Assembly (NCBI GenBank): GCA_965207805.1
Contig: OZ242312.1
Span: 1,068,748 to 1,132,747 of the forward strand
Source: Gemmatimonadota bacterium
Lineage (GTDB): Bacteria; Gemmatimonadota; Gemmatimonadetes; Palauibacterales; Palauibacteraceae
Reading direction: 5' to 3'
DNA: 64,000 nt
In this document: one piece after another, positions 1 through 64,000 of the stretch
Numbering within the stretch: the stretch's first letter is position 1
How the letters are laid out: each line of letters opens with the position of its first letter
Notes under the pieces: model-generated
What the model saw: the letters and a program-made list of their open reading frames with translations, nothing else
What the model was told of the DNA's origin: nothing
The model's database searches: none
Made by a program: the position numbers and the translations under genes

Positions 1-1
1 G

Positions 2-1003
2 ACGTACGGACGCGGCTACTGGATTCTGGACGACCTGAGCGGGGTGCAGCAGCTCACGCCCGAAATCGCGGCCTCCGACGCGCACCTGTTCGCGCCGCGC
101 GACGCGTACCGCTTCAACGACATCTCCGAACCCCAGGTGATGTACGAGGACTGGTCCGTGGGCGAGAACCCGCCCAACGGGGCGTCGATCAACTACTGGC
201 TCGGCGACGGCGAGGGGCGCGAGGTGCAGGTCCGCGTCGAGAACGCCGAGGGCGACACGCTCGCCACGCTCGACGGCTCCAGCCACGACGGCTTCAATCG
301 CGTGTGGTGGAACTTCCGGGGCCCCGATGCGAAGCCGATCCAGTACCGCACGAAGCCGCAGTTTGCCGACTGGATGCCGATGCCGGAGGTCGCCCGCCAG
401 GCCGGCGGCGGCTTCTTCGGCTTCGGCGGCGGGCCGCGCGAGCCCCCGGGCACGTACACCGTCGCGCTCGTCGTGGACGGAGAGGATGTGGGGTCCGAGG
501 AGCTGACGGTTCTCCAGGACCCGAGTTCCGAGGGTTCGATGGCGGACATCCTGGCCCAGAAGGCGCTGCTCGACGAGATCGTCGATGACCGGAACCGGCT
601 TGCCGACCTCGTCAACCAGATCGAACTCCTGCGCCGCCAGATCCACGACCTGCGCCCCGTGCTCGAAGACGCGGGCGACGCGGAAGATGTGATCGAGGCG
701 GGAGAGGCGCTCGACGAGTCGCTCATCGAAGTGGAGGGCGATCTCGTGCAGCTCAAGAACACCGGGCCCGACGGGGTTCGCTGGCCCTCGATGATCGGCG
801 GCCGTCTGACCTATCTCCAGAGCGCCGTCGGCACGGCCGATTTCCCGCCCACCGACCAGCACGCCGAGGTGGCGCAGCTCCTGAGCGACCAGATCGACGA
901 GGTGGAAGTGCGGCTGCAGGCGGTGCTGGCCGACGAACTCGCGGAGTTCAACCAGATGCTCCAGGCGAGGGTGGGCCGCGTCATTACCACGGAGCAGGAC
1001 TAG
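2..1003 (+). CDS. Hypothetical protein, C-terminal fragment (ORF open to window edge); C-terminal part is coiled-coil-like
   Basis: Frame is open from nt 2 (TYGRGYWILDDLSGV...) with no stop before the listed GTG at 44, so the gene continues upstream of the window. No diagnostic motif recognised. Stop at 1001-1003. Confidence 0.5.
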   Translation, partial: TYGRGYWILDDLSGVQQLTPEIAASDAHLFAPRDAYRFNDISEPQVMYEDWSVGENPPNGASINYWLGDGEGREVQVRVENAEGDTLATLDGSSHDGFNRVWWNFRGPDAKPIQYRTKPQFADWMPMPEVARQAGGGFFGFGGGPREPPGTYTVALVVDGEDVGSEELTVLQDPSSEGSMADILAQKALLDEIVDDRNRLADLVNQIELLRRQIHDLRPVLEDAGDAEDVIEAGEALDESLIEVEGDLVQLKNTGPDGVRWPSMIGGRLTYLQSAVGTADFPPTDQHAEVAQLLSDQIDEVEVRLQAVLADELAEFNQMLQARVGRVITTEQD

Positions 1004-1007
1004 CGCA

Positions 1008-1973
1008 GTGCGCCGGGCGATCCTCCGGCTGGCGGCCGCGGGGGCGCTGGCCGGGGGCACGCTCGCCTGCGCGCCCGGTGGCGACTCGGCCCCCGAATTG
1101 CGCGGCGCGACGGCGGGGTTCTGCTCGAACGTGCCCCGCTCGCAGTACGCCGACCTCGAGCGCGTCGGGGTCACGGATGACTGGTTCGAGGTCTATCGCG
1201 TCGCCGCGGGCGTGTACGCGATCTACGAGCCATTCCAGTTCCAGGAGGTCATCTCCTACCTGATCCTCGGCGAGGAGGGCGCCCTCCTGTTCGACACGGG
1301 GATGGGGATCGGCCGCATCCGCGCCGTGGTGGACGAGCTCACGACGCTGCCCGTGACCGTCCTCAACTCGCACACGCACATGGACCACGTCGGGGGCAAC
1401 GCAGAGTTCGAGCGCGTGCTCGCCATGGACACGGAGTTCACCCGCACGCGCGCCCGTGGCCGCGCGAACGCCGAAGTGCGGGGAGAGGTGGACGCGAGCG
1501 CGCTCTGCCGGGCCCTGCCCGCGGGGATCACCGAGGACACGTACCACACGCCCGCCTTCGAGATCGACGCCTTCGTCGACGACGGACACCGGATCGACCT
1601 GGGGGGACGCACGCTCGAAGTCGTCGCCGTCCCGGGCCACACGCCCGACGCGATCGCTCTCCTCGACCGTGAGGCCGGCTTCCTCTGGACCGGGGATTCC
1701 TTCTACGAGGGTCCGATCTGGCTCTTCGCGCCCGAGACGGACCTGGAGGCGTACCGGGCCTCGGTCGCCCGGCTCGCCGAACTCGCTCCCGAGCTGACAA
1801 CGCTGTTCACGGGGCACAACACGCCCGTTGCGCAGCCCTCGCGGCTGCTCGAGCTGAACGATGCGGTGGAGGCCATGTTCGAGGGCATCGCCGTCGGCAA
1901 CCGGCTCCAGGACGGCGGGGTCGAGTTCGTGTTCGAGGCGTTCTCGATCATACTCCGCCCGGACCAGCTTTGA
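1008..1973 (+). CDS. MBL-fold metallo-hydrolase, probable lipoprotein/secreted
   Basis: Signal peptide (MRRAILRLAAAGALAGGTLACAP). Metallo-beta-lactamase motif HTHMDH (HxHxDH), later VPGHTPDAI and a conserved Asp/His region. 4-nt overlap with the downstream gene. Confidence 0.8.
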   Translation: MRRAILRLAAAGALAGGTLACAPGGDSAPELRGATAGFCSNVPRSQYADLERVGVTDDWFEVYRVAAGVYAIYEPFQFQEVISYLILGEEGALLFDTGMGIGRIRAVVDELTTLPVTVLNSHTHMDHVGGNAEFERVLAMDTEFTRTRARGRANAEVRGEVDASALCRALPAGITEDTYHTPAFEIDAFVDDGHRIDLGGRTLEVVAVPGHTPDAIALLDREAGFLWTGDSFYEGPIWLFAPETDLEAYRASVARLAELAPELTTLFTGHNTPVAQPSRLLELNDAVEAMFEGIAVGNRLQDGGVEFVFEAFSIILRPDQL

Positions 1974-2905
1974 CCGACCCGATCCGCGACTTCATCGAGC
2001 GGGAGGGCTTTCTCGTTCTCGATGGGGGGCTGGCGACGGAACTCGAAACGCTCGGCTGCGACCTCGACGATCCTCTGTGGTCCGCCCGCGCCCTCATCGA
2101 TGACCCCGAGGCGATCCGCACCGCGCACCGCCGGTTCCTCGAGGCGGGCGCCGGCTGTATCGCCACCGCGACCTACCAGGCGACGTTCGAGGGCTTCCGG
2201 GCCCGGGGTCTGGATGCAGCCGACACGGCTCGCCTGCTCGAGCGGGCCGTCCGGCTCGCCGTCTCCGCGCGCGACGAGTTCGTGGCCGACCGCGCCATCA
2301 AGCCGGTCGGCCGCACGCGACCGCTCGTGGCCGCGAGCGTCGGCCCGTACGGCGCCTATCTCGCCGACGGGTCGGAGTACACGGGCGACTACGGACTCTC
2401 CGCCGCCGAACTGTACGACTTCCACGCCCGGCGCTGGGAGGTCCTCGCCGAGACCGAGGCCGATGTCCTCGCGTGCGAGACGACCCCGTCCGCGGAGGAG
2501 ACGCGCGCCTACTGCCGGCTCGCCGCCGTGTCCCACCGCCCTACGTGGATCAGCTTCCAGTGTCGCGACGGCGCCCACCTCGCGGACGGAACGGCACTGG
2601 AGGCCGCCGTCGCGACGTGCGACGCCGAACCGCACGTCGTGGCGGTCGGCGTCAATTGCACGGATCCGGGCTTCACCGTGTCTCTCATCGGGGAAGCGCG
2701 CCGCGCGACCGCGAAACCGATCCTCGTCTACCCCAACTCGGGGGAGGTATGGGACGCCGGGACGAAGCGCTGGACCGGACCGGCGACCCCGATGGACTGG
2801 GCCCGGAGCGCTACCGAGTGGCGCGTCGCGGGCGCCGACGGCATTGGCGGTTGCTGCCGCGTCGGCCCCGCCGACATCGCCGCGATCCGGCAGGAGACTG
2901 GATGA
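1970..2905 (+). CDS. mmuM: Homocysteine S-methyltransferase (MmuM/HMT family, Pfam S-methyl_trans)
   Basis: N-terminal FLVLDGGLATELE...LWSARAL signature. C-terminal Zn-binding GGCCRVGP motif. TTG start overlapping the upstream stop (tTGA). Confidence 0.85.
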   Translation: MTDPIRDFIEREGFLVLDGGLATELETLGCDLDDPLWSARALIDDPEAIRTAHRRFLEAGAGCIATATYQATFEGFRARGLDAADTARLLERAVRLAVSARDEFVADRAIKPVGRTRPLVAASVGPYGAYLADGSEYTGDYGLSAAELYDFHARRWEVLAETEADVLACETTPSAEETRAYCRLAAVSHRPTWISFQCRDGAHLADGTALEAAVATCDAEPHVVAVGVNCTDPGFTVSLIGEARRATAKPILVYPNSGEVWDAGTKRWTGPATPMDWARSATEWRVAGADGIGGCCRVGPADIAAIRQETG

Positions 2906-3016
2906 CCGCTCCCGGTGCGTAGCTCGATGCGGCCGGGCACCGGGCTGTATATCGTGTGGAACAACCTGACCGGGTAGCCCGGCGAGCGGGCCCCGGCGCA
3001 AGAGAGGTCAACTTTC

Positions 3017-4396
3017 ATGTGGCACGAGGACATCCTGGGCACGATCGGCGGCACGCCGCTGGTGCGCGTAAACCGCCTCGCCGCGCACCTGCCCGGCACC
3101 GTCCTCGCGAAGCTCGAGTACTTCAACCCCGGCGGCTCCGTCAAGGACCGGATCGGGATTTCGATGCTCGACGACGCCGAGGCGCGGGGTGAGATCGAAC
3201 CCGGCGGCACGATCGTCGAGGGCACGAGCGGCAACACCGGCGTCGGCCTCGCGCTCGCCGCCATCGCGCGCGGCTACACGTGCATCTTCGCGACGACGGA
3301 CAAGCAGAGCCCCGAGAAGATCGCCATCCTGCGGGCGCTGGGGGCGGAGGTCATCGTCTGCCCCACCGCGGTGGACCCCGAGGATCCGCGCTCCTACTAC
3401 CAGGTTTCGCGCCGGCTCGCGGAGGAAACCCCCAATTCCTTCTACATGAACCAGTACGACAACCCCGCCAACACGCTCGCCCACCTGCGGACGACGGGTC
3501 CGGAACTGTGGGAGGGGACCGAGGGGAGGATCACGCACCTCTTCGTCGGCTCCGGCACCGGCGGCACGATCTCGGGCTCCGCCGCCTACCTCAAGGAACG
3601 GAACCCCGACGTGCGGATCATCGGCGTGGACCCGTACGGCTCCGTTTACTGGAAGTACTTCCACACCGGCGAGTTCGACGAGGACGAAATCTATCCCTAC
3701 GTCACCGAAGGGGTGGGAGAGGACATCCTCGCGGGCAACATGAACTTCGACATCGTGGACGACTACGTGCGCGTCACGGACCGCGAGTCGATGCTCATGA
3801 CGCGGCGTCTCGCGCGCGAGGAGGGGATGTTCCTCGGCGGCTCGTGCGGCATGGCGATGGCGGGTGCGCTCCAGTGGATGGAGGCGAACCGCGACGCGAT
3901 CTCCGACGAGGATGTGCTCGTCGTGATCATGCCGGACGGCGGCTACCGCGCGCTCGGCAAGGTCTACAACGACGTCTGGATGCAGGAGCACGGCTTCCTC
4001 GAGGAGGGCGAGACCCTCACCGCGGGAGCGCTCGTCGCGCGCCGTTCGACCGAGAGGCCGCTGGTGTCGGCCCCGGTCGACATGTCCCTGGAGGATGCGA
4101 TCGCGTCCATGCGTGAGCATGCGATTTCGCAGCTGCCGGTGATGGAGGGAGGAGAAGTCGTCGGGAGCCTCGTCGAGCAGAACATCCTGCGCTTCCTCAT
4201 GGGGGATCCCGACGCGCGGGGACGCCTCGTGCGCGACCTCATGGGCCCGCCCTTCCCGGTCGTCGACGCCTCGAGCCCCGTGCACGCCTTCGCGAACGCG
4301 CTCAGTGGAGACCAGCCCGCCGTGCTCGTGCGGCGGGAAGACGGCACGCTGGGCATCCTCACCCGCTCCGACCTGATCTCCGCCCTCGGCGCGTAG
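3017..4396 (+). CDS. Cystathionine beta-synthase (PLP-dependent CysK-fold domain plus C-terminal CBS-domain pair)
   Basis: PLP-lysine motif GGSVKDRIG, glycine loop GTSGNTGVGLA, GSGTGGTISG; C-terminal region of ~120 aa resembles tandem CBS domains. 459 aa. Confidence 0.85.
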   Translation: MWHEDILGTIGGTPLVRVNRLAAHLPGTVLAKLEYFNPGGSVKDRIGISMLDDAEARGEIEPGGTIVEGTSGNTGVGLALAAIARGYTCIFATTDKQSPEKIAILRALGAEVIVCPTAVDPEDPRSYYQVSRRLAEETPNSFYMNQYDNPANTLAHLRTTGPELWEGTEGRITHLFVGSGTGGTISGSAAYLKERNPDVRIIGVDPYGSVYWKYFHTGEFDEDEIYPYVTEGVGEDILAGNMNFDIVDDYVRVTDRESMLMTRRLAREEGMFLGGSCGMAMAGALQWMEANRDAISDEDVLVVIMPDGGYRALGKVYNDVWMQEHGFLEEGETLTAGALVARRSTERPLVSAPVDMSLEDAIASMREHAISQLPVMEGGEVVGSLVEQNILRFLMGDPDARGRLVRDLMGPPFPVVDASSPVHAFANALSGDQPAVLVRREDGTLGILTRSDLISALGA

Positions 4397-4418
4397 AAGA
4401 GTCCGACGCGCCCGGGAG

Positions 4419-4436
4419 ACGTTCCCGCGGGAACGT
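4419..4436. terminator. Perfect 18-nt palindrome ACGTTCCCGCGGGAACGT, 23 nt after the CBS stop and followed by GTTTGCTTG; putative intrinsic terminator and copy 1 of a dispersed palindromic motif
   Basis: Read directly from the sequence; the reverse complement is identical. Other copies are listed in findings. Confidence 0.5.
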
Positions 4437-4447
4437 GTTTGCTTGCG

Positions 4448-4476
4448 AAATGATGTCGTTTATGTCAAAATGATGT
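4448..4476 (+). promoter_or_regulatory. Direct repeat AAATGATGTC (x2, 9-nt spacer) immediately upstream of vapB; candidate antitoxin operator/promoter in a locally AT-rich segment
   Basis: gaAAATGATGTCgtttatgtcaAAATGATGTCatgagcg; the second repeat abuts the vapB start codon. Confidence 0.45.
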
Positions 4477-4477
4477 C

Positions 4478-4714
4478 ATGAGCGTGCAAATCACGATTCG
4501 AGACGTTCCCGAGGAAGTGCGTGACCGGCTGAAAGTGCGCGCGGCTTCTCGCGGCCAGTCGATGCAGCGGTATCTGCGCGGCGAACTCACGCGGTTGGTA
4601 GCGAAACCGACCGTTGAGGAGTGGGTCGAGAGCGTTCGCGCCCGCAAGCGGCTGTCGACCAATCGGGTGACCACCGAGAGCATCCTGCAGGCGCGAGACG
4701 CCGACCGGCGGTGA
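4478..4714 (+). CDS. vapB: Type II antitoxin, ribbon-helix-helix (VapB/FitA-like, 'plasmid stability protein' family)
   Basis: 78 aa; N-terminus MSVQITIRDVPEEVRDRLKVRAASRGQSMQRYLRGEL is typical of RHH antitoxins. Overlaps the downstream PIN gene by 4 nt (GTGA). Confidence 0.8.
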   Translation: MSVQITIRDVPEEVRDRLKVRAASRGQSMQRYLRGELTRLVAKPTVEEWVESVRARKRLSTNRVTTESILQARDADRR

Positions 4715-5166
4715 CGGTCGTCGTTGATGCCTCGGTCCTCGCGGCGGCGGTAGCCGACCTCGGGACGGAGGGCGCCTGGTCGGAAGCTGCCATAGCGGAG
4801 GCGACTCGCGAAGGCCGTGCCCTGGCGGGCCCACAGATCGCCCTCGCGGAAGCGAGCAACGTTCTTCGCCGGCTGGAGCTTGCCGAGCGGCTGGAGACCT
4901 CCGAGGCCAATCTCGCCCGTCGCGATCTGCTGACGCTCGGTATCGAGCCGTTCCCGTTCGAACCTCTAGCCGATCGCGTCTGGGAACTGCGCCACAACGT
5001 CAGCGTTTACGATGGCTGGTACGTGGCGCTCGCCGAAGCGCTTTCCTGCCCCTTGCTGACGCTTGATTGCCGACTTGCGCGGGCTCGCGGGCCCGCCTGC
5101 CGCATCATCACTCCGCCCGCCTCGCAAGTCGTCCACGAGCGGGCCGTCGCGCGCCCCGCGGAGTAG
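4711..5166 (+). CDS. vapC: PIN-domain toxin VapC
   Basis: GTG start overlapping the vapB stop. N-terminal VVVDASVL (PIN D1), conserved acidic residues (E, D...YDGWYVALAEAL); ~150 aa. Confidence 0.75.
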   Translation: MTVVVDASVLAAAVADLGTEGAWSEAAIAEATREGRALAGPQIALAEASNVLRRLELAERLETSEANLARRDLLTLGIEPFPFEPLADRVWELRHNVSVYDGWYVALAEALSCPLLTLDCRLARARGPACRIITPPASQVVHERAVARPAE

Positions 5167-5176
5167 CGCCGCGCCG

Positions 5177-5653
5177 CTAGCCTTCGCCGGGGAGGGAGTA
5201 GAGGTGGGCGGTGACGAGGGCGGCGACGAGCAGGAGGAGGGCGACGACCCAGAGTTGTCCGGCGGCGAACACGGCCGAGACGAGGATCGCGCTCCACAGG
5301 AAGATGGTCGCGCCGCGCCGTACGCGGGTGGAAATCACGCCGCGCTCCCGGTAGGCGGCGAGGTAGCGGCCGAAGAGGCGGTTCTCGTACAGCCAGCGCT
5401 CGGCGCGAGGGGAGCTGCGCGCGAAGCACCACGCGGCGAGCAGGAGGAAACAGGTCGTGGGCCATAGCGGCACCACGATGCCGATGATGCCGGCGCTCAC
5501 GCTGAGGCTCCCCACGCCCAGGAAGACGGCCCGTCGCACGGGGCCGGGCAATGACCGCGCGGCGCGCTCCGCCGCCGCGTGATCGATCGGACACCGGGCG
5601 GCCGGCGAAGGGATCGCGGGCCGGCTGTGTCGCGTGTCTGGACTCGATTTCAT
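5177..5653 (-). CDS. DUF454/YbaN-family inner-membrane protein
   Basis: C-terminal ~120 aa (PLWPTTCFLLLAAWCFARSSPRAERWL...) matches YbaN/DUF454 topology. Start chosen at ATG 5653 (MKSSPDT...) because the longer listed ORF would run through the tRNA gene. Confidence 0.6.
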   Translation of the reverse strand: MKSSPDTRHSRPAIPSPAARCPIDHAAAERAARSLPGPVRRAVFLGVGSLSVSAGIIGIVVPLWPTTCFLLLAAWCFARSSPRAERWLYENRLFGRYLAAYRERGVISTRVRRGATIFLWSAILVSAVFAAGQLWVVALLLLVAALVTAHLYSLPGEG

Positions 5654-5708
5654 GTCTGCGGAGTCACCGGAATCGAATGAGTCGCTGGCGTCATCGACCG
5701 GGGGATCA

Positions 5709-5782
5709 TGCGCCCGGGAGGACTCGAACCCCCAGCCTTCTGATCCGAAGTCAGACGCTCTATCCAATTGAGCTACGGGCGC
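5709..5782 (-). tRNA. tRNA-Arg (anticodon TCG)
   Basis: The reverse complement folds as a cloverleaf: acceptor GCGCCCG, D-arm GCTCAATTGGATAGAGC, anticodon stem TCTGA/TCAGA with loop CTTCGGA (anticodon TCG), T-arm GGGGGTTCGAGTCCTCC. CCA is not encoded. Confidence 0.85.
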
Positions 5783-5903
5783 AGGTGGCGCGAGCGAAAA
5801 ACGGTAGAACCGGCCCGCGTCCGATGCAACCGGGACCGCTCGCGGGGTTCCGAGACAGCACGCTAGATTCGTGGACGCCAACCACCTCACCCGGAGCTGA
5901 CCG

Positions 5904-6503
5904 ATGCGACGACTGCGTACACTCTTCCTCCTCGGCGCGCTGACCGCCGGCCCACTGGCGCTCGCGACGCCCGCCCCCTCCCTCGCCCAGAGCCGCGCGA
6001 ACGTGGCCATGGCGGAGAGCTGGCCGGAGGCCGATCCCGACGACGTGGAGTCGGTCGACAGCATCCTGACCGCCCTCTACGACGTGATCTCGGGCCCGGC
6101 CGGGCAGGCGCGCGACTGGGACCGCTTCCGCTCCCTGTTCATCCCGGAGGCCCGCCTCATTCCCACGGGCCGGTCCCCCGAGGGAGAACACGGCTACCAG
6201 GTGTGGAGCCCGGGCGAATACGCGGAACAGGCGGGCGGCTTCCTCGAACAGAACGGATTCTTCGAGCGGGAGATCGCCCGCACCGAGGAGCGCTTCGGCC
6301 CCGTGGTGCACGCGTTCTCGACCTACGACTCGAAGCGCACGGCGGACGACCCCGAGCCGTTCGCCCGCGGCATCAACTCGATCCAGCTCATGCACGACGG
6401 CGGCCGCTGGTACGTCGTCACGATCTACTGGGCCGCGGAACGGCCGGATCTGCCGATCCCGGGACCGTATCTGCCGTCCGGGAACGGAGGAGGTACCCCG
6501 TGA
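5904..6503 (+). CDS. Secreted NTF2-like/SnoaL-like small protein (hypothetical)
   Basis: Signal peptide MRRLRTLFLLGALTAGPLALATPAPSLAQS. C-terminal ...MHDGGRWYVVTIYW is typical of an NTF2-like fold. First gene of a 3-gene coupled operon. Confidence 0.55.
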   Translation: MRRLRTLFLLGALTAGPLALATPAPSLAQSRANVAMAESWPEADPDDVESVDSILTALYDVISGPAGQARDWDRFRSLFIPEARLIPTGRSPEGEHGYQVWSPGEYAEQAGGFLEQNGFFEREIARTEERFGPVVHAFSTYDSKRTADDPEPFARGINSIQLMHDGGRWYVVTIYWAAERPDLPIPGPYLPSGNGGGTP

Positions 6504-9031
6504 AGTTCTCCCCGAAGCTCCGCCCCCCCGCCGCCCGGCCCGCCGTCTCGTGGCGCGTCGCCGCGTGGACCGCCACGGCCGCCGTCGCGCTGGCGGCCGC
6601 ACCACCGCTCCAGGCGCAGAACCTCGCCGGCTTCGAGCCCGCCCCCGCGCGCGACAACGCCTTCGCGCTCACGCTCGAGTCCATCATGCGGGGCTCCGAG
6701 CACGTCGGGCAGGCGCCCGTCGGCGTGAGCTGGTCCGACGACGGCGAGTGGATCTACTTCCGCTGGCTCCCCGGCGGCGCCGAATGGCACGAGCCGCGCG
6801 CCCTCTACCGCGTCCGTTCGACCGGCGGCACGCCCGAACGCGTCGATGACGAGGAAGAGCTTCGCCTCGGTCCCATCCTGGCGCAGGGCGACGTCTCCCC
6901 GGACGGCCGCTGGCGCGTGACGTCCTCCGACGGAGATCTCTATCTCATCGAACGGGACGGCGCCGCGACACGCCGGCTGACCCACACGCAGGACTTCGAG
7001 GCAGGACCCGTCTTCTCCGGCGACGGCGCCTCCATCTTCTTCCGCCGCGGGAACAACCTCTTCGCGTTCGACATCGACGACGGCGAGATCCGGCAACTCA
7101 CTTCGATCGGCGGCCCGGAACAGCCCGAGGACCCGGAGGCCGAGGGGCACAAGGCCTTCCTCGAGGAGCAGCAGCGAGAGCTGTTCGAGCACGTCCGCGT
7201 CCAGGACATTCGGGAGGAGCGGGCCGACGAGCGGCGCGAACTCCGGGAGGCCGGGCAACGCGAAACCCTCCACCTCGCGCAGGGCGAGCGCGCGCAGTTC
7301 TTCGTCGCCGACCCCACGGGAAGCCACGTCGCGGTCACCGTCACCCGCGGCGATTTCAACCAGGGTGGCCGACGCACGGATATTCCTCTCTGGATCACGC
7401 AGTCCGGCTATACCGAGAACACCGAGATGCGCCCCAAGGTCGGCGACGAGCAGGGCGTCTCCAGGCTCGCCGTCGTGGACACGGATTCGGGCGAGGCGAC
7501 GTGGCTCGACCTCACCGCGGACGGCTCGGACGCGGACCCGGAGGAGACGGAACCGGAAGACGCGGAGGCCGACGGCGACGAAGCCGAGTCGGACGAGGCG
7601 GCATCCGACGACCGGCTTGCCGTCGCGAGCTTCGCGGGCTGGAACGACGCGGGCACGCACGGGCTCGTGTTCGCCGTGGACTTCGACTACAAGACGTGGC
7701 GCCTCTACGCCTACGAAGCGGCGAGCGGCTCGCTGACGTTGCTCGACACGCATCACGACGAGGCGTGGGTCGGCGGCCCCTGCTTCGGCTTCCAGGGCGC
7801 GGGCTGCATCGGCTGGCTCCCGGCGGAGACGGCGGGCGAGATGCCGCGCGCCTGGTACGTGAGCGAGGAGACGGGTTACTCGCATCTGTACGCGATCGAC
7901 GCCGATGGCGGGAACCGGGAGGCGCTCACGGCCGGCGACTGGGAAGTTCTCGGAGCGACGATCCCCGATGGGTGGGACACGTTCCTCCTCCAGACGAGCG
8001 AACTCTCCCCCTTCGACCAGCATCCGTGGCGCATGGATTTCGACGGCTCGGACCGGGTCCAGCTCCTCGAGGGTGAGGGCTCGTTCACCGTCACGCCGTC
8101 GCCCGACGGGCGCCGCTTCGCGGTCCTCCATTCGCGCGCGAACCGGCCGCCCGAACTCTACGTCGCCGACGCCGCCCCGGGCGCCGCCATGACCCAGGTC
8201 ACGACCTCGCCCACCGAGACGTGGCTCGGCTTCCCCTGGCTCAAGCCCGAGATCGTGCACTTCGAGGCCCGCGACGGGACGCCGGTGCCCGCCCGCATCT
8301 ACCGGCCCGCCGACTTCGGCGTCGAACCCAACGGGGCCGGCGTCATCTTCGTCCACGGGGCGGGGTACCTGCACAACGTCCACAACTGGTGGTCGAACTA
8401 TTACCGCGAATTCATGTTCCACCACTTCCTGGCGGCCCAGGGCTACACGGTGCTCGATATCGACTACCGCGGCTCCGCCGGGTACGGGCGCGACTGGCGC
8501 ACGGCGATCTACCGGCACATGGGCGGCTGGGACCTCTCCGACCAGGTGGACGGCGCCGCGTACCTCGTTCGCGAAGAAGGCGTCGACCCCGACCGCATGG
8601 GGATCTACGGCGGATCCTACGGTGGCTTCATCACGCTGATGGCGCTCTTCACGGCGCCCGAGTCCTTCGCGGCGGGCGGCGCGCTCCGCGCCGTGACCGA
8701 CTGGGCGCACTACAACCACTGGTACACGAGCCGCATCCTCAACCTCCCGCACGAGGACGAGGAGGCGTACCGCCAGTCCTCCCCCATCTACTTCGCCGAG
8801 GGGTTCGAGGGACACCTCCTCATCGCGCATGGGATGTACGACACGAACGTGCATTTCTCCGACGTCGTGCGCCTCGCCCAGCGTCTCATAGAACTGGGGA
8901 AGGAGAACTGGGAGATGGCCGTGTACCCGGTGGAGAACCACGGTTTCGCGGAGCCCTCGTCGTGGACCGACGAATACCGGCGCATCTACGAGTTGTTCGA
9001 GCGCGTGATCGGCGGCGGCCGCGGGGGGTGA
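6500..9031 (+). CDS. S9-family serine peptidase (prolyl oligopeptidase / dipeptidyl-peptidase-like) with N-terminal beta-propeller
   Basis: GTG start overlapping the upstream stop (GTGA), SD ggagg at 6487-6491. Signal peptide. C-terminal alpha/beta hydrolase domain with GGSYGG (nucleophile Ser) and downstream Asp/His (MYDTNVHF...ENHGF). Acidic low-complexity insert near 7510-7620. Confidence 0.8.
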   Translation: MKFSPKLRPPAARPAVSWRVAAWTATAAVALAAAPPLQAQNLAGFEPAPARDNAFALTLESIMRGSEHVGQAPVGVSWSDDGEWIYFRWLPGGAEWHEPRALYRVRSTGGTPERVDDEEELRLGPILAQGDVSPDGRWRVTSSDGDLYLIERDGAATRRLTHTQDFEAGPVFSGDGASIFFRRGNNLFAFDIDDGEIRQLTSIGGPEQPEDPEAEGHKAFLEEQQRELFEHVRVQDIREERADERRELREAGQRETLHLAQGERAQFFVADPTGSHVAVTVTRGDFNQGGRRTDIPLWITQSGYTENTEMRPKVGDEQGVSRLAVVDTDSGEATWLDLTADGSDADPEETEPEDAEADGDEAESDEAASDDRLAVASFAGWNDAGTHGLVFAVDFDYKTWRLYAYEAASGSLTLLDTHHDEAWVGGPCFGFQGAGCIGWLPAETAGEMPRAWYVSEETGYSHLYAIDADGGNREALTAGDWEVLGATIPDGWDTFLLQTSELSPFDQHPWRMDFDGSDRVQLLEGEGSFTVTPSPDGRRFAVLHSRANRPPELYVADAAPGAAMTQVTTSPTETWLGFPWLKPEIVHFEARDGTPVPARIYRPADFGVEPNGAGVIFVHGAGYLHNVHNWWSNYYREFMFHHFLAAQGYTVLDIDYRGSAGYGRDWRTAIYRHMGGWDLSDQVDGAAYLVREEGVDPDRMGIYGGSYGGFITLMALFTAPESFAAGGALRAVTDWAHYNHWYTSRILNLPHEDEEAYRQSSPIYFAEGFEGHLLIAHGMYDTNVHFSDVVRLAQRLIELGKENWEMAVYPVENHGFAEPSSWTDEYRRIYELFERVIGGGRGG

Positions 9032-12000
9032 TGATGCGGCCGGCCCGCGCGCGGCCGGTTCTGGCGCTGGCCCTCGTCGCCTCGGCCTGCGGGGCGCCGG
9101 ACCCCGGACCCTGGGTCGAGGCGGACGGATACCGCTGGCGGGAGCTGCGGCCGCGGGGCTCGGGCGGCTTCCGGCCGCTCGACGGTTCCGACCGCGGCGT
9201 GTCCTTCCTGTACGACGTGGACGAGGAAACGCGCCTTCGCAACCGGGTGCTCGCGGAAGGGCAGGGCGTCGCGATCGGGGACGTCGACGGCGACGGCCTG
9301 GCGGACCTCTTCCTCGCCGGCTTCGGCCGCGCGAGCGCCCTCTACCGCAACCTCGGCGGCTGGCGCTTCGAGGAGATCACGCCGCCCGCCCTCGCGCTCG
9401 CGGACGTGCTCGCGAGAGGCGCCGCGCTCGTCGACGTCGATGGAGATGATGACCTCGATCTCGTGATCGCGGTCCACGGGGGCCGGAACCGGATCTTCCT
9501 CGGCGACGGCGCGGGCGGCTTCGCCGAACTCGAGGACGCGGGTTTCGCCGGGGCGTGGGGGAGCACGACGTCCACGCTGGCCGACGCCGATGGCGACGGC
9601 GACCTGGACCTCTACATCGCCAACTACAAGACGCGGCAGGTCGACGACCTCTATCCGCCGGACGTTCTCGACATCAACCACCTGCAGCGCGGCGACGACG
9701 GAAATCTCGTCATCCCACCGGAACTGCGGGAACTCTACGACGAGCACTACCGCGTGGAGTTCGATGGCCGCTTCGTGCGCCGGTTCGAGCTTGGAGAGCC
9801 GGACGAGTATTACACCGGACTCGGGGACGGACGCTTTGTGCCCGCAGCCCCCGGCGCGCCGCTCACGCGTTCCCGCGGGAACGTCTCGACGCCGGCTCGC
9901 GACTGGGGACTCGCGGCGAGGTTCAGCGACTGGGACGAGGACGGCGACCCGGATCTCTACGTGGCGAACGACTTCAACAGCGAGGACGGAATCTGGATCA
10001 ACCGCGGCGACGGGACGTTCGCGCCCGCTCCGGCGGAGGCCGTCCGCACGACGAGCCTCTCCTCGATGGCCGTCGATGTCGGAGATCTCGATCGCGACGG
10101 AGACCTCGATCTCCTCACCACCGACATGCTTGCCCGGGACGCGGAGGAGCGCCTCGCCCAGACGCCGAGCTACGAGGCCGTCCCCGAGCGGCCGGGCGTC
10201 ACGGACACGAGAGTCCAGGTGAACCGGAACGCGGTGCAGCTTAACCGCGGCGACGGCACGTTCGCCGAGGCCGCGTGGGAGCTCGGGCTCGCCGCCTCCG
10301 ACTGGACGTGGGGCGCGCTCATCATGGACGCGGACCTGGACGGCTGGAACGACATCCTCGTGACGACGGGACACGCGTGGGACCAGTTGGACGGCGATGC
10401 GAACGCCCGCGTGGCCGCGATCCCCGGGCTGCCGGCAGATCAGGCTCTGCGCATGTTCCCGTCGCTCCCGCAGCCGAACGTCGCCTACCGCGGAGGGTCG
10501 GACGGCTTCACGGATGTGAGCGAGAGTTGGCGCTGGGGACACGAGGCCGACATCTCGCACGGTCTCGCGGCGGGCGATCTCGACCGCGACGGCGACCTCG
10601 ACGTCGTCGTGACCCGGCTCGGCGCGCCCCCCGTCCTGTACCGGAACGACGCTCCGGCGCCCCGCATCCTGGTGCGTCTGCGGGGGTCGGGCCCGAACAC
10701 GCGCGGAATCGGCGCCCGGATCCGCCTCGAGGGGTCCGACGGGGTTCCCGCCCAGGTGCGGGAGATCACCGCGGGCGGCGCCTATCTCTCCTCTTCGGAA
10801 CCCGCCGCCAGCTTCGCCGCGGAGTCGGACGGGGAGATGGTCCTCACCGTCGACTGGCCGGACGGCCGCCGTACGCGGCTGGAAGGCGTCGTCACGAACC
10901 GGGAATACGTGATCGATGCTGCCGCTGCGGAGCCGGTGGCTCCCGACCCGGACGGCCACGCCGCGGCGGCGACAGCCGAGGCCGGCGCCCACTTCGTGGA
11001 CATTTCGGAGCGGCTCGGGCACCGGCACGTCGAATCGCCCTTCGACGACCGGCTCCGGCAGCCGCTCCTGCCCCACTCGCTCGATCGCCTCGGCCCGGGC
11101 GTATCGTGGATCGACGTGGAGGACGATGGCGACGCGGATCTCGTGGTCGGGAGCGGCCGGGGGGGCAGCCCGGTCGTGATTCGGAACGAGGGCGACGGGT
11201 TCGCCGCCCCGCGCGCCCTCGTGCCCGCGCTGGCGTGGGACGCGACCGCCGTGCTGCCGCATCGCGCGGCCGACGGTCGCGTCGCGCTGCTCATCGGCAC
11301 GAGCGCGTACGAGGCGGGCTCGCCCGCGGAGGCCGCGGCCGTGCCCGCGGTCATCGCGGCGCCGCTCGGCGCCTCCGCGCCGGCGCCCCCGCTCATCGAA
11401 GCTCCCGGCACCTCGCCCGGGCAGCTCCCCGCCGCGACCGGCCCCCTCGCCCAGGCCGACATCGACGGCGACGGCGACCTCGACCTCTTCGTGGGCGGAC
11501 GCGTCGCCCCCGGCGCCTACCCCATTGCGGTCGACTCCCGCCTGCTGATCCACGATGGCGACGCCCTGCGCGTCGATGCGGAGCGCTCTCTCCCCTTCGC
11601 GCGTCTCGGGCTCGTCTCCGCCGCGCTCTTCACGGACTACGACCTCGATGGCGACCCCGACCTCGCGCTCGCCCTGGATTGGGGCAGCGTCCGCCTCTTC
11701 CGCAACGAGGAGGGCCGTTTCACCGACGTGAGCGACGCGCTCGGGCTCACGCGTCTCAGGGGACGCTGGAACGGCCTCGCCGCCGCGGACTTCGATGAGG
11801 ACGGCCGGCCCGACCTCGTCGCCACCGGCTGGGGCGCGAATCTCGACGTCCCGCCCGCCTACTCGCTCATCTACGGCGACATGAACCGCGACGGCATCGT
11901 CGATCTCGTCGAGGCCCGGATGGAATCCGGCACGTGGCGTCCGCTACGGGGAAGAGATGCGCTCGCCGTCCCCGGCGGACTCTCGGCGCTCCTCCGCGTG

Positions 12001-12762
12001 ACGTACGAGCGATTCGCGAACACGCCTCTGACCGACGTCATCGGCGGCCTGGACCCTGAGCGCCGGCTGGACGTCAACGAACTGCGCCACACCGTGTGGC
12101 TCAACCGCCCTTCCGGCTTCGAGAGCGCCCCGCTGCCCGCGGCGGCCCAGCGCGCGCCCGCGTTCGGGGTCGCCGGCGCCGACCTCGACGGGGACGGCCA
12201 CGAAGATCTCGTGCTCGCGCAGAACTTCTACGCCGGCCGGCCGGGCGCGCCGCGCCACGACGCGGGGCGCGGGCTCTGGCTGAGAGGGGACGGCGAGGGA
12301 GGCTTCGAGCCCGTGCCGGGATCCCGGTCCGGGATCGCGGTCTACGGGGACGCGCGGGCCATCGCGCTCGCGGACCACGACCGCGACGGACGGGTGGATG
12401 TGGCCTTCGGCGTCAACGGCGGCGAGACCCGGCTCTATCGCAACGTCGGTGCGACGCCCGGTCTGAGGGTCACGCTCGAAGGCCCACCCGCGAACCCGCG
12501 GGCCATCGGCGCCCGCCTCCGGCTCGAATACGCGGACGGCACGTTCGGTCCGGCGCGGGAGGTCCGGTCGGGGGAGGGTTACCTGGCCCGCCACGAATCG
12601 ACGCAGACGCTGGGCATGGCGGGTGCGGCCGACACGGCTCCCGCGCCCGCGACGCTGCATGTCGTGTGGCCGGATGGCGAGGAGACGTCCGTTTCGATCG
12701 CGCCCGGGACTCTGGAAGTGCGCGTCCCGCCCGCCGGGACGGGAGGCTCGTCCGGCCTCTGA
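9031..12762 (+). CDS. CRTAC1-family protein, tandem double unit (2x [FG-GAP/VCBS repeats + ASPIC/UnbV domain]), lipoprotein
   Basis: ATG overlapping the upstream stop (ATGA). Lipoprotein signal ...LALALVASAC. Repeated GDVDGDGxxDL / DxDGDGDLDL FG-GAP motifs. Two ASPIC/UnbV-like C-terminal modules (RLEGSDGVPAQVREITAGGAYLSS... and RLEYADGTFGPAREVRSGEGYLARHES...). Confidence 0.75.
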   Translation: MMRPARARPVLALALVASACGAPDPGPWVEADGYRWRELRPRGSGGFRPLDGSDRGVSFLYDVDEETRLRNRVLAEGQGVAIGDVDGDGLADLFLAGFGRASALYRNLGGWRFEEITPPALALADVLARGAALVDVDGDDDLDLVIAVHGGRNRIFLGDGAGGFAELEDAGFAGAWGSTTSTLADADGDGDLDLYIANYKTRQVDDLYPPDVLDINHLQRGDDGNLVIPPELRELYDEHYRVEFDGRFVRRFELGEPDEYYTGLGDGRFVPAAPGAPLTRSRGNVSTPARDWGLAARFSDWDEDGDPDLYVANDFNSEDGIWINRGDGTFAPAPAEAVRTTSLSSMAVDVGDLDRDGDLDLLTTDMLARDAEERLAQTPSYEAVPERPGVTDTRVQVNRNAVQLNRGDGTFAEAAWELGLAASDWTWGALIMDADLDGWNDILVTTGHAWDQLDGDANARVAAIPGLPADQALRMFPSLPQPNVAYRGGSDGFTDVSESWRWGHEADISHGLAAGDLDRDGDLDVVVTRLGAPPVLYRNDAPAPRILVRLRGSGPNTRGIGARIRLEGSDGVPAQVREITAGGAYLSSSEPAASFAAESDGEMVLTVDWPDGRRTRLEGVVTNREYVIDAAAAEPVAPDPDGHAAAATAEAGAHFVDISERLGHRHVESPFDDRLRQPLLPHSLDRLGPGVSWIDVEDDGDADLVVGSGRGGSPVVIRNEGDGFAAPRALVPALAWDATAVLPHRAADGRVALLIGTSAYEAGSPAEAAAVPAVIAAPLGASAPAPPLIEAPGTSPGQLPAATGPLAQADIDGDGDLDLFVGGRVAPGAYPIAVDSRLLIHDGDALRVDAERSLPFARLGLVSAALFTDYDLDGDPDLALALDWGSVRLFRNEEGRFTDVSDALGLTRLRGRWNGLAAADFDEDGRPDLVATGWGANLDVPPAYSLIYGDMNRDGIVDLVEARMESGTWRPLRGRDALAVPGGLSALLRVTYERFANTPLTDVIGGLDPERRLDVNELRHTVWLNRPSGFESAPLPAAAQRAPAFGVAGADLDGDGHEDLVLAQNFYAGRPGAPRHDAGRGLWLRGDGEGGFEPVPGSRSGIAVYGDARAIALADHDRDGRVDVAFGVNGGETRLYRNVGATPGLRVTLEGPPANPRAIGARLRLEYADGTFGPAREVRSGEGYLARHESTQTLGMAGAADTAPAPATLHVVWPDGEETSVSIAPGTLEVRVPPAGTGGSSGL

Positions 12763-12771
12763 CCCGCGGAA

Positions 12772-13431
12772 CTAACGGAAGCGGTAGCCGAAGCCGATCG
12801 TGACGCCGATGTCGTTCTGCAGCTTCGACGCGTCCGTCGCGGCGGAGATGTAGTAGGACGCCATGTCCCGGAGTTCGCCCCGGAACCAGAGCGCTGACAT
12901 CAGTTGCACCCGGACCCCGATCGCGGCCGTCGCCATCGGATCCGTCGCGCTGAGTTTCGGCACTTCGGCACCGTAGAACTTCAACTGCCGGAGCCCGCCG
13001 CCCATCGTGAAGTAGGGTTCGAGCGCGCCCGCCGAGCCCGACGACCGAAGCCGGAACGTCAGGTTCACCGTGCCCGCCAGGTACTCCATTTCGCCGAGCG
13101 TTCCGGGACCCCGTCCGGGTCCGCCGCCGACGCCTTCGAGCGTCGCCGGGGAATAGAGACCCATGACGCCGATCCCGACCGCGCGCGAAGCCCAGTAGGT
13201 CAGCTCGCCCCCCATCATCACGTCCGGCGGCATCACGGTGCCGTACGCGCCGGTGTTGTCCGTGAGGTTGTTGAGGGGCTGGATGACGCCGGCGAGTCCG
13301 AACAACTCCGGACCGGTATCATCGCCGAACGGGGCCGCGGGAGCCATCTGGGCCGTCAGGTTCGACGCTCCGGGAGCGAGCCCCCACAGAAGGAAAACGA
13401 GAAAGAGAAGAACGCCGGACGGGCGTCTCAT
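12772..13431 (-). CDS. Outer-membrane beta-barrel protein (OmpA/OmpW-like porin family, hypothetical)
   Basis: Signal peptide MRRPSGVLLFLVFLLWGLAP. Alternating hydrophobic beta-strand pattern and aromatic-rich C-terminus (IGFGYRFR). ATG overlaps the upstream stop (ATGA). Confidence 0.6.
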   Translation of the reverse strand: MRRPSGVLLFLVFLLWGLAPGASNLTAQMAPAAPFGDDTGPELFGLAGVIQPLNNLTDNTGAYGTVMPPDVMMGGELTYWASRAVGIGVMGLYSPATLEGVGGGPGRGPGTLGEMEYLAGTVNLTFRLRSSGSAGALEPYFTMGGGLRQLKFYGAEVPKLSATDPMATAAIGVRVQLMSALWFRGELRDMASYYISAATDASKLQNDIGVTIGFGYRFR

Positions 13432-16307
13432 TTGGTCCTCACGATCGTGATTAGCGGTTCCGCGGTCTCACCCGCCGGGGTTCCTCCCGCCGTTTCCAGC
13501 GACAGCGACAGGCCCGGCGCGCCGGGAGCCGAGGCGAGTGAGAAGTACTGTACGCTCGACGGCCCTACGTCGAGGCTCAGCACCCGGGTTTCAAACCCCA
13601 GCGGCTCGGCCCGCAGCGCGATCGCGGTCGGAAGACCCGACCGGGCGTCCGCATCCTGATTCAACGATCGGAACACGTCCGTGGCGTCCCACGTTGCCGC
13701 GGCAAGCGGCGGCGCCTCCTCCGGCCCCGCCTCCGGCGCGTCGAGGTCCTCCTCCGCGGGATCCTCCGACCCGTCCTCCAGCGTTCCCGCGCCGAGCGCC
13801 AGCGAGACCGACACGTCCGCCAGAATGTTCGCCCACTCCCTTCCCGTGACCCGCTCCAGGTTCGCGATCCCGCGTCCGTAGTTCTGTCCGCCCCCGACGA
13901 CGGATCGGAAGAAGGCCCGTTCATCCCCCCCCGCCTGGTCCGCGAGCCGTCGCAGGAGGAACCAGCCGAATCCCCGCATCTGCAACCCGCCGACGCCGTC
14001 CGGGTCGTCCGTCGAGACGGTGGGAGCTCCGGGGAGTCCGAGCATGTACAGGCCGAGGTTGCGGAAGTTGGTCAGCATGTAGGCATTGAAGGTGTCGAGT
14101 GCCTCGGGCGTCGCGGATACGCGATCGAAGGTGAGGCGGTCGCCCACCGGGAGCCCCAGCGCGGCGAGCCCCGCCACCTCCTCGGCCAGACTCGAAAGCG
14201 CCTCATCCAGCCAGACTTCCTCCGCCGCCCCGAAACCCGCCGAAGAAACCGGCACCCGGCGCCCGGCGCTGACGATATGCTGGACTTCATGCGCCACGAG
14301 CGCGGGCGTCTCGCGCAGCAGATCCTCCGTCGAGATGGCGCGGCCGAGCGTCGCATCGGGGTCCGCGCTCACGCTGTAGACGATCTCTGCCTCGTTGCTC
14401 GCCGGGCAGATCCCGCCGTCCGGGTCCGACAGCTCGCCGTCGCCCCGTCCCGATGCGGCAAGATCCTGGGGGAGGGAGAACCCGCCGACGCCCGCCTCGC
14501 CGTCGCCGAGCCGGTTCACGGCGGGCGTGAACAGGATGACGACGCGGCCGTTCCGGTCGATGTCTTCTGGGGGACCGAAATAGGAGGTCACGGCCGGAAG
14601 CACCGTCCCGTCCAGTTCCTGCGCGAGCCCGAGCCACTCTTCCTCCGTCGGGCCTCCGGCGGGTGCGGTGAGATCCTCCACCAGGACCACGCCGTCGCCC
14701 ACGGCTCGCACCGTTCCGCGTACCGTGCTCATGGGGTCGACGCAGGTGGCCGCCAGCTCCGGGCCGACGGAGAAGAAGTACTCGAGCGTGTCTCCCGGGA
14801 CCGGCGCGGAAACCGCTGTCGATCCGTCGGACCGAAGGGGCGAGACCCTGGCCTGAACAAGTCGGGCAAGCGTGCGTGCGCGAATCCCGATGTCCCTGCG
14901 CGTGCCGGAGAGCGCGGCCTCCGCGACCTGAGGGTCGATCGTCCCGCGGCCCACCGCGGTCGCCGGGCCATCGCCCGACATGTCGGCAGGCGTCCGCAGC
15001 GTGAGCCGGAGCGGGAGTTCGCTCGAAGCGGTCCGCCCCGTATTGCCGATGACGATTCGATACTCCCGCGTCTCGGGCTCGATGTCTTCCGGCGCCCCCG
15101 GTTCTCCCGCCTCGCCCGCATCCACGGGCGCTCCGGGCCGGAACTGGACGCATTCGACCTCGACGGGTCCGCGCAGCGTGATCGATTCGCCGACGTCGAG
15201 ACCTACGCGCAGGTTCGCCGGTTCGATCGGCAGCAGAAGACCGTTGCTGGCGTCGGAACCCACGAGCACCCGCACGCCGACCTCGCGCTCGGGCAGGCAC
15301 GTGCGGGCGAAGGCCGGCACTTCCACCGTGAGTTCCGTCTCCGTGGCGCTCACCACCGTCGCCGCCGTGCCTTCGATCCAGACCTCGTTGTCGGCCGGAA
15401 CCGAGCGGAAGCCGCTGCCGTAGAGAAGCGCCCGCGTGCCCGCGGCAAGTCTTCCGTTCCCGATCGAGTCGAGTTGTACGGCCCCGCCCGGCGCTGCGAG
15501 CGCCGTGGCCGAAAAGGAGAGCGTGTCCGAGTACACGCCGCCCGAAGCGAAGACGCGGATCCGGTAGTCGCCCGGCCGCGAGCCCAGCGTGAAGACGGCG
15601 CCGCCCCGTCCGTCCGCGTCCGTCATCACGATGTCGTGCGTGAGGGCGCCTGCGCTTTCCGGCGTCTCCTCCGGCGCAGGCGGTTCCCCCGGCTCCGCCA
15701 CGGCCATCGTATCCGCCGCCTCCGGCAGTCCCGGCGTGTCCTCCGCTTCCGCCCCGTCCGGGGTGTCCTCCGGCACCGTCCATTCGAAGGCGAGGCGGAC
15801 GCCGCCGGCCGGAGCGCCGCTCGTCGTCTCCGCCCGGATGGAGAACGGGAGCGGCAGCTGGCTTCCCGCCTCCGCCCGCTGGCCGTCTCCCTCCACGATG
15901 CTGAGAAGGACCGTGTCCGCGGCCTCGGCGAGGACGAGGAAGCGGAGCGGCGGGACGTTCGCGGCGCTCGGGATGTCCGCCTGGATCTCCGCCTCGCCCG
16001 GCGTGGGCCCCGCGCGGTAGACCGATTCCGCGACGCCGTTCTGCCCCGCGACGGCGACCCCCGGCGACAGCTCCCCCTCGCCCCGCACGATGACGAAGCG
16101 GACCGGGGCCCCTTCGACCGCGTTCCCGAGCGCATCCTCGACCCGGACCGCGATCGGGGGGTCCGTGGCCTCACCCGTCACGATCGTGTCCACGGCGGCG
16201 GAGACGGGGACGAGCGTCGTCGGCGGAGAGCCGACCTCCGTGCTGCCACCGTCCCCGCACCCGATCGCGAGCACGCCCGCGAGCATGGCCAGCGCGCCGC
16301 GCCTCAC
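13428..16307 (-). CDS. Large lipoprotein zinc metalloprotease candidate (gluzincin-like HEVQH...E) with Ig-like/Big and IPT/TIG domains
   Basis: GTG start 16307 overlapping the upstream stop (GTGA). Lipobox ...LAIGCGDGG. N-terminal Big-like Ig domains, an IPT/TIG-like segment, HExxH (ALVAHEVQHIV) with Glu ~19 aa downstream. Acidic linkers. 959 aa. Confidence 0.65.
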   Translation of the reverse strand: MRRGALAMLAGVLAIGCGDGGSTEVGSPPTTLVPVSAAVDTIVTGEATDPPIAVRVEDALGNAVEGAPVRFVIVRGEGELSPGVAVAGQNGVAESVYRAGPTPGEAEIQADIPSAANVPPLRFLVLAEAADTVLLSIVEGDGQRAEAGSQLPLPFSIRAETTSGAPAGGVRLAFEWTVPEDTPDGAEAEDTPGLPEAADTMAVAEPGEPPAPEETPESAGALTHDIVMTDADGRGGAVFTLGSRPGDYRIRVFASGGVYSDTLSFSATALAAPGGAVQLDSIGNGRLAAGTRALLYGSGFRSVPADNEVWIEGTAATVVSATETELTVEVPAFARTCLPEREVGVRVLVGSDASNGLLLPIEPANLRVGLDVGESITLRGPVEVECVQFRPGAPVDAGEAGEPGAPEDIEPETREYRIVIGNTGRTASSELPLRLTLRTPADMSGDGPATAVGRGTIDPQVAEAALSGTRRDIGIRARTLARLVQARVSPLRSDGSTAVSAPVPGDTLEYFFSVGPELAATCVDPMSTVRGTVRAVGDGVVLVEDLTAPAGGPTEEEWLGLAQELDGTVLPAVTSYFGPPEDIDRNGRVVILFTPAVNRLGDGEAGVGGFSLPQDLAASGRGDGELSDPDGGICPASNEAEIVYSVSADPDATLGRAISTEDLLRETPALVAHEVQHIVSAGRRVPVSSAGFGAAEEVWLDEALSSLAEEVAGLAALGLPVGDRLTFDRVSATPEALDTFNAYMLTNFRNLGLYMLGLPGAPTVSTDDPDGVGGLQMRGFGWFLLRRLADQAGGDERAFFRSVVGGGQNYGRGIANLERVTGREWANILADVSVSLALGAGTLEDGSEDPAEEDLDAPEAGPEEAPPLAAATWDATDVFRSLNQDADARSGLPTAIALRAEPLGFETRVLSLDVGPSSVQYFSLASAPGAPGLSLSLETAGGTPAGETAEPLITIVRTK

Positions 16308-17437
16308 CGCGGCTCCACCTTCCAGAAGGCGATGCCGCCCGCCTGCTTGCCCACGTCCACGCTCGCCGCCCGGACCCCGTCCCGGAGGTCGATCACGTCC
16401 ACCGTTCCGGGCTCGCCGCCCACGCCCTCCACGCTCACGAAGGCGTACCGCGAGTCCGGAGAGATTGCGATCCCGTGCGGCAGCGTCCGCGTGTTCGGAA
16501 CCCGGGCCACCTCCGTGCCGCCGGCCAGATCCCAGACGCCGGTCGCCTGCCCGCCCTTGTACGTCACGACGAGGTAGGCGCCGTCCGGAGACACATCGAG
16601 ATTGTACGGACCTTCGCCCGTCTCGAACCGCCGCGTCACCCGCCACGACTGCACATCGATCTCCAGCACCTCCGCGTTCCGGTTGCACGCGACGTACACA
16701 TGGCGTCCGTCCACGGCCGGGTGCGCCCACGTCGGGCTGCACGCGGCCGCTCCCACGGGCTGTGTCGGGAGCCAGTCGTACGGCCAGGCCTGCTCCGAGC
16801 CCGGGGAGAGGAGAAAGCGCTGCGTGACCTCGAGCCGGTGCGCGTCGACCTCCACGAGCATCTCATCCATCATGCACACCGAGTAGTGCAGCGCCCCGTC
16901 CGCCGTGAGTCGCGAGCCGTGCGGCATCGTGCAGGTCGGGATCTGCGCGACCTCGATCATCGCGCCGACGTCCACGACGGACACCGAACTCGGCTCGTGT
17001 TCGCCGTGCAGGTTGAAGTTCGCCGCGAAGAGCAGGCCCGCCGGCGTCACCTGCATGGTGGCGGGGAAGAGCCCCAGTTCGGCGCTCCCCAGCGGACGGT
17101 TCGTCTCCGTGGAATAGGCGACGACCGTGCCGAAGGGATTCCCGTGCGCGAGCGTCACGTACCACCGTTCCCCGCTCGGATCGACCGCCAGGCCGTGCGG
17201 CCCGTCGATTTCCGTCGGGAAGCGGCCCACGAAGACGGAATCCAGCACCGACGCACCGGTGCCATCGAACCGGACGAGATCGACGCGATCCTCCGATTCC
17301 GCCGCCACGTAGACGTAATACGACGACTGGCCGTCGGGGCTGTTTTCCTGGGCGGCCGCGGGCGGAACCGCCGCGACCGTCATTCCCAGCGCCCACAAGG
17401 CCATCGCCATGCGGGGTGTTGTAGACTCGGCTGGCAT
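16304..17437 (-). CDS. YVTN-family beta-propeller repeat protein, secreted
   Basis: Signal peptide (MAMALWALGMTVAAVPPAAAQ). Multiple ~40-aa repeats with the PHG(L/I)A(V/I)(D/S)PDG...YV(T/A) pattern. Confidence 0.7.
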   Translation of the reverse strand: MPAESTTPRMAMALWALGMTVAAVPPAAAQENSPDGQSSYYVYVAAESEDRVDLVRFDGTGASVLDSVFVGRFPTEIDGPHGLAVDPSGERWYVTLAHGNPFGTVVAYSTETNRPLGSAELGLFPATMQVTPAGLLFAANFNLHGEHEPSSVSVVDVGAMIEVAQIPTCTMPHGSRLTADGALHYSVCMMDEMLVEVDAHRLEVTQRFLLSPGSEQAWPYDWLPTQPVGAAACSPTWAHPAVDGRHVYVACNRNAEVLEIDVQSWRVTRRFETGEGPYNLDVSPDGAYLVVTYKGGQATGVWDLAGGTEVARVPNTRTLPHGIAISPDSRYAFVSVEGVGGEPGTVDVIDLRDGVRAASVDVGKQAGGIAFWKVEPR

Positions 17438-17565
17438 ACGATTTACGCGCGTTCGCGACTCCTTCTCCGAGAAGACTCCGGGCCCGGCAAACGGCTCCGC
17501 CGGACACTCCACCACCTACCCTTAGAGTAGACAATTCCTCAAGGGGTTGCCAATCGGTTAGGTTG

Positions 17566-17952
17566 TCGTCGGCGGAGGGAGAAGAGGTCGCGGACGGGTG
17601 CTCCGCACGCCGTTCGAGGAAAGTCCGGGCTCCGCAGGGCACGGCGCCGGGTAACGCCCGGGCGTCGCAAGGCGACGGAAAGTGCCACAGAGAGCAGACC
17701 GCCGATGGCGGCTTAGGCCGCACAGGCAAGGGTGAAAGGGTGGGGTAAGGGCCCACCGCGTTTCCTGGTAACAGGAGACGGCACGGCAAACCCCGCCGGG
17801 AGCAAGGCCAAGCAGGAACGAGCGGCGGCCCGTCGCGTTCGAGTTCCGGGTAGGCCGCACGAGGCCTCGGGAAACCGCAGGCCCCAGATAGATGACCTCG
17901 CCGCGGGCCTGGCCCGCCGGTAACAGAACCCGGCTTATCTCCCTCCGCCTCA
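17566..17952 (+). ncRNA. rnpB: RNase P RNA (rnpB), bacterial type A
   Basis: Universally conserved GAGGAAAGTCCGGGCTCC...AGGGCA; ...ACAGAACCCGGCTTA near the 3' end. 5' GGCGGAGGGAG pairs with 3' CTCCCTCCGCC (P1). Ends are approximate (+/-10 nt). Confidence 0.85.
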
Positions 17953-17974
17953 CTTCAATGAAAGGGAAGGGTCC

Positions 17975-19264
17975 TTGGCTTCAACGTCCTCCGCCGCGAT
18001 GAGGTTCGACATTCGCGAGCACGTGCTCGACAACGGGTTGAGAGTCGTCCTGCAGCCGGATGCGTCGGCTCCCCTCGTCGCCGTTCACGTCATGTACCAC
18101 GTGGGATCGAAGAACGAGCGCGCCGGCCGCACCGGCTTCGCGCACCTCTTCGAGCATCTCCTCTTCCAGGGCTCCGAGCACGTACCGCGCGAGCACCACT
18201 TCAAGCTCGTCCAGGATGCCGGCGGCACGCTCAACGGGACGACGTGGTTCGACCGCACGAACTACTTCGAGACGCTGCCCGCGAACGAACTGGATCTCGG
18301 CCTGTGGCTGGAGTCCGACCGCATGGGGTTCTTCAAGCCGGGGATTACACAGGAGAAGCTCGACAACCAGCGCGAGGTCGTGAAGAACGAGCGGCGGCAG
18401 TCGTACGAGAACCGCCCCTACGGCCTTGCGTTCGAGGCCCTGCTCGAGCGCGCCTATGACGAGGGACACCCCTACCGTCATCCGACCATCGGCTACATGC
18501 CCGACATCGACGCGGCCCGGCTCGAGGACGTACACGAGTTCTTCGACCTCCACTACGGACCCAACAACGCGACCCTCGTCCTGGTCGGCGATTTCGACCC
18601 GGCTGCGGCGCTGGCGCGCGTCGAGGCCTGGTTCGGGGAGATTCCTCCGCGACCCGTGGCGCCGCGCCCGGACGTACCCCTCCCGGTGCGCGGCGGCGAG
18701 CGGCGCACCCTCCTTCGAGACCGCGTCCAGATGCCCCGCGTGTACCTCATGTATCATTCGCCGCGCTACGCGGACCCCGATTTCGAGGCCGTCGTCATCC
18801 TCAACTACCTGCTCGCCGACGGGAACAGTTCCCGCTTCGAGAAGACGCTCGTGTATGAAAAGCGGATGGCGGCGGACGTGACCTCCTTCACCTGGCCGAC
18901 CGAGAGTGCCGGGATGTGCTTCGTCGTCGCGACCGCCCGCCCCGGCGTCGCCGCCGCCGACCTCGAGACCGAGGTGAGGGACGTCCTCGATGACCTGCTT
19001 CGCGGCGGCGTCGAGGAGGAAGAGTTGGAGGGGGCGCGCAACCGGGCGCGGCGCGGGCTCCTGAACGGACGCGCCGGCTTCGGCGACCGCGCGGACGCGA
19101 TCGCGCACGCCGCCGTGTTGCGGGGCGACGCCGGCTACGTGAACGACGCCTTCACGCGCTACGGAGCCGTCGGCCGCCCGGACGTGGAGCGCGTGGCCCG
19201 CGCCGTGCTCGACCCGGGCGGGCTCACGGTCCTCCACGTCGTTCCCGAGGAGGAGACGTCTTGA
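17975..19264 (+). CDS. M16-family zinc peptidase (pitrilysin/insulinase-like), active subunit
   Basis: Inverted zinc motif HxxEH (GFAHLFEHLLFQGSE) plus downstream Glu. TTG start as listed; ATG alternative at 17999. Confidence 0.85.
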   Translation: MASTSSAAMRFDIREHVLDNGLRVVLQPDASAPLVAVHVMYHVGSKNERAGRTGFAHLFEHLLFQGSEHVPREHHFKLVQDAGGTLNGTTWFDRTNYFETLPANELDLGLWLESDRMGFFKPGITQEKLDNQREVVKNERRQSYENRPYGLAFEALLERAYDEGHPYRHPTIGYMPDIDAARLEDVHEFFDLHYGPNNATLVLVGDFDPAAALARVEAWFGEIPPRPVAPRPDVPLPVRGGERRTLLRDRVQMPRVYLMYHSPRYADPDFEAVVILNYLLADGNSSRFEKTLVYEKRMAADVTSFTWPTESAGMCFVVATARPGVAAADLETEVRDVLDDLLRGGVEEEELEGARNRARRGLLNGRAGFGDRADAIAHAAVLRGDAGYVNDAFTRYGAVGRPDVERVARAVLDPGGLTVLHVVPEEETS

Positions 19265-20607
19265 CCCCCGACCGCGCGGTGCGCCCGGCACCGGCGGCCC
19301 CGCGCGCGCTCGCGCTCCCGCGCTTCGAGCGGCACACGCTCGACAACGGCCTCCGGGTCGAATACGCCGAACGACGCGGTCTGCCCGAGGTGTCGCTCCA
19401 CCTCGTCCTCGAATGCGGCGCGGGCGCCGAACCGCCGCATCTCGGTGGTCTCAGCGAGCTGACCGCCCGGCTCCTCACCGCCGGCACTCCGGGGCGGGAC
19501 GCCATCGAGATGGCACGCTGGCTCGACCGCCTCGGCGTCGGCTACCGCGCCACGGTGGGCTACGCCGTCGGGGCCGTCTCCATGCACTTCCTGTCGGAGG
19601 TGTTCGAGGAAGCGCTCGATTTCCTCGCCGCGACCATCCTCGATTCCGACTTCCCCGAGCACGAAGTCGAACGCATCCGCGGAGAGCGCATCGACGAAAT
19701 CGAACGCCAGGCGGACGATCCGGCGACCGTCGCGGGGCTCGCCACCATCGCCGAACTCTACGGCGACCGCCTGTACGGTCGGCCGGTCGCCGGCACCGCC
19801 GCCACCGTGTCGGAGATCGGCCCCGAAGCGGTACGGGAGTTCCACGACGCGCGCCATCGCCCCGGCGGCGCACTCCTCATCGCGTGCGGCGACCTCGACC
19901 GCGACCGTCTCATGTCCGCCACGGAGGCGCGTTTCGGCGCCTGGAGCGGCGAGGCCGCCCCGGTCCCGCCCCCGGAAACGCCGGAGCCGCGGGGGGGCGA
20001 TGTCATCCTCATCGACCGTCCCGGCAGCGCCCAGAGCGAGATCCGCGTCGCGACGGTGGGCGTGCCCTATAACACCGAGGACCATCACGCGATCATCGTG
20101 GCCAACGCGATCCTCGGCGGTCTCTTCAACTCCCGGATCAACCTCAATCTGCGCGAGGAGAAGGGGTGGACCTACGGGGCGAGATCGAGTTTCCGGTTCC
20201 GCCGGGGCGCGGGACCCTTCGTCGCGCGCACGGCCGTCGAGACCGGCCGGACCGGCCCCGCGTTCGAGGAGATCCTGCGCGAGATCGAGACCATGCGCGC
20301 GACGCCCGTCACCGACGATGAAATGAAACTGGCCCGCAACGCCCTCACGCTCTCGCTCCCGCTCCAGTTCGAGACCGCGGTGCAGATCTGCGGAAAGGTG
20401 AGCCGTCAGCGCGTATTCGGCCTCGCCGACGACTACTGGGAGACGTACCGCTCCCGCATCGAGGCCGTGACGCCGGACGAGGTGCGGGAGGTCTGCCGCA
20501 CGTACCTCGACCCCGACCGCCTCACGCTCCTCGCCGTGGGCGACGCGGCGACGGCCGCGCCCACGCTGGACGGCCTCGGGCCCGTGGACGTCCGGCCGGT
20601 CGCGTGA
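19261..20607 (+). CDS. M16-family peptidase, probable non-catalytic partner subunit
   Basis: M16 fold (LDNGLRVEY... with a downstream glycine-rich loop) but no HxxEH. Start overlaps the upstream stop (TTGA). Typical M16B pair. Confidence 0.8.
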   Translation: MTPDRAVRPAPAAPRALALPRFERHTLDNGLRVEYAERRGLPEVSLHLVLECGAGAEPPHLGGLSELTARLLTAGTPGRDAIEMARWLDRLGVGYRATVGYAVGAVSMHFLSEVFEEALDFLAATILDSDFPEHEVERIRGERIDEIERQADDPATVAGLATIAELYGDRLYGRPVAGTAATVSEIGPEAVREFHDARHRPGGALLIACGDLDRDRLMSATEARFGAWSGEAAPVPPPETPEPRGGDVILIDRPGSAQSEIRVATVGVPYNTEDHHAIIVANAILGGLFNSRINLNLREEKGWTYGARSSFRFRRGAGPFVARTAVETGRTGPAFEEILREIETMRATPVTDDEMKLARNALTLSLPLQFETAVQICGKVSRQRVFGLADDYWETYRSRIEAVTPDEVREVCRTYLDPDRLTLLAVGDAATAAPTLDGLGPVDVRPVA

Positions 20608-20614
20608 CGACGCC

Positions 20615-21250
20615 GTGACCGACGGCGCGCGCGAAGACGCCGGGCGCGGCGGCTCGACGGGCCGCGTGGACGGAGAGCGCGTCTACTCCGGCCGCAGGAT
20701 CCATGTCGACGTGGATCGCGTGCGGTTCCCGGACGGATCCATCGGGCGGCTCGAACTCATCCGCCACCCCGGCGCCGCCGCGGTCGTCGCGCTGGACCTG
20801 CCCGACCCTCCCGGCAAAGCCGCGGCCCCGCCCTCGCGCGAACCCGTCGTCACGCTCGTGCGTCAATACAGGTACGCCGCCGGCGGATTCATCTGGGAGG
20901 TGCCGGCCGGGAACCTGGAGCCCGGCGAGCCTCCCGAAGCGTGCGCGCTCCGCGAACTGGAAGAGGAGGCGGGCCTGCGGGCCGGACGTCTGGAGCGGCT
21001 GGCCTCCGTGCGCACGACGCCGGGTTTCACGGACGAGGTCATCCACCTCTTCGCGGCGTGGGATCTCGAGGCGGGGGAGACGCGTCACGAGGCGAGCGAG
21101 TTCATGGATGTGCATCGGCTGCCCCTGCGCCGTACCATCGAGATGATCGATGCGGGAGAGATCAGCGACGGCAAGACGATCTGCGCGCTGACCCTCGCGG
21201 CGCGCTGGGTGGCCCGACGGATGGATCGAATCGGCGGCACCGGGGTTTAA
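20615..21250 (+). CDS. NUDIX hydrolase (ADP-ribose pyrophosphatase-like)
   Basis: Nudix box GNLEPGEPPEACALRELEEEAGL (Gx5Ex7REUxEExGU). Confidence 0.8.
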   Translation: MTDGAREDAGRGGSTGRVDGERVYSGRRIHVDVDRVRFPDGSIGRLELIRHPGAAAVVALDLPDPPGKAAAPPSREPVVTLVRQYRYAAGGFIWEVPAGNLEPGEPPEACALRELEEEAGLRAGRLERLASVRTTPGFTDEVIHLFAAWDLEAGETRHEASEFMDVHRLPLRRTIEMIDAGEISDGKTICALTLAARWVARRMDRIGGTGV

Positions 21251-21291
21251 CGCGTCGAATCGCCTGCAATGGAAGCGGCAAAGGGAGCGGC

Positions 21292-21948
21292 ATGGACACG
21301 AAGCCGAACCTCGAAGTGACGAGTCAATACGCGACGCCCGGTGAGATGGAAAAGCTCGGGCGCGGGGAGTTGAAGCGTCTCGAGGATGCGGAACTCGTCA
21401 CTCATTACCTGGGCGGACAGCGCTTCGCGTTCAACGAAATCGCCGACCGCTATCAGGACCGCCTGCTGAATTTCATCTACCGGACCATCGGAGACCGGGA
21501 CCGTGCCGAGGATCTCGTGCAGGAGACCTTCGTGCGCGTCTACCGGCACCTCCATCGGTTCGATCCCTCGCGGAAGTTCTCGACCTGGATCTATACGATC
21601 GCCAGCAACCTGGCGAAGAACGAACTGCGGAACCGGGCGCGCAACCCGCTCGTGCTCTTCCATTCGCTCCGGAAGAGTTGGGAAGCCGACCACCGGCCGC
21701 TTGAATTCGAGGACACGGCCTACCGGCCCGACGATCTGTTCCGCAAGCGGCGCGTGCGCGAACAGGTCGAGGCCGCAGTCGCGGAACTTCCCGAGCATCA
21801 CCGTGTCGTATTCGTGCTGCGCGAACTGGAAGGGAAGAGCTACGAGGAGATTTCGGAGATCACGGGAGTGACGCTGGGCACCGTCAAGTCGCGCCTGAAT
21901 CGGGCGCGGAACCGCTTCGCCTGCATCATCGCCCCGATGCTCGATTGA
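21292..21948 (+). CDS. ECF (sigma-70 group 4) RNA polymerase sigma factor
   Basis: Region 2 (DLVQETFVRVYRHLHRFDPSRKFSTWIYTIASNLAKNELR) and region 4 (YEEISEITGVTLGTVKSRLNRAR). GC lower than surroundings. Confidence 0.85.
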   Translation: MDTKPNLEVTSQYATPGEMEKLGRGELKRLEDAELVTHYLGGQRFAFNEIADRYQDRLLNFIYRTIGDRDRAEDLVQETFVRVYRHLHRFDPSRKFSTWIYTIASNLAKNELRNRARNPLVLFHSLRKSWEADHRPLEFEDTAYRPDDLFRKRRVREQVEAAVAELPEHHRVVFVLRELEGKSYEEISEITGVTLGTVKSRLNRARNRFACIIAPMLD

Positions 21949-22004
21949 ACCCTGGCGCCCGCTGGAAGGAACCCTGGCACGCGATTCAGAGTAGATGAGC
22001 CCGA

Positions 22005-22604
22005 ATGGACGTTTTTCGTGATGGTGCAATGATGGTTTGCAAAGAGTTTATCGAGCGACACACCGAATACCATGACGGTGCGCTTGCCGCAGGCGAGCGC
22101 CGTCGTTTCGACGCGCATCTGAAGGAATGCCGGTCGTGTCGGCGTTATCAGCGGGTCCTGACTCGCGGGCTCGCTGCATGGCGGGCTCTCCCTCGCGTCA
22201 CCGCCTCTCCGGATTTCCTTCCCCGCCTGCAGCATCGCCTCTACCACGTCGACGAGTCTCCGAAGCGGTCCTGGCGCGGCCAGTTGGGCCGAGCCGCGGC
22301 CATCGCCGTGGCGTCGGCGGGACTCTTCACGCTCGGCGTGTCGAACGGAAGCCAGCCCCTGCTCGTCGAAGTGCAGCTTCCGCCGGTGATGGCGGACGTG
22401 CCCGCGGAAGCCGTGGCCGAGAGCCAGGGGAGCCGGTTCGCCGACGACCCGTATGTGCCCGACTGGTTCCTCGTCCCGTTCGCTCCCGCGCTCGATGACG
22501 GAGGCGGACTGTTCGGTCAGACGTACGCGGTGCCGATCGCGACGAGGGACTCCATTTCCCTGCCGGTCGAGCGACGCTCCGGCCAACTCGACGAGTCTCG
22601 CTGA
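22005..22604 (+). CDS. Anti-sigma factor, zf-HC2 type, single-pass membrane
   Basis: N-terminal H...HLKECRSCRRY zinc-finger motif, central hydrophobic TM segment (AAAIAVASAGLFTLGV); immediately downstream of the ECF sigma gene. Confidence 0.75.
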   Translation: MDVFRDGAMMVCKEFIERHTEYHDGALAAGERRRFDAHLKECRSCRRYQRVLTRGLAAWRALPRVTASPDFLPRLQHRLYHVDESPKRSWRGQLGRAAAIAVASAGLFTLGVSNGSQPLLVEVQLPPVMADVPAEAVAESQGSRFADDPYVPDWFLVPFAPALDDGGGLFGQTYAVPIATRDSISLPVERRSGQLDESR

Positions 22605-22644
22605 CCCACCGCCGCGGCCCGCGGCACGGGTCTCTCCCGGGGCC

Positions 22645-23655
22645 GTGAGCGCGCCCCTCGACCCGCGGCTCTCGCGAGTCCTGGGCCAAGGTCCCCCCAC
22701 CGGCGCGTGGTTCCTGCACGGAGACGCGATCCGCCTGCGGGACGAAGCCGCGCACCAACTCGTCGAGGCCGCCGTCGACCCGGCCACGCGCGACTTCAAC
22801 TACGACCAGTTCCACGCCGAGGACGTGACGGACGAGCAGCTCGCCGCCACCCTGGCCATGCCCCCGATGATGGCGGAACGCCGTGTCGTCTTCGTGCGCG
22901 ATGTGGAGCGGCTGGGGACGAAGGCCCGCGCGGTCCTGCAGCGGGCCGCGGCGGCGGCCCCCCCCGACCTCGCCCTCATCGTCACGGCGCGCATCCCCAA
23001 GGGGTCGCGCGCGGCATTCTACCGCGACCTGAGGAAGGTCTGCCGCACGCTGGAGTGGAATACGCCGCGGGCGGCGGAGATCCCCGGATGGATCCACGAC
23101 CGGGCGCGGAGCCGCTGGAAGCTCGACCTGTCGACGGCGGCGGCCCAGTGGATCGCCGGGGCCGTCGGGTCGGACCTCTCGACGCTGGACGCCGAGCTCG
23201 AAAAGCTCGCCTCGCTTCCCGCCGACCGCCGGACCGACGCGGACATCCGCGACATCGTTCCCCGGACGCATCGGATCGATCGCTGGAGCTGGCTCGATCT
23301 CGTGGCCTCGCGCGACTACGCGCGCGCCTTGCGCGAGTTGGAAAACGTGCTCACTTCGGAACGGGGGGTTGGGCTGGTTGCCGGACTCGTGGAACAGCAC
23401 CTTCTGCTTGGTCTGGCCCTCGAAGCGGGACCCGCCGGCTTGCGCGCCGCTCTTTCGGAAACCGGGCGCGGCTATCTCTCCTGGAAGGCGAACGCCTACG
23501 CGAAGCAGGCGAGGGGATGGACCGTACACGAACTCGATCATGCGCTGCGGGTGCTCCACCGCGCCGACCGGCACCTCAAATCGGGGCGCGGAGACCAGGC
23601 GGCGCTCGCCGAGATGCTCCTGGAACTGGGGCAGGCGAAACACGCCGGGAGATGA
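22645..23655 (+). CDS. holA: DNA polymerase III delta subunit
   Basis: GTG start. ~336 aa. Typical HolA organisation (WFLHGDAIRLRDEA...; C-terminal helical domain); position near mutS. Confidence 0.75.
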   Translation: MSAPLDPRLSRVLGQGPPTGAWFLHGDAIRLRDEAAHQLVEAAVDPATRDFNYDQFHAEDVTDEQLAATLAMPPMMAERRVVFVRDVERLGTKARAVLQRAAAAAPPDLALIVTARIPKGSRAAFYRDLRKVCRTLEWNTPRAAEIPGWIHDRARSRWKLDLSTAAAQWIAGAVGSDLSTLDAELEKLASLPADRRTDADIRDIVPRTHRIDRWSWLDLVASRDYARALRELENVLTSERGVGLVAGLVEQHLLLGLALEAGPAGLRAALSETGRGYLSWKANAYAKQARGWTVHELDHALRVLHRADRHLKSGRGDQAALAEMLLELGQAKHAGR

Positions 23656-23714
23656 CCCCGCGCCGCCGAAGCCGCGGGAGGCGCCTCCCGGGCCGTAGAA
23701 GCTGCCGCGCATGG

Positions 23715-24503
23715 ATGCTGGCGCTTCTCGCCGGCGCGCCGTGCTGGGGACTTTCCGTTCCCTCCGCCGCGCAAGCCGCGCAAGCCGGCGCTTCCGTGGA
23801 TCTCGACGTTCTCGAGGCGCGGATCGAGGCCGGGAGGTTCGAGGGCGCCGCAGAGGCGATCGAGAACTGGTTCGCCGCGGAGGCGCGGGACGCGGCTCGC
23901 GCCGACGTGCTGCGTGCGCGGTATCTACGGGCGCGCCTCCTCGCCGACCCCGACTCCGCGCGCGCGGAACTCCTCTCGGTCGCCATGGACGGTAGCTCGC
24001 GCCATGGATCCCGGGCATGGCTGCGGCTCGCGCAACTGGACCTGGCGCTCGACGAGCCCTCCCGCGCGGCGGCCGATCTCGAGCGCCTGCGGGCGGACCA
24101 TCCGCGGAGCGCGGAGGCCATCGAGTCCTGGTACTGGACGGCGCGGACGTTCGAGGACCGGGGCCTGATCGATCGGGCGTGCGAGGCGTGGCAGCGGGCC
24201 GCCGCGGAGGGCCGGCGCGTCGGCGCCACGGAGACCGAGCGTCTCGCGGAGGTCGCATCGCTCGGCTGCGCGCCGGGCGCCCCTCGCTTCGCGATACAGG
24301 TCGGGGCGTTCTCGCGCCGGGATCCGGCGGAGGAGATGCGCGGACAGTTGGAAGCCGCCGGCTTCTTCTCCCGCGTCGTCGAGTACGACGGCCTTCACCG
24401 CGTTCGACTGGGCCGCTTCGCCCGCCGGGAGGCGGCGGAGAGCCTCGCGCGCCGACTCCGCGACGCGGGCTTCGAGCCGGCCGTCATCCCCGTCGTCTCG
24501 TGA
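23715..24503 (+). CDS. SPOR-domain protein with TPR-like N-terminal region (cell-division / peptidoglycan-binding)
   Basis: Signal peptide MLALLAGAPCWGLSVPSAAQA. C-terminal SPOR-like segment (FAIQVGAFSRRDPAEEMRGQLEAAGFFSRVVEYDGLHRVRLGRFARREAAESLARRLRDAGFEP). Confidence 0.7.
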   Translation: MLALLAGAPCWGLSVPSAAQAAQAGASVDLDVLEARIEAGRFEGAAEAIENWFAAEARDAARADVLRARYLRARLLADPDSARAELLSVAMDGSSRHGSRAWLRLAQLDLALDEPSRAAADLERLRADHPRSAEAIESWYWTARTFEDRGLIDRACEAWQRAAAEGRRVGATETERLAEVASLGCAPGAPRFAIQVGAFSRRDPAEEMRGQLEAAGFFSRVVEYDGLHRVRLGRFARREAAESLARRLRDAGFEPAVIPVVS

Positions 24504-24510
24504 GACGCTG

Positions 24511-27162
24511 ATGGCCGCGACGACCACGGGCCCGGAGGCGTACTCGCCGCTCATCCGGCAGTACCTCGACATCAAGTCGCGCCACCCCGATTCGCTCCTC
24601 TTCTTCCGGGTCGGCGACTTCTACGAGATGTTCTTCGAGGATGCGGAGGAGGGGAGCGGCCTGCTGGGACTCACGCTCACCGCGCGCAACAACGGCGGAA
24701 AACGGGACGTTCCTCTCGCGGGCGTCCCCGTAAAGGCCGTGGACGAGTATGTCTCGCGCCTGCTCGAGATGGGCCGCCGCGTGGCGATCTGCGAGCAGCT
24801 CGAGGACCCGGCCGAGGCCCGGGGAATCGTGCAGCGGGACGTCGTCGAGATCATCACTCCCGGCACCGTCCTCGAGGACAGGCTGCTCGCGGCGCGCCGC
24901 AACAACTACGTGCTCGCGATCGCCGGGGACGCCCCGTTCGGGCTCGCTGCCGTCGACCTCTCGACCGGCGAGTTCGAGCTTCGCGAGGTGGCCGCCGCGG
25001 ATCTCAACGACGAACTCGGGCGGATCGAGCCCGCCGAGATCGTGATCCCCGAGGAGACGGAGGCGCCGGCCGGCCCCTGGCACCTGACCGCGCGGCCCGC
25101 CTGGCGCTTCGACGCTTCGCTCGGGGACGAGCGGCTCCGGGAGTGGTTCGGGGTCGCCTCCTCCACCGGCTTCGGCCTCGACGCCGCGCGCGACCCGCTT
25201 CTCCTCGCGGCGAGCGGCGCCCTCCTCGGCTACCTGGAGGAGGTGCGGCCGGCCGGCCTCGACCACCTGCGCCCGCCGCGCGTGGATCGGGCCGGCCGCG
25301 TCATGTACCTCGACGAGATGACCCGGCGGAACCTCGAACTCGTGGAACCCCTGCGGCCGGGCGAGGGGGCGTCGCTTCTCGCCCTCCTCGACCGCACGCG
25401 GACGCCGATGGGGGCGCGTCTGCTGCGCCGGCGCCTGCTGCGGCCGCTCGTCGTCCGCGGCGAAATCGCGGCGCGCCTCGACGCCGTGCAGGAACTCGTC
25501 GAGCGGGCGGAGGCACGCAAGCGCATCCGAAGCGCGCTCCGTCCGATCCGCGACCTGGAGCGGCTCGCCGCCCGCGTCTCCACCGGTCGGGCGGCGCCCC
25601 GGGAACTCCTCGGTCTCGGCCTCTCGCTCGACGCGCTGCCGGGGTTGGCGGCCGCCGTCGAGCGGCTGGAGGCCGGCCGGCTCGCCGAGCTTCGTTCCGG
25701 CTTCGACGCGCTCCCCGACGTCGCGGCCCGCATCGAAGAAGCCATCGACCCCGAGTCCCCCCACGCCCTCAAGGACGGGGGCGTGATTCGAGAGGGCTTC
25801 TCCGCCGACCTCGACGAGCTGCGCGGCATGCGCGGCAGCGCCGTCGAGTTCATCGCCGGAATGCAGGTGAGGGAGCGCGAGCGCACCGGCATCGACACGC
25901 TGAAGATCGGGTTCAACAAGGTGTTCGGGTACTATCTCGAGGTCACGCGCTCCAAGGTCGACCGCGTTCCGGAGGAGTGGACCCGCAGGCAGACGCTCAC
26001 CAACGCCGAGCGCTATCTCACGCCGGAACTCAAGGAGTGGGAGGCGAAGGTCCTCGGGGCCGACGACCAGATCGCGACGCTCGAGGCGCGTCTCTTCCAC
26101 TCGGTGCGCGATGCCGTCGCCGCCGAGGTCGGGCGGATCCAGGCGGCCGCCGCCCACGTCGCCGAGATCGACTTCCTCGCCTGCCTCGCCGAGGTCGCCG
26201 CCGCCGAGGACTACGTGCGGCCGCGGCTCAGCGACGACATCGTCTTCGATATCGAGGAAGGCCGGCACCCCGTCGTCGAGACCACGGTCGCGAGGGACAC
26301 GTTCATCCCGAACGACATGCGGCTGGACGACGAACGCCGGACGCTGATCGTCACCGGTCCGAACATGGCGGGGAAGTCCACGGTGCTGCGCCAGGCGGGG
26401 CTCATCGCGCTCCTGGCGCACATCGGTTCCTTCGTCCCGGCTCGTCGCGCACACATCGGGGTATGCGACCGCGTGTTCACGCGGGTGGGCGCCAGCGACA
26501 ACCTCGCGGCGGGGCAGAGCACCTTCATGGTGGAGATGACGGAAACCGCGACCATCCTGCACAGCGCCACGGAGCGCTCACTCGTCCTCCTCGACGAGAT
26601 CGGGCGGGGCACGTCGACGTACGACGGCCTCTCGATCGCGTGGGCGGTGACGGAGCGGCTGCACGAACTCGGCGCGCGCACGGTGTTCGCCACCCATTAC
26701 CACGAACTCGTCGGCCTCGCGGAATCACTGCCGCGCGCGGCCGCATTCAACGTCGCCGTGCGGGAGACGGGTGAGGACATCGTCTTCCTCTACCGGCTGC
26801 AGCCGGGGGGCTCGGATCGTTCCTACGGCGTACACGTCGCGCGGCTGGCCGGGTTGCCCCCCGACGTCGTGGGGCGCGCCGCCCGCATCCTCCACGTGCT
26901 CGAGAGCGGCCCGTGGGGCGCGGGCGGCCGCAGAGCCGCGCTCGCCGAAGCGGGGATGGGGCAACTCTCCCTCTTCGAGGCCGCCGCCCCCGGCCCGGAG
27001 GGCGGCCCGGCGCCGTCCGAAGCGCCGGGGCACGCCGACAGCGCGGACATCGCGGCCGCGCGGGAGGTGCTCGAGAAGCTGGCCGGGCTCGAACTCGATG
27101 GGATGACGCCGCTCGAAGCGCTGAACACGCTCGCCGAATGGAAGGCGTTCGGCGATGCATAA
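24511..27162 (+). CDS. mutS: DNA mismatch repair protein MutS
   Basis: N-terminal mismatch-binding region (TPLIRQYLDIKSRHPDSLLFFRVGDFYEMF), Walker A GPNMAGKST, signature STF(M/L)VEM, C-terminal dimerisation region. 883 aa. Confidence 0.92.
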   Translation: MAATTTGPEAYSPLIRQYLDIKSRHPDSLLFFRVGDFYEMFFEDAEEGSGLLGLTLTARNNGGKRDVPLAGVPVKAVDEYVSRLLEMGRRVAICEQLEDPAEARGIVQRDVVEIITPGTVLEDRLLAARRNNYVLAIAGDAPFGLAAVDLSTGEFELREVAAADLNDELGRIEPAEIVIPEETEAPAGPWHLTARPAWRFDASLGDERLREWFGVASSTGFGLDAARDPLLLAASGALLGYLEEVRPAGLDHLRPPRVDRAGRVMYLDEMTRRNLELVEPLRPGEGASLLALLDRTRTPMGARLLRRRLLRPLVVRGEIAARLDAVQELVERAEARKRIRSALRPIRDLERLAARVSTGRAAPRELLGLGLSLDALPGLAAAVERLEAGRLAELRSGFDALPDVAARIEEAIDPESPHALKDGGVIREGFSADLDELRGMRGSAVEFIAGMQVRERERTGIDTLKIGFNKVFGYYLEVTRSKVDRVPEEWTRRQTLTNAERYLTPELKEWEAKVLGADDQIATLEARLFHSVRDAVAAEVGRIQAAAAHVAEIDFLACLAEVAAAEDYVRPRLSDDIVFDIEEGRHPVVETTVARDTFIPNDMRLDDERRTLIVTGPNMAGKSTVLRQAGLIALLAHIGSFVPARRAHIGVCDRVFTRVGASDNLAAGQSTFMVEMTETATILHSATERSLVLLDEIGRGTSTYDGLSIAWAVTERLHELGARTVFATHYHELVGLAESLPRAAAFNVAVRETGEDIVFLYRLQPGGSDRSYGVHVARLAGLPPDVVGRAARILHVLESGPWGAGGRRAALAEAGMGQLSLFEAAAPGPEGGPAPSEAPGHADSADIAAAREVLEKLAGLELDGMTPLEALNTLAEWKAFGDA

Positions 27163-27589
27163 CGGGCCTTCGTCGGGGGCGGCCGGGTCCGGCGTCCTTG
27201 CGGTTCTCGTCGTCCTCGCCGGCGCAGCGTCCACCGGATGCGCGGACGAACCGGGCCCCGAGGTCGGCGCGCTGCGCGTCGACCAGCTTCGCGAGGGGGG
27301 CCTCGTGATGCCCGTCCTCGAGTCCCGGTCCTCTTCCGCGTTCCCCTACCCGGCCGAGGCCCTGGAAGAGGGCGCGGGCGGCGAGACCCTCCTCCGCATT
27401 CGGATCTCCGACGCCGGAAGCGTCGACTCGGTCGCCGTGGTGACCTCGTCGGGACATGCCGTCCTCGATTCGGCCGCGGTGGAAGGCGCCCGCCTCCTCC
27501 GCTACCGGCCGGCGCGGCACCGCGGTGCCCCCACCGCCATCTGGGCGCGGCTCGAAATCCGCTACCCCGTGCCGGCGTCCGGTGGCTGA
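27155..27589 (+). CDS. TonB C-terminal domain lipoprotein (energy-transducer TonB family)
   Basis: Lipoprotein signal ...AGAASTGC. TonB_C-like segment (ETLLRIRISDAGSVDSVAVVTSSGHAVLDSAAVEGARLLRYRP). Overlaps the mutS 3' end by 8 nt. Confidence 0.7.
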   Translation: MHNGPSSGAAGSGVLAVLVVLAGAASTGCADEPGPEVGALRVDQLREGGLVMPVLESRSSSAFPYPAEALEEGAGGETLLRIRISDAGSVDSVAVVTSSGHAVLDSAAVEGARLLRYRPARHRGAPTAIWARLEIRYPVPASGG

Positions 27590-28748
27590 CCCCCGTCGGC
27601 GCGTCGGCGTTCTCTTCGGAGGCGAGTCGCCGGAGCACGAGGTATCGCTCCGCTCGGCGAAGAACGTCATCGAGGCGATCGACCGGGAGCGCTACGACAT
27701 CGTGCTCATCGGCATCGACCGCCGCGGCCGCTGGCATCTCGCCGACGAATCCCGCTTCCTGCGGCACGCCTCGGATCCGCGGCGCATTCGTCTCCCCCAC
27801 GCCCCGGTCAGGCTCGCCCTGACCCCCGGCCGCCGCCCCCGGATCGTACCTGTAGGCCCGACCGGCTCGGAAGATCCCGGCGAGGGCCCGGAGCCGGCCG
27901 AGCTGCCGGAGCTGGACGTCGTCTTTCCCGTCCTGCACGGCCCCTTCGGCGAGGACGGCACCGTCCAGGGGCTACTGCGGCTCGCGCACCTGCCGTTCGT
28001 CGGGCCCGGGATCCTCGGCTCGGCCGTATGCATGGACAAGGACGTGGCCAAGCGGCTGCTGCGCGACGCGGGCATCCCCGTCGCGCCCTTCATCACGGTC
28101 CTGTCCCGGGCCGAAGCCCCCCCCTGGGACGAGGCCGTGGCCGCGCTCGACGCCCCCATCTTCGTGAAGCCGGCGAACATGGGCTCTTCCGTCGGCGTGT
28201 CGAAGGTCGAGACGGACGCCGACTACCGGCGGGCGCTCGACGAGGCCTTCTCCTTCGACACCAAGGTGCTCCTCGAGCGGACGATCCGGGGCCGTGAGAT
28301 CGAGATCTCCGTGCTCGGGAACGAGACCCCCGAAGCCTCGATTCCCGGGGAGATCGCCCCTACGCACGCCTTCTACTCCTACGAGGCCAAGTACCTGGAT
28401 CACGACGGCGCGGACCTGCTCATTCCCGCGGACCTCGATGCCGAGACCACCGCGCGGGCCCGGGATATCGCCGTCCGCGCCTTCCGCACGCTATGCTGCG
28501 AGGGGATGGCGCGAGTCGACCTCTTCCTTGCGACGAGAGCCTGCGGCGCGTTGCCGGCGGGTTCGCTGGTGGTGAACGAGATCAACACTCTTCCGGGCTT
28601 CACGCGGATCAGCATGTACCCCAAGCTCTGGGATGCGACCGGCGTGTCCTACCCGGAACTCATCAACCGCCTCATCGGGCTCGCGATCGAGCGCGCGGAG
28701 CGCGACGAGCGGCTCGCCTCCGCGATCGACCTCCAGGGCGACGGATGA
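27582..28748 (+). CDS. ddl: D-alanine--D-alanine ligase
   Basis: RVGVLFGGESPEHEVSLRSA N-terminus, ATP-grasp motifs (FVKPANMGSSVG..., ...EINTLPGFT). GTG start at 27582 chosen; the track's upstream Met is out of the alignable region. Confidence 0.85.
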   Translation: MADPRRRVGVLFGGESPEHEVSLRSAKNVIEAIDRERYDIVLIGIDRRGRWHLADESRFLRHASDPRRIRLPHAPVRLALTPGRRPRIVPVGPTGSEDPGEGPEPAELPELDVVFPVLHGPFGEDGTVQGLLRLAHLPFVGPGILGSAVCMDKDVAKRLLRDAGIPVAPFITVLSRAEAPPWDEAVAALDAPIFVKPANMGSSVGVSKVETDADYRRALDEAFSFDTKVLLERTIRGREIEISVLGNETPEASIPGEIAPTHAFYSYEAKYLDHDGADLLIPADLDAETTARARDIAVRAFRTLCCEGMARVDLFLATRACGALPAGSLVVNEINTLPGFTRISMYPKLWDATGVSYPELINRLIGLAIERAERDERLASAIDLQGDG

Positions 28749-29626
28749 TGAGACGGCCCGCGTACCAGACCGGCGGGGTCCGCTTCGGCCACGGCTTCCC
28801 GATGAGTCGCTGGGTCCTGCGGCTCATGGTCGCGAACTTCGCGATCTTCCTCCTGATGGCGACGCGGCTCCTGCCCGCGGCGGCGATCGACTGGCTCGGC
28901 TTCGCCGTGCCCGGCTTCCTCACGCGCCCGTGGACCCTCGTCACCTACATGTTCGTGCATGGCGGCTTCATGCACCTGTTCATGAACATGCTCGCCCTCT
29001 TCTTCTTCGGTCCGCCGCTGGAGCAGAAGTGGGGCAGCCGTTTCTTCCTCCGCTTCTATCTCGCGACCGGGCTCGGCGGGGCCGCGTTCTCCGTGCTCCT
29101 CTACTCGCTCACCGGGCCGACGATCATGGTGGGCGCCTCCGGGGCGATCTTCGGCCTCCTCGTGGCCTTCGCCCTCAACTGGCCGGACGCGAAGATCTTC
29201 CTCTACTTCGTCTTCCCCGTGCCCGCGAAATGGTTCGTGGCCGCGCTCGGCGCCTTCACCCTCCTCTCGACCGTACAGGGGTCGGCGGACGGCGTGGCGC
29301 ACTGGGCGCACCTCGGCGGACTCGTGACCGGGTTCGTCTATCTCCGATACGGAGAACGCATCGGTCGCCTCGCCAACAGGATGCTCTACAAGGAGCGGCC
29401 GGCGCCCAGGCCGCGGAGGACGAAGCGTCCCGCGCCGCCCCCGCCCTCACCCCGCCGGCGACGCCGGGTGGACGGGGACTCCCTCGATGAAGTGGACCGG
29501 ATCCTCGACAAGATCCGCGCGGACGGCATGGACTCCCTCTCGGCGCGCGAGCGCGCCTTCCTCGACGAGGTGAGTCGGCAGTACAAGCAGACACAGGGGA
29601 CGGAGAAGAAGACCCGCACCCACTAG
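28745..29626 (+). CDS. Rhomboid-family intramembrane serine protease with basic/Pro-rich linker and C-terminal helical extension
   Basis: ATG overlapping the ddl stop (ATGA). GASGAIFG (catalytic Ser) and AHLGG (catalytic His) motifs, 6 TM. C-terminal ...PRPRRTKRPAPPPPSPRRRRR... followed by an acidic ~50-aa domain. Confidence 0.8.
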   Translation: MMRRPAYQTGGVRFGHGFPMSRWVLRLMVANFAIFLLMATRLLPAAAIDWLGFAVPGFLTRPWTLVTYMFVHGGFMHLFMNMLALFFFGPPLEQKWGSRFFLRFYLATGLGGAAFSVLLYSLTGPTIMVGASGAIFGLLVAFALNWPDAKIFLYFVFPVPAKWFVAALGAFTLLSTVQGSADGVAHWAHLGGLVTGFVYLRYGERIGRLANRMLYKERPAPRPRRTKRPAPPPPSPRRRRRVDGDSLDEVDRILDKIRADGMDSLSARERAFLDEVSRQYKQTQGTEKKTRTH

Positions 29627-29803
29627 GCGTTCGGCGGCCGGGTCCGGCGGCCGAGCCCGGCGGCTGGAGTTTTTCGCCGCCGGTTTCTACAATGTCCGCC
29701 CCGCGCGAGCCCCCGGCCGGGAGCGTCGCGCACGGAACGGCCCGTGGCCGGAGCAAGCGCCTGTCGCGGGTCGCCGGCCCCGGTTCCATCCCTGGAGGAG
29801 TAC

Positions 29804-31891
29804 ATGGCGCCTGCCGCCTCGGAATATCAAACGCCGAACCTTCGTAACGTCGTCTTCTTCGGGCACGGCGGGGCGGGGAAGACGACGCTCGTGGACTCCA
29901 TGTGCTACATCGCCGGCGGAGCCACGCGGAAGGGCGATGTCCAGAAGGGGAACGCGCTCACCGACTTCACGCCGGAAGAGACCGGCCACAAGATCTCGAT
30001 CAACCTCGCCGTCGCCCACGCCGTCCGGAACGACGTGCGGATCAACCTCATCGACACTCCCGGTTACCTGGATTTCCTGGGCGAAGTCATGGCGGGGATC
30101 CGCGTGGCGGACGCGGGCATCTGCGTCGTCGATGCGATCTCCGGCGTCGAAGTGGGGACAGAAAAGACCTGGGCCGCCGCGGAGGCCGCGAGCCTGCCGC
30201 GCGCCGTCTTCGTCTCGATGATGGACCGGGACAACGCGGACTTCCGCAACACGCTCGGCCAGATCCGGGACGAACTCACGTCCGCCGCGATGCCGGTCCA
30301 CGTCCCGGTCGGGGCGGGCCCCGACTTCAGCGGCTTCGTCGACCTCCTCGCGATGAAGGCCCACACCTTCAAGGGAGGGGACAAGGGGGCGGCCGGGGTC
30401 ACCGACGCGCCCGAGGACGTCGCCTCGGAGGTGGAGGACCTCAGGGAGGAACTCATCGAGGCGATCGTGTCGGGGGATGACGACCTGCTCGAAGCCTATT
30501 TCGAGGGAGAGGACCTCGATCCCGGCCGACTCGGCGAGGTGTTCGCGGAGGCGATCCGTTCCGGCGACATCGTCCCGGTGTTCTGCGGTTCATGCCAGAC
30601 GAGCGCGGGAGTGCCGGCCCTCATGGACCGCATCGTGGAGCTCTTCCCCTCGCCCGACCGCGCCGCGTCCCAGACCGCGCATGACGGGAACGGCGAAGTG
30701 TCGCTGGAGCCGGGAGCCGGGGCGCCCGTCGCGGCGCTCGTCTTCAAGACGACATCGGAACCCCACGTCGGCGACCTGAGCTATTTCCGCGTCTTCTCCG
30801 GCCGGATCACGAACGGCGTCACGCTCGCGAACCCCGACCGTTCCGCGAGCGAGCGCATCGCGCACCTCGCGATTCCGCACGGGGCGCGCCGCATCGACGT
30901 CGACGCGCTGAACCCCGGCGACATCGGGGTCGTGACGAAACTCAAGGACACGCACACCGGGGACACGCTCTGCGACAGCGGGAGCCGGCTCTCGTTCGGC
31001 GGGATCGAGTGGCCCCAACCCGATCTTTCCCTCGCCGTCACCGCCCGCACGCGGGCCGACGAGGACAAGATCGGCAGCGGCCTCGCGAAGCTGCACGAGG
31101 AAGATCCGACCTTCTCCTCCGGCTACGATCCCGAGCGGGGACAGACGATCATCCGCGGTCTGGGGGAGATCCACCTCAACATCTCGCTGGAGAAGATGAC
31201 CCGGAAGTACGGGGTCAACGTGGACACGCACCAGCCGAACATCGCCTACCGCGAGACGATCACGAAGACCGCGGAGGGGCAGGGGCGCCACAAGAAGCAG
31301 TCGGGCGGGCGCGGGCAGTTCGGCGACTGCCACATCCGGCTCAGCCCGTTGCCGCGCGGAGAAGGGTACAAGTTCGTCGACTCGATCAAGGGCGGCGTGA
31401 TCCCGACCAAGTTCGTCCCGGCCGTGGGGAAAGGGATCGGGGAGGCCTCGAACAGGGGGGTCCTCGCCGGCTACCCGCTCGTCGACTTCCAGGCCGAGTG
31501 CTACGACGGTTCGCATCACTCCGTGGACAGCTCGGACATCGCCTTCCAGATCGCGGGGTCCATCGCGTTCCAGAAAGTCGCGCGGGACGCGAACCCCGTG
31601 ATCCTCGAGCCGATCATGGAGGTCGAGGTCGAGACGCCCGAGGAGTACATGGGCGAGGTGATGGGAGACCTCAACCAGCGGCGCGGCCGCGTGCTCGGCA
31701 TGGATTCCAAGGGGCGGCGGCAGGTCGTGAAGGCCCACGTCCCCCAGGCGGAACTCTACAAGTACTCCGCCGCGCTGCGCTCCCTGACGCACGGAAAGGC
31801 GACGCACACGCGCAGCCTGGCTGCGTACGAGCAGGTTCCTCCGCATGTTCAGGAGAAGGTGATCGCCGAGTCGCAGCGCGACGACGACTAG
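29804..31891 (+). CDS. Elongation factor G-family GTPase (EF-G paralog, divergent G1 motif)
   Basis: SD ggaggag before ATG 29804. G1 = GHGGAGKTT (canonical AHIDAGKTT), G3 DTPGYLDF, G4 region; EF-G domains II-V, e.g. the conserved region IV/V segment HKKQSGGRGQFG. 695 aa. Confidence 0.8.
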   Translation: MAPAASEYQTPNLRNVVFFGHGGAGKTTLVDSMCYIAGGATRKGDVQKGNALTDFTPEETGHKISINLAVAHAVRNDVRINLIDTPGYLDFLGEVMAGIRVADAGICVVDAISGVEVGTEKTWAAAEAASLPRAVFVSMMDRDNADFRNTLGQIRDELTSAAMPVHVPVGAGPDFSGFVDLLAMKAHTFKGGDKGAAGVTDAPEDVASEVEDLREELIEAIVSGDDDLLEAYFEGEDLDPGRLGEVFAEAIRSGDIVPVFCGSCQTSAGVPALMDRIVELFPSPDRAASQTAHDGNGEVSLEPGAGAPVAALVFKTTSEPHVGDLSYFRVFSGRITNGVTLANPDRSASERIAHLAIPHGARRIDVDALNPGDIGVVTKLKDTHTGDTLCDSGSRLSFGGIEWPQPDLSLAVTARTRADEDKIGSGLAKLHEEDPTFSSGYDPERGQTIIRGLGEIHLNISLEKMTRKYGVNVDTHQPNIAYRETITKTAEGQGRHKKQSGGRGQFGDCHIRLSPLPRGEGYKFVDSIKGGVIPTKFVPAVGKGIGEASNRGVLAGYPLVDFQAECYDGSHHSVDSSDIAFQIAGSIAFQKVARDANPVILEPIMEVEVETPEEYMGEVMGDLNQRRGRVLGMDSKGRRQVVKAHVPQAELYKYSAALRSLTHGKATHTRSLAAYEQVPPHVQEKVIAESQRDDD

Positions 31892-31926
31892 CAAACGAGG
31901 ACCAGGACACGAGCGGGCGGTAGCCG

Positions 31927-32679
31927 GTGGCGGGCCATTCGAAGTGGTCGAAGATCAAGCGCCAGAAGGCGGTAACCGACAAGGCGAAGGGGAAGCTCTT
32001 CTCCAAGCTCGGTCGCGAAATCGCCGTGGCGGCGCGGGAGGGCGGAGGAGATCCGGACTTCAATCCGCGCCTGCGGACCGCGATCGACAACGCGAAGAGC
32101 CAGCGCATGCCCGCCGACAACATCGATCGCGCGGTGCGGCGCGGGACGGGCGACCTGCCGGGCGCGAGCTTCGAAGAGGTCACGCACGAGGGCTACGCGC
32201 CGGGCGGCGCGGCGCTCTACCTCGAGTGCCTGACGGACAACCCCCGGCGCACGCTGGCCGAACTCCGGCACCTGCTCGACAAGCGGGGCGGCAACCTGGG
32301 CCAGAGCGGCTCCGTCGCGTGGATGTTCGAGCGCAAGGGCCAGATCCTCGTACCCGCCGACGAGTGGGACGAGGACGCGGCGCTCGACGCGGCGCTCGAG
32401 GCGGGGGCGGAGAACTTCGAGTCCGAGGACGGGATGTACGTCGTGACGACGACGGCGCCGGACTTCCACGACGTGCTGGGTGCGCTGCGCGACGCCGGTG
32501 TCCCGGTGGAGGAGGCGGAACTCGCGATGGTGCCCAACAACACGGTGAAACTCGAGGGGCGCGACGCGGAGAAGGTGCTCGCCGTCCTGCACGCGCTCGA
32601 CGAGCACGACGACGTGCTGAAGGTGAATACGAACGTGGATCTGGAGGAGGCGGAGGGGGCGGACTGGGAAGCCCCCTGA
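31927..32679 (+). CDS. yebC: YebC/PmpR-family probable transcriptional regulator
   Basis: MAGHSKWSKIKRQKAVTDKAKGKLFSKLGREI... is the canonical YebC N-terminus. Confidence 0.9.
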   Translation: MAGHSKWSKIKRQKAVTDKAKGKLFSKLGREIAVAAREGGGDPDFNPRLRTAIDNAKSQRMPADNIDRAVRRGTGDLPGASFEEVTHEGYAPGGAALYLECLTDNPRRTLAELRHLLDKRGGNLGQSGSVAWMFERKGQILVPADEWDEDAALDAALEAGAENFESEDGMYVVTTTAPDFHDVLGALRDAGVPVEEAELAMVPNNTVKLEGRDAEKVLAVLHALDEHDDVLKVNTNVDLEEAEGADWEAP

Positions 32680-32681
32680 AG

Positions 32682-33158
32682 GTGCTCGGCGTCGACCCGG
32701 GCACGCGGGCGACCGGATACGGCTTCGTCGAAGGGCGCCGTCCGGGAGGGCCCGCGTATCGCCTCATCGAGTGCGGCGTCGTGCGGCCGCGCGGCGAGAA
32801 CCTCACGGAGCGCCTCGTGGACATCCACACCGCGGCGCTCGAACTCATCGACCGGCTCGAGCCGACGTGCGTCGCGATCGAAAGCGCCTTTCACGGACGG
32901 AACGCGCGCACCGCGCTCGTGCTCGGTCACGCGCGCGGCGTCCTCGTGCTCGCGGCCGGGCTGCGGGAACTGCCGGTGCACGAGTACGCGCCGCGCGAAA
33001 TCAAGAAGCGCGTCGTGGGGACGGGCGCCGCGAGCAAGGAGCAGGTCGGCTTCATGGTCAAGCACCATCTGCGGCTCGGCGAGCCGCCGCGTCCGGCGGA
33101 TGCGGCGGACGGCTGCGCGGTCGCGCTCTGCCACCTCCTCGGCGGGCCGATCCGGTGA
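32682..33158 (+). CDS. ruvC: Holliday junction resolvase RuvC
   Basis: GTG start. [14 protein letters not shown] (catalytic Asp), ...[10 protein letters not shown]..., C-terminal GCAVALCHL. Confidence 0.85.
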
Positions 33159-33757
33159 TCCGGCGTCTCCGGGGCGAACTCGTCGGGCGCGAGGAGGGCG
33201 TCGTCGAGGTCCTCACGGGCGACGGCGTCGGCTACGAGATCGGCGTGCCGCTCGGGCTCGCCGGACGCCTGCCGCCCGAGGGCTCCGAGGTCGAACTGCA
33301 CACCGTCCTCGTCGTGCGCGACGACGCCTTCGAGCTGTTCGGGTTCGAGACCCCGCGCGACCGCGAACTCTTCCAGCGGCTCCGCGTCCCGAGCGGCGTG
33401 GGCCCCCGGCTCGCGCTCGCGATCCTGGGTGCGCTGCGGCCCGAGCGCGTCGTGCAGGCGATCCGGGCCAAGGACCACCGCACGCTCCAGACCGTGAGCG
33501 GCGTCGGCAAGAAGACCGCCGAGCGCATCGTGATCGAACTCGCGGACAAGCTCGACGACCTCGGCGACATGGGCGACGACCCGGTGCCGGGCGGCGGGGT
33601 CGCCGCGGCGGCCGTACAGGCGCTGCGCGGCCTCGGCTACCCGCGCTCCCAGAGCGAGAACGCCGTCAGCCGGGCCCTGCAGGGGCTCGCGCAGGCGGGC
33701 GGGGACCCCGACGTCGCCGTCGAGGAACTCGTGCGCCGCGCGCTTCAGCACGTATGA
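33155..33757 (+). CDS. ruvA: Holliday junction DNA helicase RuvA
   Basis: GTGA overlap with ruvC. HhH region ([16 protein letters not shown]...[16 protein letters not shown]), C-terminal domain III. Confidence 0.85.
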
Positions 33758-34884
33758 CCGCGCCGGGGCCGCCGGGCCGACCCGGCGACACGCGGAACCC
33801 GGGCGACGCCGGCGCCGGAGACGAGGCCCGTCCGCGCACGGAGATCACGACGCCCGAGGTGCTCGAAGGCGACGAGCGTCCGGACGCCTCGCTGCGCCCG
33901 CGGCGGCTCGACGAGTTCATCGGGCAGGCGCGGGTCAAGGAGAGCCTCTCCGTCTTCGTGGAGGCGGCGCTCGGTCGCGAGGAAGCCCTCGACCACACCC
34001 TCTTCTACGGCCCTCCGGGCCTCGGGAAGACGACGCTCGCCCTCCTCCTCGCGGAGGAACTCGGCGTCGGGATCAAGCTCACCTCCGGCCCCGTGCTCGA
34101 GAAGCCGGGCGACCTCGCCGGGCTGCTCACGAACCTCCCGCCGCGCGGGATCCTCTTCATCGACGAGATCCACCGCCTTCGGCCCGTGATCGAGGAGTTC
34201 CTCTATCCCGCGATGGAGGACTATCGCATCGAGATCCGACTCGGCGACGGACCTCGCGTGGAGACGTTCTCGATGAAGCTCGAGCGCTTCACGCTCGTGG
34301 GCGCGACGACCCGTTTCGGGCTCCTGACGGCCCCGATGCGCGCACGCTTCGGCGTCATCGAGCGCCTCGGCTACTACCCGCCGGATGAACTCGCGCGCAT
34401 CGTCACCCGCTCCTCGAGCCTCCTCGACATCCCGATCACGCCCGGAGGGGCCGGCGAGATCGCCCGCCGCGCGCGCGGCACCCCCCGCATCGCGAACCGC
34501 CTCCTGCGCCGCGTGCGCGACTACGCGCAGGTGCGGAGCGACGGCACGATCGATTCCGAGACGGCCGAGAAAGGCCTCACGCTGCTCAACGTCGACGAGT
34601 ACGGCCTCGACGAGATGGACGGGCGCGTGCTGAAGGCGATCATCGAAACCTTCGACGGGGGGCCGGTGGGGCTCGCCTCCCTCGCGGTCGCCGTGGGCGA
34701 GGACGCGGGGACGCTCGAGGAGGTGTACGAGCCGTACCTGATCCAGAACGGGTACATGCAGCGCACGTCACGCGGCCGCGTGGCCACCCGGAAGGCGTAC
34801 GCGCGCTTCGGTTACGCCCTCCCGAGCGACGGGGAGGGGTCGGAGGGCGGGGCACAGGGTGCGCTGTTCGGCGATGGCGGATGA
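33754..34884 (+). CDS. ruvB: Holliday junction DNA helicase RuvB
   Basis: ATGA overlap with ruv[15 protein letters not shown], Walker [10 protein letters not shown], Walker [11 protein letters not shown], sensor-2 region; N-terminal ~35-aa low-complexity extension. Confidence 0.9.
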
Positions 34885-36004
34885 GCGGGCGGGCCGGACG
34901 GAGGCGTACGACTACGAGTTGCCGGCCGAGCTGATCGCGGCCCGCCCGGCCGCGCGGCGCGATGCGAGCCGCCTCCTCGTGCTGGACCGGGCGCGCGGCC
35001 GCTGCACGGACGCGGCCTTTCCCGCGCTGCTCGAGCGCCTCTCCGCCGGCGATGCGGTCGTCGTCAACGACAGCCGCGTCTTCCCGGCCCGGCTGCTGGG
35101 CCGCAAGCCGACCGGCGCCCGCGCCGAGATCCTCCTCGTCCGCCCGGAATCCGACGCGCTCCGGCCGTTCGCCCCTTTCGACGAAACGGACACCCGCCTC
35201 TGGCGCGCCATGGTCCGCCCCGGCGGCAAGCTCAAGCCCGGCCGCACCGTGGACGTCGCGGACGGGTTCGCGGTCGAGATCCTCGACTCCGCCTCCGACG
35301 GCACTCGCCTCGTCCGGCTGGCCGGCGACGACGACCCGTGGAGCCTGATCCAGCGCCACGGCCGCGTCCCCCTCCCCCCGTACATCGTCCGCGACGAACC
35401 GGGCGGCGAGCGGCGCGCGTACGACGATGCCGAGGACCGGGAGCGCTATCAGACCGTGTACGCGGCTCCGTCCGGCAGCGTCGCCGCCCCGACGGCGGGA
35501 CTTCACTTCACCCGGGAGATGCTCGCCGCGATCGAGGCCCGCGGCGTCCGTCTCGTGTCCCTCACGCTCCATGTCGGGTTCGGCACCTTCCGTCCCGTGA
35601 CCGCGGACCGGATCGACGAGCACGAGGTCGCCCCCGAGGCGTACAGCTTCTCCTCCGCGGCGGCGGACGCGCTGAACGCGACGCGGACGAGGGGCGGGCG
35701 CGTATTCGCCGTCGGCACGACCTCCTGCCGCGTGCTGGAGACGGTCGCCGCGGGCGCCGGCGCCGGTGCCGCGGCGGGCGGCCCCTTCCAGCCGGGGCGG
35801 GGATGGACGAACCTCTTCATCCGTCCCCCGTACGCCTTTCGCGCCGTAGACGCTCTCGTGACGAACTTCCACCTGCCGCGCTCCAGCCTGCTCATGCTCG
35901 TCGCGGCATTCGCGGGCCGGGAACTCACGCTCGAGGCCTACGCGCACGCGATCCGCGCGAAGTACCGCTTCTATTCCTACGGCGACGCGATGCTCATCAC
36001 ATGA
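34874..36004 (+). CDS. queA: S-adenosylmethionine:tRNA ribosyltransferase-isomerase
   Basis: [26 protein letters not shown]..., conserved ...LPPYI..., ...GLHFT.... Start ambiguous (ATG 34859 or 34874); overlaps the ruvB 3' end. Confidence 0.85.
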
Positions 36005-36028
36005 AACTCATCACATGAGAACGATCCC

Positions 36029-37219
36029 GTGACCGGACCCGCGGACGGCGGACGTTTCGACGTCGAGGGCACGAGCGGGCGGGCGCGCGCCGCGACGCTC
36101 CGCCTGTCGCGCGGCACGATCCACACGCCGTGCTTCATGCCCGTCGGGACGCTGGGGACGGTGAAGTCGCTCACCCCCGGCGAACTCCGCGACGCCGGGG
36201 TGGAGGTGCTGCTCGGGAACGCCTATCACCTCTACCTGAGGCCGGGCACGCGCGTGATCGAGGAACTCGGCGGACTCCACCGGTTCATGGGATGGGACGG
36301 TCCCATCCTCACCGATTCGGGCGGATTCCAGGTCTTCTCGCTCGCCCGCATCAACCGGATCGACGACGAGGGCGTCACCTTCCGCAGCCACCTGGATGGG
36401 AGCCTGCACCGGCTCACGCCGGAACTCTCGATGGAAATCCAGGCCGCGATCGGCTCCGACATCCGCATGGCCTTCGACGAGTGTCCCCCCGGCGAATCCT
36501 CCCCCGAGGCCGCTCGGACCGCGGTCGAACGCACGCTCGCCTGGCTGGCGCGGTGCCGGGCGAGCCACGAGGCGCTCGCGGATGCGCACCCCGAAGGGGA
36601 CGGGCTCCTCTTTCCCATCGTCCAGGGCGCCTCCTACGACGACCTTCGCCTAGAATCCGTCGAACGCACGCTCGCCCTGGGCGAGTGGCCGGGCGTCGGG
36701 ATCGGCGGACTCTCCGTGGGCGAGGAGAAGGAGGTGACGCACCGCGTGCTCGACGCCATCGAACCCGCCCTCCCCCCAGACCGGCCCCGCTACCTGATGG
36801 GCGTCGGCTATCCCGACGACGTCATCGAGGCGGTGCGGCGCGGCGTGGACATGTTCGACTGCGTGGCCCCGACCCGGAACGGGCGCAACGGCACCGCCTT
36901 CACGGCCGAGGGCCGCCTCAACATCAAGGGCGCGCGCTTCGCATCCGATCCCGCGCCGCTCGACGAGACGTGCGACGGCCCCTGCTGCGCCGGCTACAGC
37001 CGCGCCTACCTGCGGCACCTCTTCGTGAGCGGCGAACTGCTCGGCCTGCGGCTCCTCTCCCTGCACAACGTGCGCTTCCTGATCCGATTGACTTCCCGGG
37101 CGCGCGCGGCGATCCTCCGGGGCGAATACGACCGCTGGGCCGACGACTGGCTCGCCACCTACCGGCGCGGCTCCCCGCGCCCCGCGACCGAACACGAAGG
37201 TGAGGACGGACGATGCTGA
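36029..37219 (+). CDS. tgt: Queuine tRNA-ribosyltransferase
   Basis: ...GTIHTPCFMPVGT..., LTDSGGFQVFSL (catalytic Asp), Zn-site CxCxxC...H (CDGPCCAGYSRAYLRHL). Confidence 0.9.
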   Translation: MTGPADGGRFDVEGTSGRARAATLRLSRGTIHTPCFMPVGTLGTVKSLTPGELRDAGVEVLLGNAYHLYLRPGTRVIEELGGLHRFMGWDGPILTDSGGFQVFSLARINRIDDEGVTFRSHLDGSLHRLTPELSMEIQAAIGSDIRMAFDECPPGESSPEAARTAVERTLAWLARCRASHEALADAHPEGDGLLFPIVQGASYDDLRLESVERTLALGEWPGVGIGGLSVGEEKEVTHRVLDAIEPALPPDRPRYLMGVGYPDDVIEAVRRGVDMFDCVAPTRNGRNGTAFTAEGRLNIKGARFASDPAPLDETCDGPCCAGYSRAYLRHLFVSGELLGLRLLSLHNVRFLIRLTSRARAAILRGEYDRWADDWLATYRRGSPRPATEHEGEDGRC

Positions 37220-37509
37220 TGCTGAACCTCATGGGCGCCCCCGAGGGAGGGACGGCGAATCCGGCCGCCACCATGATGATGATGTTCGGATTCATCGCCA
37301 TCTTCTACTTCATCTTCTTCCGTCCGCAGCGAAAGCAGCAGAAAGAGCACGCGGAACTGGTCAAGAACCTGAAGCGGGGGGACAAGGTCTCGACGATCGG
37401 CGGCATCGTGGGCGAGATCGTCCACCTCACGAACGACATCGTCACGATCAGGAGCGGCGACACCCGAATCGAGGTCGAGCGCTCCAAGATCGGAAGAGTC
37501 AACCCGTAG
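37213..37509 (+). CDS. yajC: Preprotein translocase subunit YajC
   Basis: TM helix then ...RPQRKQQKEHAELVKNLKRGDKVSTIGGIVGEIV...; conserved queA-tgt-yajC synteny. Confidence 0.85.
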   Translation: MLMLNLMGAPEGGTANPAATMMMMFGFIAIFYFIFFRPQRKQQKEHAELVKNLKRGDKVSTIGGIVGEIVHLTNDIVTIRSGDTRIEVERSKIGRVNP

Positions 37510-37543
37510 ACCCCACTCTCCGTGTTCGACGCGTGGTCCGGCC

Positions 37544-38038
37544 GTGATCCTCGACATCCGCATCTTTGGAGACCCCGTCCTGCGGGAGAAGTGCGCCCCC
37601 GTGACGGAGATCGACGATGAGGTCCGCCGGCTGGCCGCCGACATGCAGGAGACGATGTACGACGCGGACGGGATCGGTCTCGCGGCGCCCCAGGTGGGGG
37701 TGCCGATCCGTCTCTTCGTTTACGACGTGCGGGAAGAGGGGGTCTCGCCGGGCGTCCTCGTGAACCCCGAGATCGTCGAGGAGGAGGGCGCGGTCAAGGA
37801 GGAAGAGGGGTGTTTGAGCATCCCCGGGCTGTCGGAGACCGTCGAACGGAGCGAGTCCATCGTCGCGCGCGGCCTCGGCCTGGATGGAGAGCCGGTGGAG
37901 ATCCGCGCCGACGGCATTCTGAGCCGCTGCATCCAGCACGAGAGGGACCACCTCGACGGGATCCTCTTCCTGGACCGCGTGAGTCCGCTCAAGCGCAAGA
38001 TCCTGCTCGCGAAGTGGCGGAAACAGGAGCGGGACTGA
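37544..38038 (+). CDS. def: Peptide deformylase
   Basis: Motifs GIGLAAPQVG, EGCLS, HERDHLDG. Confidence 0.9.
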   Translation: MILDIRIFGDPVLREKCAPVTEIDDEVRRLAADMQETMYDADGIGLAAPQVGVPIRLFVYDVREEGVSPGVLVNPEIVEEEGAVKEEEGCLSIPGLSETVERSESIVARGLGLDGEPVEIRADGILSRCIQHERDHLDGILFLDRVSPLKRKILLAKWRKQERD

Positions 38039-38054
38039 AGCGGCTGCGGGCGGC

Positions 38055-39035
38055 ATGAGGGTCCTCTTCTGGGGTACGCCGGAGTTCGGACTCCCCTCGC
38101 TGGAAGCGATGCGGGGGGCGGGGCACGACATCGCGGGCGTCGTCACGAACCCGGACCGGCCGGCCGGCCGGGGGAGGCGTCCGCGCACGAGTCCGGTGAA
38201 GGCGTGGGCGCTCGAGGCCGGGCTCCCCGTGCTCCAGCCCGAACGTCCCGGCGAGGAGGCCTTCCTCGCCGCCGCCCGCCGCCTGCGCCCCGACATCTCC
38301 GTCGTCGCGGCGTACGGCCGTCTTCTCCCGATGGTGGCGCTCGACCTGCCTCCGCTCGGATCGCTGAACGTGCACGCGTCGCTGCTGCCCGCGCTGCGCG
38401 GCGCGGCCCCCATCAACTGGGCCATCATCCGGGGACACCGCGAGTCCGGGATCAGCATCCAGCGCATGGTCGCGGCACTCGATGCCGGCCCCGTGCTCGG
38501 ACAGACGCGGATCCCCATCCCGGCGACGATGACGGCCGGGGAACTCTACGCGGAGGCCGCGGCGGCGGGGGGCGCCCGGCTCGTCGCGGTGCTCGACGAC
38601 CTGGCGTCCGGGCGTGCGGTGGAGCGGGCCCAGGACGACGCGCGCGCGACGTGGGCGCCGAAGCTCGACCGCGAGGCGGCGCGCATCGACTGGTCGCGCC
38701 CCGCGGCCGAAGTCGCGAACTGGCTCCGCGGCTGCGACCCGTGGCCCGCCGCCTGGACGTCGCTCGCCGCGCCCGCCGCCCTCGCCGGGAGAACCCTGCA
38801 GTGCTTCGAACCGGGCGTCGACGGTCCCCCCGCGGAGGGCGCCGACGCCGGAAGCACCGGCTCGGCGACGGCGCCCGGCACGGTCGTGCGGGCGGATCCC
38901 GTTCGGGGACTGCGCGTCGCGACGGGGTCGGGCACGGTCACCGTCGGCGCCGTGAAACCGGCCGGCCGCCGCCGCATGAGCGCGGCCGAGTGGGTGCGGG
39001 GCCTCCCGGATCCGAAGGAGGTCCGCTTCGACTGA
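38055..39035 (+). CDS. fmt: Methionyl-tRNA formyltransferase
   Basis: MRVLFWGTPEFGLPSLEAM..., formyltransferase core (SLNVHASLLPALRGAAPINWAI), C-terminal Fmt_C domain. Confidence 0.9.
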   Translation: MRVLFWGTPEFGLPSLEAMRGAGHDIAGVVTNPDRPAGRGRRPRTSPVKAWALEAGLPVLQPERPGEEAFLAAARRLRPDISVVAAYGRLLPMVALDLPPLGSLNVHASLLPALRGAAPINWAIIRGHRESGISIQRMVAALDAGPVLGQTRIPIPATMTAGELYAEAAAAGGARLVAVLDDLASGRAVERAQDDARATWAPKLDREAARIDWSRPAAEVANWLRGCDPWPAAWTSLAAPAALAGRTLQCFEPGVDGPPAEGADAGSTGSATAPGTVVRADPVRGLRVATGSGTVTVGAVKPAGRRRMSAAEWVRGLPDPKEVRFD

Positions 39036-39051
39036 ATCACGACTCCCGCGA

Positions 39052-39741
39052 TTGCACGTCCTCGTCTCCGAGCGGGAGCTGGGCGACCCGCGCGGCCCGG
39101 GCGGGCTGGCGGCGGTCGAGCGCGTGCTGGAGCGCGCGGCCCCGCTCGCGATCCACCTGCGGGCCCGGATCAGCGCCCGGCGGCTGTTCGACGTCGCGGC
39201 CCGGCTCGCTCCCATCGCGTCCCGCGCCGGGAGTTGGCTCGTCGTGAACGGGCGGCCCGATGTGGCGCTGGCGGCGGGTGCGCGGGCCGTACAACTTGGG
39301 CGCGCGGCGCTTGGAGTGGAGGAGACACGCCGGGTGGTCCAGGCGTGCGGGAGACGCCTCGCGATCGGGGCTTCCGTGCACGATGCGGAGGGGGCGTTGC
39401 GAGCGGTCCGGGAGGGCGCCGACTACCTCGTGCTCGGCACGATCTACGCGACGCCCTCGCACCCGGGGGTCGAGGGAAGCGGTCCCGCCGCAGTGTCCGC
39501 GGTCCGCCGCCGACTGACCGCCCACCGGCTCGCCGTCCATCGGCCGTCCGCCCGGCGTCCGCCTCCCATCCTCGCGATCGGAGGCGTCGACGCGGATCGG
39601 ATCGAGGAGGTGACGGGGGCCGGGGCGCACGGCATCGTAGTGGGGCGGGCCGTGTGGTCCGCACGCGACCCGGCGCGAGCCGCGCGCGACCTCCGCGGAC
39701 AGCTCGACCGGCTGGACCGGCTGGACCGGCGGGATCGTTGA
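39052..39741 (+). CDS. thiE: Thiamine-phosphate synthase
   Basis: TIM-barrel TMP-TENI family (...VQLGRAALGVEETRRV..., ...DYLVLGTIYATPSHPG..., ...ILAIGGV...). TTG start; no intergenic space for a TPP riboswitch. Confidence 0.75.
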   Translation: MHVLVSERELGDPRGPGGLAAVERVLERAAPLAIHLRARISARRLFDVAARLAPIASRAGSWLVVNGRPDVALAAGARAVQLGRAALGVEETRRVVQACGRRLAIGASVHDAEGALRAVREGADYLVLGTIYATPSHPGVEGSGPAAVSAVRRRLTAHRLAVHRPSARRPPPILAIGGVDADRIEEVTGAGAHGIVVGRAVWSARDPARAARDLRGQLDRLDRLDRRDR

Positions 39742-39790
39742 CCGGATGCGAACGCACCGCCGGACGGACGGCGAACCGGATACGGACTTC

Positions 39791-40000
39791 ATGGAGATCA
39801 TGCAGATACAGGTGAACGGACGGGAGCGAGACATTCCCGCGGGAACGTCCGTCGCGGCGTTGCTCCGCGACCTCGGACTCGATGGACGCACGCTCGTCGT
39901 CGAACTCAACCGGCGGATCGTCCGGCCGCCCGAGGTCGAGAGCGTGCGACTGGAGGCGGGGGACCGCGTCGAACTCGTCCATTTCGTGGGAGGCGGATGA
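39791..40000 (+). CDS. thiS: Sulfur-carrier protein ThiS
   Basis: ~66-69 aa, MQIQVNG..., ends ...VGGG (C-terminal Gly-Gly). Start ATG 39791 or 39800. Confidence 0.8.
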   Translation: MEIMQIQVNGRERDIPAGTSVAALLRDLGLDGRTLVVELNRRIVRPPEVESVRLEAGDRVELVHFVGGG

Positions 40001-40001
40001 G

Positions 40002-40778
40002 ATGGCCCCCCTCGAAATCGCCGGCCGCACGTTCGCGTCGCGGCTCATCGTCGGAACCGGGAAATACCCGAGTCCAGAGATCATGCTCGAAGCGATCCGG
40101 GCCTCCGGCGCCGACATGGTCACCGTCGCCGTGCGCCGGGTCGACATCGAGAACCCGGATCGCGACGACATCCTCCGTACGCTGAGCCCGGACGAGTTCA
40201 GCCTCCTGCCGAACACCGCCGCCTGCTACAGCGCCGAGGAGGCGATCCGCGCGGCGCGGCTGGGGCGGGCGGCGGGCATGAGCGACTGGGTGAAGCTCGA
40301 AGTCATCGGTGACTCCGACACGCTCCTCCCCCATACCGAGGAGCTGATCGAGGCCACGCGCGTACTCGTCGCGGAGGGGTTCGTCGTGCTCCCGTACACG
40401 AACGACGATCTCATCACGGCGTTGCGGCTCGAGGAGGCCGGGGCCGCCGCCGTGATGCCGCTCGCCTCGCCGATCGGGAGCGGCCTGGGACTCCTCAACC
40501 CGCTCAACATCCGCATCATCAAGTCCCGCCTGTCCGTGCCCGTCATCGTCGACGCCGGTGTGGGCACGGCATCGGACGCGTGCGCGACGATGGAGCAGGG
40601 CGTCGACGGGATCCTCATGAACACGGCGATCGCGGAGGCGGAGGATCCGGTGGAGATGGCCGGCGCCATGCGGCTGGCGGTGGAAGCCGGACGGCGCGCC
40701 TACGTCGCCGGCCGCATGCCGCGGCGTGAATGGGCGGTGCCTTCGAGCCCGCTCGAGGGCGTGCCGCCGCCGGCTTGA
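40002..40778 (+). CDS. thiG: Thiazole synthase ThiG
   Basis: ...FASRLIVGTGKY..., ...KLEVIGDSDTLLP..., ...VMPLASPIGSG.GL..., ...VIVDAGVGTASDA.... Confidence 0.9.
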   Translation: MAPLEIAGRTFASRLIVGTGKYPSPEIMLEAIRASGADMVTVAVRRVDIENPDRDDILRTLSPDEFSLLPNTAACYSAEEAIRAARLGRAAGMSDWVKLEVIGDSDTLLPHTEELIEATRVLVAEGFVVLPYTNDDLITALRLEEAGAAAVMPLASPIGSGLGLLNPLNIRIIKSRLSVPVIVDAGVGTASDACATMEQGVDGILMNTAIAEAEDPVEMAGAMRLAVEAGRRAYVAGRMPRREWAVPSSPLEGVPPPA

Positions 40779-42085
40779 ACCCCCGCGCGGCGGCCCACCG
40801 GATTCTGGGCGAGGTACGGCGCGGGGCGCTCTCGGACCGCGCGGCATCCCGCATCCTTCCGGCGGTGGACCCGGCCGACCGCGGACTCGCGCTGGACATC
40901 GCGTTCGGCTGCCTCCGCCTGCGCGCCCGCCTCGATGCCTGGATCCGGGCCTGCGCGGACCGGCCGCCGTCCCGCATGGACCGGGCCGTGCGCGACTGGC
41001 TTCGCATCGGCGCGTACCAGTTGACGGAGTTGCGGACGCCGGACCACGCGGCGGTGGGCGAAACCGTCGGCGCGGCGCGTGCCGCCCTGGGGCGCCGACG
41101 CGCGGGGTACGTGAACGCCGTCCTCCGGGCGCTCGCGAGGCGCCGAGGCGCCGCTTCCGGCGACGGTGCGGAGGCGCTTGCCGGTGACGATCCGTTTCCC
41201 GATCCGGACGTGGATCCGGTGGGGCACCTGTGCTCGTGGGGTTCGCACCCGGAGTGGCTCGTCCGGCGGTGGCTCGCGCGCTGGGAGCTGGCGGACGTGC
41301 GGCGGCTCGTGGAACAGCAGAACCGGCCGCCGGATGTCGTCGTACGCATGCTGACCGGGGAAGATCCGGCCCCGCCCGACGGCGTGGAACTCGAGCCGGT
41401 GCCCGGTTGGCCGCGCTCCTTCCGGCTCGAGAGGGGACTGCCGGAGACGGCGCTCTCCGGCCTGCGGGCCGTGATTCAGGACCCTGCGGCCTCCGCCGTG
41501 GTAGATTACGCAGGGGACGGGCTCGCGGAGCCCGTGCTCGACGTGTGCGCGGCGCCGGGAACGAAGACCCTCGGGCTCGCCGCGGAGTACGGGGTGCGGG
41601 TCGTGGCGCTCGACATCTCGCACCGGCGGCTGGCCCGCCTCGGCGCGCCGGCCCGACGGCTCGGGCTGCCGGTGAGCGCGGCCGTCGCCGACGCGCGTCG
41701 GCTTCCGGTCGCCGAGGCCGGGACCGTGCTGGCCGACGTGCCCTGCACGGGCACCGGAGTGCTGCGGCGGCGGGCCGACGCCCGCTGGCGGCTCGGACAA
41801 CAGGGCCTCGACGACCTCGTGGCGCTGCAGCGCGAGATCGTGGACGCGTGCGCCGCGGCCGTGAGGCCGGGCGGGCTGCTCGTATACAGCACGTGTTCGC
41901 TCGAACGCGAGGAGAACGAAGAACAGGTGGACGCCTTCCTGGACCGCAGGCCCGACTACCGGCGCGAGCCGCCCGGCGCGGACGCGCGCAGCGATTGCGT
42001 GACGCCGCGCGGCGACCTCTTCGTGCGCCCGTGGCTCACCGGCACGGACGGCGCCTACGCCGCTCGTCTGCGGCGGATCGCGTGA
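40775..42085 (+). CDS. rsmB: 16S rRNA (cytosine967-C5)-methyltransferase RsmB (NusB-like N-domain + SAM MTase)
   Basis: TTG start overlapping the thiG stop (TTGA). NusB-like N-terminus, DVCAAPGTKT (SAM binding), DVPCTGTGVLRRRAD, TCS(L/I) catalytic Cys motif. Confidence 0.8.
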   Translation: MNPRAAAHRILGEVRRGALSDRAASRILPAVDPADRGLALDIAFGCLRLRARLDAWIRACADRPPSRMDRAVRDWLRIGAYQLTELRTPDHAAVGETVGAARAALGRRRAGYVNAVLRALARRRGAASGDGAEALAGDDPFPDPDVDPVGHLCSWGSHPEWLVRRWLARWELADVRRLVEQQNRPPDVVVRMLTGEDPAPPDGVELEPVPGWPRSFRLERGLPETALSGLRAVIQDPAASAVVDYAGDGLAEPVLDVCAAPGTKTLGLAAEYGVRVVALDISHRRLARLGAPARRLGLPVSAAVADARRLPVAEAGTVLADVPCTGTGVLRRRADARWRLGQQGLDDLVALQREIVDACAAAVRPGGLLVYSTCSLEREENEEQVDAFLDRRPDYRREPPGADARSDCVTPRGDLFVRPWLTGTDGAYAARLRRIA

Positions 42086-42092
42086 GCGTCCC

Positions 42093-42893
42093 GTGAAACT
42101 CCTGCGCGCGGTCCTTCTCTTCGCCGTCCTGTTCGGCGCCGGCTACCTGTACGCCGCGGTCCGGCTCTTCCCGGCGGCGGAAGATCCGACCGACGTGGAC
42201 TTCACCGAGATCCCGGACCTCACGGGCGTATCCCTGGCCGAGGCCGGCGAACGCCTCTCCGCGCTGGGGCTCGTCTCCGCCGAACAGGGCCGTCTCCATC
42301 ACGGCGAGATTCCCGCCGGCGCCGTCGTCGCCCAGCGACCGCTCCCCGGCCAGCTCGCCCGCGCCGGGGACACGATCGTGCTCACGGCGAGCGCCGGCAT
42401 CGAAACGCGCCGCGTGCCCGATCTCGCCGGACTACCGGGCGGCGAGGCCGCGACCCTCCTCACCCGTCTCGGCTTCGAGATCGATATCGAGGAGACGGAC
42501 GAGAGCGCCGTCGCCGGCGCGATCCGGACCGAGCCCGCCGCGGGGACGAGCCTCCCTCTCCCCGCCCGCGTCCGCCTCTTCGTCAGCCAGGGGAAGGCGA
42601 TCGTCTCCGTTCCCGATCTTCAGGGCCGCCACGTGGACGACCTCGAGCTTCTCCTCGAGGAGGTCGACCTGCGGCTCGGCGCCGTCCGCTACCAGGTCGA
42701 GGCCCCGGAGGTGCAGGGCCGCGTCATCTTTCAGAGTCCGGCCCCCGGCTCCGCCCTGCGGGGGGAGGGGCTCGTCTCCGTGATCGTGGCCGGGACGCCG
42801 CCCGACTCGGCCTCCGCGGATCTCGCGAGGGACGCCGCCCGCGACACGGTTCCCGCGGCCCCCGGCGATCGGGAGGGCCAGGTGGAGGGTTAG
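42093..42893 (+). CDS. PASTA-domain protein (3 PASTA repeats, N-terminal TM anchor, no kinase/PBP domain)
   Basis: TM helix MKLLRAVLLFAVLFGAGYLYAAV, then three ~65-aa repeats of the form (V)PDLxGxxxxEAxxxLxxxGL... Confidence 0.7.
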   Translation: MKLLRAVLLFAVLFGAGYLYAAVRLFPAAEDPTDVDFTEIPDLTGVSLAEAGERLSALGLVSAEQGRLHHGEIPAGAVVAQRPLPGQLARAGDTIVLTASAGIETRRVPDLAGLPGGEAATLLTRLGFEIDIEETDESAVAGAIRTEPAAGTSLPLPARVRLFVSQGKAIVSVPDLQGRHVDDLELLLEEVDLRLGAVRYQVEAPEVQGRVIFQSPAPGSALRGEGLVSVIVAGTPPDSASADLARDAARDTVPAAPGDREGQVEG

Positions 42894-43841
42894 ATGGACT
42901 TCAAGAGCGCGTTCACGAAGAACTGGCCCTACAAGCTCGCGGCGATCGTGCTGTCGGTCCTGCTCTGGCTCAGCGTGTCGGCCGAGGCCGAGATCGCCGA
43001 GCAGCCGGTGTCGACGCTGCTCGAGATCCAGGTGAGCGATTCCGCGTGGAGTCTGCGCGAGGTCCGGCCCGCCGAGATCACGACGACGTTCCGCGGCCGC
43101 CGGAACCAGATGTTCGCCGCCCGCTTCGAGCGACCCGTGATCCGGAAGGTTCTCGACCAGATCGAGGACACCGTGGTCCAGGTTCCGCTCTCGACCTCGG
43201 AGGTCATCTACGACCGCGAACTCGGACTCGATCCCGTGGGAGTCTCTCCGGGAGCCGTCACCGTGTATCTCGAGGAGCGGGTGACGAAGCGGGTCGCGGT
43301 CTCCGGCCGAACGGATGCGAGGGCGGCGGCGGGCGTGCTCGTCGTCGGCATGCAGGTCGCCCCCGACAGCGTGTGGCTCCAGGGGCCCGCGTCCTTCGTC
43401 AACCAGATCTCCGAGGTGACGACGGCCACGCTCCAGGTCGGCGCCGTCTCCACGCGCGTGACCCAGCAGCTCGAGATCGCGCTGCCACCGGACCTCGCGG
43501 GACTCTCGGTCGAGCCCGCCACCGTGATCGCGACCGTCGACGTCGACTCTCTCCGCACCCGCCTGTTCGCGAGCGAAGTCGTCACCACGGGCCCGCGGGC
43601 CCTCATGGCTGCGGTGGATCCGCCCACGGTCACCGTGGCCGTCACCGGACCCGCGGCCATCGTGGACGGACTCGATCCGGCGGATGTGCGCGTGACGGTC
43701 GACATCCCCATTTCCTTCGAATCGACGGGCTCCTATCCCGTGCGCGCCCAATTGCCCGACGCCGTGGCCGGCACGGTGACCATCGACCTCATTCCGGAGC
43801 GGGTGAGCGCGGGCATCGCCTCCGACCCGCCCGACCGATAG
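42894..43841 (+). CDS. YbbR-like domain protein (CdaR-like)
   Basis: N-terminal TM (KLAAIVLSVLLWLSV) followed by repeated YbbR-like beta-rich modules. Confidence 0.65.
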   Translation: MDFKSAFTKNWPYKLAAIVLSVLLWLSVSAEAEIAEQPVSTLLEIQVSDSAWSLREVRPAEITTTFRGRRNQMFAARFERPVIRKVLDQIEDTVVQVPLSTSEVIYDRELGLDPVGVSPGAVTVYLEERVTKRVAVSGRTDARAAAGVLVVGMQVAPDSVWLQGPASFVNQISEVTTATLQVGAVSTRVTQQLEIALPPDLAGLSVEPATVIATVDVDSLRTRLFASEVVTTGPRALMAAVDPPTVTVAVTGPAAIVDGLDPADVRVTVDIPISFESTGSYPVRAQLPDAVAGTVTIDLIPERVSAGIASDPPDR

Positions 43842-43909
43842 ACACCCCGGCCGCGCCGGGCGCCGCCCCGCGCCCCGATGCGCCCGCCGCCGGCTTCCGG
43901 GACGGGCCG

Positions 43910-44947
43910 GTGCTCGGAATCGAGACCTCGTGCGACGAGACCTCGGCCGCCGTCGTGGACGAGAACGGGATCCGGGGTCTCGCGATCGCCTCGCAGGACG
44001 CGCACGCCGCGTTCGGGGGCGTCGTGCCGGAGATCGCCGCCCGCGAGCACATCCGCTCGCTCGACGTGATGGTGCGGCACGCCATGAGCGAGGCGGAGGT
44101 CGACCACGCGGACATCGCCGGGGTCGGCGTGACGGCGGGGCCCGGACTCGTCGGCGCCCTGCTCGCGGGCGTGAACTGGGCCAAGGCCTATGCCTTCGCG
44201 CGCGGGCTTCCTCTCCTCGGCGTCCACCACATGGAGGGACACCTGTTCGGCACCGCGCTCGAGCACGAAGATGCGCATCCGCCCTTCATCGGCCTCCTCG
44301 TATCGGGCGGACACACGCTCCTGCTCGAGGCGCGCGCGTGGGGGCGCTACCGCCTCCTGGGCCAGACGCGGGACGACGCCGCGGGCGAAGCGTTCGACAA
44401 GGTCGCGCGGCGGCTCGGGTTGCCGTATCCGGGCGGGCCCGAGATCCAGCGCGCGGCGGAGAGGAGCGCGGCGGCGGGCGGCGCGGCGGGACGCTTCCGG
44501 CTCCCGCGCCCGATGCTGAGCCGACGCGACCTGCCCGGCGATCCCGCGTACTACGACATGTCCTTTTCCGGCCTGAAGACCGCCGTGGCGCGGATCGCCG
44601 AACAACTGGAGGCGGAGGGCGCCCTCGCCGACGCCGTCGACGATCTCGCGGCGGACTTTCAGGAGGCCGTCGTCGACGTCCTCGCCGAGAAGACGCGACG
44701 CGCGGTGGAACAGACGGGCTGCCGGCGGGTCGTGCTGGGCGGGGGAGTGGCGCGGAACTCCCGTCTTCGTGAAGGTTTAGCCGAGCGTCTGGGCTCGTCC
44801 GGGGAGTTGTACGCCCCTTCCCCACGCCTCGCGACGGACAACGCGGCGATGATCGCCGCGGCCGCGCGGTTCCGCCTGGCGAGAGGGGAACGCAGCCCGT
44901 GGTCGCTCAACGCCGAAGCGGCGCTCGCCTTCCCCGGTCTCGCGTAA
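43910..44947 (+). CDS. tsaD: tRNA N6-adenosine threonylcarbamoyltransferase TsaD
   Basis: VLGIETSCDETSAAVV..., metal-site H..H (LGVHHMEGHL), ...GGVARN.. C-terminus; GTG start. Confidence 0.88.
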   Translation: MLGIETSCDETSAAVVDENGIRGLAIASQDAHAAFGGVVPEIAAREHIRSLDVMVRHAMSEAEVDHADIAGVGVTAGPGLVGALLAGVNWAKAYAFARGLPLLGVHHMEGHLFGTALEHEDAHPPFIGLLVSGGHTLLLEARAWGRYRLLGQTRDDAAGEAFDKVARRLGLPYPGGPEIQRAAERSAAAGGAAGRFRLPRPMLSRRDLPGDPAYYDMSFSGLKTAVARIAEQLEAEGALADAVDDLAADFQEAVVDVLAEKTRRAVEQTGCRRVVLGGGVARNSRLREGLAERLGSSGELYAPSPRLATDNAAMIAAAARFRLARGERSPWSLNAEAALAFPGLA

Positions 44948-45002
44948 CGGCGGGCGCGGAAGCCGGGACCGCCAACGAGCAGCACAGCAGCCAACGAGGA
45001 GC

Positions 45003-45845
45003 GTGCGAGACGTGTATCCCGAACTCTTCACACTGACGCTGCCGGTTCTCGGCGAATTCACGATCACCAGCTTCGGCGTCATGATGGCGCTCGCCTTTCT
45101 GTGCGGGTACCTGGTGCTGCGCGCGGAAACGGCGCGTCTCGGCGCGGGGCGCGACCTGGCGGCGGACATGCTCATGGCGGCGCTGATCGGCGGCATCGTC
45201 GGGGCGAAGATCTATTATGTGCTCCTCTACTGGGACCGGACGGTGCTCGATCCGCTGGGGATGATCTTCTCGCGCAGCGGGCTCGTCTGGTACGGCGGGT
45301 TCATCGGCGGGTTCATCGGAGTCATGTGGGTGCTGTACCGGCGCCCCGTCACCCCCGGGCTCGGGGTGGACGCGATCGCCCCCGCGCTCCCGCTCGCCTA
45401 CGGGATCGGCCGCATCGGCTGTTTCCTCGTCGGCGACGACTACGGAGGCCCGACGGAGTCGTGGGTCGGCATCGCCTTCCCCAACGGCCTTCCGCCCACG
45501 ACGGCCGGTAATTTGAGGGGTTTCGGGGCGGAGGTGGACCCCGCGATCCCGGACACGGAGGTCCTCGCCGTCCACCCCACGCAGCTCTACGAGACGGGAC
45601 TCTCGTTCATCATCTTCTTCCTCCTGTGGCGGCTGCGGCGGCACCCGCACGTCCAGGGGTGGCTGTTCGGCTTGTGGCTCGCGATGGCCGGGGCCGAGCG
45701 CTTCATCATCGAGGTCTTCCGCGCCAAGGACGACCGCTTCTTCGGAGGCTTCACGCTCGCCCAGGTGATCTCGGTCCTGCTGGTCGCGGGGGGCATCGCG
45801 CTCGTCCTCAGGTTGCGCCGCCGGGCCGCAGAGGCGGCGGTGTGA
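45003..45845 (+). CDS. lgt: Prolipoprotein diacylglyceryl transferase
   Basis: Lgt signature region (...GRIGCFLVGDDYG...), multi-TM; SD aggag upstream of GTG. Confidence 0.88.
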   Translation: MRDVYPELFTLTLPVLGEFTITSFGVMMALAFLCGYLVLRAETARLGAGRDLAADMLMAALIGGIVGAKIYYVLLYWDRTVLDPLGMIFSRSGLVWYGGFIGGFIGVMWVLYRRPVTPGLGVDAIAPALPLAYGIGRIGCFLVGDDYGGPTESWVGIAFPNGLPPTTAGNLRGFGAEVDPAIPDTEVLAVHPTQLYETGLSFIIFFLLWRLRRHPHVQGWLFGLWLAMAGAERFIIEVFRAKDDRFFGGFTLAQVISVLLVAGGIALVLRLRRRAAEAAV

Positions 45846-48058
45846 AACGCGCGGCTCTGGCCGGGCTGGCGCTGGCCGTCAACCTCGCCGGGCCGCCTTC
45901 GTTCGCCGGGCCGTCTTCGCTTCTTGGGCCGGCTCCACTCAGCGGGCAGGCAGCCGGAGAGGCGGGACCGCGCCGCGCCGAAGTGACGTCCCTCCGCTTC
46001 CGCGGCAACGAGACGATCTCGGACGGTGAGTTGCGCACGGTGATCCGCACGCGCAGCACCGAGTGCACAAGCCTCCTGCTGTCGCCTTTCTGCCTGCTGA
46101 CGAACTGGGGGTTCGCGCACCGCCGGGCCTATCTCGACACGCTCGACGTCAGGATCGACGCCGACCGGCTCCGCCTGTACTACAACTTCCGCGGCCATTT
46201 CGAGGCGGAGGTCGAGCACGTCGTCCGCACGAACGGCGTCGACGCCAGCGTCTCGTTCATCATCGCGGAAGGTCCGGCGACCCTCATCGACGAGTTCTCC
46301 ATCGAGGGGCTGCCCGGGGCCCTCGGCGCGGAGGAGGCCGCGGCCCTCGTCGACATCGGCGTCGGCGACCCCTTCGATCGCAACCGGCTCCAGGCCGGCG
46401 TGGACAGTCTCATAGGGTCGCTGCGCCGGCAGGGCTACGTCTACGCCATGGCGCTGGAAGACTACCAGCGCAGCCGCGACGGGACCGCGCAGGTGGCGCT
46501 CGATGTCCGCCCCGGCGCCCGCTATCGCCTGGGGGAGATCCGGATCGAGGGCGGCGAAGCGATCGGCGAGGACGTGATCCGCGACCTCCTCCCCCTGCGC
46601 ACGGGAGACTACTACAACCAGGAGGCCGAGCAGGAGGGGCAGCGGAACCTCTTCGGCCTCGAGGCCGTCCGCTTCGCCTCGATCCTCCGGGAATCGCCCG
46701 GCCCCGAGGCCGCCACCGCCGATTCGACCCTGGATCTCGTCGTCCAGGTCACGCCCGCCTCGCCGCAGGCGGCCCGACTCGGCGTCGGATGGAGCACCGA
46801 CCAGTGTCTCCGGACCGAGACGCGGTTGACGCACCGCAACTTCTTCGGCGGGGCCCGGCGGCTGCAGATCACCGGCCAGCTCGGGAACATCTTCGCGGAC
46901 CAGCTCGACGGGTCCTTCCCGTGCTCCCAGGTGGGCACCGACCCCGACTTCCGGAAGCTGAACTACCTGCTCCAGGCGGAAGTGCTCCTCCCCGTCGCCT
47001 TTTCGGCCGAGAACACCTTCAGCGCCCGGGTCTTCCTCGAGCGGGAGACGATTCCCGACGTCTTCATCCAGGAGGGCTTCGGGGCCGAGATCGGCCTGAC
47101 GCGCCGACTCGGGCGCAGGGCCTCCGCCACCCTCTCGTACTCTCCGGGCTACACCGGTTTCGGCGAGCAGTCCGCGGACATCTTCTTCTGTGTCAACTTC
47201 GGTTTCTGCGAGCCCGAGGACATCGTCACCGTGACGAGATCGCGCTGGTTGGCGCCCCTCACCCTCGCCTGGCTCTACAACGAGACGGACGACGCGCTCC
47301 GTCCCACCCGCGGCCACTACCTGACGGCGGAGGGGGAGGTCGCCCACGAGACGACGGGATCGCACTACCGGTACGCGCGCATCGTGGCGGAAGCCGCGCT
47401 CTTCCGGGAACTCGAACCGGGTCTCGTGCTCGCGGCGCGTGCGCGCGTCGGGGCGGTCCGCTTCCCGGGCACCCGCATCTTCACTCCCGGCGCGCCCCGC
47501 ACCGACCGGCTCATCCATCCATCCCGACGCTTCTTCGTCGGCGGCTCGCAGAGCGTCCGCGGCGTCGGCCAGAACCTCCTCGGCCCCCGCGTGCTCGTGG
47601 CCGATCAGGTGGAGGACTGCCCGGCGGGAGATTTCGAGGCGTGCGTGCAACGGCTCGCGACGCAGAACCCCGGCGCCTTCGACGAGCGGCCCCGCGGCGG
47701 CGATGCCCAGCTGGAACTGAGTATCGAGCTGCGCCGGTACCTCAGCGAGCGCTGGAGCCTGGTCTTCTTCGGGGACGCGGGAAGCGTCTCGCAGCGCATC
47801 ACGGACCTTCGCGAGATCCAGTGGACGCCCGGCATGGGACTCCGGTACGCGAGCCCGATCGGTTCCATCCGGCTCGATATAGGGTACAATACGACATTCG
47901 CGACCGAGTTACCGGCAATTGTATCGATGGAGGACGGAACCTTGGTCCAGATGCCGCAGCCGGTGATGTTCGACCCCTTTCGGTTCGACGATCCGCACCC
48001 CCTGCTCGAACTCTGGCGCCGCGTGCAGATCCACGTGTCCATCGGAGAAGCGTTTTGA
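45842..48058 (+). CDS. Omp85-family outer-membrane protein (TamA/BamA-like: POTRA domains + 16-strand beta-barrel)
   Basis: GTG overlapping the lgt stop. POTRA repeats (...VTSLRFRGNETISDGELRTVI...), C-terminal Omp85 barrel ending ...GMGLRYASPIGSIRLDIGYN.... Paired with the downstream TamB-like gene, so TamA is favoured. Confidence 0.8.
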   Translation: MKRAALAGLALAVNLAGPPSFAGPSSLLGPAPLSGQAAGEAGPRRAEVTSLRFRGNETISDGELRTVIRTRSTECTSLLLSPFCLLTNWGFAHRRAYLDTLDVRIDADRLRLYYNFRGHFEAEVEHVVRTNGVDASVSFIIAEGPATLIDEFSIEGLPGALGAEEAAALVDIGVGDPFDRNRLQAGVDSLIGSLRRQGYVYAMALEDYQRSRDGTAQVALDVRPGARYRLGEIRIEGGEAIGEDVIRDLLPLRTGDYYNQEAEQEGQRNLFGLEAVRFASILRESPGPEAATADSTLDLVVQVTPASPQAARLGVGWSTDQCLRTETRLTHRNFFGGARRLQITGQLGNIFADQLDGSFPCSQVGTDPDFRKLNYLLQAEVLLPVAFSAENTFSARVFLERETIPDVFIQEGFGAEIGLTRRLGRRASATLSYSPGYTGFGEQSADIFFCVNFGFCEPEDIVTVTRSRWLAPLTLAWLYNETDDALRPTRGHYLTAEGEVAHETTGSHYRYARIVAEAALFRELEPGLVLAARARVGAVRFPGTRIFTPGAPRTDRLIHPSRRFFVGGSQSVRGVGQNLLGPRVLVADQVEDCPAGDFEACVQRLATQNPGAFDERPRGGDAQLELSIELRRYLSERWSLVFFGDAGSVSQRITDLREIQWTPGMGLRYASPIGSIRLDIGYNTTFATELPAIVSMEDGTLVQMPQPVMFDPFRFDDPHPLLELWRRVQIHVSIGEAF

Positions 48059-51000
48059 ACGCGTCCGGGTCGGACGGGTCCGCGCTCGAGTCCGGCGAGT
48101 CCGGCGGGACGGAGTCCGCGCCGCCGCGGCGCCGGCGCCGGATCGCCCTGCCGCTGGCCGTCGTCGCGAGCGTGCTCGTGTTCGCGGTCTTCATCGTGGT
48201 CACACAGACCGCCAGGGGCCGGGACGCCGCGCTTTCGCTGCTCGAGAGCGCCATTGCGCGCAGCGTGAACGGGGAGGTGCGCATCGGCCACGCCATCTCC
48301 GGCAATCTCCTCAACGACCTCACCGTCTCCCGCTTCGAGATCGTCGACGCGGACGGGGAACTGTTTCTGGCGCTCGACACCGTCACGATCGAACACGACC
48401 CGGTGGCCCTCCTGCGGCAGCGACTCGATGTGGGCCGACTCCACGCCCGCGGCCTGGACCTCCGTCTCCGGCAGTATCCGGACGGCCGCTGGAACTACGA
48501 CCGCGTCTTCGAACCGCCCCCGCAGCCGGAGCCGCCACCGCCGTCCGTGACGGCCTCGCTCCTCCAGGGACCGCAGGTGTCCGGAGCGCCGGACGCCGCG
48601 CTCGGCATCCTCCTGCATGACGCGACGGTCGCCTCCGGCCGCATCGAGATCCGTACGCCGTGGACAGAGACGATGACCGGAGCGGCAAGGGCGGAGGCGT
48701 TGCGCGAGGCGCGGGCGGGGGAGTCGCCGTGGGCCCTGCAGGAGACCGCGGACGGCGAATTCGAGCGCGTGGTCGAACTCACGAATCTCAGCGGCCGGTT
48801 CCCGGTCGCCCGGGTGACGGATCCCGAGGCCCCCTTCATGATCGAGGTCGAGGAGGCGACCGCCACGCTCCTCGCCGTGAACCAGCCGCTGGAACTCTCG
48901 AGCCTGCGGATGCATCTGACGATCGGGGACACCGCCCTCATCGACGTAGAGAGATTCGAGACGGATCAGTCGACGATCCGCGGGGAAGGGTGGATGGCCT
49001 CGAACGGCGTCGACTTCGAGTTCGCGCTCGAAGCCGACCCGCTCGACGTCCGGGACCTCCGCTGGCTGCCCATCGACCTGCCCGAGACCGGCGGCGGCCC
49101 CATGTCCATCGACCTCAGCGGCCGCGGCGGAAATACGGTCGTGGACGTCACGAACGGAGACTTCCGGACGGGCGACACCCGCATGACCGGAGGGTTCGCG
49201 CTCACCGTCGAGCGGCGTCCCAGGTTCCGCCGCATCGGCGTCACGCTGGATCCCTTCGAACTCGCGCACCTGGGCCTCCTCCTCGGACGCGACACCCTGC
49301 CCGGCCCGGCTGCCGCCGCGGCGCCGGAGACGATGCCGGGGGAGATACGCGGCACGCTGCGCGGCTCGGGCTATGTCGATGACCTGACGGTCGTCGCCGA
49401 TCTCACCCTGCACGACCCCGATCCGGACATCCCGCCGTCCAGCCTGCAGGCGCGCGGCGGCGTCGGCATCGGCGAGGAGTTCCTGAGCCTCCGTCGCCTC
49501 GGCGTGGACGTCGACGCCTTCGAGTCCCGCTGGACCCGTCTCATCGGCATGGACCTGGGGATCGACGGGCGCTTCCAGGGGACGCTCACCCTCGACCGCG
49601 AGCAGGACAGCGGCGTCGCGTTCGAGGGCGCCGTCGAGCATCTGACGCCGGCCGGCGATCGCTCGCGCTTCTCGGGTTCCGGGTTCCTGAACCTCGCCCG
49701 GTCGCAGGTCGATGCGGCGATCGACGCGAACCCGCTGGCGCTCGCGCTGCTGCGCCCGTGGGCCCCCGGAATCGAACTGGCCGGCGCGGTGACCGGTCCC
49801 ATTCGGGCGCGCGGGAGTCTCGAGGCGCTGGCCCTCGAGGCGGAACTCGAATCGGAACGCGGCCGACTCGTCCTGAACGGAGACTTCGACCTCGCCTCCG
49901 AGGAACTGCGCTACGACACGGAGATCGAGGGCACGGATCTTTCGCTGGACCAGTGGGTCGAAGGCGCTCCGGCGTCGCGGCTCGCCGTCCGGGGGCGCGT
50001 GCAGGGAGAGGGAATCGACCCCGCGACGCTCGAGGCGACGTTCGACCTCGAAGTCCTCGCCTCCCGGGTGGACCAGGCCGAGATCTTCGACAGCCGCGTG
50101 CGGCTGCGGGTGGCCGACGGCGTGGCGACGATCGACAGCGCGTTCCTCGCCTCCGACGTCGGGACGCTTTCGGTGCTGGGCGACTTCGGACTCGCGGAGG
50201 GCCGGAGCGGGCAGATCGCCTTCGAGGCCGAAGCCGCCGACCTCTCCGACTGGGACCGCTGGTTCGTGGATGAGATTCCGGGCGGCGCGGAGGCCGAGGC
50301 CGGCGAAGCGCTGTTCGAAAGCGTCGAGGAGTTGCTCGGCCGCGGCCAGCGGACGCGGCGGCCGACCGAGGGGCTGGACGGCCGGCTGGAGGCGCGGGGG
50401 ACCGCCACGGGCCGCTGGGGGGACTTCACGCTCGACGCCCGCATCGAGGCCTCGGACGCGCGTTTCCGGGGCTACCGCGCCGGAGACTTCTCGGCCCGCG
50501 TCGAACTGTTCGACCCGCCGCGCATCGGCGACCTGCGGTCCCGGTTCACCGCGACGAACGTCGAGTTGGATGGACGCCGGGTGGATTCGCTCACGGTGCT
50601 GCTGGCCCGCTCAGGTGCCGGCGAGCCCGGCGCCGACGCGCTGGACGCCGAATTCTACGCGCAGCGCGACTCCAGCCTCGAGGTCTCGGGTCGCGGCGTC
50701 GTGGTCGGCGGCGACGTCTGGAGCGCGGGCCTGACGGACCTCCGCCTCCGCCTCGGCAAACTCGAGTCCACGCTCGTGACGCCCGCCCGGCTCGTCTACT
50801 CCGACTCGGCGCTGCTCGTCGAGGGCCTCTACCTGAACGGTCAACTCGGCCGGCTCGAAGCCGACGGCCTCATCCCCGCCGCCGGCGAGGGATCGCTCGA
50901 CGTGGAGATCTTCGGCGTCCGCGTGGACCAGTTCGGCTACCTGCTCTCGGAGCAACCGATCCTCGGAGGCACCCTCGGGGGAGAAGTGAGAGCGACGGGC

Positions 51001-52722
51001 ACGCTGGCCGAACCCCTCGTCACGGCGGAATTCGAGGTCCTCGATCCGTCCCTCCAGCACCAGGCCTACGACGCGCTTAACGCGCGGGTCGGCTACGCCG
51101 GCCGCGAACTCGCGGGCGAGATCGACCTCTTCGACGGCGGCGCCCTCCTGGGGCGGCTCGGCGGCGCCGTGGCGACGGACCTCGCGATCCTCCCCGTGGA
51201 GCGCCGCCTCCTCGACGACCCGTTCGACCTCGACCTGACCGGCGACCGCCTCCCGCTGGCGCTCGTCGAACTCGTGCTGCCGACCTTCGAGGAGGTGACC
51301 GGCACCGCCGAGACCGACCTCTCGATTCGCGGCGCCCCCGGCGCCCTCCGCTACGATGGCGCCCTGCGCATCGTGGACGGGCGGGGCTGGGTGCCGGACC
51401 TCGGCGTCTGGCTCACCGATACCGGCGCCCGCGTCGCCTTCCGGGGCTCCTCGCTCGCTTTCGTCGATTCGGCCTACGTGGGGTCGGACCTCGGCGGTTC
51501 GCTGCGGACGCGCGGCACCGTGGACATCGCCCGGATCACCAACCCCGTCTTCGCCCTCGATTTCGAGGCGAACGAGTTCCACGGCATCGTGCGCAACGAC
51601 ATGGCGTTCGCCGTGAGCGGCCAGGCGCGGCTCGACAGCGCCTACGCGAGACCCTGGGTGAGCGGCGACGTCGTCCTCTCCGACGGATACCTGGAGCAGG
51701 ACGAGTTCCTCCGCGGACTCGAGGTCTTTAATCCCGGCGACATGGAAGCCTTCGACTTTCTCGGCGCCTCCGCGGAAGGCGTGCTGGCGCAGTTCCGGAA
51801 CCCGTTCCTCGACAACCTCGTCCTCAACGCGAACGTCGATCTCGGCTCCGGCCTCTCGCTGCGGTCGGCGCGGCTCGATGCGGAGGTCGTGGGGGAGGGG
51901 ATTTCCGTCCACATGGACCGCCGCTTCGACGTGCTCGACATCAGCGGAAGCGCGGAGATGCCGCGGGGCACATACCTCTTCGACCAGGTGCCGCCCTATG
52001 TCCGGCCCCTCCGAATCACCGCGGGAAGCATGCAGTTCGCGGGGGGCAACGGCTTTAATCCGATCATCGACATCACCGCCGAATACCGGGACCGCACCGT
52101 CGACGGCCCCGTGTTCGTCGAGGCCCGGATCACCGGCACCGCCATCGAGCCGCAGGTCCTCCTGACGAGCAACCCGCCCATGAGCGACACCGACCAGTAC
52201 TGCCTGCTCGCCGTCGGCACGCCATGCTACCGCTCCGCCGACCCGCAACTGGGCCAGAGGATCGGGCAGCAGCTCCTCTTCGGTCCGCTGAGTTCCGGGC
52301 TCACGTCCGCTCTCGGAGCGACCGGCATCTCCTACCTCAACCTGACGTCGATCGCGGCCGGGCGCGGGGCCGGAGGCATCGCGGCGAACCGGAGCCTGTT
52401 CGAGCGCACGGCGCTGGAAGTCGGGTGGTATGCGAACAGCGCGCTCTTCCTCTCCTCCTGGCTGCCGCTGGGCGGCGGACCTCCGCGGGCGGCGCTGGAG
52501 TGGGCGTTCCTCCCCGGCTGGTCCGTCGAAGCCGGCACCGCGAGCCGGTTCGACGAGCGGCTGTTCGGTCTCAGCGTGGGCACGAACGTCGCCAACGACC
52601 GCACCTACAGCCTCTTCCTCTTCCGCGAGTGGGAGTTCGGCGAGGGCAGCGGCAGCGGCGGCGATTCCGAAGAGGACTCCGGCTCCGGCTCCGGCAACGG
52701 CTCCGGCAGCGGTTCCCGGTAA
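48055..52722 (+). CDS. TamB-like translocation and assembly module protein (AsmA-like N-terminus, DUF490 C-terminus), 1555 aa
   Basis: TTG overlapping the upstream stop (TTGA). N-terminal TM anchor (IALPLAVVASVLVFAVFIVV), very long beta-rich body, DUF490-like C-terminus, terminal Gly/Ser-rich tail (GSGSGGDSEEDSGSGSGNGSGSGSR). Confidence 0.75.
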   Translation: MNASGSDGSALESGESGGTESAPPRRRRRIALPLAVVASVLVFAVFIVVTQTARGRDAALSLLESAIARSVNGEVRIGHAISGNLLNDLTVSRFEIVDADGELFLALDTVTIEHDPVALLRQRLDVGRLHARGLDLRLRQYPDGRWNYDRVFEPPPQPEPPPPSVTASLLQGPQVSGAPDAALGILLHDATVASGRIEIRTPWTETMTGAARAEALREARAGESPWALQETADGEFERVVELTNLSGRFPVARVTDPEAPFMIEVEEATATLLAVNQPLELSSLRMHLTIGDTALIDVERFETDQSTIRGEGWMASNGVDFEFALEADPLDVRDLRWLPIDLPETGGGPMSIDLSGRGGNTVVDVTNGDFRTGDTRMTGGFALTVERRPRFRRIGVTLDPFELAHLGLLLGRDTLPGPAAAAAPETMPGEIRGTLRGSGYVDDLTVVADLTLHDPDPDIPPSSLQARGGVGIGEEFLSLRRLGVDVDAFESRWTRLIGMDLGIDGRFQGTLTLDREQDSGVAFEGAVEHLTPAGDRSRFSGSGFLNLARSQVDAAIDANPLALALLRPWAPGIELAGAVTGPIRARGSLEALALEAELESERGRLVLNGDFDLASEELRYDTEIEGTDLSLDQWVEGAPASRLAVRGRVQGEGIDPATLEATFDLEVLASRVDQAEIFDSRVRLRVADGVATIDSAFLASDVGTLSVLGDFGLAEGRSGQIAFEAEAADLSDWDRWFVDEIPGGAEAEAGEALFESVEELLGRGQRTRRPTEGLDGRLEARGTATGRWGDFTLDARIEASDARFRGYRAGDFSARVELFDPPRIGDLRSRFTATNVELDGRRVDSLTVLLARSGAGEPGADALDAEFYAQRDSSLEVSGRGVVVGGDVWSAGLTDLRLRLGKLESTLVTPARLVYSDSALLVEGLYLNGQLGRLEADGLIPAAGEGSLDVEIFGVRVDQFGYLLSEQPILGGTLGGEVRATGTLAEPLVTAEFEVLDPSLQHQAYDALNARVGYAGRELAGEIDLFDGGALLGRLGGAVATDLAILPVERRLLDDPFDLDLTGDRLPLALVELVLPTFEEVTGTAETDLSIRGAPGALRYDGALRIVDGRGWVPDLGVWLTDTGARVAFRGSSLAFVDSAYVGSDLGGSLRTRGTVDIARITNPVFALDFEANEFHGIVRNDMAFAVSGQARLDSAYARPWVSGDVVLSDGYLEQDEFLRGLEVFNPGDMEAFDFLGASAEGVLAQFRNPFLDNLVLNANVDLGSGLSLRSARLDAEVVGEGISVHMDRRFDVLDISGSAEMPRGTYLFDQVPPYVRPLRITAGSMQFAGGNGFNPIIDITAEYRDRTVDGPVFVEARITGTAIEPQVLLTSNPPMSDTDQYCLLAVGTPCYRSADPQLGQRIGQQLLFGPLSSGLTSALGATGISYLNLTSIAAGRGAGGIAANRSLFERTALEVGWYANSALFLSSWLPLGGGPPRAALEWAFLPGWSVEAGTASRFDERLFGLSVGTNVANDRTYSLFLFREWEFGEGSGSGGDSEEDSGSGSGNGSGSGSR

Positions 52723-52741
52723 CGGCGCCTAGTTTCCCTCC

Positions 52742-53668
52742 ATGTCCGGTGCGCACCTCTATCCCGATTCGGAGCGGTTCCTCGTGCTCCTCAACCCCGG
52801 CGCGGGCGGCGGAACCGCCGAGCCCGAGACGCTGCGCCGTCGGCTGGGAGGCGCCTTCGCCGCGAGGGGTGTCCCCTTCGACATCGTCGAGGCCGCGAAT
52901 TCCGAGGAAGGCCTGGACGTCACCCGCACGGCCGCGGAACGGGGATACCGGGCCATCGTCGCCGCGGGGGGCGACGGCACCGTGAGCGTGGCCCTGCGCG
53001 GCGTCGCCGGCACGTCCGTGCCCGTCGCGATCGTCCCCTTCGGCACCGCCAACCAGCTCGCCCTCAACTTCGACATCCCCACGTCGCTGGAGGACAGCGT
53101 GCGGGTCGCCGTCGAGGGGAAGGTGACCAGTATCGACCTCGCGGAGGCGAACGGAGAGACGTTCGCGCTCATGGCCGGCGCGGGCCTCGACGCGCAGGTG
53201 ATGGCCGACGCCACCGCCGAACTCAAGAGCCGCCTCGGCTTCGGGGCCTACATCTACAGCGGACTCAAGAACGTCATCAACCGCCCCGGCGCCGACTTCC
53301 GGATCACCGCCGACGACCAGGAAGTGAAGGTGAAGGCGTCGATGGTGCTCGTCGCGAACGCGGGCCAACTCGGGGCCGGTCCGCTTCCCGTGGAGTTCCG
53401 GATGGCGCCCGGGGCCTCGTTCCAGGACGGCCTCATCGACGTGTGCATCTACGCCCCCAGCAACCTCCCGGAGGTCGCCCGCATCATCTGGCGCGTCACG
53501 CGAAACCGGTTCTCGGGGGACGACAAGATCATCTACTTCCAGGCCCGCAGCGTCCGGATCGAGGCCGACCCGCCGGTCGCCATAGAAATCGACGGCGACC
53601 CGCGCGGCGAGACGCCGATGGAGGCGAAGGTCTCGCCGATGGCCGCCCGGATCATCGTCCCCCGGTAG
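52742..53668 (+). CDS. Diacylglycerol-kinase-family lipid kinase (YegS/BmrU-like)
   Basis: LVLLNPGAGGG..., ...IVAAGGDGTV (GGDG motif), ...PFGTANQLA.... Confidence 0.85.
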   Translation: MSGAHLYPDSERFLVLLNPGAGGGTAEPETLRRRLGGAFAARGVPFDIVEAANSEEGLDVTRTAAERGYRAIVAAGGDGTVSVALRGVAGTSVPVAIVPFGTANQLALNFDIPTSLEDSVRVAVEGKVTSIDLAEANGETFALMAGAGLDAQVMADATAELKSRLGFGAYIYSGLKNVINRPGADFRITADDQEVKVKASMVLVANAGQLGAGPLPVEFRMAPGASFQDGLIDVCIYAPSNLPEVARIIWRVTRNRFSGDDKIIYFQARSVRIEADPPVAIEIDGDPRGETPMEAKVSPMAARIIVPR

Positions 53669-53674
53669 CCGCCG

Positions 53675-53692
53675 CGTTCCCGCGGGAACGTC
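53675..53692. terminator. Palindrome GCGTTCCCGCGGGAACGT, 7 nt after the DAG-kinase stop in a convergent intergenic region; putative bidirectional terminator and copy 3 of the dispersed palindromic motif
   Basis: Read directly from the sequence; shares a 22-nt exact stretch with a site inside thiS and a 20-nt stretch with a site inside the CRTAC1-like gene. Confidence 0.5.
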
Positions 53693-53722
53693 CGTCGCTC
53701 CGGCCGCCCGCCGTGCCGCGGG

Positions 53723-55027
53723 TCAGCGGGCGTAGAGCAGGTAGGGGCGGCGGAGCGCCTCGAAGGCGGCGACATCAGCCGCCCATTCCGACGTGATTTC
53801 GTCGAGCGGGGCGCCGCGGTCGATGGCGAGCCGGAGCCGGTCCGAGCCCGCGAGACGGTCGAAGTGCCGCACCCTCCACTCCCACGCGTCGCCGGAGAGC
53901 CGGCGCGCGGCGAGCAGCGCCGCCACCGCGGTCCGCACCGGATCGTAGGCCGACCGGTCCGTGACCGTGAGGCGGATCCCCGAGATCTCCTCCCCCCCGA
54001 ACCTTCCGTCGCTCGGCGACTCCGGCGTGAAGGTGATCGCCCGGATCTCGACCCCCGGCAGCGATGGGGCCACGGCCCCGATCTCGGCCACCCAGGCCTC
54101 GCCGTCCAGCCACGGCGCGCCGAGCACCTGGAACGCGGTCGGCGTCCCGCGGCCGACGGAGAGGTTCGTCCCCTCGAACAGACAGGTGCCGGGATAGTGC
54201 GTGGCGCTCTCCAGCGAAGGCATGTTGAGCGACGGCGCGATCCAGGGAAGGCTCGTCTCATCGAACCAGCGGTCCGCGGACCAGCCCGCCGCCGGGACCA
54301 CGTGCAACTCCACCTCCACGCCGAACGCCCCCCGATACAGGCGCGCGAGTTCTCCCGCCGTGAGTCCGTGCCGCGTCGGCACCGGGTACAGGCCAACGAA
54401 GGTCGCGTAGGCGGGGTCCAGCACCGGGCCCTGCGTGAGGCCGCCGATGGGATTCGGGCGATCGAGAACAATCATGGGGATGCCCGCGCCCCCGGCCGCC
54501 TCCATCGCGAGCGCCATCGTCGACACGTAGGTGTAGTAGCGCGAGCCGATGTCCTGGATATCGAACGCGAGCACGTCGATCGAAGCGAGCATTTCCGGCG
54601 TGGGCGACCGCGTCTCGCCGTACAGCGAGTAGATCGGCAGCCCCGTCCCTTCGTCCGTCGCGTCGTCGATCGCGGAGCCCTCCGCCTCCGTGCCCCGGAT
54701 CCCGTGCTCGGGCGCGAAGAGCGCCGCGAGTTCCGCGCCCGCGTAGCCGTGCAGGAGGTCGATGGAACTCGTGCCGTCGCGCCCCACGCCGCTCCGGTTC
54801 GTGATCAGCCCCACCCGCCGCCCGTCGATGAGATGCGAGGAGTCGGCGAGCAGCACATCGATCCCGGGCCGCACCGCCGATACCGGCGCGTCCGCCGCAG
54901 CGGGTCCCCCCTCCGCCTCGCCGCCCGCCGCTCTCGCCCCCGCCGCGTCGGCTCCCGCTTCCGGCCCCCCGCACGCGGCGACAGTAAGAAGGAAAAGAAG
55001 AGAGAGGAAACCGGCGAGCGGATTCAT
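53723..55027 (-). CDS. DUF1343-family exo-beta-N-acetylmuramidase (NamZ/YbbC-like), lipoprotein
   Basis: Start at the internal Met (MNPLAGFLSLLFLLTVAACGG, lipobox). DUF1343 family by length and architecture; the homolog of B. subtilis YbbC/NamZ. Confidence 0.7.
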   Translation of the reverse strand: MNPLAGFLSLLFLLTVAACGGPEAGADAAGARAAGGEAEGGPAAADAPVSAVRPGIDVLLADSSHLIDGRRVGLITNRSGVGRDGTSSIDLLHGYAGAELAALFAPEHGIRGTEAEGSAIDDATDEGTGLPIYSLYGETRSPTPEMLASIDVLAFDIQDIGSRYYTYVSTMALAMEAAGGAGIPMIVLDRPNPIGGLTQGPVLDPAYATFVGLYPVPTRHGLTAGELARLYRGAFGVEVELHVVPAAGWSADRWFDETSLPWIAPSLNMPSLESATHYPGTCLFEGTNLSVGRGTPTAFQVLGAPWLDGEAWVAEIGAVAPSLPGVEIRAITFTPESPSDGRFGGEEISGIRLTVTDRSAYDPVRTAVAALLAARRLSGDAWEWRVRHFDRLAGSDRLRLAIDRGAPLDEITSEWAADVAAFEALRRPYLLYAR

Positions 55028-55145
55028 CTCGCCCTTCGTAGGTTCGGGGCAGCGAGCGCGACACGCGGGGCGGGCGGAGGTCGACATGGTGCGGAGACTA
55101 GAGACGTCGGACGACCCCCGAAAGCGGGACGCGAGGGGGCGGGGG

Positions 55146-58100
55146 ATGGCGCGGGGGCGGATGGCCGCCCCGAGGCCGGCGGTTGCCACGGGGCGGACGG
55201 TCGTCGCCCTCGGGCTGGTCGCGCTCCTGGCCCTCGGCTCGTTCGCCTGCCGCTCCTCCTCCGCTCCCGCCGCTTCGGGTCCCGGCGGCCCGGGTCTCGC
55301 CGCCTCGGGCGCCGCCGGTGCGGGTCCCGCCGGGGTGGGCGCCGCGAATGCCGCCCCCTCCGCCCCCGGTGCCGCCTCCGATCCCGCTGCGACCGGAGTC
55401 GCCGCCGCCGATCCCGCCGGTTCGGGCCCCTCCGCCCCCGGCGGCCGTCCGGTCGAGTCCGTCCTTTCCGCCGACGCACGGGCCTGGGTGGAGGAGACGC
55501 TCGCCGGCCTCAGCCTGCGGGAGCGGGTCGCGCAGCTCGTGATGGTGTGGATGAGCGGCGGCTACGCCCCGAGCGACGACGAAGAGTTCACGCGGATCCA
55601 GTCCCTCGTACGGGACGACGCGATCGGCGGGATCGTGATCTCGCTCGGGACCCCCCTCGGATACGCGGCGCGGTTGAACCGGCTGCAGGCTTCCGCCGAT
55701 GTGCCCCTGCTCGTCGGCGCGGACTTCGAGTCCGGCGCCGGGTTCCGCGTGAGCGGCGTGTTCGCGCTGCCGAACATGCTCGAGATGCCCGGCGCGACGG
55801 TCCTCCCCCCCGCGATGGCGCTCGGCGCGGCGGACGACGAGGACTACGCCTACTCCGCGGGCCGGATCACCGGCATCGAGGCCCGGGCCCTCGGCGTCCA
55901 CATCACCTTTTCGCCCGTGCTCGACGTCAACAACAACCCCGCCAACCCCATCATCAACACCCGCTCCTTCGGGGAGGATCCGCAGCGCGTGGCGGCGCTG
56001 GGCGCGGCGTTCATCCGGGGCGCGCGCGACGTCGGCCTCCTCGCCACCGCCAAGCACTTCCCCGGCCACGGAGACACCGGGACGGATTCCCACGTCGCCC
56101 TCCCCATCATTCCCGGCGACCGCGCCCGCCTCGACAGCCTCGAACTCGTCCCCTTCCGCCGCGCGATCGCGGAGGGCGTCGACGCGGTGATGACGGCCCA
56201 CGTCGCGGCCCCCGGCATCCTCGGCGCCGGCGCCCCGCCCGCCACGCTCTCGCCGTACTTCATGACGGACATGCTGCGCGACGACCTGGGCTTCGACGGC
56301 GTCCTCTTCACCGACGCACTCGACATGGCCGCGATCGCGGACGACTACGGGGCCAGCGAAGCCGCGATCCGCTCGCTGGAGGCCGGGAGCGACGTCCTGC
56401 TCATGCCGCGCGAGCCGCTGCGGGCGATCGCGGCCGTCGTCGGCGCCGTCCGTTCCGGCCGGCTCACCGCCGAGCGCATCGACGCCTCCGCCCGGCGCGT
56501 GCTGGAGTTGAAGGCGCGGGCCCGCCTGCACGAAGGCGCCGAGGTCGACCCCGACGCCATCCCGCGGCTCGTCGGCACCCAGTGGCACGAGTCCTTCGCC
56601 CGCGGGGTCGCCGCGCGCTCCATCACCCTCGTCCGCAACGAGGCCGACGTCGTGCCCCTCGAGTCGCGCTCCGTGCTGTCCGTGACCTTCGCCGGATCGA
56701 ACGACCTCGCCGCGGGACGCGTCTTCAACCGCGAACTCGGCCGCGCCATGCGGGTCCGCCGCGCCCGGATCGGGTTCGACACCCACTCCGCCGTCTACGA
56801 CTCGCTCCTCCGGCGCGCCCGCTCCGTCGACGCCGTGATCTTTTCCGCCTACGTCCGGCCGGGCGCCGCCAGCGATTCCACCGACCTCCCGGACGAGGTC
56901 CGTGGCTTCTTCGACCGCCTCGACGCCGCCGGCCGCACCTCCATGCTCGTCTCCTTCGGCAGCCCCTACCTCCTCACGTCCGTGCCGGAGGCGAAGACGT
57001 ACCTCATCGCGTGGGGCGGGGCGGACGCCTCGCAGGGAGCCGCCGCGCTCGCGCTCCTCGGCGCGCCGATTTCCGGCCGCCTGCCGATCTCTCTCCCGCC
57101 ACGCCACGCGCTCGGCGATGGCCTGGTCAGCGGGAGCCCGGAAGCGGAAGCGGGACCGGGGCCCATCAACACGCAGGGTCCCCCGCTCGAGGGCGGACGC
57201 ATGCGGCTGGCGTGGGAGGAGTGGCCCGTCAATGTGGGGATGGATGGAGATTCCCTCGCCCGCGTGGACCGGATCATCGATGCGGCGATCCGCGACGGGG
57301 CTGCGCCCGGCGCGGTGCTCGCGGTGGGGCGGGGAGACCGCGTCGTCCGGCTGCGCGGCTACGGAAACCTGGATTGGGCGTCTTCCGCCACGCTCCCGCC
57401 CGGGACCGCCGCGACCGATTCGAGCCTGTACGACCTCGCGTCGCTCACGAAGGTCGTCGCGACGACGACGGGCGTGATGCAGCTCATCGACAGCGGCCGT
57501 CTCTCCCTCGACACCCGCATCGGCGAGCACCTGCCGGAGTGGTCGCGGGGCTGGAAGCGCGACGTCACCGTCCGCCACCTGCTGACGCACCAGGGGGGCC
57601 TGCCGCCCTTCCTTCCCTTCTGGCGCACCCTCCGTGGAGAAGAGGCCTACCGCGAGGCATTCGCCGCCCTCGACCCCGATTACGAACCGGGGGAACGGAC
57701 GGTCTACTCCGACATCGGGTTCATGACGCTGGGGTTCCTGATCGAGGAGATCACGGGACAGCCCCTGGACTACTACCTGAACGAGTCCGTCTTCCGTCCG
57801 CTGCGGATGACGGAGACCTGGTTCGATCCGCCCCGCTCGCTGTACCGCCGCACGGCGCCGACCGAGGTGGATACCGTCTACCGGCACCGGCACGTGCACG
57901 GGGAGGTGCACGACGAGAACGCCCACGCGCTGGCCGGCGTGGCGGGGCACGCGGGACTCTTCTCATCGGCCCGGGACCTCTCGAAGTTCGCCGCCTGGAT
58001 CCTCGCCGCCGCGCGCGAAGGCCGGAATCTCGCCGCCGCCGCCCGCCCCGCGCCCGGGCCGTATACGCGTTCCTTCTCCGCCCGTCTCGACTCGCCCTCG

Positions 58101-58442
58101 CCGGAGACCGTCGCGCGGTTCACGGCGCGGGCCGCTCCCGCCTCGAGCCGGGCGCTGGGCTGGGACACCCCCTCGGGGCGCTCGTCGGCGGGGGACTACT
58201 TCGGTGAAGGCGCATTCGGGCACACCGGCTTCACCGGCACGAGCTTCTGGGTGGATCCGGAACTGGACCTCTTCGTCGTCCTGCTCACGAACCGCGTGAA
58301 TCCGACCCGGGACAACCGGAAACACATCGCGCTGCGGCGCGCGGTGCACGACGCCGTCGCGACCTCGATCCGCGACCAGCCGGTACGCCCCCGCGATCCG
58401 GGTGGCGCGGGCGGCCCGGCGCCCGAGGGACGCGACCGCTGA
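55146..58442 (+). CDS. Fusion protein: GH3 beta-N-acetylglucosaminidase (NagZ-like) + beta-lactamase-fold serine hydrolase (AmiE/PBP4-like)
   Basis: Single uninterrupted frame. GH3 N-domain (...KHFPGHGDTGTDSHV..., ...VMTAHV...), GH3 C-domain (...GRLPISLP), linker, then SxxK (ASLTKVV), YxN-like (YSDIG) and ...HTGFTGTSFWVDPE... Start uncertain (ATG 55086, 55146 or 55161); signal peptide ...VVALGLVALLALGSFAC. Confidence 0.8.
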   Translation: MARGRMAAPRPAVATGRTVVALGLVALLALGSFACRSSSAPAASGPGGPGLAASGAAGAGPAGVGAANAAPSAPGAASDPAATGVAAADPAGSGPSAPGGRPVESVLSADARAWVEETLAGLSLRERVAQLVMVWMSGGYAPSDDEEFTRIQSLVRDDAIGGIVISLGTPLGYAARLNRLQASADVPLLVGADFESGAGFRVSGVFALPNMLEMPGATVLPPAMALGAADDEDYAYSAGRITGIEARALGVHITFSPVLDVNNNPANPIINTRSFGEDPQRVAALGAAFIRGARDVGLLATAKHFPGHGDTGTDSHVALPIIPGDRARLDSLELVPFRRAIAEGVDAVMTAHVAAPGILGAGAPPATLSPYFMTDMLRDDLGFDGVLFTDALDMAAIADDYGASEAAIRSLEAGSDVLLMPREPLRAIAAVVGAVRSGRLTAERIDASARRVLELKARARLHEGAEVDPDAIPRLVGTQWHESFARGVAARSITLVRNEADVVPLESRSVLSVTFAGSNDLAAGRVFNRELGRAMRVRRARIGFDTHSAVYDSLLRRARSVDAVIFSAYVRPGAASDSTDLPDEVRGFFDRLDAAGRTSMLVSFGSPYLLTSVPEAKTYLIAWGGADASQGAAALALLGAPISGRLPISLPPRHALGDGLVSGSPEAEAGPGPINTQGPPLEGGRMRLAWEEWPVNVGMDGDSLARVDRIIDAAIRDGAAPGAVLAVGRGDRVVRLRGYGNLDWASSATLPPGTAATDSSLYDLASLTKVVATTTGVMQLIDSGRLSLDTRIGEHLPEWSRGWKRDVTVRHLLTHQGGLPPFLPFWRTLRGEEAYREAFAALDPDYEPGERTVYSDIGFMTLGFLIEEITGQPLDYYLNESVFRPLRMTETWFDPPRSLYRRTAPTEVDTVYRHRHVHGEVHDENAHALAGVAGHAGLFSSARDLSKFAAWILAAAREGRNLAAAARPAPGPYTRSFSARLDSPSPETVARFTARAAPASSRALGWDTPSGRSSAGDYFGEGAFGHTGFTGTSFWVDPELDLFVVLLTNRVNPTRDNRKHIALRRAVHDAVATSIRDQPVRPRDPGGAGGPAPEGRDR

Positions 58443-59875
58443 CCTCTCTCGACCTCGCGATCCTCGTCGTCTACCTCGGCGGGATCACCGCCTGGGGAGC
58501 GTGGCTCGGCAGGGGCGCGCGCGGGGGCGAGGAGTATTTTCTGGGCCGGCGCGACCTGCCGTGGGTCGTCGTCCTCCTGTCCGTCGTGGCGACGGAAACG
58601 AGCACGCTCACCTTCCTCTCGATCCCCGGCATCGCGTACGGAGGGTCGCTCGCCTTCGTGCAGATCGCGGCGGGCTACGTGCTCGGACGGATCGCCGTCG
58701 CCGCCTGGCTGCTGCCGGCGTATCGCGAGGGGCGGCTGCGGACGGCCTACGAACTGCTGGAGGCCCGTTTCGGGACGGAGACCCGACGGCTGACCTCCGG
58801 CATCTTCATGATCACGCGCCTCCTCGCGGATTCCGTGCGGCTCTTCGCGACGGCGATTCCGCTCACGCTCGTCACGGGGTGGCCGCTCATCGCCTCCGTG
58901 CTCGTGATCGGGGCCGTCACCTTCATCTATACCTTCATCGGCGGCATCCGCGCGGTCGTCTGGGTCGACGCCTCGCAGATGGCGCTCTACCTGGCCGGCG
59001 GGCTCATCGCGCTCGTCGTCCTCGGCGGCGCCGTGCCCGGCGGATGGCCCGAGATCCTCGCCCGCGCCGGGGAGGCCGGGAAGCTCACCGTCATCGACCC
59101 GTCGCTCGACTTCGGGCGACCCTACACGCTGTGGGCCGGACTCCTCGGCGGCGCCTTCCTCTCCATGGGTTCGCACGGCGCGGACCAGCTCATCGTCCAG
59201 CGCCTTCTCGCCTGCCGCGACCTCGCCGCGAGCCGCCGCGCCCTCGTCGGCAGCGGCTTCGCCGTCCTCCTCCAGTTCACCCTTTTCCTCTTCGTTGGCT
59301 TGGGCCTCTGGGCGTGGTACGACGGAGCCGCCTTCGTGCGCGCCGACGAGATCTTCGCCGGGTTCATCGTTGAAGCGCTCCCGGCCGGCGTCCGCGGCCT
59401 GCTCATCGCGGGCGTGTTCGCGGCCGCCATGTCTACGCTCTCCAGTTCGATCAACGCGCTCTCATCGGCGGCGGCCTACGACTTCTGGGCGGCGTCCCGT
59501 CCGGAGGCGGACGAGCGGCGGATCCTGCGCGTAGGGCGGATCTGGGCCGTGGTGTGGACGGCCCTGCTCGTGGCGGCGGCGATAGGGTTCATCCCCCTGA
59601 GCGAGGAGAGCACCGCGGTGGAGGTGTCGCTGGGGATCGCGTCGCTCGTCTACGGCGGGCTGCTGGGCGCGTTCGCGCTCGCCCGCTTCTCGCGCCGGGC
59701 CACGAGCCGCTCGACCCGGCTCGGGATCGTGTTCGGGATCGGATCCGTCACCGCGATATGGATCGGGGCGCGGGCCGCGGTCGCCTGGCCGTGGTTCGTC
59801 CTCATCGGCACGGCGGTCACGGTGGCGGTCGGCCTCCTCGCCGGCTCCCGCCGCGGTTCGCCCGCGTCGGAATGA
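58439..59875 (+). CDS. Sodium:solute symporter (SSS) family transporter
   Basis: Typical SSS N-terminus (LDLAILVVYLGGITAWGAWLGRG...EEYFLGRRDLPWVVVLLSVVATETSTLTFLSIPG) is encoded upstream of the first canonical start (GTG 58586). The only in-frame candidate is CTG 58439, overlapping the upstream TGA (cTGA). 12-13 TM predicted. Confidence 0.65.
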   Translation: MTSLDLAILVVYLGGITAWGAWLGRGARGGEEYFLGRRDLPWVVVLLSVVATETSTLTFLSIPGIAYGGSLAFVQIAAGYVLGRIAVAAWLLPAYREGRLRTAYELLEARFGTETRRLTSGIFMITRLLADSVRLFATAIPLTLVTGWPLIASVLVIGAVTFIYTFIGGIRAVVWVDASQMALYLAGGLIALVVLGGAVPGGWPEILARAGEAGKLTVIDPSLDFGRPYTLWAGLLGGAFLSMGSHGADQLIVQRLLACRDLAASRRALVGSGFAVLLQFTLFLFVGLGLWAWYDGAAFVRADEIFAGFIVEALPAGVRGLLIAGVFAAAMSTLSSSINALSSAAAYDFWAASRPEADERRILRVGRIWAVVWTALLVAAAIGFIPLSEESTAVEVSLGIASLVYGGLLGAFALARFSRRATSRSTRLGIVFGIGSVTAIWIGARAAVAWPWFVLIGTAVTVAVGLLAGSRRGSPASE

Positions 59876-62220
59876 AGTCGCGGGAAGTCGCGGGGATGAG
59901 GTCGCGGCGGGCGAAGTCGCGGGGAGCACGCCTGCTGGCGGCGACCGCCGTCCTCTGGGCCGCCGCCTGCGGCGATGGGGAGCCGGACGTCATGGGACCC
60001 GCCCCCGTGCCGAATCGCGCGCCGGAGGCGGTGGGGACGATCCCCGGGCGGACGCTGCCCGTCGGCGAGGCGGCGACGGTGGACGTGTCGGCCCACTTCC
60101 GCGACCCCGATGGCGACGCCCTTTCCTTCACGGCGGCATCGTCGAACGCGGATTTCGTCGGCGTTTCCCTGTCCGGCAGTACCGTCACCATCACCGCCGC
60201 CGCCCGGGGCGTGGCCACGATCACGGTGACCGCCAGCGATCCACGGGGTCTCGCCGCCCAGCAGCGCTTCGAGGTCACGGTGCCGAACCGGGCGCCCGAG
60301 GCCGGGGACGCGATCCCGGCGCAGACCCTGTTCGTCGGCGAGACGGCAACCGTGGACGCGTCCGCCCACTTCGGAGACCCGGACGGCGACGCGCTCACCT
60401 ACGCGGCGACCTCGTCGAACGCCGAGATCGCGACAGTCACGGTCTCCGGGGCCACGCTGACGATCCAGGCCATCGCCGCCGGCGCCGCGACGGTCACCGT
60501 GACCGCGAGCGATCCCGACGGCGCCGGGGCGGAGCAGCGCTTCGAGGTGACGGTGCCGAACCGCGAGCCGGAGGCCATCGGGACGTTGCCCCCGCGGACG
60601 CTCGCAGTGGGCGAGACGGAATCCGTCGTCGTGTCCGCGTTCTTCCGCGACCCGGACGGAGACTCGCTCGCCTACACGGCGGCCTCGTCGAATGCCGAGG
60701 TCGCCACCGTCTCCGTGTCGGGCGACTCGGTGGCGGTCACGGCGCTCGCGAAGGGCCTGGCGACGATCACCGTGACGGCCACCGACGGAGAAGGCCTGGC
60801 CGCGGAGCAGCGCTTCGAAGTCACGGTGCCGAACCGCGCGCCCGAGGCCGTCGGGACGCCGCCGCATCGGACGCTCGAGGTGGGCAAGACGGCATCCGTG
60901 GTCGTGTCCCCGTTCTTTGGCGACCCGGACGGAGACGCCCTCACCTACGCGGCGGCCTCGTCCAATGCCGAGATCGCCGCCGTCGCCGTGTCGGGCGACT
61001 CGGTGGCGGTCACGGCGGTCGCGAAGGGCCTGGCGACGATCACGGTGACGGCCCGCGACGAAGAGGGCCTGGCCGCGGAGGTGCGCTTCGAGGTCACGGT
61101 GCCGAACCGCGCCCCGGAGACCGGGGACGCCATCCCGGCCCAAACGCTGTTCGAGGGCGACACGGCATCCGTGGACGCGTCCGCCCACTTTCGGGACCCG
61201 GACGGCGACCCGCTCACCTACGCGGCCAACTCGTCCAGTCCCGATGTCGCGACGGTCGAGGTCTCCGGCGATACGCTGACGATCCGCGCGGCCGCCGCGG
61301 GCGTCGCGCTGGTGACGGTGACCGCGACCGATCCGGAGGAGGCCGCCGTCGCCACATCGTTCTCGGTGACCGTCGTGCCTCCCGCGACCCCATTCGAGAT
61401 CGAACTCGTGTTCGCGTCGTCCATGACCCGGGCGCAGGAGGCCGCGTTCCAACGGGCGGCGGAGCGTTGGATGGCGATCCTGGCGCCGACGGACCTCCCC
61501 GACGTGCGGCTGAACCGGACGCTGGGCTGCCCGGGCGATCCGTTCGAGCAGCATGTCGACACGGTCGACGACCTGATGATCGTGGTCTCGGTGGCCGAAA
61601 TCGACGGTCCGCTCGGGACCCTGGGACGCGCCGGGCCCTGCTGGGTCCGGACCGCGACATCGCTGCCCCTCTACGGCCGGATCCTGATGGACGCCGCCGA
61701 CCTCGACCGGCTCGAGACCCGCGACCTGGAGGAGGTGATCCTGCACGAAATGGGGCATGTGCTCGGCATCGGCCTCATCTGGGATCGTCTCGACCTGCTC
61801 CGGAACCCCGCCTCGGCAACGTCGACACCGGACACGCACTTCGCGGGCCCGCTGGCCATCGCGGCGTTCGACGAGGCGGGCGGCACGGGCTACCCCGGCG
61901 CCAAGGTGCCCGTGCACAACGAGGACGGTCAGGGATCGCGGAACAGCCACTGGAGGGAAGCCGTCTTGACGCTGGAACTCATGACCCCGTTCCAGCACCT
62001 CGGGGTGGCCGACCCGCTGAGCGCGATCACCATCCAGTCGCTCGCGGATCTCGGCTACGAAGTCGACCCGACACTGGCCGACCCCTTCCGGCTGCCGGGC
62101 GCGGACCTCGCGCGCGCCATCGAGGCCGCGCCCAGAATCCCCTACGGCGACGACATCTGGACCGGCCCCCTGATCTTCGTCGACCCCAACGGCCGCATCA
62201 CCCGCGTGATCCCCAGGTAA
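59872..62220 (+). CDS. Surface lipoprotein: 5 tandem Ig-like (He_PIG/cadherin-like) repeats + C-terminal leishmanolysin-like (M8) zinc metallopeptidase domain
   Basis: ATG overlapping the SSS stop (ATGA). Lipobox ...LWAAACGDG. Five 91-aa repeats each containing DPDGDxL(T/S)(Y/F). C-terminal HEMGHVLGIG (HExxH) plus ...SHWREAVLTLELMTP matching the M8 third-His/Met-turn region. Confidence 0.75.
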   Translation: MKSREVAGMRSRRAKSRGARLLAATAVLWAAACGDGEPDVMGPAPVPNRAPEAVGTIPGRTLPVGEAATVDVSAHFRDPDGDALSFTAASSNADFVGVSLSGSTVTITAAARGVATITVTASDPRGLAAQQRFEVTVPNRAPEAGDAIPAQTLFVGETATVDASAHFGDPDGDALTYAATSSNAEIATVTVSGATLTIQAIAAGAATVTVTASDPDGAGAEQRFEVTVPNREPEAIGTLPPRTLAVGETESVVVSAFFRDPDGDSLAYTAASSNAEVATVSVSGDSVAVTALAKGLATITVTATDGEGLAAEQRFEVTVPNRAPEAVGTPPHRTLEVGKTASVVVSPFFGDPDGDALTYAAASSNAEIAAVAVSGDSVAVTAVAKGLATITVTARDEEGLAAEVRFEVTVPNRAPETGDAIPAQTLFEGDTASVDASAHFRDPDGDPLTYAANSSSPDVATVEVSGDTLTIRAAAAGVALVTVTATDPEEAAVATSFSVTVVPPATPFEIELVFASSMTRAQEAAFQRAAERWMAILAPTDLPDVRLNRTLGCPGDPFEQHVDTVDDLMIVVSVAEIDGPLGTLGRAGPCWVRTATSLPLYGRILMDAADLDRLETRDLEEVILHEMGHVLGIGLIWDRLDLLRNPASATSTPDTHFAGPLAIAAFDEAGGTGYPGAKVPVHNEDGQGSRNSHWREAVLTLELMTPFQHLGVADPLSAITIQSLADLGYEVDPTLADPFRLPGADLARAIEAAPRIPYGDDIWTGPLIFVDPNGRITRVIPR
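60004..61371 (+). repeat. Five tandem 273-nt (91-aa) coding repeats inside the lipoprotein gene; copies 3 and 4 are ~90% identical at the DNA level
   Basis: Repeat units begin with ccgaaYcgNgNgccNgag (PNRAPEA/PNREPEA) at about 60004, 60277, 60550, 60823, 61096. Long exact stretches are shared between units 3 and 4 (gtgtcgggcgactcggtggcggtcacggcg; tcgcgaagggcctggcgacgatcac). Confidence 0.8.
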
Positions 62221-62236
62221 GAGGACGACGCCGGCG

Positions 62237-62707
62237 TCAGGAAGGGTCCGGCTTGCCGAACCCGTGTACCACTGTCTCGGAGAGGGTGGCGAACTGCGCG
62301 GCGGCCTCCGTGGCCATCGAGTCGAGTCGCGCCTCGAACCCATCCATCCGCGCGTTGACGTTCTCATGCAGACGGACGACGTGCTCGCGGACATCGGCGT
62401 GGCCAACCCGCAGTTTGGACATCTCGTCGGCGAGAGCGACGAACCGGCCCTCCCACTTCACGTCCAGCGCTCCGAAGCGGTTGCCGATGGCCTCGAAACG
62501 AAGGTCCATCTGCTTGAAGCGGCGATCCACCGCCTCGAAGCGGTTGTCGAAAGCCTCGAAGCGGCGGTCGATGGCTTCAAAGCGGCGGTCGATGGCCTCG
62601 AAGCGCGGCTCGAGCGCCCGCACGATGGTGGCCGCCAGGGCGGCGTCGCGCCCGTTACGTGTGAATCTGCGGATCAACGATGTCCTCCTCGCACCCGGGA
62701 GTTGCAT
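62237..62707 (-). CDS. Small coiled-coil protein with seven tandem heptads (RFEAIDR-like), hypothetical
   Basis: EPRFEAIDRRFEAIDRRFEAFDNRFEAVDRRFKQMDLRFEAIGNRFGALDVKWEG...; 21-nt periodicity at the DNA level; no signal peptide; 156 aa. Confidence 0.55.
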   Translation of the reverse strand: MQLPGARRTSLIRRFTRNGRDAALAATIVRALEPRFEAIDRRFEAIDRRFEAFDNRFEAVDRRFKQMDLRFEAIGNRFGALDVKWEGRFVALADEMSKLRVGHADVREHVVRLHENVNARMDGFEARLDSMATEAAAQFATLSETVVHGFGKPDPS

Positions 62708-62743
62708 GACGCCCGAAACATGCCCGGCGCCATCAACGGGCCA

Positions 62744-63064
62744 TCAACCGGATGCCGCTCCCCGCTGGTCGCCACGGTCGGCGGCCGGAGCGCCGGCCGG
62801 CTCGCCCCGCCGGAGCGCGGCGACCTCCCTGGTCAACTCGTACAGCTTCCTGTTCAGCCGGAACAGTTGGTCCTGTACGTATTCGTGCAGATTGAGGACC
62901 TCCCACCGCACGGCGACCACGTCGTTGCGCAGTTCGCCGTTCCTGAGCCCCGAGTCCAGGTTCATCCTTTCGAGCTTGCGGTCGAGCGCGTCGAACTTCG
63001 ACTCCAACCCCTTCGCGGCCGTCGTGCCGCTTGCCTCTTCGTGTAAATCGCTGGTGGTCAACAA
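62744..63064 (-). CDS. Small coiled-coil protein, paralog of the downstream heptad-repeat protein, hypothetical
   Basis: ...SKFDALDRKLERMNLDSGLRNGELRNDVVAVRWEVLNLHEYV... parallels ...RFEAIGNRFGALDVKWEGRFVALADEM... in the neighbour (shared (R/K)F(D/E)A(L/I)D..., (K/R)WE + coiled coil). 106 aa. Confidence 0.5.
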   Translation of the reverse strand: MLTTSDLHEEASGTTAAKGLESKFDALDRKLERMNLDSGLRNGELRNDVVAVRWEVLNLHEYVQDQLFRLNRKLYELTREVAALRRGEPAGAPAADRGDQRGAASG

Positions 63065-63218
63065 TTATCCCCCCATCCCCCGGGTAACGTCTGTTCCGCC
63101 CGGCGGCCTCTCGCTTCGCCGACGGCCCGCCTCACCAACGTAGCCGGTCCGGCCCTCGGGCGCGCACCGCACCCGCAAGCTGGCGCGGGGGCGGCGGGCG
63201 CGTCTACGATCCCCGGCT

Positions 63219-64000
63219 ATGGAAGACTCGAACGCTCTCATCGTGCGGGGGGCGCGGGAGCACAACCTCCGCGACGTCGACGTCGAACTGCCGCGCGACC
63301 GGCTCATCGTCGTCACCGGGCTCTCCGGCTCCGGCAAGTCCTCGCTCGCCTTCGACACCATCTACGCGGAGGGGCAGCGCCGCTACGTCGAATCCCTCTC
63401 CGCCTACGCCCGGCAGTTCCTCGGCGTCATGGAGAAGCCCGACGTCGACGTCATCGAGGGACTCTCGCCCGCCATCGCGATCGAGCAGCGCACCGCGGGC
63501 GGCAACCCCCGCTCCACCGTCGGCACCGTCACCGAGATCTACGACTACCTCCGGCTCCTGTGGGCCCGCGCCGGCACCCCCCACTGTCCCTCGTGCGGCA
63601 GCCCCGTGCGCCCGCAGTCCCCGTCGGAGATCGCGCAGCAGATTCTCGGCTGGCCCGCCGGTGCCCGCATCGAGGTCCGAGCCCCGCTCGTCAGGGGACG
63701 GAAGGGGGAGTTCCGCGACCTGTTCGAGCGCACGCTCAGTGAAGGCTTCGTGCGCGCGCGCGTGGACGGCGAACTCATCGACCTCTCCGACCCGCCCCTC
63801 CTGAACCGGCGCCGCAACCACGACATCTCCGTCGTCGTGGACCGGCTCCTCGTGCGCGCCTCCGACCGCGAGCGGCTGGCCGACTCCGTGGCGACCGCCC
63901 TCCGCATGGCCGACGGCGTCGTCGAGGTCGCCCTCCACACGGGCGACGGGGAGGCCACCGAGGGGGGGGCGAACGGAAAAAGGGAGACGCGGCACCTGTT
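63219..64000 (+). CDS. uvrA: Excinuclease ABC subunit A (UvrA), N-terminal fragment; continues past the window end
   Basis: ...[63 protein letters not shown]... (Walker A, ABC signature region, Zn-finger CPSCG). Confidence 0.92.

Follow-up and report, generated by a model that had tools for sequence, protein, structure and literature searches.

Towards the 3′ end of the window, the whole 64,000-nucleotide stretch of DNA analysed here, an intact and uninterrupted open reading frame extends on the forward strand from position 59872 (or from an ATG at 59896) to 62220, closing with a TAA stop at 62218–62220. Preceded by a sodium:solute symporter gene, it encodes a 782-residue product in three parts, a lipoprotein signal peptide, five Ig/cadherin-like repeats, and a C-terminal metzincin domain of 281 residues (Table 1). 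This architecture, proposed in a first-pass annotation as a lipoprotein bearing five Ig-like modules and an M8 protease, was confirmed by motifs, Pfam searches and structural models, and lies far beyond chance, since Ig-domain families of Pfam match five stretches each with E-values of 1e-18 to 4e-30 and more than 1,500 homologues were retrieved at E ≤ 1e-3. No database record was found for the exact 782-residue product, and the nearest same-species fragment (L057) shares 98.4% DNA identity. The gene is predicted, with a probability of roughly 0.8, to encode a secreted zinc metalloendopeptidase with a lipid anchor, belonging to a Candidatus Palauibacter-like bacterium of the Gemmatimonadota.

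Table 1. Features of the symporter and metallopeptidase genes, in window coordinates.
Feature	Position	Strand	Basis
Sodium:solute symporter (SSS/SSF), 429 aa	58586..59875	+	NCBIfam TIGR00813, E 2.6e-53
Signal peptide with lipobox LWAAAC	59872..59970	+	Sequence; Cys33 at 59968–59970
Mini-repeat of 10–14 nt, GAAGTCGCGG, ~3 copies	59874..59925	+	TRF; spans start-codon region
Repeat R1, Ig/cadherin-like, 91 aa	60010..60282	+	Pfam Big_9, He_PIG, Cadherin_4
Repeat R2, Ig/cadherin-like	60283..60555	+	Pfam; unit comparisons
Repeat R3, Ig/cadherin-like	60556..60828	+	AF2 beta-sandwich model, Foldseek
Repeat R4, lineage-specific extra copy of R3-type unit	60829..61101	+	Identity to R3; orthologue arrays
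Repeat R5, Ig/cadherin-like	61102..61374	+	Pfam; unit comparisons
Metzincin domain ("mini-leishmanolysin"), 281 aa	61375..62217	+	Pfam; profile vs PDB; AF2/Foldseek
HEMGHVLG, aa 625–632	61744–61767	+	Sequence
Third His, H693 (NSHWRE, aa 691–696)	61948–61950	+	Sequence; profile alignment
Met-turn ELMTP, aa 702–706	61975–61989	+	Sequence; profile alignment
IPYGDDIW, beginning of the conserved C-terminal tail	62137–62160	+	Sequence

The N-terminus displays the elements by which a lipoprotein was recognised, a basic n-region, a hydrophobic h-region, and a lipobox of the form [LVI..][AST..][AGS]C with its cysteine between positions 15 and 35, and the segment MKSREVAGMRSRRAKSRGARLLAATAVLWAAA-C33 (C25 if translation begins at ATG 59896) satisfies the PS51257-type pattern of PROSITE. 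The lipobox noted at the outset is supported by its conservation, both in orthologues, where VWVAAC, VLVAAC or LWVAAC is followed by GDG and the Cys and GDG are retained, and across the family, in which the pattern was matched by 97 of 261 fetched members and is kept even in paralogues of 1,600–2,860 residues. The start codon itself is ambiguous between positions 59872 and 59896. The second in-frame ATG is probably the better alternative, and the signal peptide beginning there is nearer in length to those of the orthologues; in the L001 orthologue the start codon occupies a different position.

Several lines of evidence place the catalytic domain in the leishmanolysin family. The HExxHxxG consensus is present, 64 residues separate H629 from H693, and the Met-turn follows the latter by 11 residues, a spacing expected of M8 enzymes, whose insert between HExxH and the third histidine measures approximately 60–66 residues, in contrast to the compact HExxHxxGxxH of other metzincins. 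Residues H124, E125, H128, G131, and H192 of the domain are invariant in 37 homologues, and M203 is conserved in at least 90%. Pfam family PF01457 is assigned marginally (21.8 bits against a gathering cut-off of 21.0, a margin of 0.8 bits, with E 8.9e-5 over profile positions 161–332 of 529), while relatives score 30–81 bits and PF01457 lies on most homologue matches. When a profile of the 37-sequence family was compared with the PDB, it retrieved leishmanolysin (1LML) at E 7.3e-12, aligning 'sHWResvlalELMtP' with 'GSHIKMRNAQDELMAP', so that H693 stands opposite the histidine of 'GSHIK' and ELMTP opposite DELMAP. An AF2 model of the domain (pLDDT 84.4, pTM 0.87) likewise returned 1lml as its top Foldseek match and the sole one below 1e-3 (E 2.8e-9, TMq 0.62, TMt 0.40, covering part of the chain). 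Matches to M10 are far weaker (E 0.05 in Pfam, approximately 0.01 for profile against PDB), and the domain is thus of M8 type. The M8-like catalytic domain proposed in the first-pass annotation is supported.

The repeat array was detected by TRF as a 273-nt period in 4.8 copies (60007–61308), which in protein register resolves into five ungapped units of exactly 273 nt or 91 residues each (60010–61374), all containing DPDGDxL, with DPDGD invariant in five of five. The original description of these units as He_PIG/cadherin-like holds for the general Ig/cadherin-like class, but the best Pfam match is Big_9 (105 bits, cut-off 23.6), with He_PIG (67.9 bits, cut-off 24) and Cadherin_4 (56.5 bits, cut-off 25.1) as weaker, overlapping matches, each over five stretches; the NCBIfam tandem-95 model NF012211 scores 58.8 bits, below its cut-off of 90. 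Repeat R3 is modelled as a beta-sandwich (AF2 pLDDT 96.3), and its Foldseek neighbours include cadherin-like modules of SraP, dystroglycan, the Ig domain of lambda gpV, and PKD domains, among them that of ColH. R3 and R4 share 87.9% DNA and 79% protein identity, as opposed to 64–77% DNA identity for other pairs, close to the ~90% initially quoted although "near-identical" was an overstatement. Contrary to the proposal that they duplicated recently, they share no exact stretch longer than 32 nt, and their dS of 0.158 (dN/dS 0.77) is the same as that seen between species for the symporter gene next to them (0.15–0.17). The duplication is accordingly not recent, and the two units have coexisted without homogenisation since approximately the time of the species split.

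Comparison with known systems clarifies what is and is not shared. Leishmanolysin, or GP63 (MEROPS M8; 1LML; PF01457), has the same HExxHxxG motif, insert of approximately 64 residues, third histidine, and Met-turn 11 residues further on, and is the best match of the present domain by both sequence profile and fold, at a sequence identity of about 18%. Both proteins are lipid-tethered to a membrane (by prediction in the present case), GP63 through a C-terminal GPI anchor and this protein through an N-terminal bacterial lipobox. GP63 is also larger, with about 480 residues in its mature form against 281 here. Its C-terminal domain appears to be absent from the present protein, whose model spans part of the 1LML chain, and no pro-peptide segment of the GP63 type can be made out between repeat R5 and the catalytic domain, which is preceded by the Ig-repeat spacers. 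Modular bacterial metzincins such as karilysin (MMP-like, M10) and ColH-type collagenases similarly combine a zinc endopeptidase with beta-sandwich accessory modules, but here the catalytic domain is M8 and the modules are N-terminal, between lipid anchor and protease. The stalk resembles those built of SraP cadherin-like, Rib, and Big_9/"tandem-95" units in its fold class and in the gain and loss of whole units among relatives, although Rib-type repeats are near-identical, unlike the 91-residue units here (64–88% DNA identity). Candidatus Palauibacter proteins (e.g., P0002, P0021, P0092) belong to the same family and vary in repeat number. Those at the same locus (P0002/L001/L009, L005, L008–L014) have M8 domains 78–85% identical to the one described here, together with the lipobox, 91-residue repeats, and C-terminal tail.

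Once exported and lipidated, the protein would stay attached to a membrane, most likely on the exposed face of the outer one; surface display is suggested by paralogues with 21–25 repeats, which could not fit in the periplasm. Ca2+ probably stiffens the Ig modules, which would form a spacer holding the protease some 20 nm from its anchor, where it may cut proteins or peptides outside the cell, to capture nutrients or to act on host or matrix proteins. The length of this stalk shifts over evolutionary time through duplication and deletion of whole units. The protein also evolves much faster than the products of neighbouring genes, in line with exposure to the environment.

The description of such domains as sporadic in bacteria is incorrect; the family comprises 6,166 clusters at 50% identity (E ≤ 1e-3), with a strong expansion in Gemmatimonadota. 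It is multi-copy within genomes, with 0–25 repeats in paralogues, and Candidatus Palauibacter members are named by NCBI "leishmanolysin-related zinc metalloendopeptidase" or "Ig-like domain-containing protein". The gene is an ordinary member of a large and already named family of marine and sponge-associated Gemmatimonadota. Its closest relatives come from the sponge-derived species Candidatus Palauibacter irciniicola, rhopaloidicola, and ramosifaciens, and by analogy with GP63 it might be a host-interaction factor, a symbiont's surface protease acting on matrix, recognition, or phagocytosis-related proteins of the sponge, with stalk length and fast sequence change reflecting a host arms race. 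In keeping with such a role, paralogues pair the M8 domain with LRR, Calx-beta, and cadherin-like modules typical of "eukaryote-like" proteins, some adjoin LRR/Big_2 genes, and the M8 domain evolves rapidly, its dN being approximately 4.5–9 times that of the adjacent symporter and its dN/dS 0.33–0.55 compared to about 0.1 for the neighbouring gene. However, a dN/dS below 1 indicates a functional gene with its M8 domain under purifying selection, so that positive selection is not demonstrated. Moreover, the family also occurs in the non-symbiotic lineages Algoriphagus, Trueperaceae, Polyangiaceae, and Verrucomicrobia, and no paper linking leishmanolysin with sponge symbionts was found. A specific host-directed function is on balance rather unlikely.

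All orthologous loci examined share the gene order NamZ (on the opposite strand), GH3+Beta-lactamase, SSS, and Ig-M8, with the symporter (95–97% protein identity) always immediately upstream. Position at the 3′ end of this NamZ / GH3-beta-lactamase / symporter cluster could imply that the substrate is cell-wall-related and not a general one. In the window the symporter TGA stop overlaps the ATG at 59872 (ATGA), and translational coupling of the two genes had been proposed on this basis, but the overlap is not conserved among orthologues. Two of them leave 24 and 32 nt between the genes, a third has its signal-peptide match beginning 27 nt past the symporter stop, and in L001 the equivalent upstream frame is closed. 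Co-transcription is plausible. Between the symporter and the M8 gene, which follows it on the same strand after 0–32 nt, neither a promoter-like nor a terminator-like site was found. Such an arrangement would suit an operon for peptidoglycan and MurNAc salvage, in which the protease trims peptide stems or wall-bound proteins of scavenged murein, and NamZ, the fusion of a NagZ-type GH3 with a beta-lactamase fold, and the symporter process and import the products. Yet more distant family members (≤71% identity) reside in unrelated gene contexts, so that a single genus shows the linkage, which may simply be inherited gene order, and the excess of dN over that of the symporter fits poorly with a metabolic partner in tight co-adaptation. 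Enzymes of the leishmanolysin type cleave proteins as endopeptidases and are not known to act as murein peptidases. A salvage role is consequently judged improbable.

Repeat number is not invariant among relatives, ranging over approximately 2, 4, 5, 6, or 8 units at orthologous loci of other Palauibacter species, and the expansion and contraction of the stalk foreseen by the first-pass annotation is thus upheld as variation between species over evolutionary time. Orthologous R1 units share 84–89% DNA identity with R1, and five related species possess a single R3-type unit in the array R1-R2-R3-R5. This is the basal array, the R3 unit having been duplicated in the present lineage, while independent duplications of R3 or R2-R3 units, with copies up to 97% identical, have occurred at other orthologous loci. 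Phase variation, suggested at the same time, would require a contingency locus whose stalk length changes often within a population by recombination between repeats 3 and 4. In its favour, repeat number differs between species at one locus, some arrays hold units 92–97% identical, and one Candidatus P. irciniicola assembly carries within repeat 3 a +2-nt frameshift absent from a second assembly. This frameshift, however, affects several bases locally and could just as well stem from faulty assembly, R3 and R4 are as diverged as described above, and searches retrieved no same-species length variant and no contig of the same species that crosses the array. Phase variation is not supported by these data, and frequent switching is very unlikely. 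Finally, although the marginal Pfam score and the common occurrence of Ig/cadherin-like repeats in adhesins might point to an adhesin with a degenerate, catalytically dead M8-like binding module, the near-complete invariance of zinc ligands, catalytic Glu, Gly, and Met-turn and the purifying selection on the domain make this extremely unlikely, leaving the tethered, active metalloendopeptidase as the preferred reading.

Compact bacterial M8 peptidases make up thousands of sequence clusters, yet apparently none has been characterised biochemically, as no such work on any bacterial member was found in the literature. In a more speculative vein, the expanded mini-GP63 lipoproteins on Ig, LRR, or cadherin stalks could constitute a host-manipulation toolkit of sponge-associated Gemmatimonadota, convergent with GP63 of Leishmania; this is a doubtful proposition, but if true, they would cleave host matrix or recognition proteins, for instance to evade phagocytosis, with stalk length adjusted as units are duplicated or deleted and a catalytic domain evolving fast under host pressure. 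Automatic annotation already recognises this type of protein. On very long modular lipoproteins of marine and sponge-associated Gemmatimonadota, M8 recurs as the C-terminal catalytic domain. The present locus is a clean, intact example with a well-resolved repeat history, R1-R2-R3-R5 plus one extra R3, and may serve as a model for the effect of stalk length on a tethered protease and for what these uncultured bacteria degrade.

The architecture, catalytic motifs, folds, conservation and between-species repeat dynamics established here for the Ig-M8 gene are read, with a probability of about 0.8 that covers identity and general mechanism, as those of a lipid-anchored, exported zinc endopeptidase on a rigid stalk of Ig modules. 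The protein would be lipidated and probably surface-exposed, the latter supported by paralogues whose 21–25 repeats exceed the length of the periplasm, while the stalk, possibly stiffened by Ca2+, would hold the protease off the membrane to act on a putative substrate. Motifs, Pfam matches, profile searches and modelled folds agree with the core of the first-pass annotation, a lipoprotein with five Ig modules and an M8-like protease, and the reading frame, the five repeats and the quoted motifs (HEMGHVLG, NSHWRE and ELMTP, at aa 625–632, 691–696 and 702–706, respectively) were all recovered.

Features of the Ig-M8 lipoprotein gene and its neighbours (window positions)
Feature	Position	Strand	Remarks
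NamZ exo-beta-N-acetylmuramidase	53723–55189	-	
GH3 (NagZ-type) + beta-lactamase-fold fusion	about 55120–58442	+	
SSS symporter	58586–59875	+	429 aa
Ig-M8 lipoprotein gene	59872 (or ATG 59896)–62220	+	single open frame, closing at TAA 62218–62220; 782 aa if counted from ATG 59872
Mini-repeat, 10–14 nt (GAAGTCGCGG, ~3 copies)	59874–59925		over the protease-gene start region
Signal peptide/lipobox		+	basic n-region, hydrophobic LLAATAVLWAAA, Cys33 (from 59872); matches PROSITE-type lipobox rule
Short linker		+	between lipobox Cys and R1
Five ungapped 91-aa (273-nt) units, R1–R5	60010–61374	+	
C-terminal domain	61375–62217	+	281 aa
Small convergent ORF, 156 aa	62237–62707	-	no Pfam match; 21-nt tandem repeat 62473–62613 giving ~7 heptads 'RFEAIDR'
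Small convergent ORF	62744–63064	-	no Pfam match

The additional in-frame ATG at 59896 is tentatively favoured as the start over ATG 59872, the initial choice, which overlaps the TGA of the upstream symporter gene (ATGA). The lipobox Cys occupies position 20 in orthologue signal peptides, and is Cys25 or Cys33 when counted from ATG 59896 or ATG 59872, respectively. Gaps of 24 and 32 nt separate the symporter stop from the orthologous gene in L001 (a Candidatus Palauibacter irciniicola assembly) and in the related locus L005, the signal-peptide match of another relative, L002, begins 27 nt past that stop, and in L001 the frame corresponding to the upstream ATG is closed. Since these orthologues lack the ATGA overlap, the proposed translational coupling is not borne out as a conserved trait. 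Co-transcription of the two genes is plausible, and a promoter and terminator scan of this 71% GC DNA yielded nothing informative. The L001 orthologue also differs from the window in mini-repeat copy number and usable start codon.

The C-terminal domain is a compact M8-type metzincin, as follows from its Pfam match, profile and Foldseek comparisons, conserved residues and the 64 residues that lie from HExxH to the third His, such long spacing being what distinguishes M8 from other metzincins. The Pfam Peptidase_M8 match (PF01457) barely passes (21.8 bits versus a gathering threshold of 21.0) and spans only profile positions 161–332 of 529, and a single-sequence phmmer search of the PDB with the domain found no match. 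A profile of the domain and 36 homologues, the only query to reach the leishmanolysin structure 1LML, did so at E 7.3e-12, with M10 enzymes next at E 0.009 or weaker; the alignment extends from HExxH through the long insert to the third His and on to the Met-turn ('sHWResvlalELMtP' versus 'GSHIKMRNAQDELMAP'). Foldseek matched the AlphaFold model of the domain (pLDDT 84.4, pTM 0.87) to 1lml alone at values below 1e-3 (E 2.8e-9, TMq 0.62, TMt 0.40). By domain numbering, residues H124, E125, H128, G131 and H192 never vary among homologues, and at least 90% of these keep M203. An M10/matrixin identity was rejected, its scores falling far below those of M8, as was the NF038122 metalloprotease family (20.9 bits versus 80). 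Whereas GP63 has a C-terminal domain, a pro-peptide segment and a GPI anchor, the bacterial domain appears without the first, none of the second is evident ahead of it, and an N-terminal lipobox takes the place of the third.

Such domains had been called sporadic in bacteria, a view outdated by the search counts and the spread of relatives, which also make the Ig-M8 lipoprotein architecture a common one in Gemmatimonadota. A word-indexed search with a cut-off of E<=1e-3 returned 1,501 proteins, of which almost every one has PF01457, and the named entries among them are Gemmatimonadota; several from Candidatus Palauibacter carry the NCBI names 'leishmanolysin-related zinc metalloendopeptidase' or 'Ig-like domain-containing protein'. 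When the 50%-identity representatives were searched exhaustively, 6,166 clusters passed E<=1e-3 and 1,752 passed E<=1e-30, with weaker relatives in Planctomycetaceae, Polyangiaceae, Trueperaceae, Algoriphagus and Verrucomicrobia. The M8 domain lies nearly always at the extreme C-terminus of proteins that reach 2,863 aa, the longer ones placing Big_9, LRR, Calx-beta or PPC modules ahead of it, and many of these longer proteins open with the same lipobox, '...AACGDG'. The exact 782-aa product has no record in public assemblies. Two paralogues (L030 303–8888 and L034 2421–8900; ORFs of 2,864 and 2,163 aa) carry 25 and 21 tandem 90–91-aa repeats before the same M8 domain, and one genome holds three M8 genes within ~30 kb (L016, L023 and L025; NZ_OZ244149 2.42–2.45 Mb). 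Isolated matches to the last ~30 residues, from IPYGDDIW, at 59–64% identity (L047 8001–8096, outside any long ORF, and L048 8001–8084) are probably remnants of decayed members. A literature search on leishmanolysin in bacteria, sponge symbionts or Palauibacter found nothing relevant, and a paper on a Flavobacterium lipoprotein elastase was rejected as precedent, that enzyme being a gluzincin and not a metzincin.

For both genes, rates were computed for the window against the same six related species. The M8 domain gave dN 0.08–0.14 and dN/dS 0.33–0.55, and the symporter dN 0.015–0.023 and dN/dS ~0.1, a protein-level rate for Ig-M8 ~4.5–9 times that of its neighbour. By these ratios the Ig-M8 gene is constrained, and thus functional, and its fast protein evolution is in keeping with exposure to the environment or to a host. 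This rate also speaks for a role in host interaction within the sponge symbiosis, which is possible though unlikely.

That the protein works with the neighbouring cell-wall salvage genes is more doubtful still. In every orthologous locus the order NamZ (-), GH3 + beta-lactamase-fold fusion, 429-aa SSS symporter and Ig-M8 lipoprotein is kept, and the symporter shares 95–97% protein and ~94–95% DNA identity with several Candidatus Palauibacter species. Together with a closely matching JGI contig, L057, this identity places the window in a Palauibacter-like bacterium of the Gemmatimonadota. However, distant family members (<=71% identity) sit elsewhere, e.g., beside LRR/Big_2 genes or a lone beta-lactamase-fold gene, so the link to the apparent murein-sugar salvage cluster is one of genus-level synteny that may or may not be functional. 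Both the host and the salvage proposals refine the substrate and leave the anchored endopeptidase uncontradicted. The first three genes, present in all Palauibacter orthologous loci, resemble a MurNAc/peptidoglycan-fragment salvage unit, and the joining of GH3 to a PF00144 domain is an unusual fusion in itself. Downstream, orthologues of the 156-aa ORF (137–165 aa) vary in heptad number and sequence.

The repeats were independently detected by TRF (period 273 nt, 4.8 copies), and all five share DPDGDxL and 37 invariant positions. Pfam finds five stretches each of Big_9 (105 bits), Big_2, He_PIG (67.9) and Cadherin_4 (56.5), of which Big_9 is the best label; the tandem-95 family (NCBIfam) was rejected, scoring under its model cut-off. 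One unit is modelled by AlphaFold as a beta-sandwich (pLDDT 96.3) with PDB neighbours among SraP cadherin-like modules, dystroglycan, the lambda gpV Ig domain, S-layer domains and PKD domains, and together with the Pfam matches this justifies the 'Ig/cadherin-like' label. R3 and R4 share 87.9% DNA and 79% protein identity (remaining pairs 64–77% DNA), and calling them near-identical overstates 88%. A scan of the window found no further repeat copies and no second M8 copy.

In a distance tree of units, R1, R2, R3 and R5 are each orthologous between species (80–89% DNA identity), and five species have exactly R1-R2-R3-R5. The window reads R1-R2-R3-R3'-R5; L005 has a duplicated R3 (copies 92% identical), L011 reads R1-R2-R3-R2-R3-R5, L008 has eight units with one pair 97% identical, and L029 keeps ~1.6 units with a frame change. 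L002–L004 retain R1 and a truncated 216-nt R2/R5 hybrid (19 aa missing); as the product (L002 gene 6001–7398) is identical in three independent assemblies, a genuine deletion is more likely here than a collapsed assembly. From these locus-to-locus differences, whole units have been gained and lost repeatedly and independently, in support of the suggested capacity for expansion or contraction. The duplication in the window itself is not recent: the R3/R4 dS of 0.158 (dN/dS 0.77) matches the between-species dS of the symporter (0.15–0.17), and no exact in-register stretch exceeds 32 nt. There is no sign of high-frequency phase variation. The same dS and short exact run make a contingency locus very improbable. 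When metagenomes were scanned for contigs of this species that cover the whole array, eight loci came back, all at <=81% identity; the sole same-species contig, JGI contig L057 (98.4% DNA identity over 1,692 nt), begins inside M8. In L001, a circular 3.4-Mb contig, a +2-nt frameshift in repeat 3 (5965–5980, versus 5164–5175 in L009) breaks the gene into calls of 288 and 411 aa; the gene is intact in L009, a second Candidatus Palauibacter irciniicola assembly 98.5% identical, and the frameshift may reflect either an error or a genuine pseudogene. Least credible of all is an adhesin with a dead protease.

The bacterial M8 family, of which this gene is a further member, is already known and automatically annotated, and biochemically unstudied. 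The gene is of value chiefly for the picture it gives at the level of the family and as a clean case of stalk-length evolution.

Follow-up and report, generated by a model that had tools for sequence, protein, structure and literature searches.

Lpp, the YscP/FliK rulers and GvpC are length-setting proteins in which a repeat region, differing in copy number from strain to strain, lies between conserved ends. Proteins of the DUF1640/CCDC90-like/MCUR1 type join a small head to a coiled-coil stalk and a C-terminal transmembrane (TM) segment, and DUF7310 (PF23991) is described as a “coiled-coil region of unknown function”. DUF3782 (PF12644) is the coiled-coil stalk of prokaryotic PD-(D/E)XK (PDDEXK_10) endonucleases and has a stand-alone relative in Tcar0761 of Thermosinus (PDB 5APZ; Hartmann et al. 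2016, PMC4786415). Among designed proteins, the Phe-Ile zipper and ACC-Hex have been described (PMC11898069), peptides of ∼30 residues that carry Phe at heptad position a, Ile at d and Ala at e, and that form antiparallel hexamers. A literature search on the motif presented here, the Pfam accessions and Gemmatimonadota LexA returned nothing beyond PMC4786415.

The window analyzed here is the whole of a 64-kb stretch of DNA, and its source organism is a marine, Palauibacter-like Gemmatimonadota bacterium. It encodes a small protein with consecutive RFEAIDR-type heptads (hereafter the repeat protein). Like DUF3782, this protein is a long repetitive coiled coil of near-perfect short repeats, and some DUF3782 members likewise stand alone without a nuclease; however, it is built of plain heptads and four-residue stutters where 5APZ has nonad β-layers (MATKDDIAN), its termini are unrelated, and Pfam placed no nuclease domain in its 146 aa. 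The DUF3782 model aligned to residues 43 to 80 at 19.5 bits (E = 0.0011), below its gathering score of 24.4 bits. DUF7310 gave 18.4 bits for the repeat protein and 21.6 bits for its ortholog P0006, short of the cutoff of 40 that canonical RF(D/E)AID(R/K) arrays among its relatives do reach (P0011: 40.5 bits; P0015: 45.2 bits); membership would explain nothing, since the family has no assigned function. The array core is identical to that of the Phe-Ile zipper (F at a, I at d) and FEAI is common to both, but in the natural array e is Asp and g is Arg, and there is no evolutionary relationship between the two. By sequence, PDB matches were limited to designed peptides, tropomyosin and HA2, all at E ≥ 0.02, the best being the de novo peptide 5vte (…KFEAIAKKFEAIA…) at E = 0.02. 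The head, stalk and TM architecture of DUF1640/CCDC90-like proteins recurs in one allele at an orthologous locus (P0028, see below) and in 51 of the best 120 array proteins, whereas the repeat protein has no TM segment, no Pfam CCDC90-like match and an unrelated head sequence. With Lpp, YscP/FliK and GvpC it shares conserved ends and a variable repeat count by analogy only, without sequence similarity; an almost rodless 61-aa allele argues against a strict ruler here.

An earlier note on this DNA had recognized no family for the protein, and none emerged: matches in Pfam, NCBIfam, PADLOC, PHROGs and PDB were all below threshold, and the Foldseek search that it had proposed gave zero matches with the AF2 model, as expected for a single helix. 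For the roles that it had listed (filament, phasin-like coat, anti-sigma-like pair) no evidence was found. XhlA (PF10779) did not match either protein of the adjacent pair at E ≤ 10, and neither has a TM segment; no phasin family was among the Pfam matches (nearest: Apolipoprotein, 14.4 bits vs 90), and NCBIfam gave nothing. Pfam and NCBIfam revealed no anti-sigma domain, no sigma factor lies beside the pair, whose neighbors are uvrA and a lipoprotein, and PADLOC-DB returned zero families for both proteins at E ≤ 1.

Gene structure and heptad array

The features of the locus, in window coordinates, are as follows.

59872..62220, plus strand: repeat lipoprotein, convergent with the pair; Ig-like domains, C-terminus resembling M8 peptidases (ORF, domain matches)
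62237..62677, minus strand: gene of the repeat coiled-coil protein, 146 aa from a probable TTG start, plus stop
62258..62293, minus strand: conserved C-terminal hydrophobic motif FATLSETVVHGF, residues 129 to 140 (ortholog alignment)
62294..62446, minus strand: C-terminal coiled-coil segment, residues 78 to 128, heptads with stutters (AF2 helix, core spacing)
62447..62458, minus strand: KWEG, a four-residue stutter ending the array (conserved columns, core spacing)
62459..62605, minus strand: seven-heptad array, 7 × 21 nt, residues 25 to 73 (sequence, TRF)
62606..62677, minus strand: conserved N-terminal head, residues 1 to 24, MIRRFTRNGRDAALAATIVRALEP (ortholog alignment)
62684..62689, minus strand: Shine-Dalgarno-like AGGAGG for the TTG start (read from the sequence)
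62732..62748, minus strand: direct repeat GTTGAT-N5-GTTGAT, candidate regulatory site (motif search, related loci)
62744..63064, minus strand: upstream gene for a small coiled-coil protein of 106 aa, starting at TTG (ORF)
63219..64000, plus strand: 5′ part of uvrA, divergent neighbor (translation; UvrA_inter domain, E = 1.4 × 10−34)

The downstream ORF described earlier (62237 to 62707) is present on the minus strand, but its length of 156 aa is probably too long: translation likely begins at the TTG at 62677 (146 aa), and not at the ATG at 62707, because AGGAGG lies 6 nt upstream of the TTG (with GGGAGGG as its equivalent in relatives), ortholog conservation begins there, and P0001, a public gene call with 99% identity to the window protein, is 146 aa long. 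Orthologs begin at (M)LIRKF, and the 10 residues that the ATG would add are not conserved among them. GC content by codon position is 0.71/0.43/0.86. The dN/dS of the gene is 0.5 to 0.7 vs 0.10 to 0.18 for uvrA, which indicates weak constraint. Nonetheless, the lack of conservation that would have spoken against these genes was not borne out; they are real and conserved, with orthologs in at least 12 loci that keep the order uvrA/(upstream gene)/repeat gene/M8-like lipoprotein/SSF symporter.

The array comprises seven in-phase units (RFEAIDR, RFEAIDR, RFEAFDN, RFEAVDR, RFKQMDL, RFEAIGN and RFGALDV) followed by KWEG, and TRF placed a DNA tandem repeat with a period of 21 nt at 62473 to 62613 (6.7 copies, 71% matches, score 119), both in agreement with the first description; the units are in phase, yet their DNA is not identical. 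An F-to-F spacing of +7 was seen six times, which was reached in 8 of 100,000 residue shuffles. Position a is F, d is I/F/V/M/L, e is D and g is R, which places the protein in an informal class defined by three or more successive heptads in phase, each with R/K (g), F (a), an aliphatic residue (d) and an acidic residue (e). The W of KWEG is itself a core position, with the next core residue (F) at +4, so that core spacing here runs 71-75-79-82, and D72, K74, W75, E76 and F79 are invariant among orthologs. AF2 predicted one helix over residues 2 to 137 with moderate confidence (pLDDT 65), and the 3/4 spacing of a and d positions expected of a continuous coiled coil extends over core positions 26, 29, 33, 36 and onward to 140.

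Conservation is concentrated at both ends. In the head, T6, R7, N8, R10, D11, A13, A16, A17, V19, A21, L22, E23 and P24 are invariant or nearly so in 14 to 17 orthologs, with codons varying synonymously between loci; in the C-terminal motif, the same holds for F129, A130, L132, S133, T135, V136, V137, H138 and G139. This soluble motif is shorter than needed for a membrane span, and the reported absence of signal peptides and TM segments agrees with maximum Kyte-Doolittle(19) values of 0.66 for the repeat protein and 0.17 for the upstream protein. A Tat/Sec signal at the N-terminus (IRRF/IRKF) was considered and rejected, as it did not fit RRxFLK, had acidic residues in the would-be h-region and was low in hydropathy.

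The pair is, as first reported, convergent with the repeat lipoprotein (plus strand, ending at 62220) and divergent from uvrA (plus strand, starting at 63219). The lipoprotein carries a 273-nt tandem repeat (×4.8) with Big_9 and Big_2 domains, and its orthologs match Peptidase_M8. Adjacency to uvrA is retained at all related loci, and the slot just downstream of the repeat gene holds variable defense-type cargo in relatives, including a PDC-M38A/AbiLi-like ATPase (full-length and internally deleted) and an AAA_21 and DUF4276 pair. A link to the adjacent AAA_21 ATPase was discarded, as relatives may carry this ATPase whole, truncated or not at all, and the window lacks it. Nor did a conserved partner gene emerge. 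Scans for sigma-70 promoters and terminators yielded nothing, an Rfam scan nothing relevant, and a stem-loop in the uvrA leader of the window folded no better than shuffled sequences (z = 0.13).

Length variation, the upstream gene and the wider module

A change of repeat number between related assemblies, which the earlier note had anticipated, was confirmed: in 18 of 18 orthologs the array consists of complete heptads (1 to 10) plus four-residue KWER units, of which extra copies lie inside the arrays of relatives. Ortholog C-terminal segments measure 55, 62, 66, 69 or 73 residues, and length steps from one ortholog to another are 7, 4 or 11. Adjacent 21-nt units are identical in L001, L006, L009 and L010, showing recent unit duplication, and three near-identical sequences are all 146 aa long. 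Across alleles, the rods are between 61 and 184 aa long. The 61-aa mini-allele, found on eight contigs at the same locus, keeps both conserved ends, including the C-terminal hydrophobic motif, and was modeled by AF2 as a helix over residues 2 to 55 (pLDDT 78); used as a query in a word-index search with limited candidates, it gave three matches. At the orthologous locus L027, P0028 combines the same head and array with a C-terminal TM segment (Kyte-Doolittle(19) of 1.89, compared with 0.66 for the repeat protein, which has no such anchor), although this allele is known from one 917-nt contig at low coverage (∼2.7×). A metagenome scan yielded one further orthologous locus (L017). Judged by sequence, the C-terminal half of the repeat protein (residues 71 to 146) is lineage-specific: an exhaustive HMMER search of 1.84 billion representatives returned seven matches, which were orthologs, fragments or generic repeats.

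The upstream ORF lies at 62744 to 63064 on the minus strand and encodes 106 aa, exactly as first reported. Its product contains a single KFDALDR unit and a tail rich in Pro, Ala and Gly, with homologs P0121 to P0123 and at loci L001, L006, L009, L017 and L027. Its GC3 is 0.86 and its dN/dS 0.5 to 1.2, and its evolution is almost neutral. The proposed paralogy of the two proteins received an hhalign profile-profile probability of 96% (E = 1.8 × 10−9 over 50 C-terminal coiled-coil columns), which may be inflated because of coiled-coil periodicity, whereas BLASTP reached just E = 2 × 10−4; one (R/K)FDA(L/I)DR unit is common to both. The upstream protein is probably a diverged, dispensable paralog of the repeat protein. 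The notion that the genes form a pair did not survive as an obligate association, the upstream gene being missing at 5 of 11 related loci.

The suggested search for RFEAIDR-type arrays in other genomes returned 1079 database matches, and the array occurs in >1000 proteins of Bacteria and Archaea. A membrane segment is present in 65 of the best 120 of these 1079 matches, and 51 of those 65 are tail-anchored. The RFEAIDR array is a module of wide distribution, mostly a membrane-anchored stalk. Precomputed DUF7310 matches cover most of the best 120, PF27742 (“CTXL_M”) is also given for many array matches, and P0110 is named a DUF1640 protein in UniRef; three distant matches (P0088, P0108 and P0116) are fusions of DUF3782 with a PDDEXK_10 nuclease. 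Annotations of array proteins include hundreds of mis-annotations such as “chromosome segregation ATPase”, “SlyX” and “MtrG”. Neighborhoods of distant array proteins (L011 to L016) had no shared context.

Proposed spacer role and alternatives

In our best explanation, to which we assign about an even chance, the repeat protein forms an oligomeric rod of parallel coiled coils, a spacer of adjustable length that separates a conserved head from an anchoring end that is likewise conserved. The gene product would be cytoplasmic, fast-evolving and in essence a single continuous α-helix of ∼135 residues (roughly 20 nm). As residue patterns suggest, its helices may assemble as an in-register parallel bundle, in which Phe at a and Ile/Met/Val/Leu at d would form a natural “Phe-Ile zipper” core; the parallel arrangement is favored because the g position (Arg) and the e position (Asp) can give attractive g-e′ pairs only when the helices run parallel. 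As a counterpoint, the de novo Phe-Ile zipper peptides are antiparallel hexamers, though with Ala, not Asp, at e. Gain or loss of a 21-nt unit (33 nt with the KWER stutter) would shift the rod by ∼1 nm per heptad and leave the register intact. The selected parts would be its two ends, the basic N-terminal head (FTRNGRD...ALEP) and the hydrophobic C-terminal motif (FAALSxTVVHGF). The C-terminal end would anchor the protein, perhaps near a membrane, or bind a partner, with the head presented; anchoring is suggested because a TM tail anchor is swapped in at the same locus and most array proteins elsewhere are tail-anchored stalks. The upstream gene, as a degenerate tandem paralog, may co-assemble and would be dispensable. 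A precise “ruler” function is unlikely to be essential because the rod can shrink to ∼2 heptads (61-aa allele).

More doubtful is an extended version, in which the array is a natural, tunable Phe-Ile zipper stalk of ∼2 to ∼22 heptads with soluble and TM ends swapped, serving as a tether that sets the distance from head to membrane or partner, and possibly co-regulated with uvrA via a direct-repeat operator. If true, a module of >1000 bacterial and archaeal proteins would represent a previously unstudied class of aromatic-core modular spacers. If the spacer reading is right, the locus would be a clean natural case of coiled-coil length evolution with register kept, the designed Phe-Ile zipper would have a counterpart in nature, and an unstudied, widespread DUF3782/DUF7310-like module would be tied to a stalk or spacer role in tail-anchored proteins and nucleases. 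Coiled-coil biophysicists and protein designers would profit from this, and it would aid in correcting hundreds of mis-annotations, but the scope is modest, being neither a new biological system nor the settling of a long-standing question.

We consider it unlikely that the repeat protein is an SOS-linked accessory protein co-regulated with uvrA through their shared divergent control region, with GTTGAT-N5-GTTGAT as operator. The repeat gene is head-to-head with uvrA at all related loci, even at L005, which has diverged most (51% protein identity), but this adjacency is documented within one order only and may be inherited synteny. The direct repeat overlaps the upstream gene at its stop codon and lies ∼55 to 70 nt upstream of the repeat gene. 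It is the best-conserved intergenic element, exact at seven related loci and near-exact at others, including L005, which lacks the upstream gene; in L007, however, it is deleted and the repeat gene is still intact. Being the sole exact match within the 64-kb window makes it distinctive, but also means that a second copy is absent, and relaxed matching gave two matches vs 0.9 expected. In Alphaproteobacteria, the LexA box is a GTTC-N7-GTTC direct repeat, and both motifs have an 11-bp period; nevertheless, a literature search on Gemmatimonadota LexA sites found none, and in the window the upstream gene sets the direct repeat ∼470 nt from uvrA. Fusion of the same array to PD-(D/E)XK nucleases in other organisms is also consistent with an SOS link.

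A self-assembling cytoskeletal or scaffold filament, in which the conserved ends polymerize head-to-tail and the upstream paralog acts as copolymer or cap, is improbable. The variable rod between conserved ends, the AF2 helix throughout and the adjoining of two related coiled-coil genes would fit such a filament, for which tropomyosin offers an analogy. Against it, Pfam, NCBIfam, PDB and Foldseek gave no above-threshold similarity to known filament formers, rod length varies from 61 to 184 aa with one allele TM-anchored, and the partner gene is often absent.

Very improbable, in our judgment, is that the protein is part or target of a phage-host conflict. Rapid evolution (dN/dS high relative to uvrA), length variation, the variable defense islet adjoining the gene in relatives and weak PHROG matches to phage proteins of unknown function are consistent with it, but PADLOC matched neither protein, the repeat gene occurs with or without the ATPases (the window has none), and a phage database search gave one hypothetical-protein match; tblastn against phages and plasmids likewise gave hypothetical proteins only.

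That both ORFs are spurious and the periodicity is a non-coding DNA repeat, as might be supposed in a high-GC genome where many long ORFs arise, where two overlapping ORFs (260 and 558 aa) run antisense and where dN/dS of the upstream gene nears 1 in distant comparisons, is effectively refuted already for the downstream gene by amino-acid-level conservation with synonymous change, indels that are all multiples of 3 and keep the heptad phase, a GC3 of 0.86 beside a GC2 of 0.43, a Shine-Dalgarno sequence before the start, and an array common to >1000 proteins.

The gene pair in the window

The gene pair described in the earlier note lies on the minus strand, with the layout relative to its neighbours that had been claimed:

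59872-62220, plus strand: M8-like Ig-repeat lipoprotein ORF, convergent with the repeat gene and ending at 62220
62237-62707, minus strand: repeat ORF, 156 aa if read from ATG
62732-62748, minus strand: direct repeat GTTGAT-N5-GTTGAT, overlapping the upstream gene's stop codon; 11-bp period
62744-63064, minus strand: upstream ORF, 106 aa, TTG start
from 63219, plus strand: uvrA (UvrA_inter E=1.4e-34), divergent from the gene pair

The start of the repeat gene is probably the TTG at 62677, giving a product of 146 aa rather than 156 aa, because conservation among orthologues begins at (M)LIRKF, an AGGAGG lies 6 nt upstream of this TTG, and 146 aa is also the length of the public gene call, P0001. 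GC content by codon position (0.71/0.43/0.86 for the repeat gene; 0.68/0.44/0.86 for the upstream gene) follows the pattern of this genome's real genes; the finding is real and was accurately described, and the alternative that these are spurious ORFs is less supported. As had also been proposed, both proteins are without a transmembrane (TM)- or signal-peptide-like hydrophobic segment (maximum KD19 0.66 for the repeat protein and 0.17 for the upstream protein). Long antisense ORFs on the plus strand at 61467-63143 (558 aa) and 62264-63046 (260 aa) overlap both genes; considered as genes, they matched no homologue in the searches run and are artefacts of the kind usual in high-GC DNA. The opposite strand of the repeat also encodes a periodic peptide.

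Named matches assign the window to Gemmatimonadota, to Candidatus Palauibacter or its relatives, a marine order associated with sponges and corals (PMC10469786). At least 12 loci yielded orthologues of the repeat gene. Gene order in all orthologous loci was uvrA, (upstream small gene), repeat gene, (variable cargo), M8-like Ig-repeat lipoprotein and SSF symporter. Both small genes are fast-evolving: dN/dS against the window was 0.5-0.7 for the repeat gene and 0.6-1.2 for the upstream gene (0.5-0.6 between close pairs), compared to 0.10-0.18 for uvrA. Six upstream-protein orthologues, aligned at 42-82% identity, have in common a single invariant FDA-DRKL unit, another coiled-coil segment and a tail rich in Pro, Ala and Gly. 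The claimed paralogy of the two proteins is backed by profile-profile comparison with the downstream family (96% probability, E=1.8e-9, 50 columns), although BLASTP between the two proteins reached E=2e-4 only; on this evidence, an origin by tandem duplication is plausible. The upstream gene is present in the window and in related loci L001, L006, L009, L017 and L027 but absent from L005, L007, L008, L010 and L024; therefore, the pair is not obligate. An apparent remnant of its last codons adjoins the 5' flank in L007, L008, L010 and L024, which points to loss of the gene there.

Heptad array, conserved ends and length variation

The array consists of seven exact 7-residue units (RFEAIDR RFEAIDR RFEAFDN RFEAVDR RFKQMDL RFEAIGN RFGALDV) followed by KWEG, so that the in-phase heptads first reported from a 21-nt tandem repeat were borne out by both sequence and TRF (21-nt period at 62473-62613, 6.7 copies, 71% matches, score 119). 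Units are perfectly in phase and non-identical in DNA, a pair of synonymous changes separating the first two; F residues +7 apart were seen six times, a value reached by only 8/100,000 shuffles. Heptad positions are assigned as g=R, a=F, b=E, c=A, d=I, e=D, f=R. KWER forms a stutter: its W sits in the core and the following core residue comes at +4.

Alignment of 14-17 orthologues showed two conserved ends, with all sequence between them coiled coil. The N-terminal head, MLIRKFTRNGRDEALAAAVVRALEP, has T6, R7, N8, R10, D11, A16, A21, L22, E23 and P24 invariant or nearly so; the C-terminal end carries the motif FAALSxTVVHGF. In 18/18 orthologues the stretch from ALEP to the last KWE comprised whole heptads (1-10) plus 4-residue KWER units, and C-terminal segments were 55, 62, 66, 69 or 73 residues long, in steps of 7, 4 or 11; every indel therefore keeps the coiled-coil register. 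Identical neighbouring DNA units in L001, L006, L009 and L010 indicate recent duplications, while DNA-level comparison placed the closing KWER and the last three units at stable orthologous positions. The suggestion that the tandem repeat may slip holds to the extent that unit number differs among orthologues; however, each of three near-identical sequences of the same type as the window had 146 aa, so the length differences are evolutionary and do not demonstrate rapid phase variation. An AF2 model of the repeat protein gave one helix (residues 2-137, pLDDT 65).

The array module elsewhere and a possible spacer

Searching with the full-length protein yielded 1079 proteins at E<=0.001, with named sources including Acidobacteria, Clostridia, Dissulfurispira and one Candidatus Freyarchaeota archaeon. 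Among the best 120 of these 1079 matches, 65 had any membrane segment: 51 were tail-anchored, with a C-terminal TM directly after the array, 9 combined an N-terminal signal peptide or TM with a C-terminal TM, and 5 had an N-terminal TM or signal peptide only. Some other array proteins were fusions to DUF3782 and PDDEXK_10 nucleases, and no common gene neighbourhood was found among three distant array members compared. When residues 71-146 were searched exhaustively with HMMER against 1.84 billion representatives, seven matches came back, all of them orthologues, fragments or generic repeats. By these searches, the array appears as a widespread module and the rest of the repeat protein as lineage-specific; the protein is a lineage-specific soluble variant on a widespread, uncharacterised heptad-array module, and its interest lies chiefly in how coiled coils are built and evolve, and in annotation. 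Many RFEAIDR-array proteins (e.g., P0024, P0035, P0044, P0061, P0092) carry misleading automatic JGI names ("chromosome segregation ATPase", "tetrahydromethanopterin S-methyltransferase subunit G", "SlyX", "prefoldin"), which are generic coiled-coil COG assignments.

The window proteins reached no curated family in Pfam, NCBIfam, PADLOC or PHROGs scans: DUF3782 (19.5 bits, cut-off 24.4) and DUF7310 (18.4 bits, cut-off 40) were not reached, NCBIfam matches were sub-threshold only, PADLOC gave no match and PHROGs gave weak matches to function-unknown families. According to the only relevant paper found in a literature search, PD-(D/E)XK endonucleases carry DUF3782 as an N-terminal coiled-coil stalk; stand-alone bacterial relatives are noted there, and the solved structures were trimeric (PMC4786415). 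The best PDB sequence match was 5vte, a designed peptide of the Phe-Ile zipper/ACC-Hex line of antiparallel hexamers (PMC11898069); the two have the FEAI core in common, but the array is read here as parallel. With the array's register, a bundle would have an aromatic/aliphatic core, and its g-e' pairs would be attractive only if the strands ran parallel and in register; an antiparallel arrangement would set R against R and D against D. Judging from a=L/d=I designs and from the trimeric coiled coils of the DUF3782 paper, three or four strands seem most likely.

Two alleles at the same locus bear on the ends of the rod. P0134 (61 aa), found between uvrA and the lipoprotein on eight contigs, retains the head, about two heptads and the C-terminal motif, and was modelled by AF2 as one helix without a hairpin (residues 2-55, pLDDT 78). 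P0028 (125 aa; L027, 504-881) has the upstream paralogue and the same intergenic sequence ahead of it and shares the head and array, with a transmembrane tail anchor (KD19 1.89) and Pro-rich tail replacing the C-terminal half; this allele comes from one 917-nt contig at about 2.7x coverage, reported in three samples, and needs verification. We put at about even the chances that the repeat protein is a length-adjustable spacer that holds a presented head apart from an anchoring end and is probably membrane-proximal, because the ends are conserved, the rod is freely resizable and always in phase, a TM anchor replaces the C-terminal end in one allele, and tail-anchored architectures predominate among array proteins. 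A filament is less supported, and no evidence was found for this or the other functions first proposed (a phasin-like coat, or a regulatory or anti-sigma-like pair).

Flanking elements and the cargo slot

GTTGAT-N5-GTTGAT had a single exact match within the 64-kb window. It was exact in seven loci and near-exact in others, including L005, and was deleted in L007; equivalent sites lie in L005, L008, L009, L017 and L024-L026. In most relatives a conserved block, GGCGCCGGGCATGGTTATGGCGTCACGCAA, follows. Conserved ahead of the repeat gene, this direct repeat may be an operator or promoter element. Its 11-bp period is reminiscent of direct-repeat operators such as the LexA box of Alphaproteobacteria; literature searches turned up nothing on LexA in Gemmatimonadota, and an SOS-linked factor is less supported than the spacer. 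A scan found no sigma-70 consensus promoter or intrinsic terminator. In the uvrA leader (window 63150-63221, plus strand), CGCGTCTACGATCCCCGGCT-ATG and the AAGCTGGCGCGG block are conserved across loci (L001 5375-5450 and L005 5859-5930, both minus strand); a possible stem-loop around AAGCTGGCGCGG outperformed shuffles in folding in L005 (z=-2.3) but not in the window (z=0.13). Comparison of UvrA starts between the window and L001, L007, L008, L009, L010 and L017 showed a variable low-complexity N-terminal extension in relatives (e.g., MEETRENANPTGADPTDGADPTDGAG...) before the conserved segment, almost absent in the window (63219-63240, plus strand).

Between the repeat gene and the lipoprotein, relatives have a variable slot for defence-type genes, empty in the window (62221-62236), L010, L017 and L024. 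Cargo comprised an AAA_21 ATPase, a DUF4276 partner and a full-length PDC-M38A/AbiLi-like ATPase (385 aa) in L009 (6603-9662), an internally deleted 251-aa copy of the latter in L001 (6540-7295) and L006 (1286-2044), and another AAA-type ATPase in L005 (6493-7173). The repeat gene is present regardless of cargo, so the slot is read as a neighbouring integration hot spot and the ATPases were rejected as functional partners; a conflict-related role for the repeat protein is likewise less supported than the spacer.

The M8-like lipoprotein is absent altogether from L009. In the window (59872-62220, plus strand) the lipoprotein-like protein has the N-terminus ...LLAATAVLWAAACGDG, a tandem repeat at 60007-61308 (4.8 copies of a 273-nt unit) encoding Big_9/Big_2 Ig-like domains, and a C-terminal HEMGH metalloprotease of M8-like type. 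Orthologues range from 679 to 952 aa; therefore, Ig-domain copy number also varies between strains.
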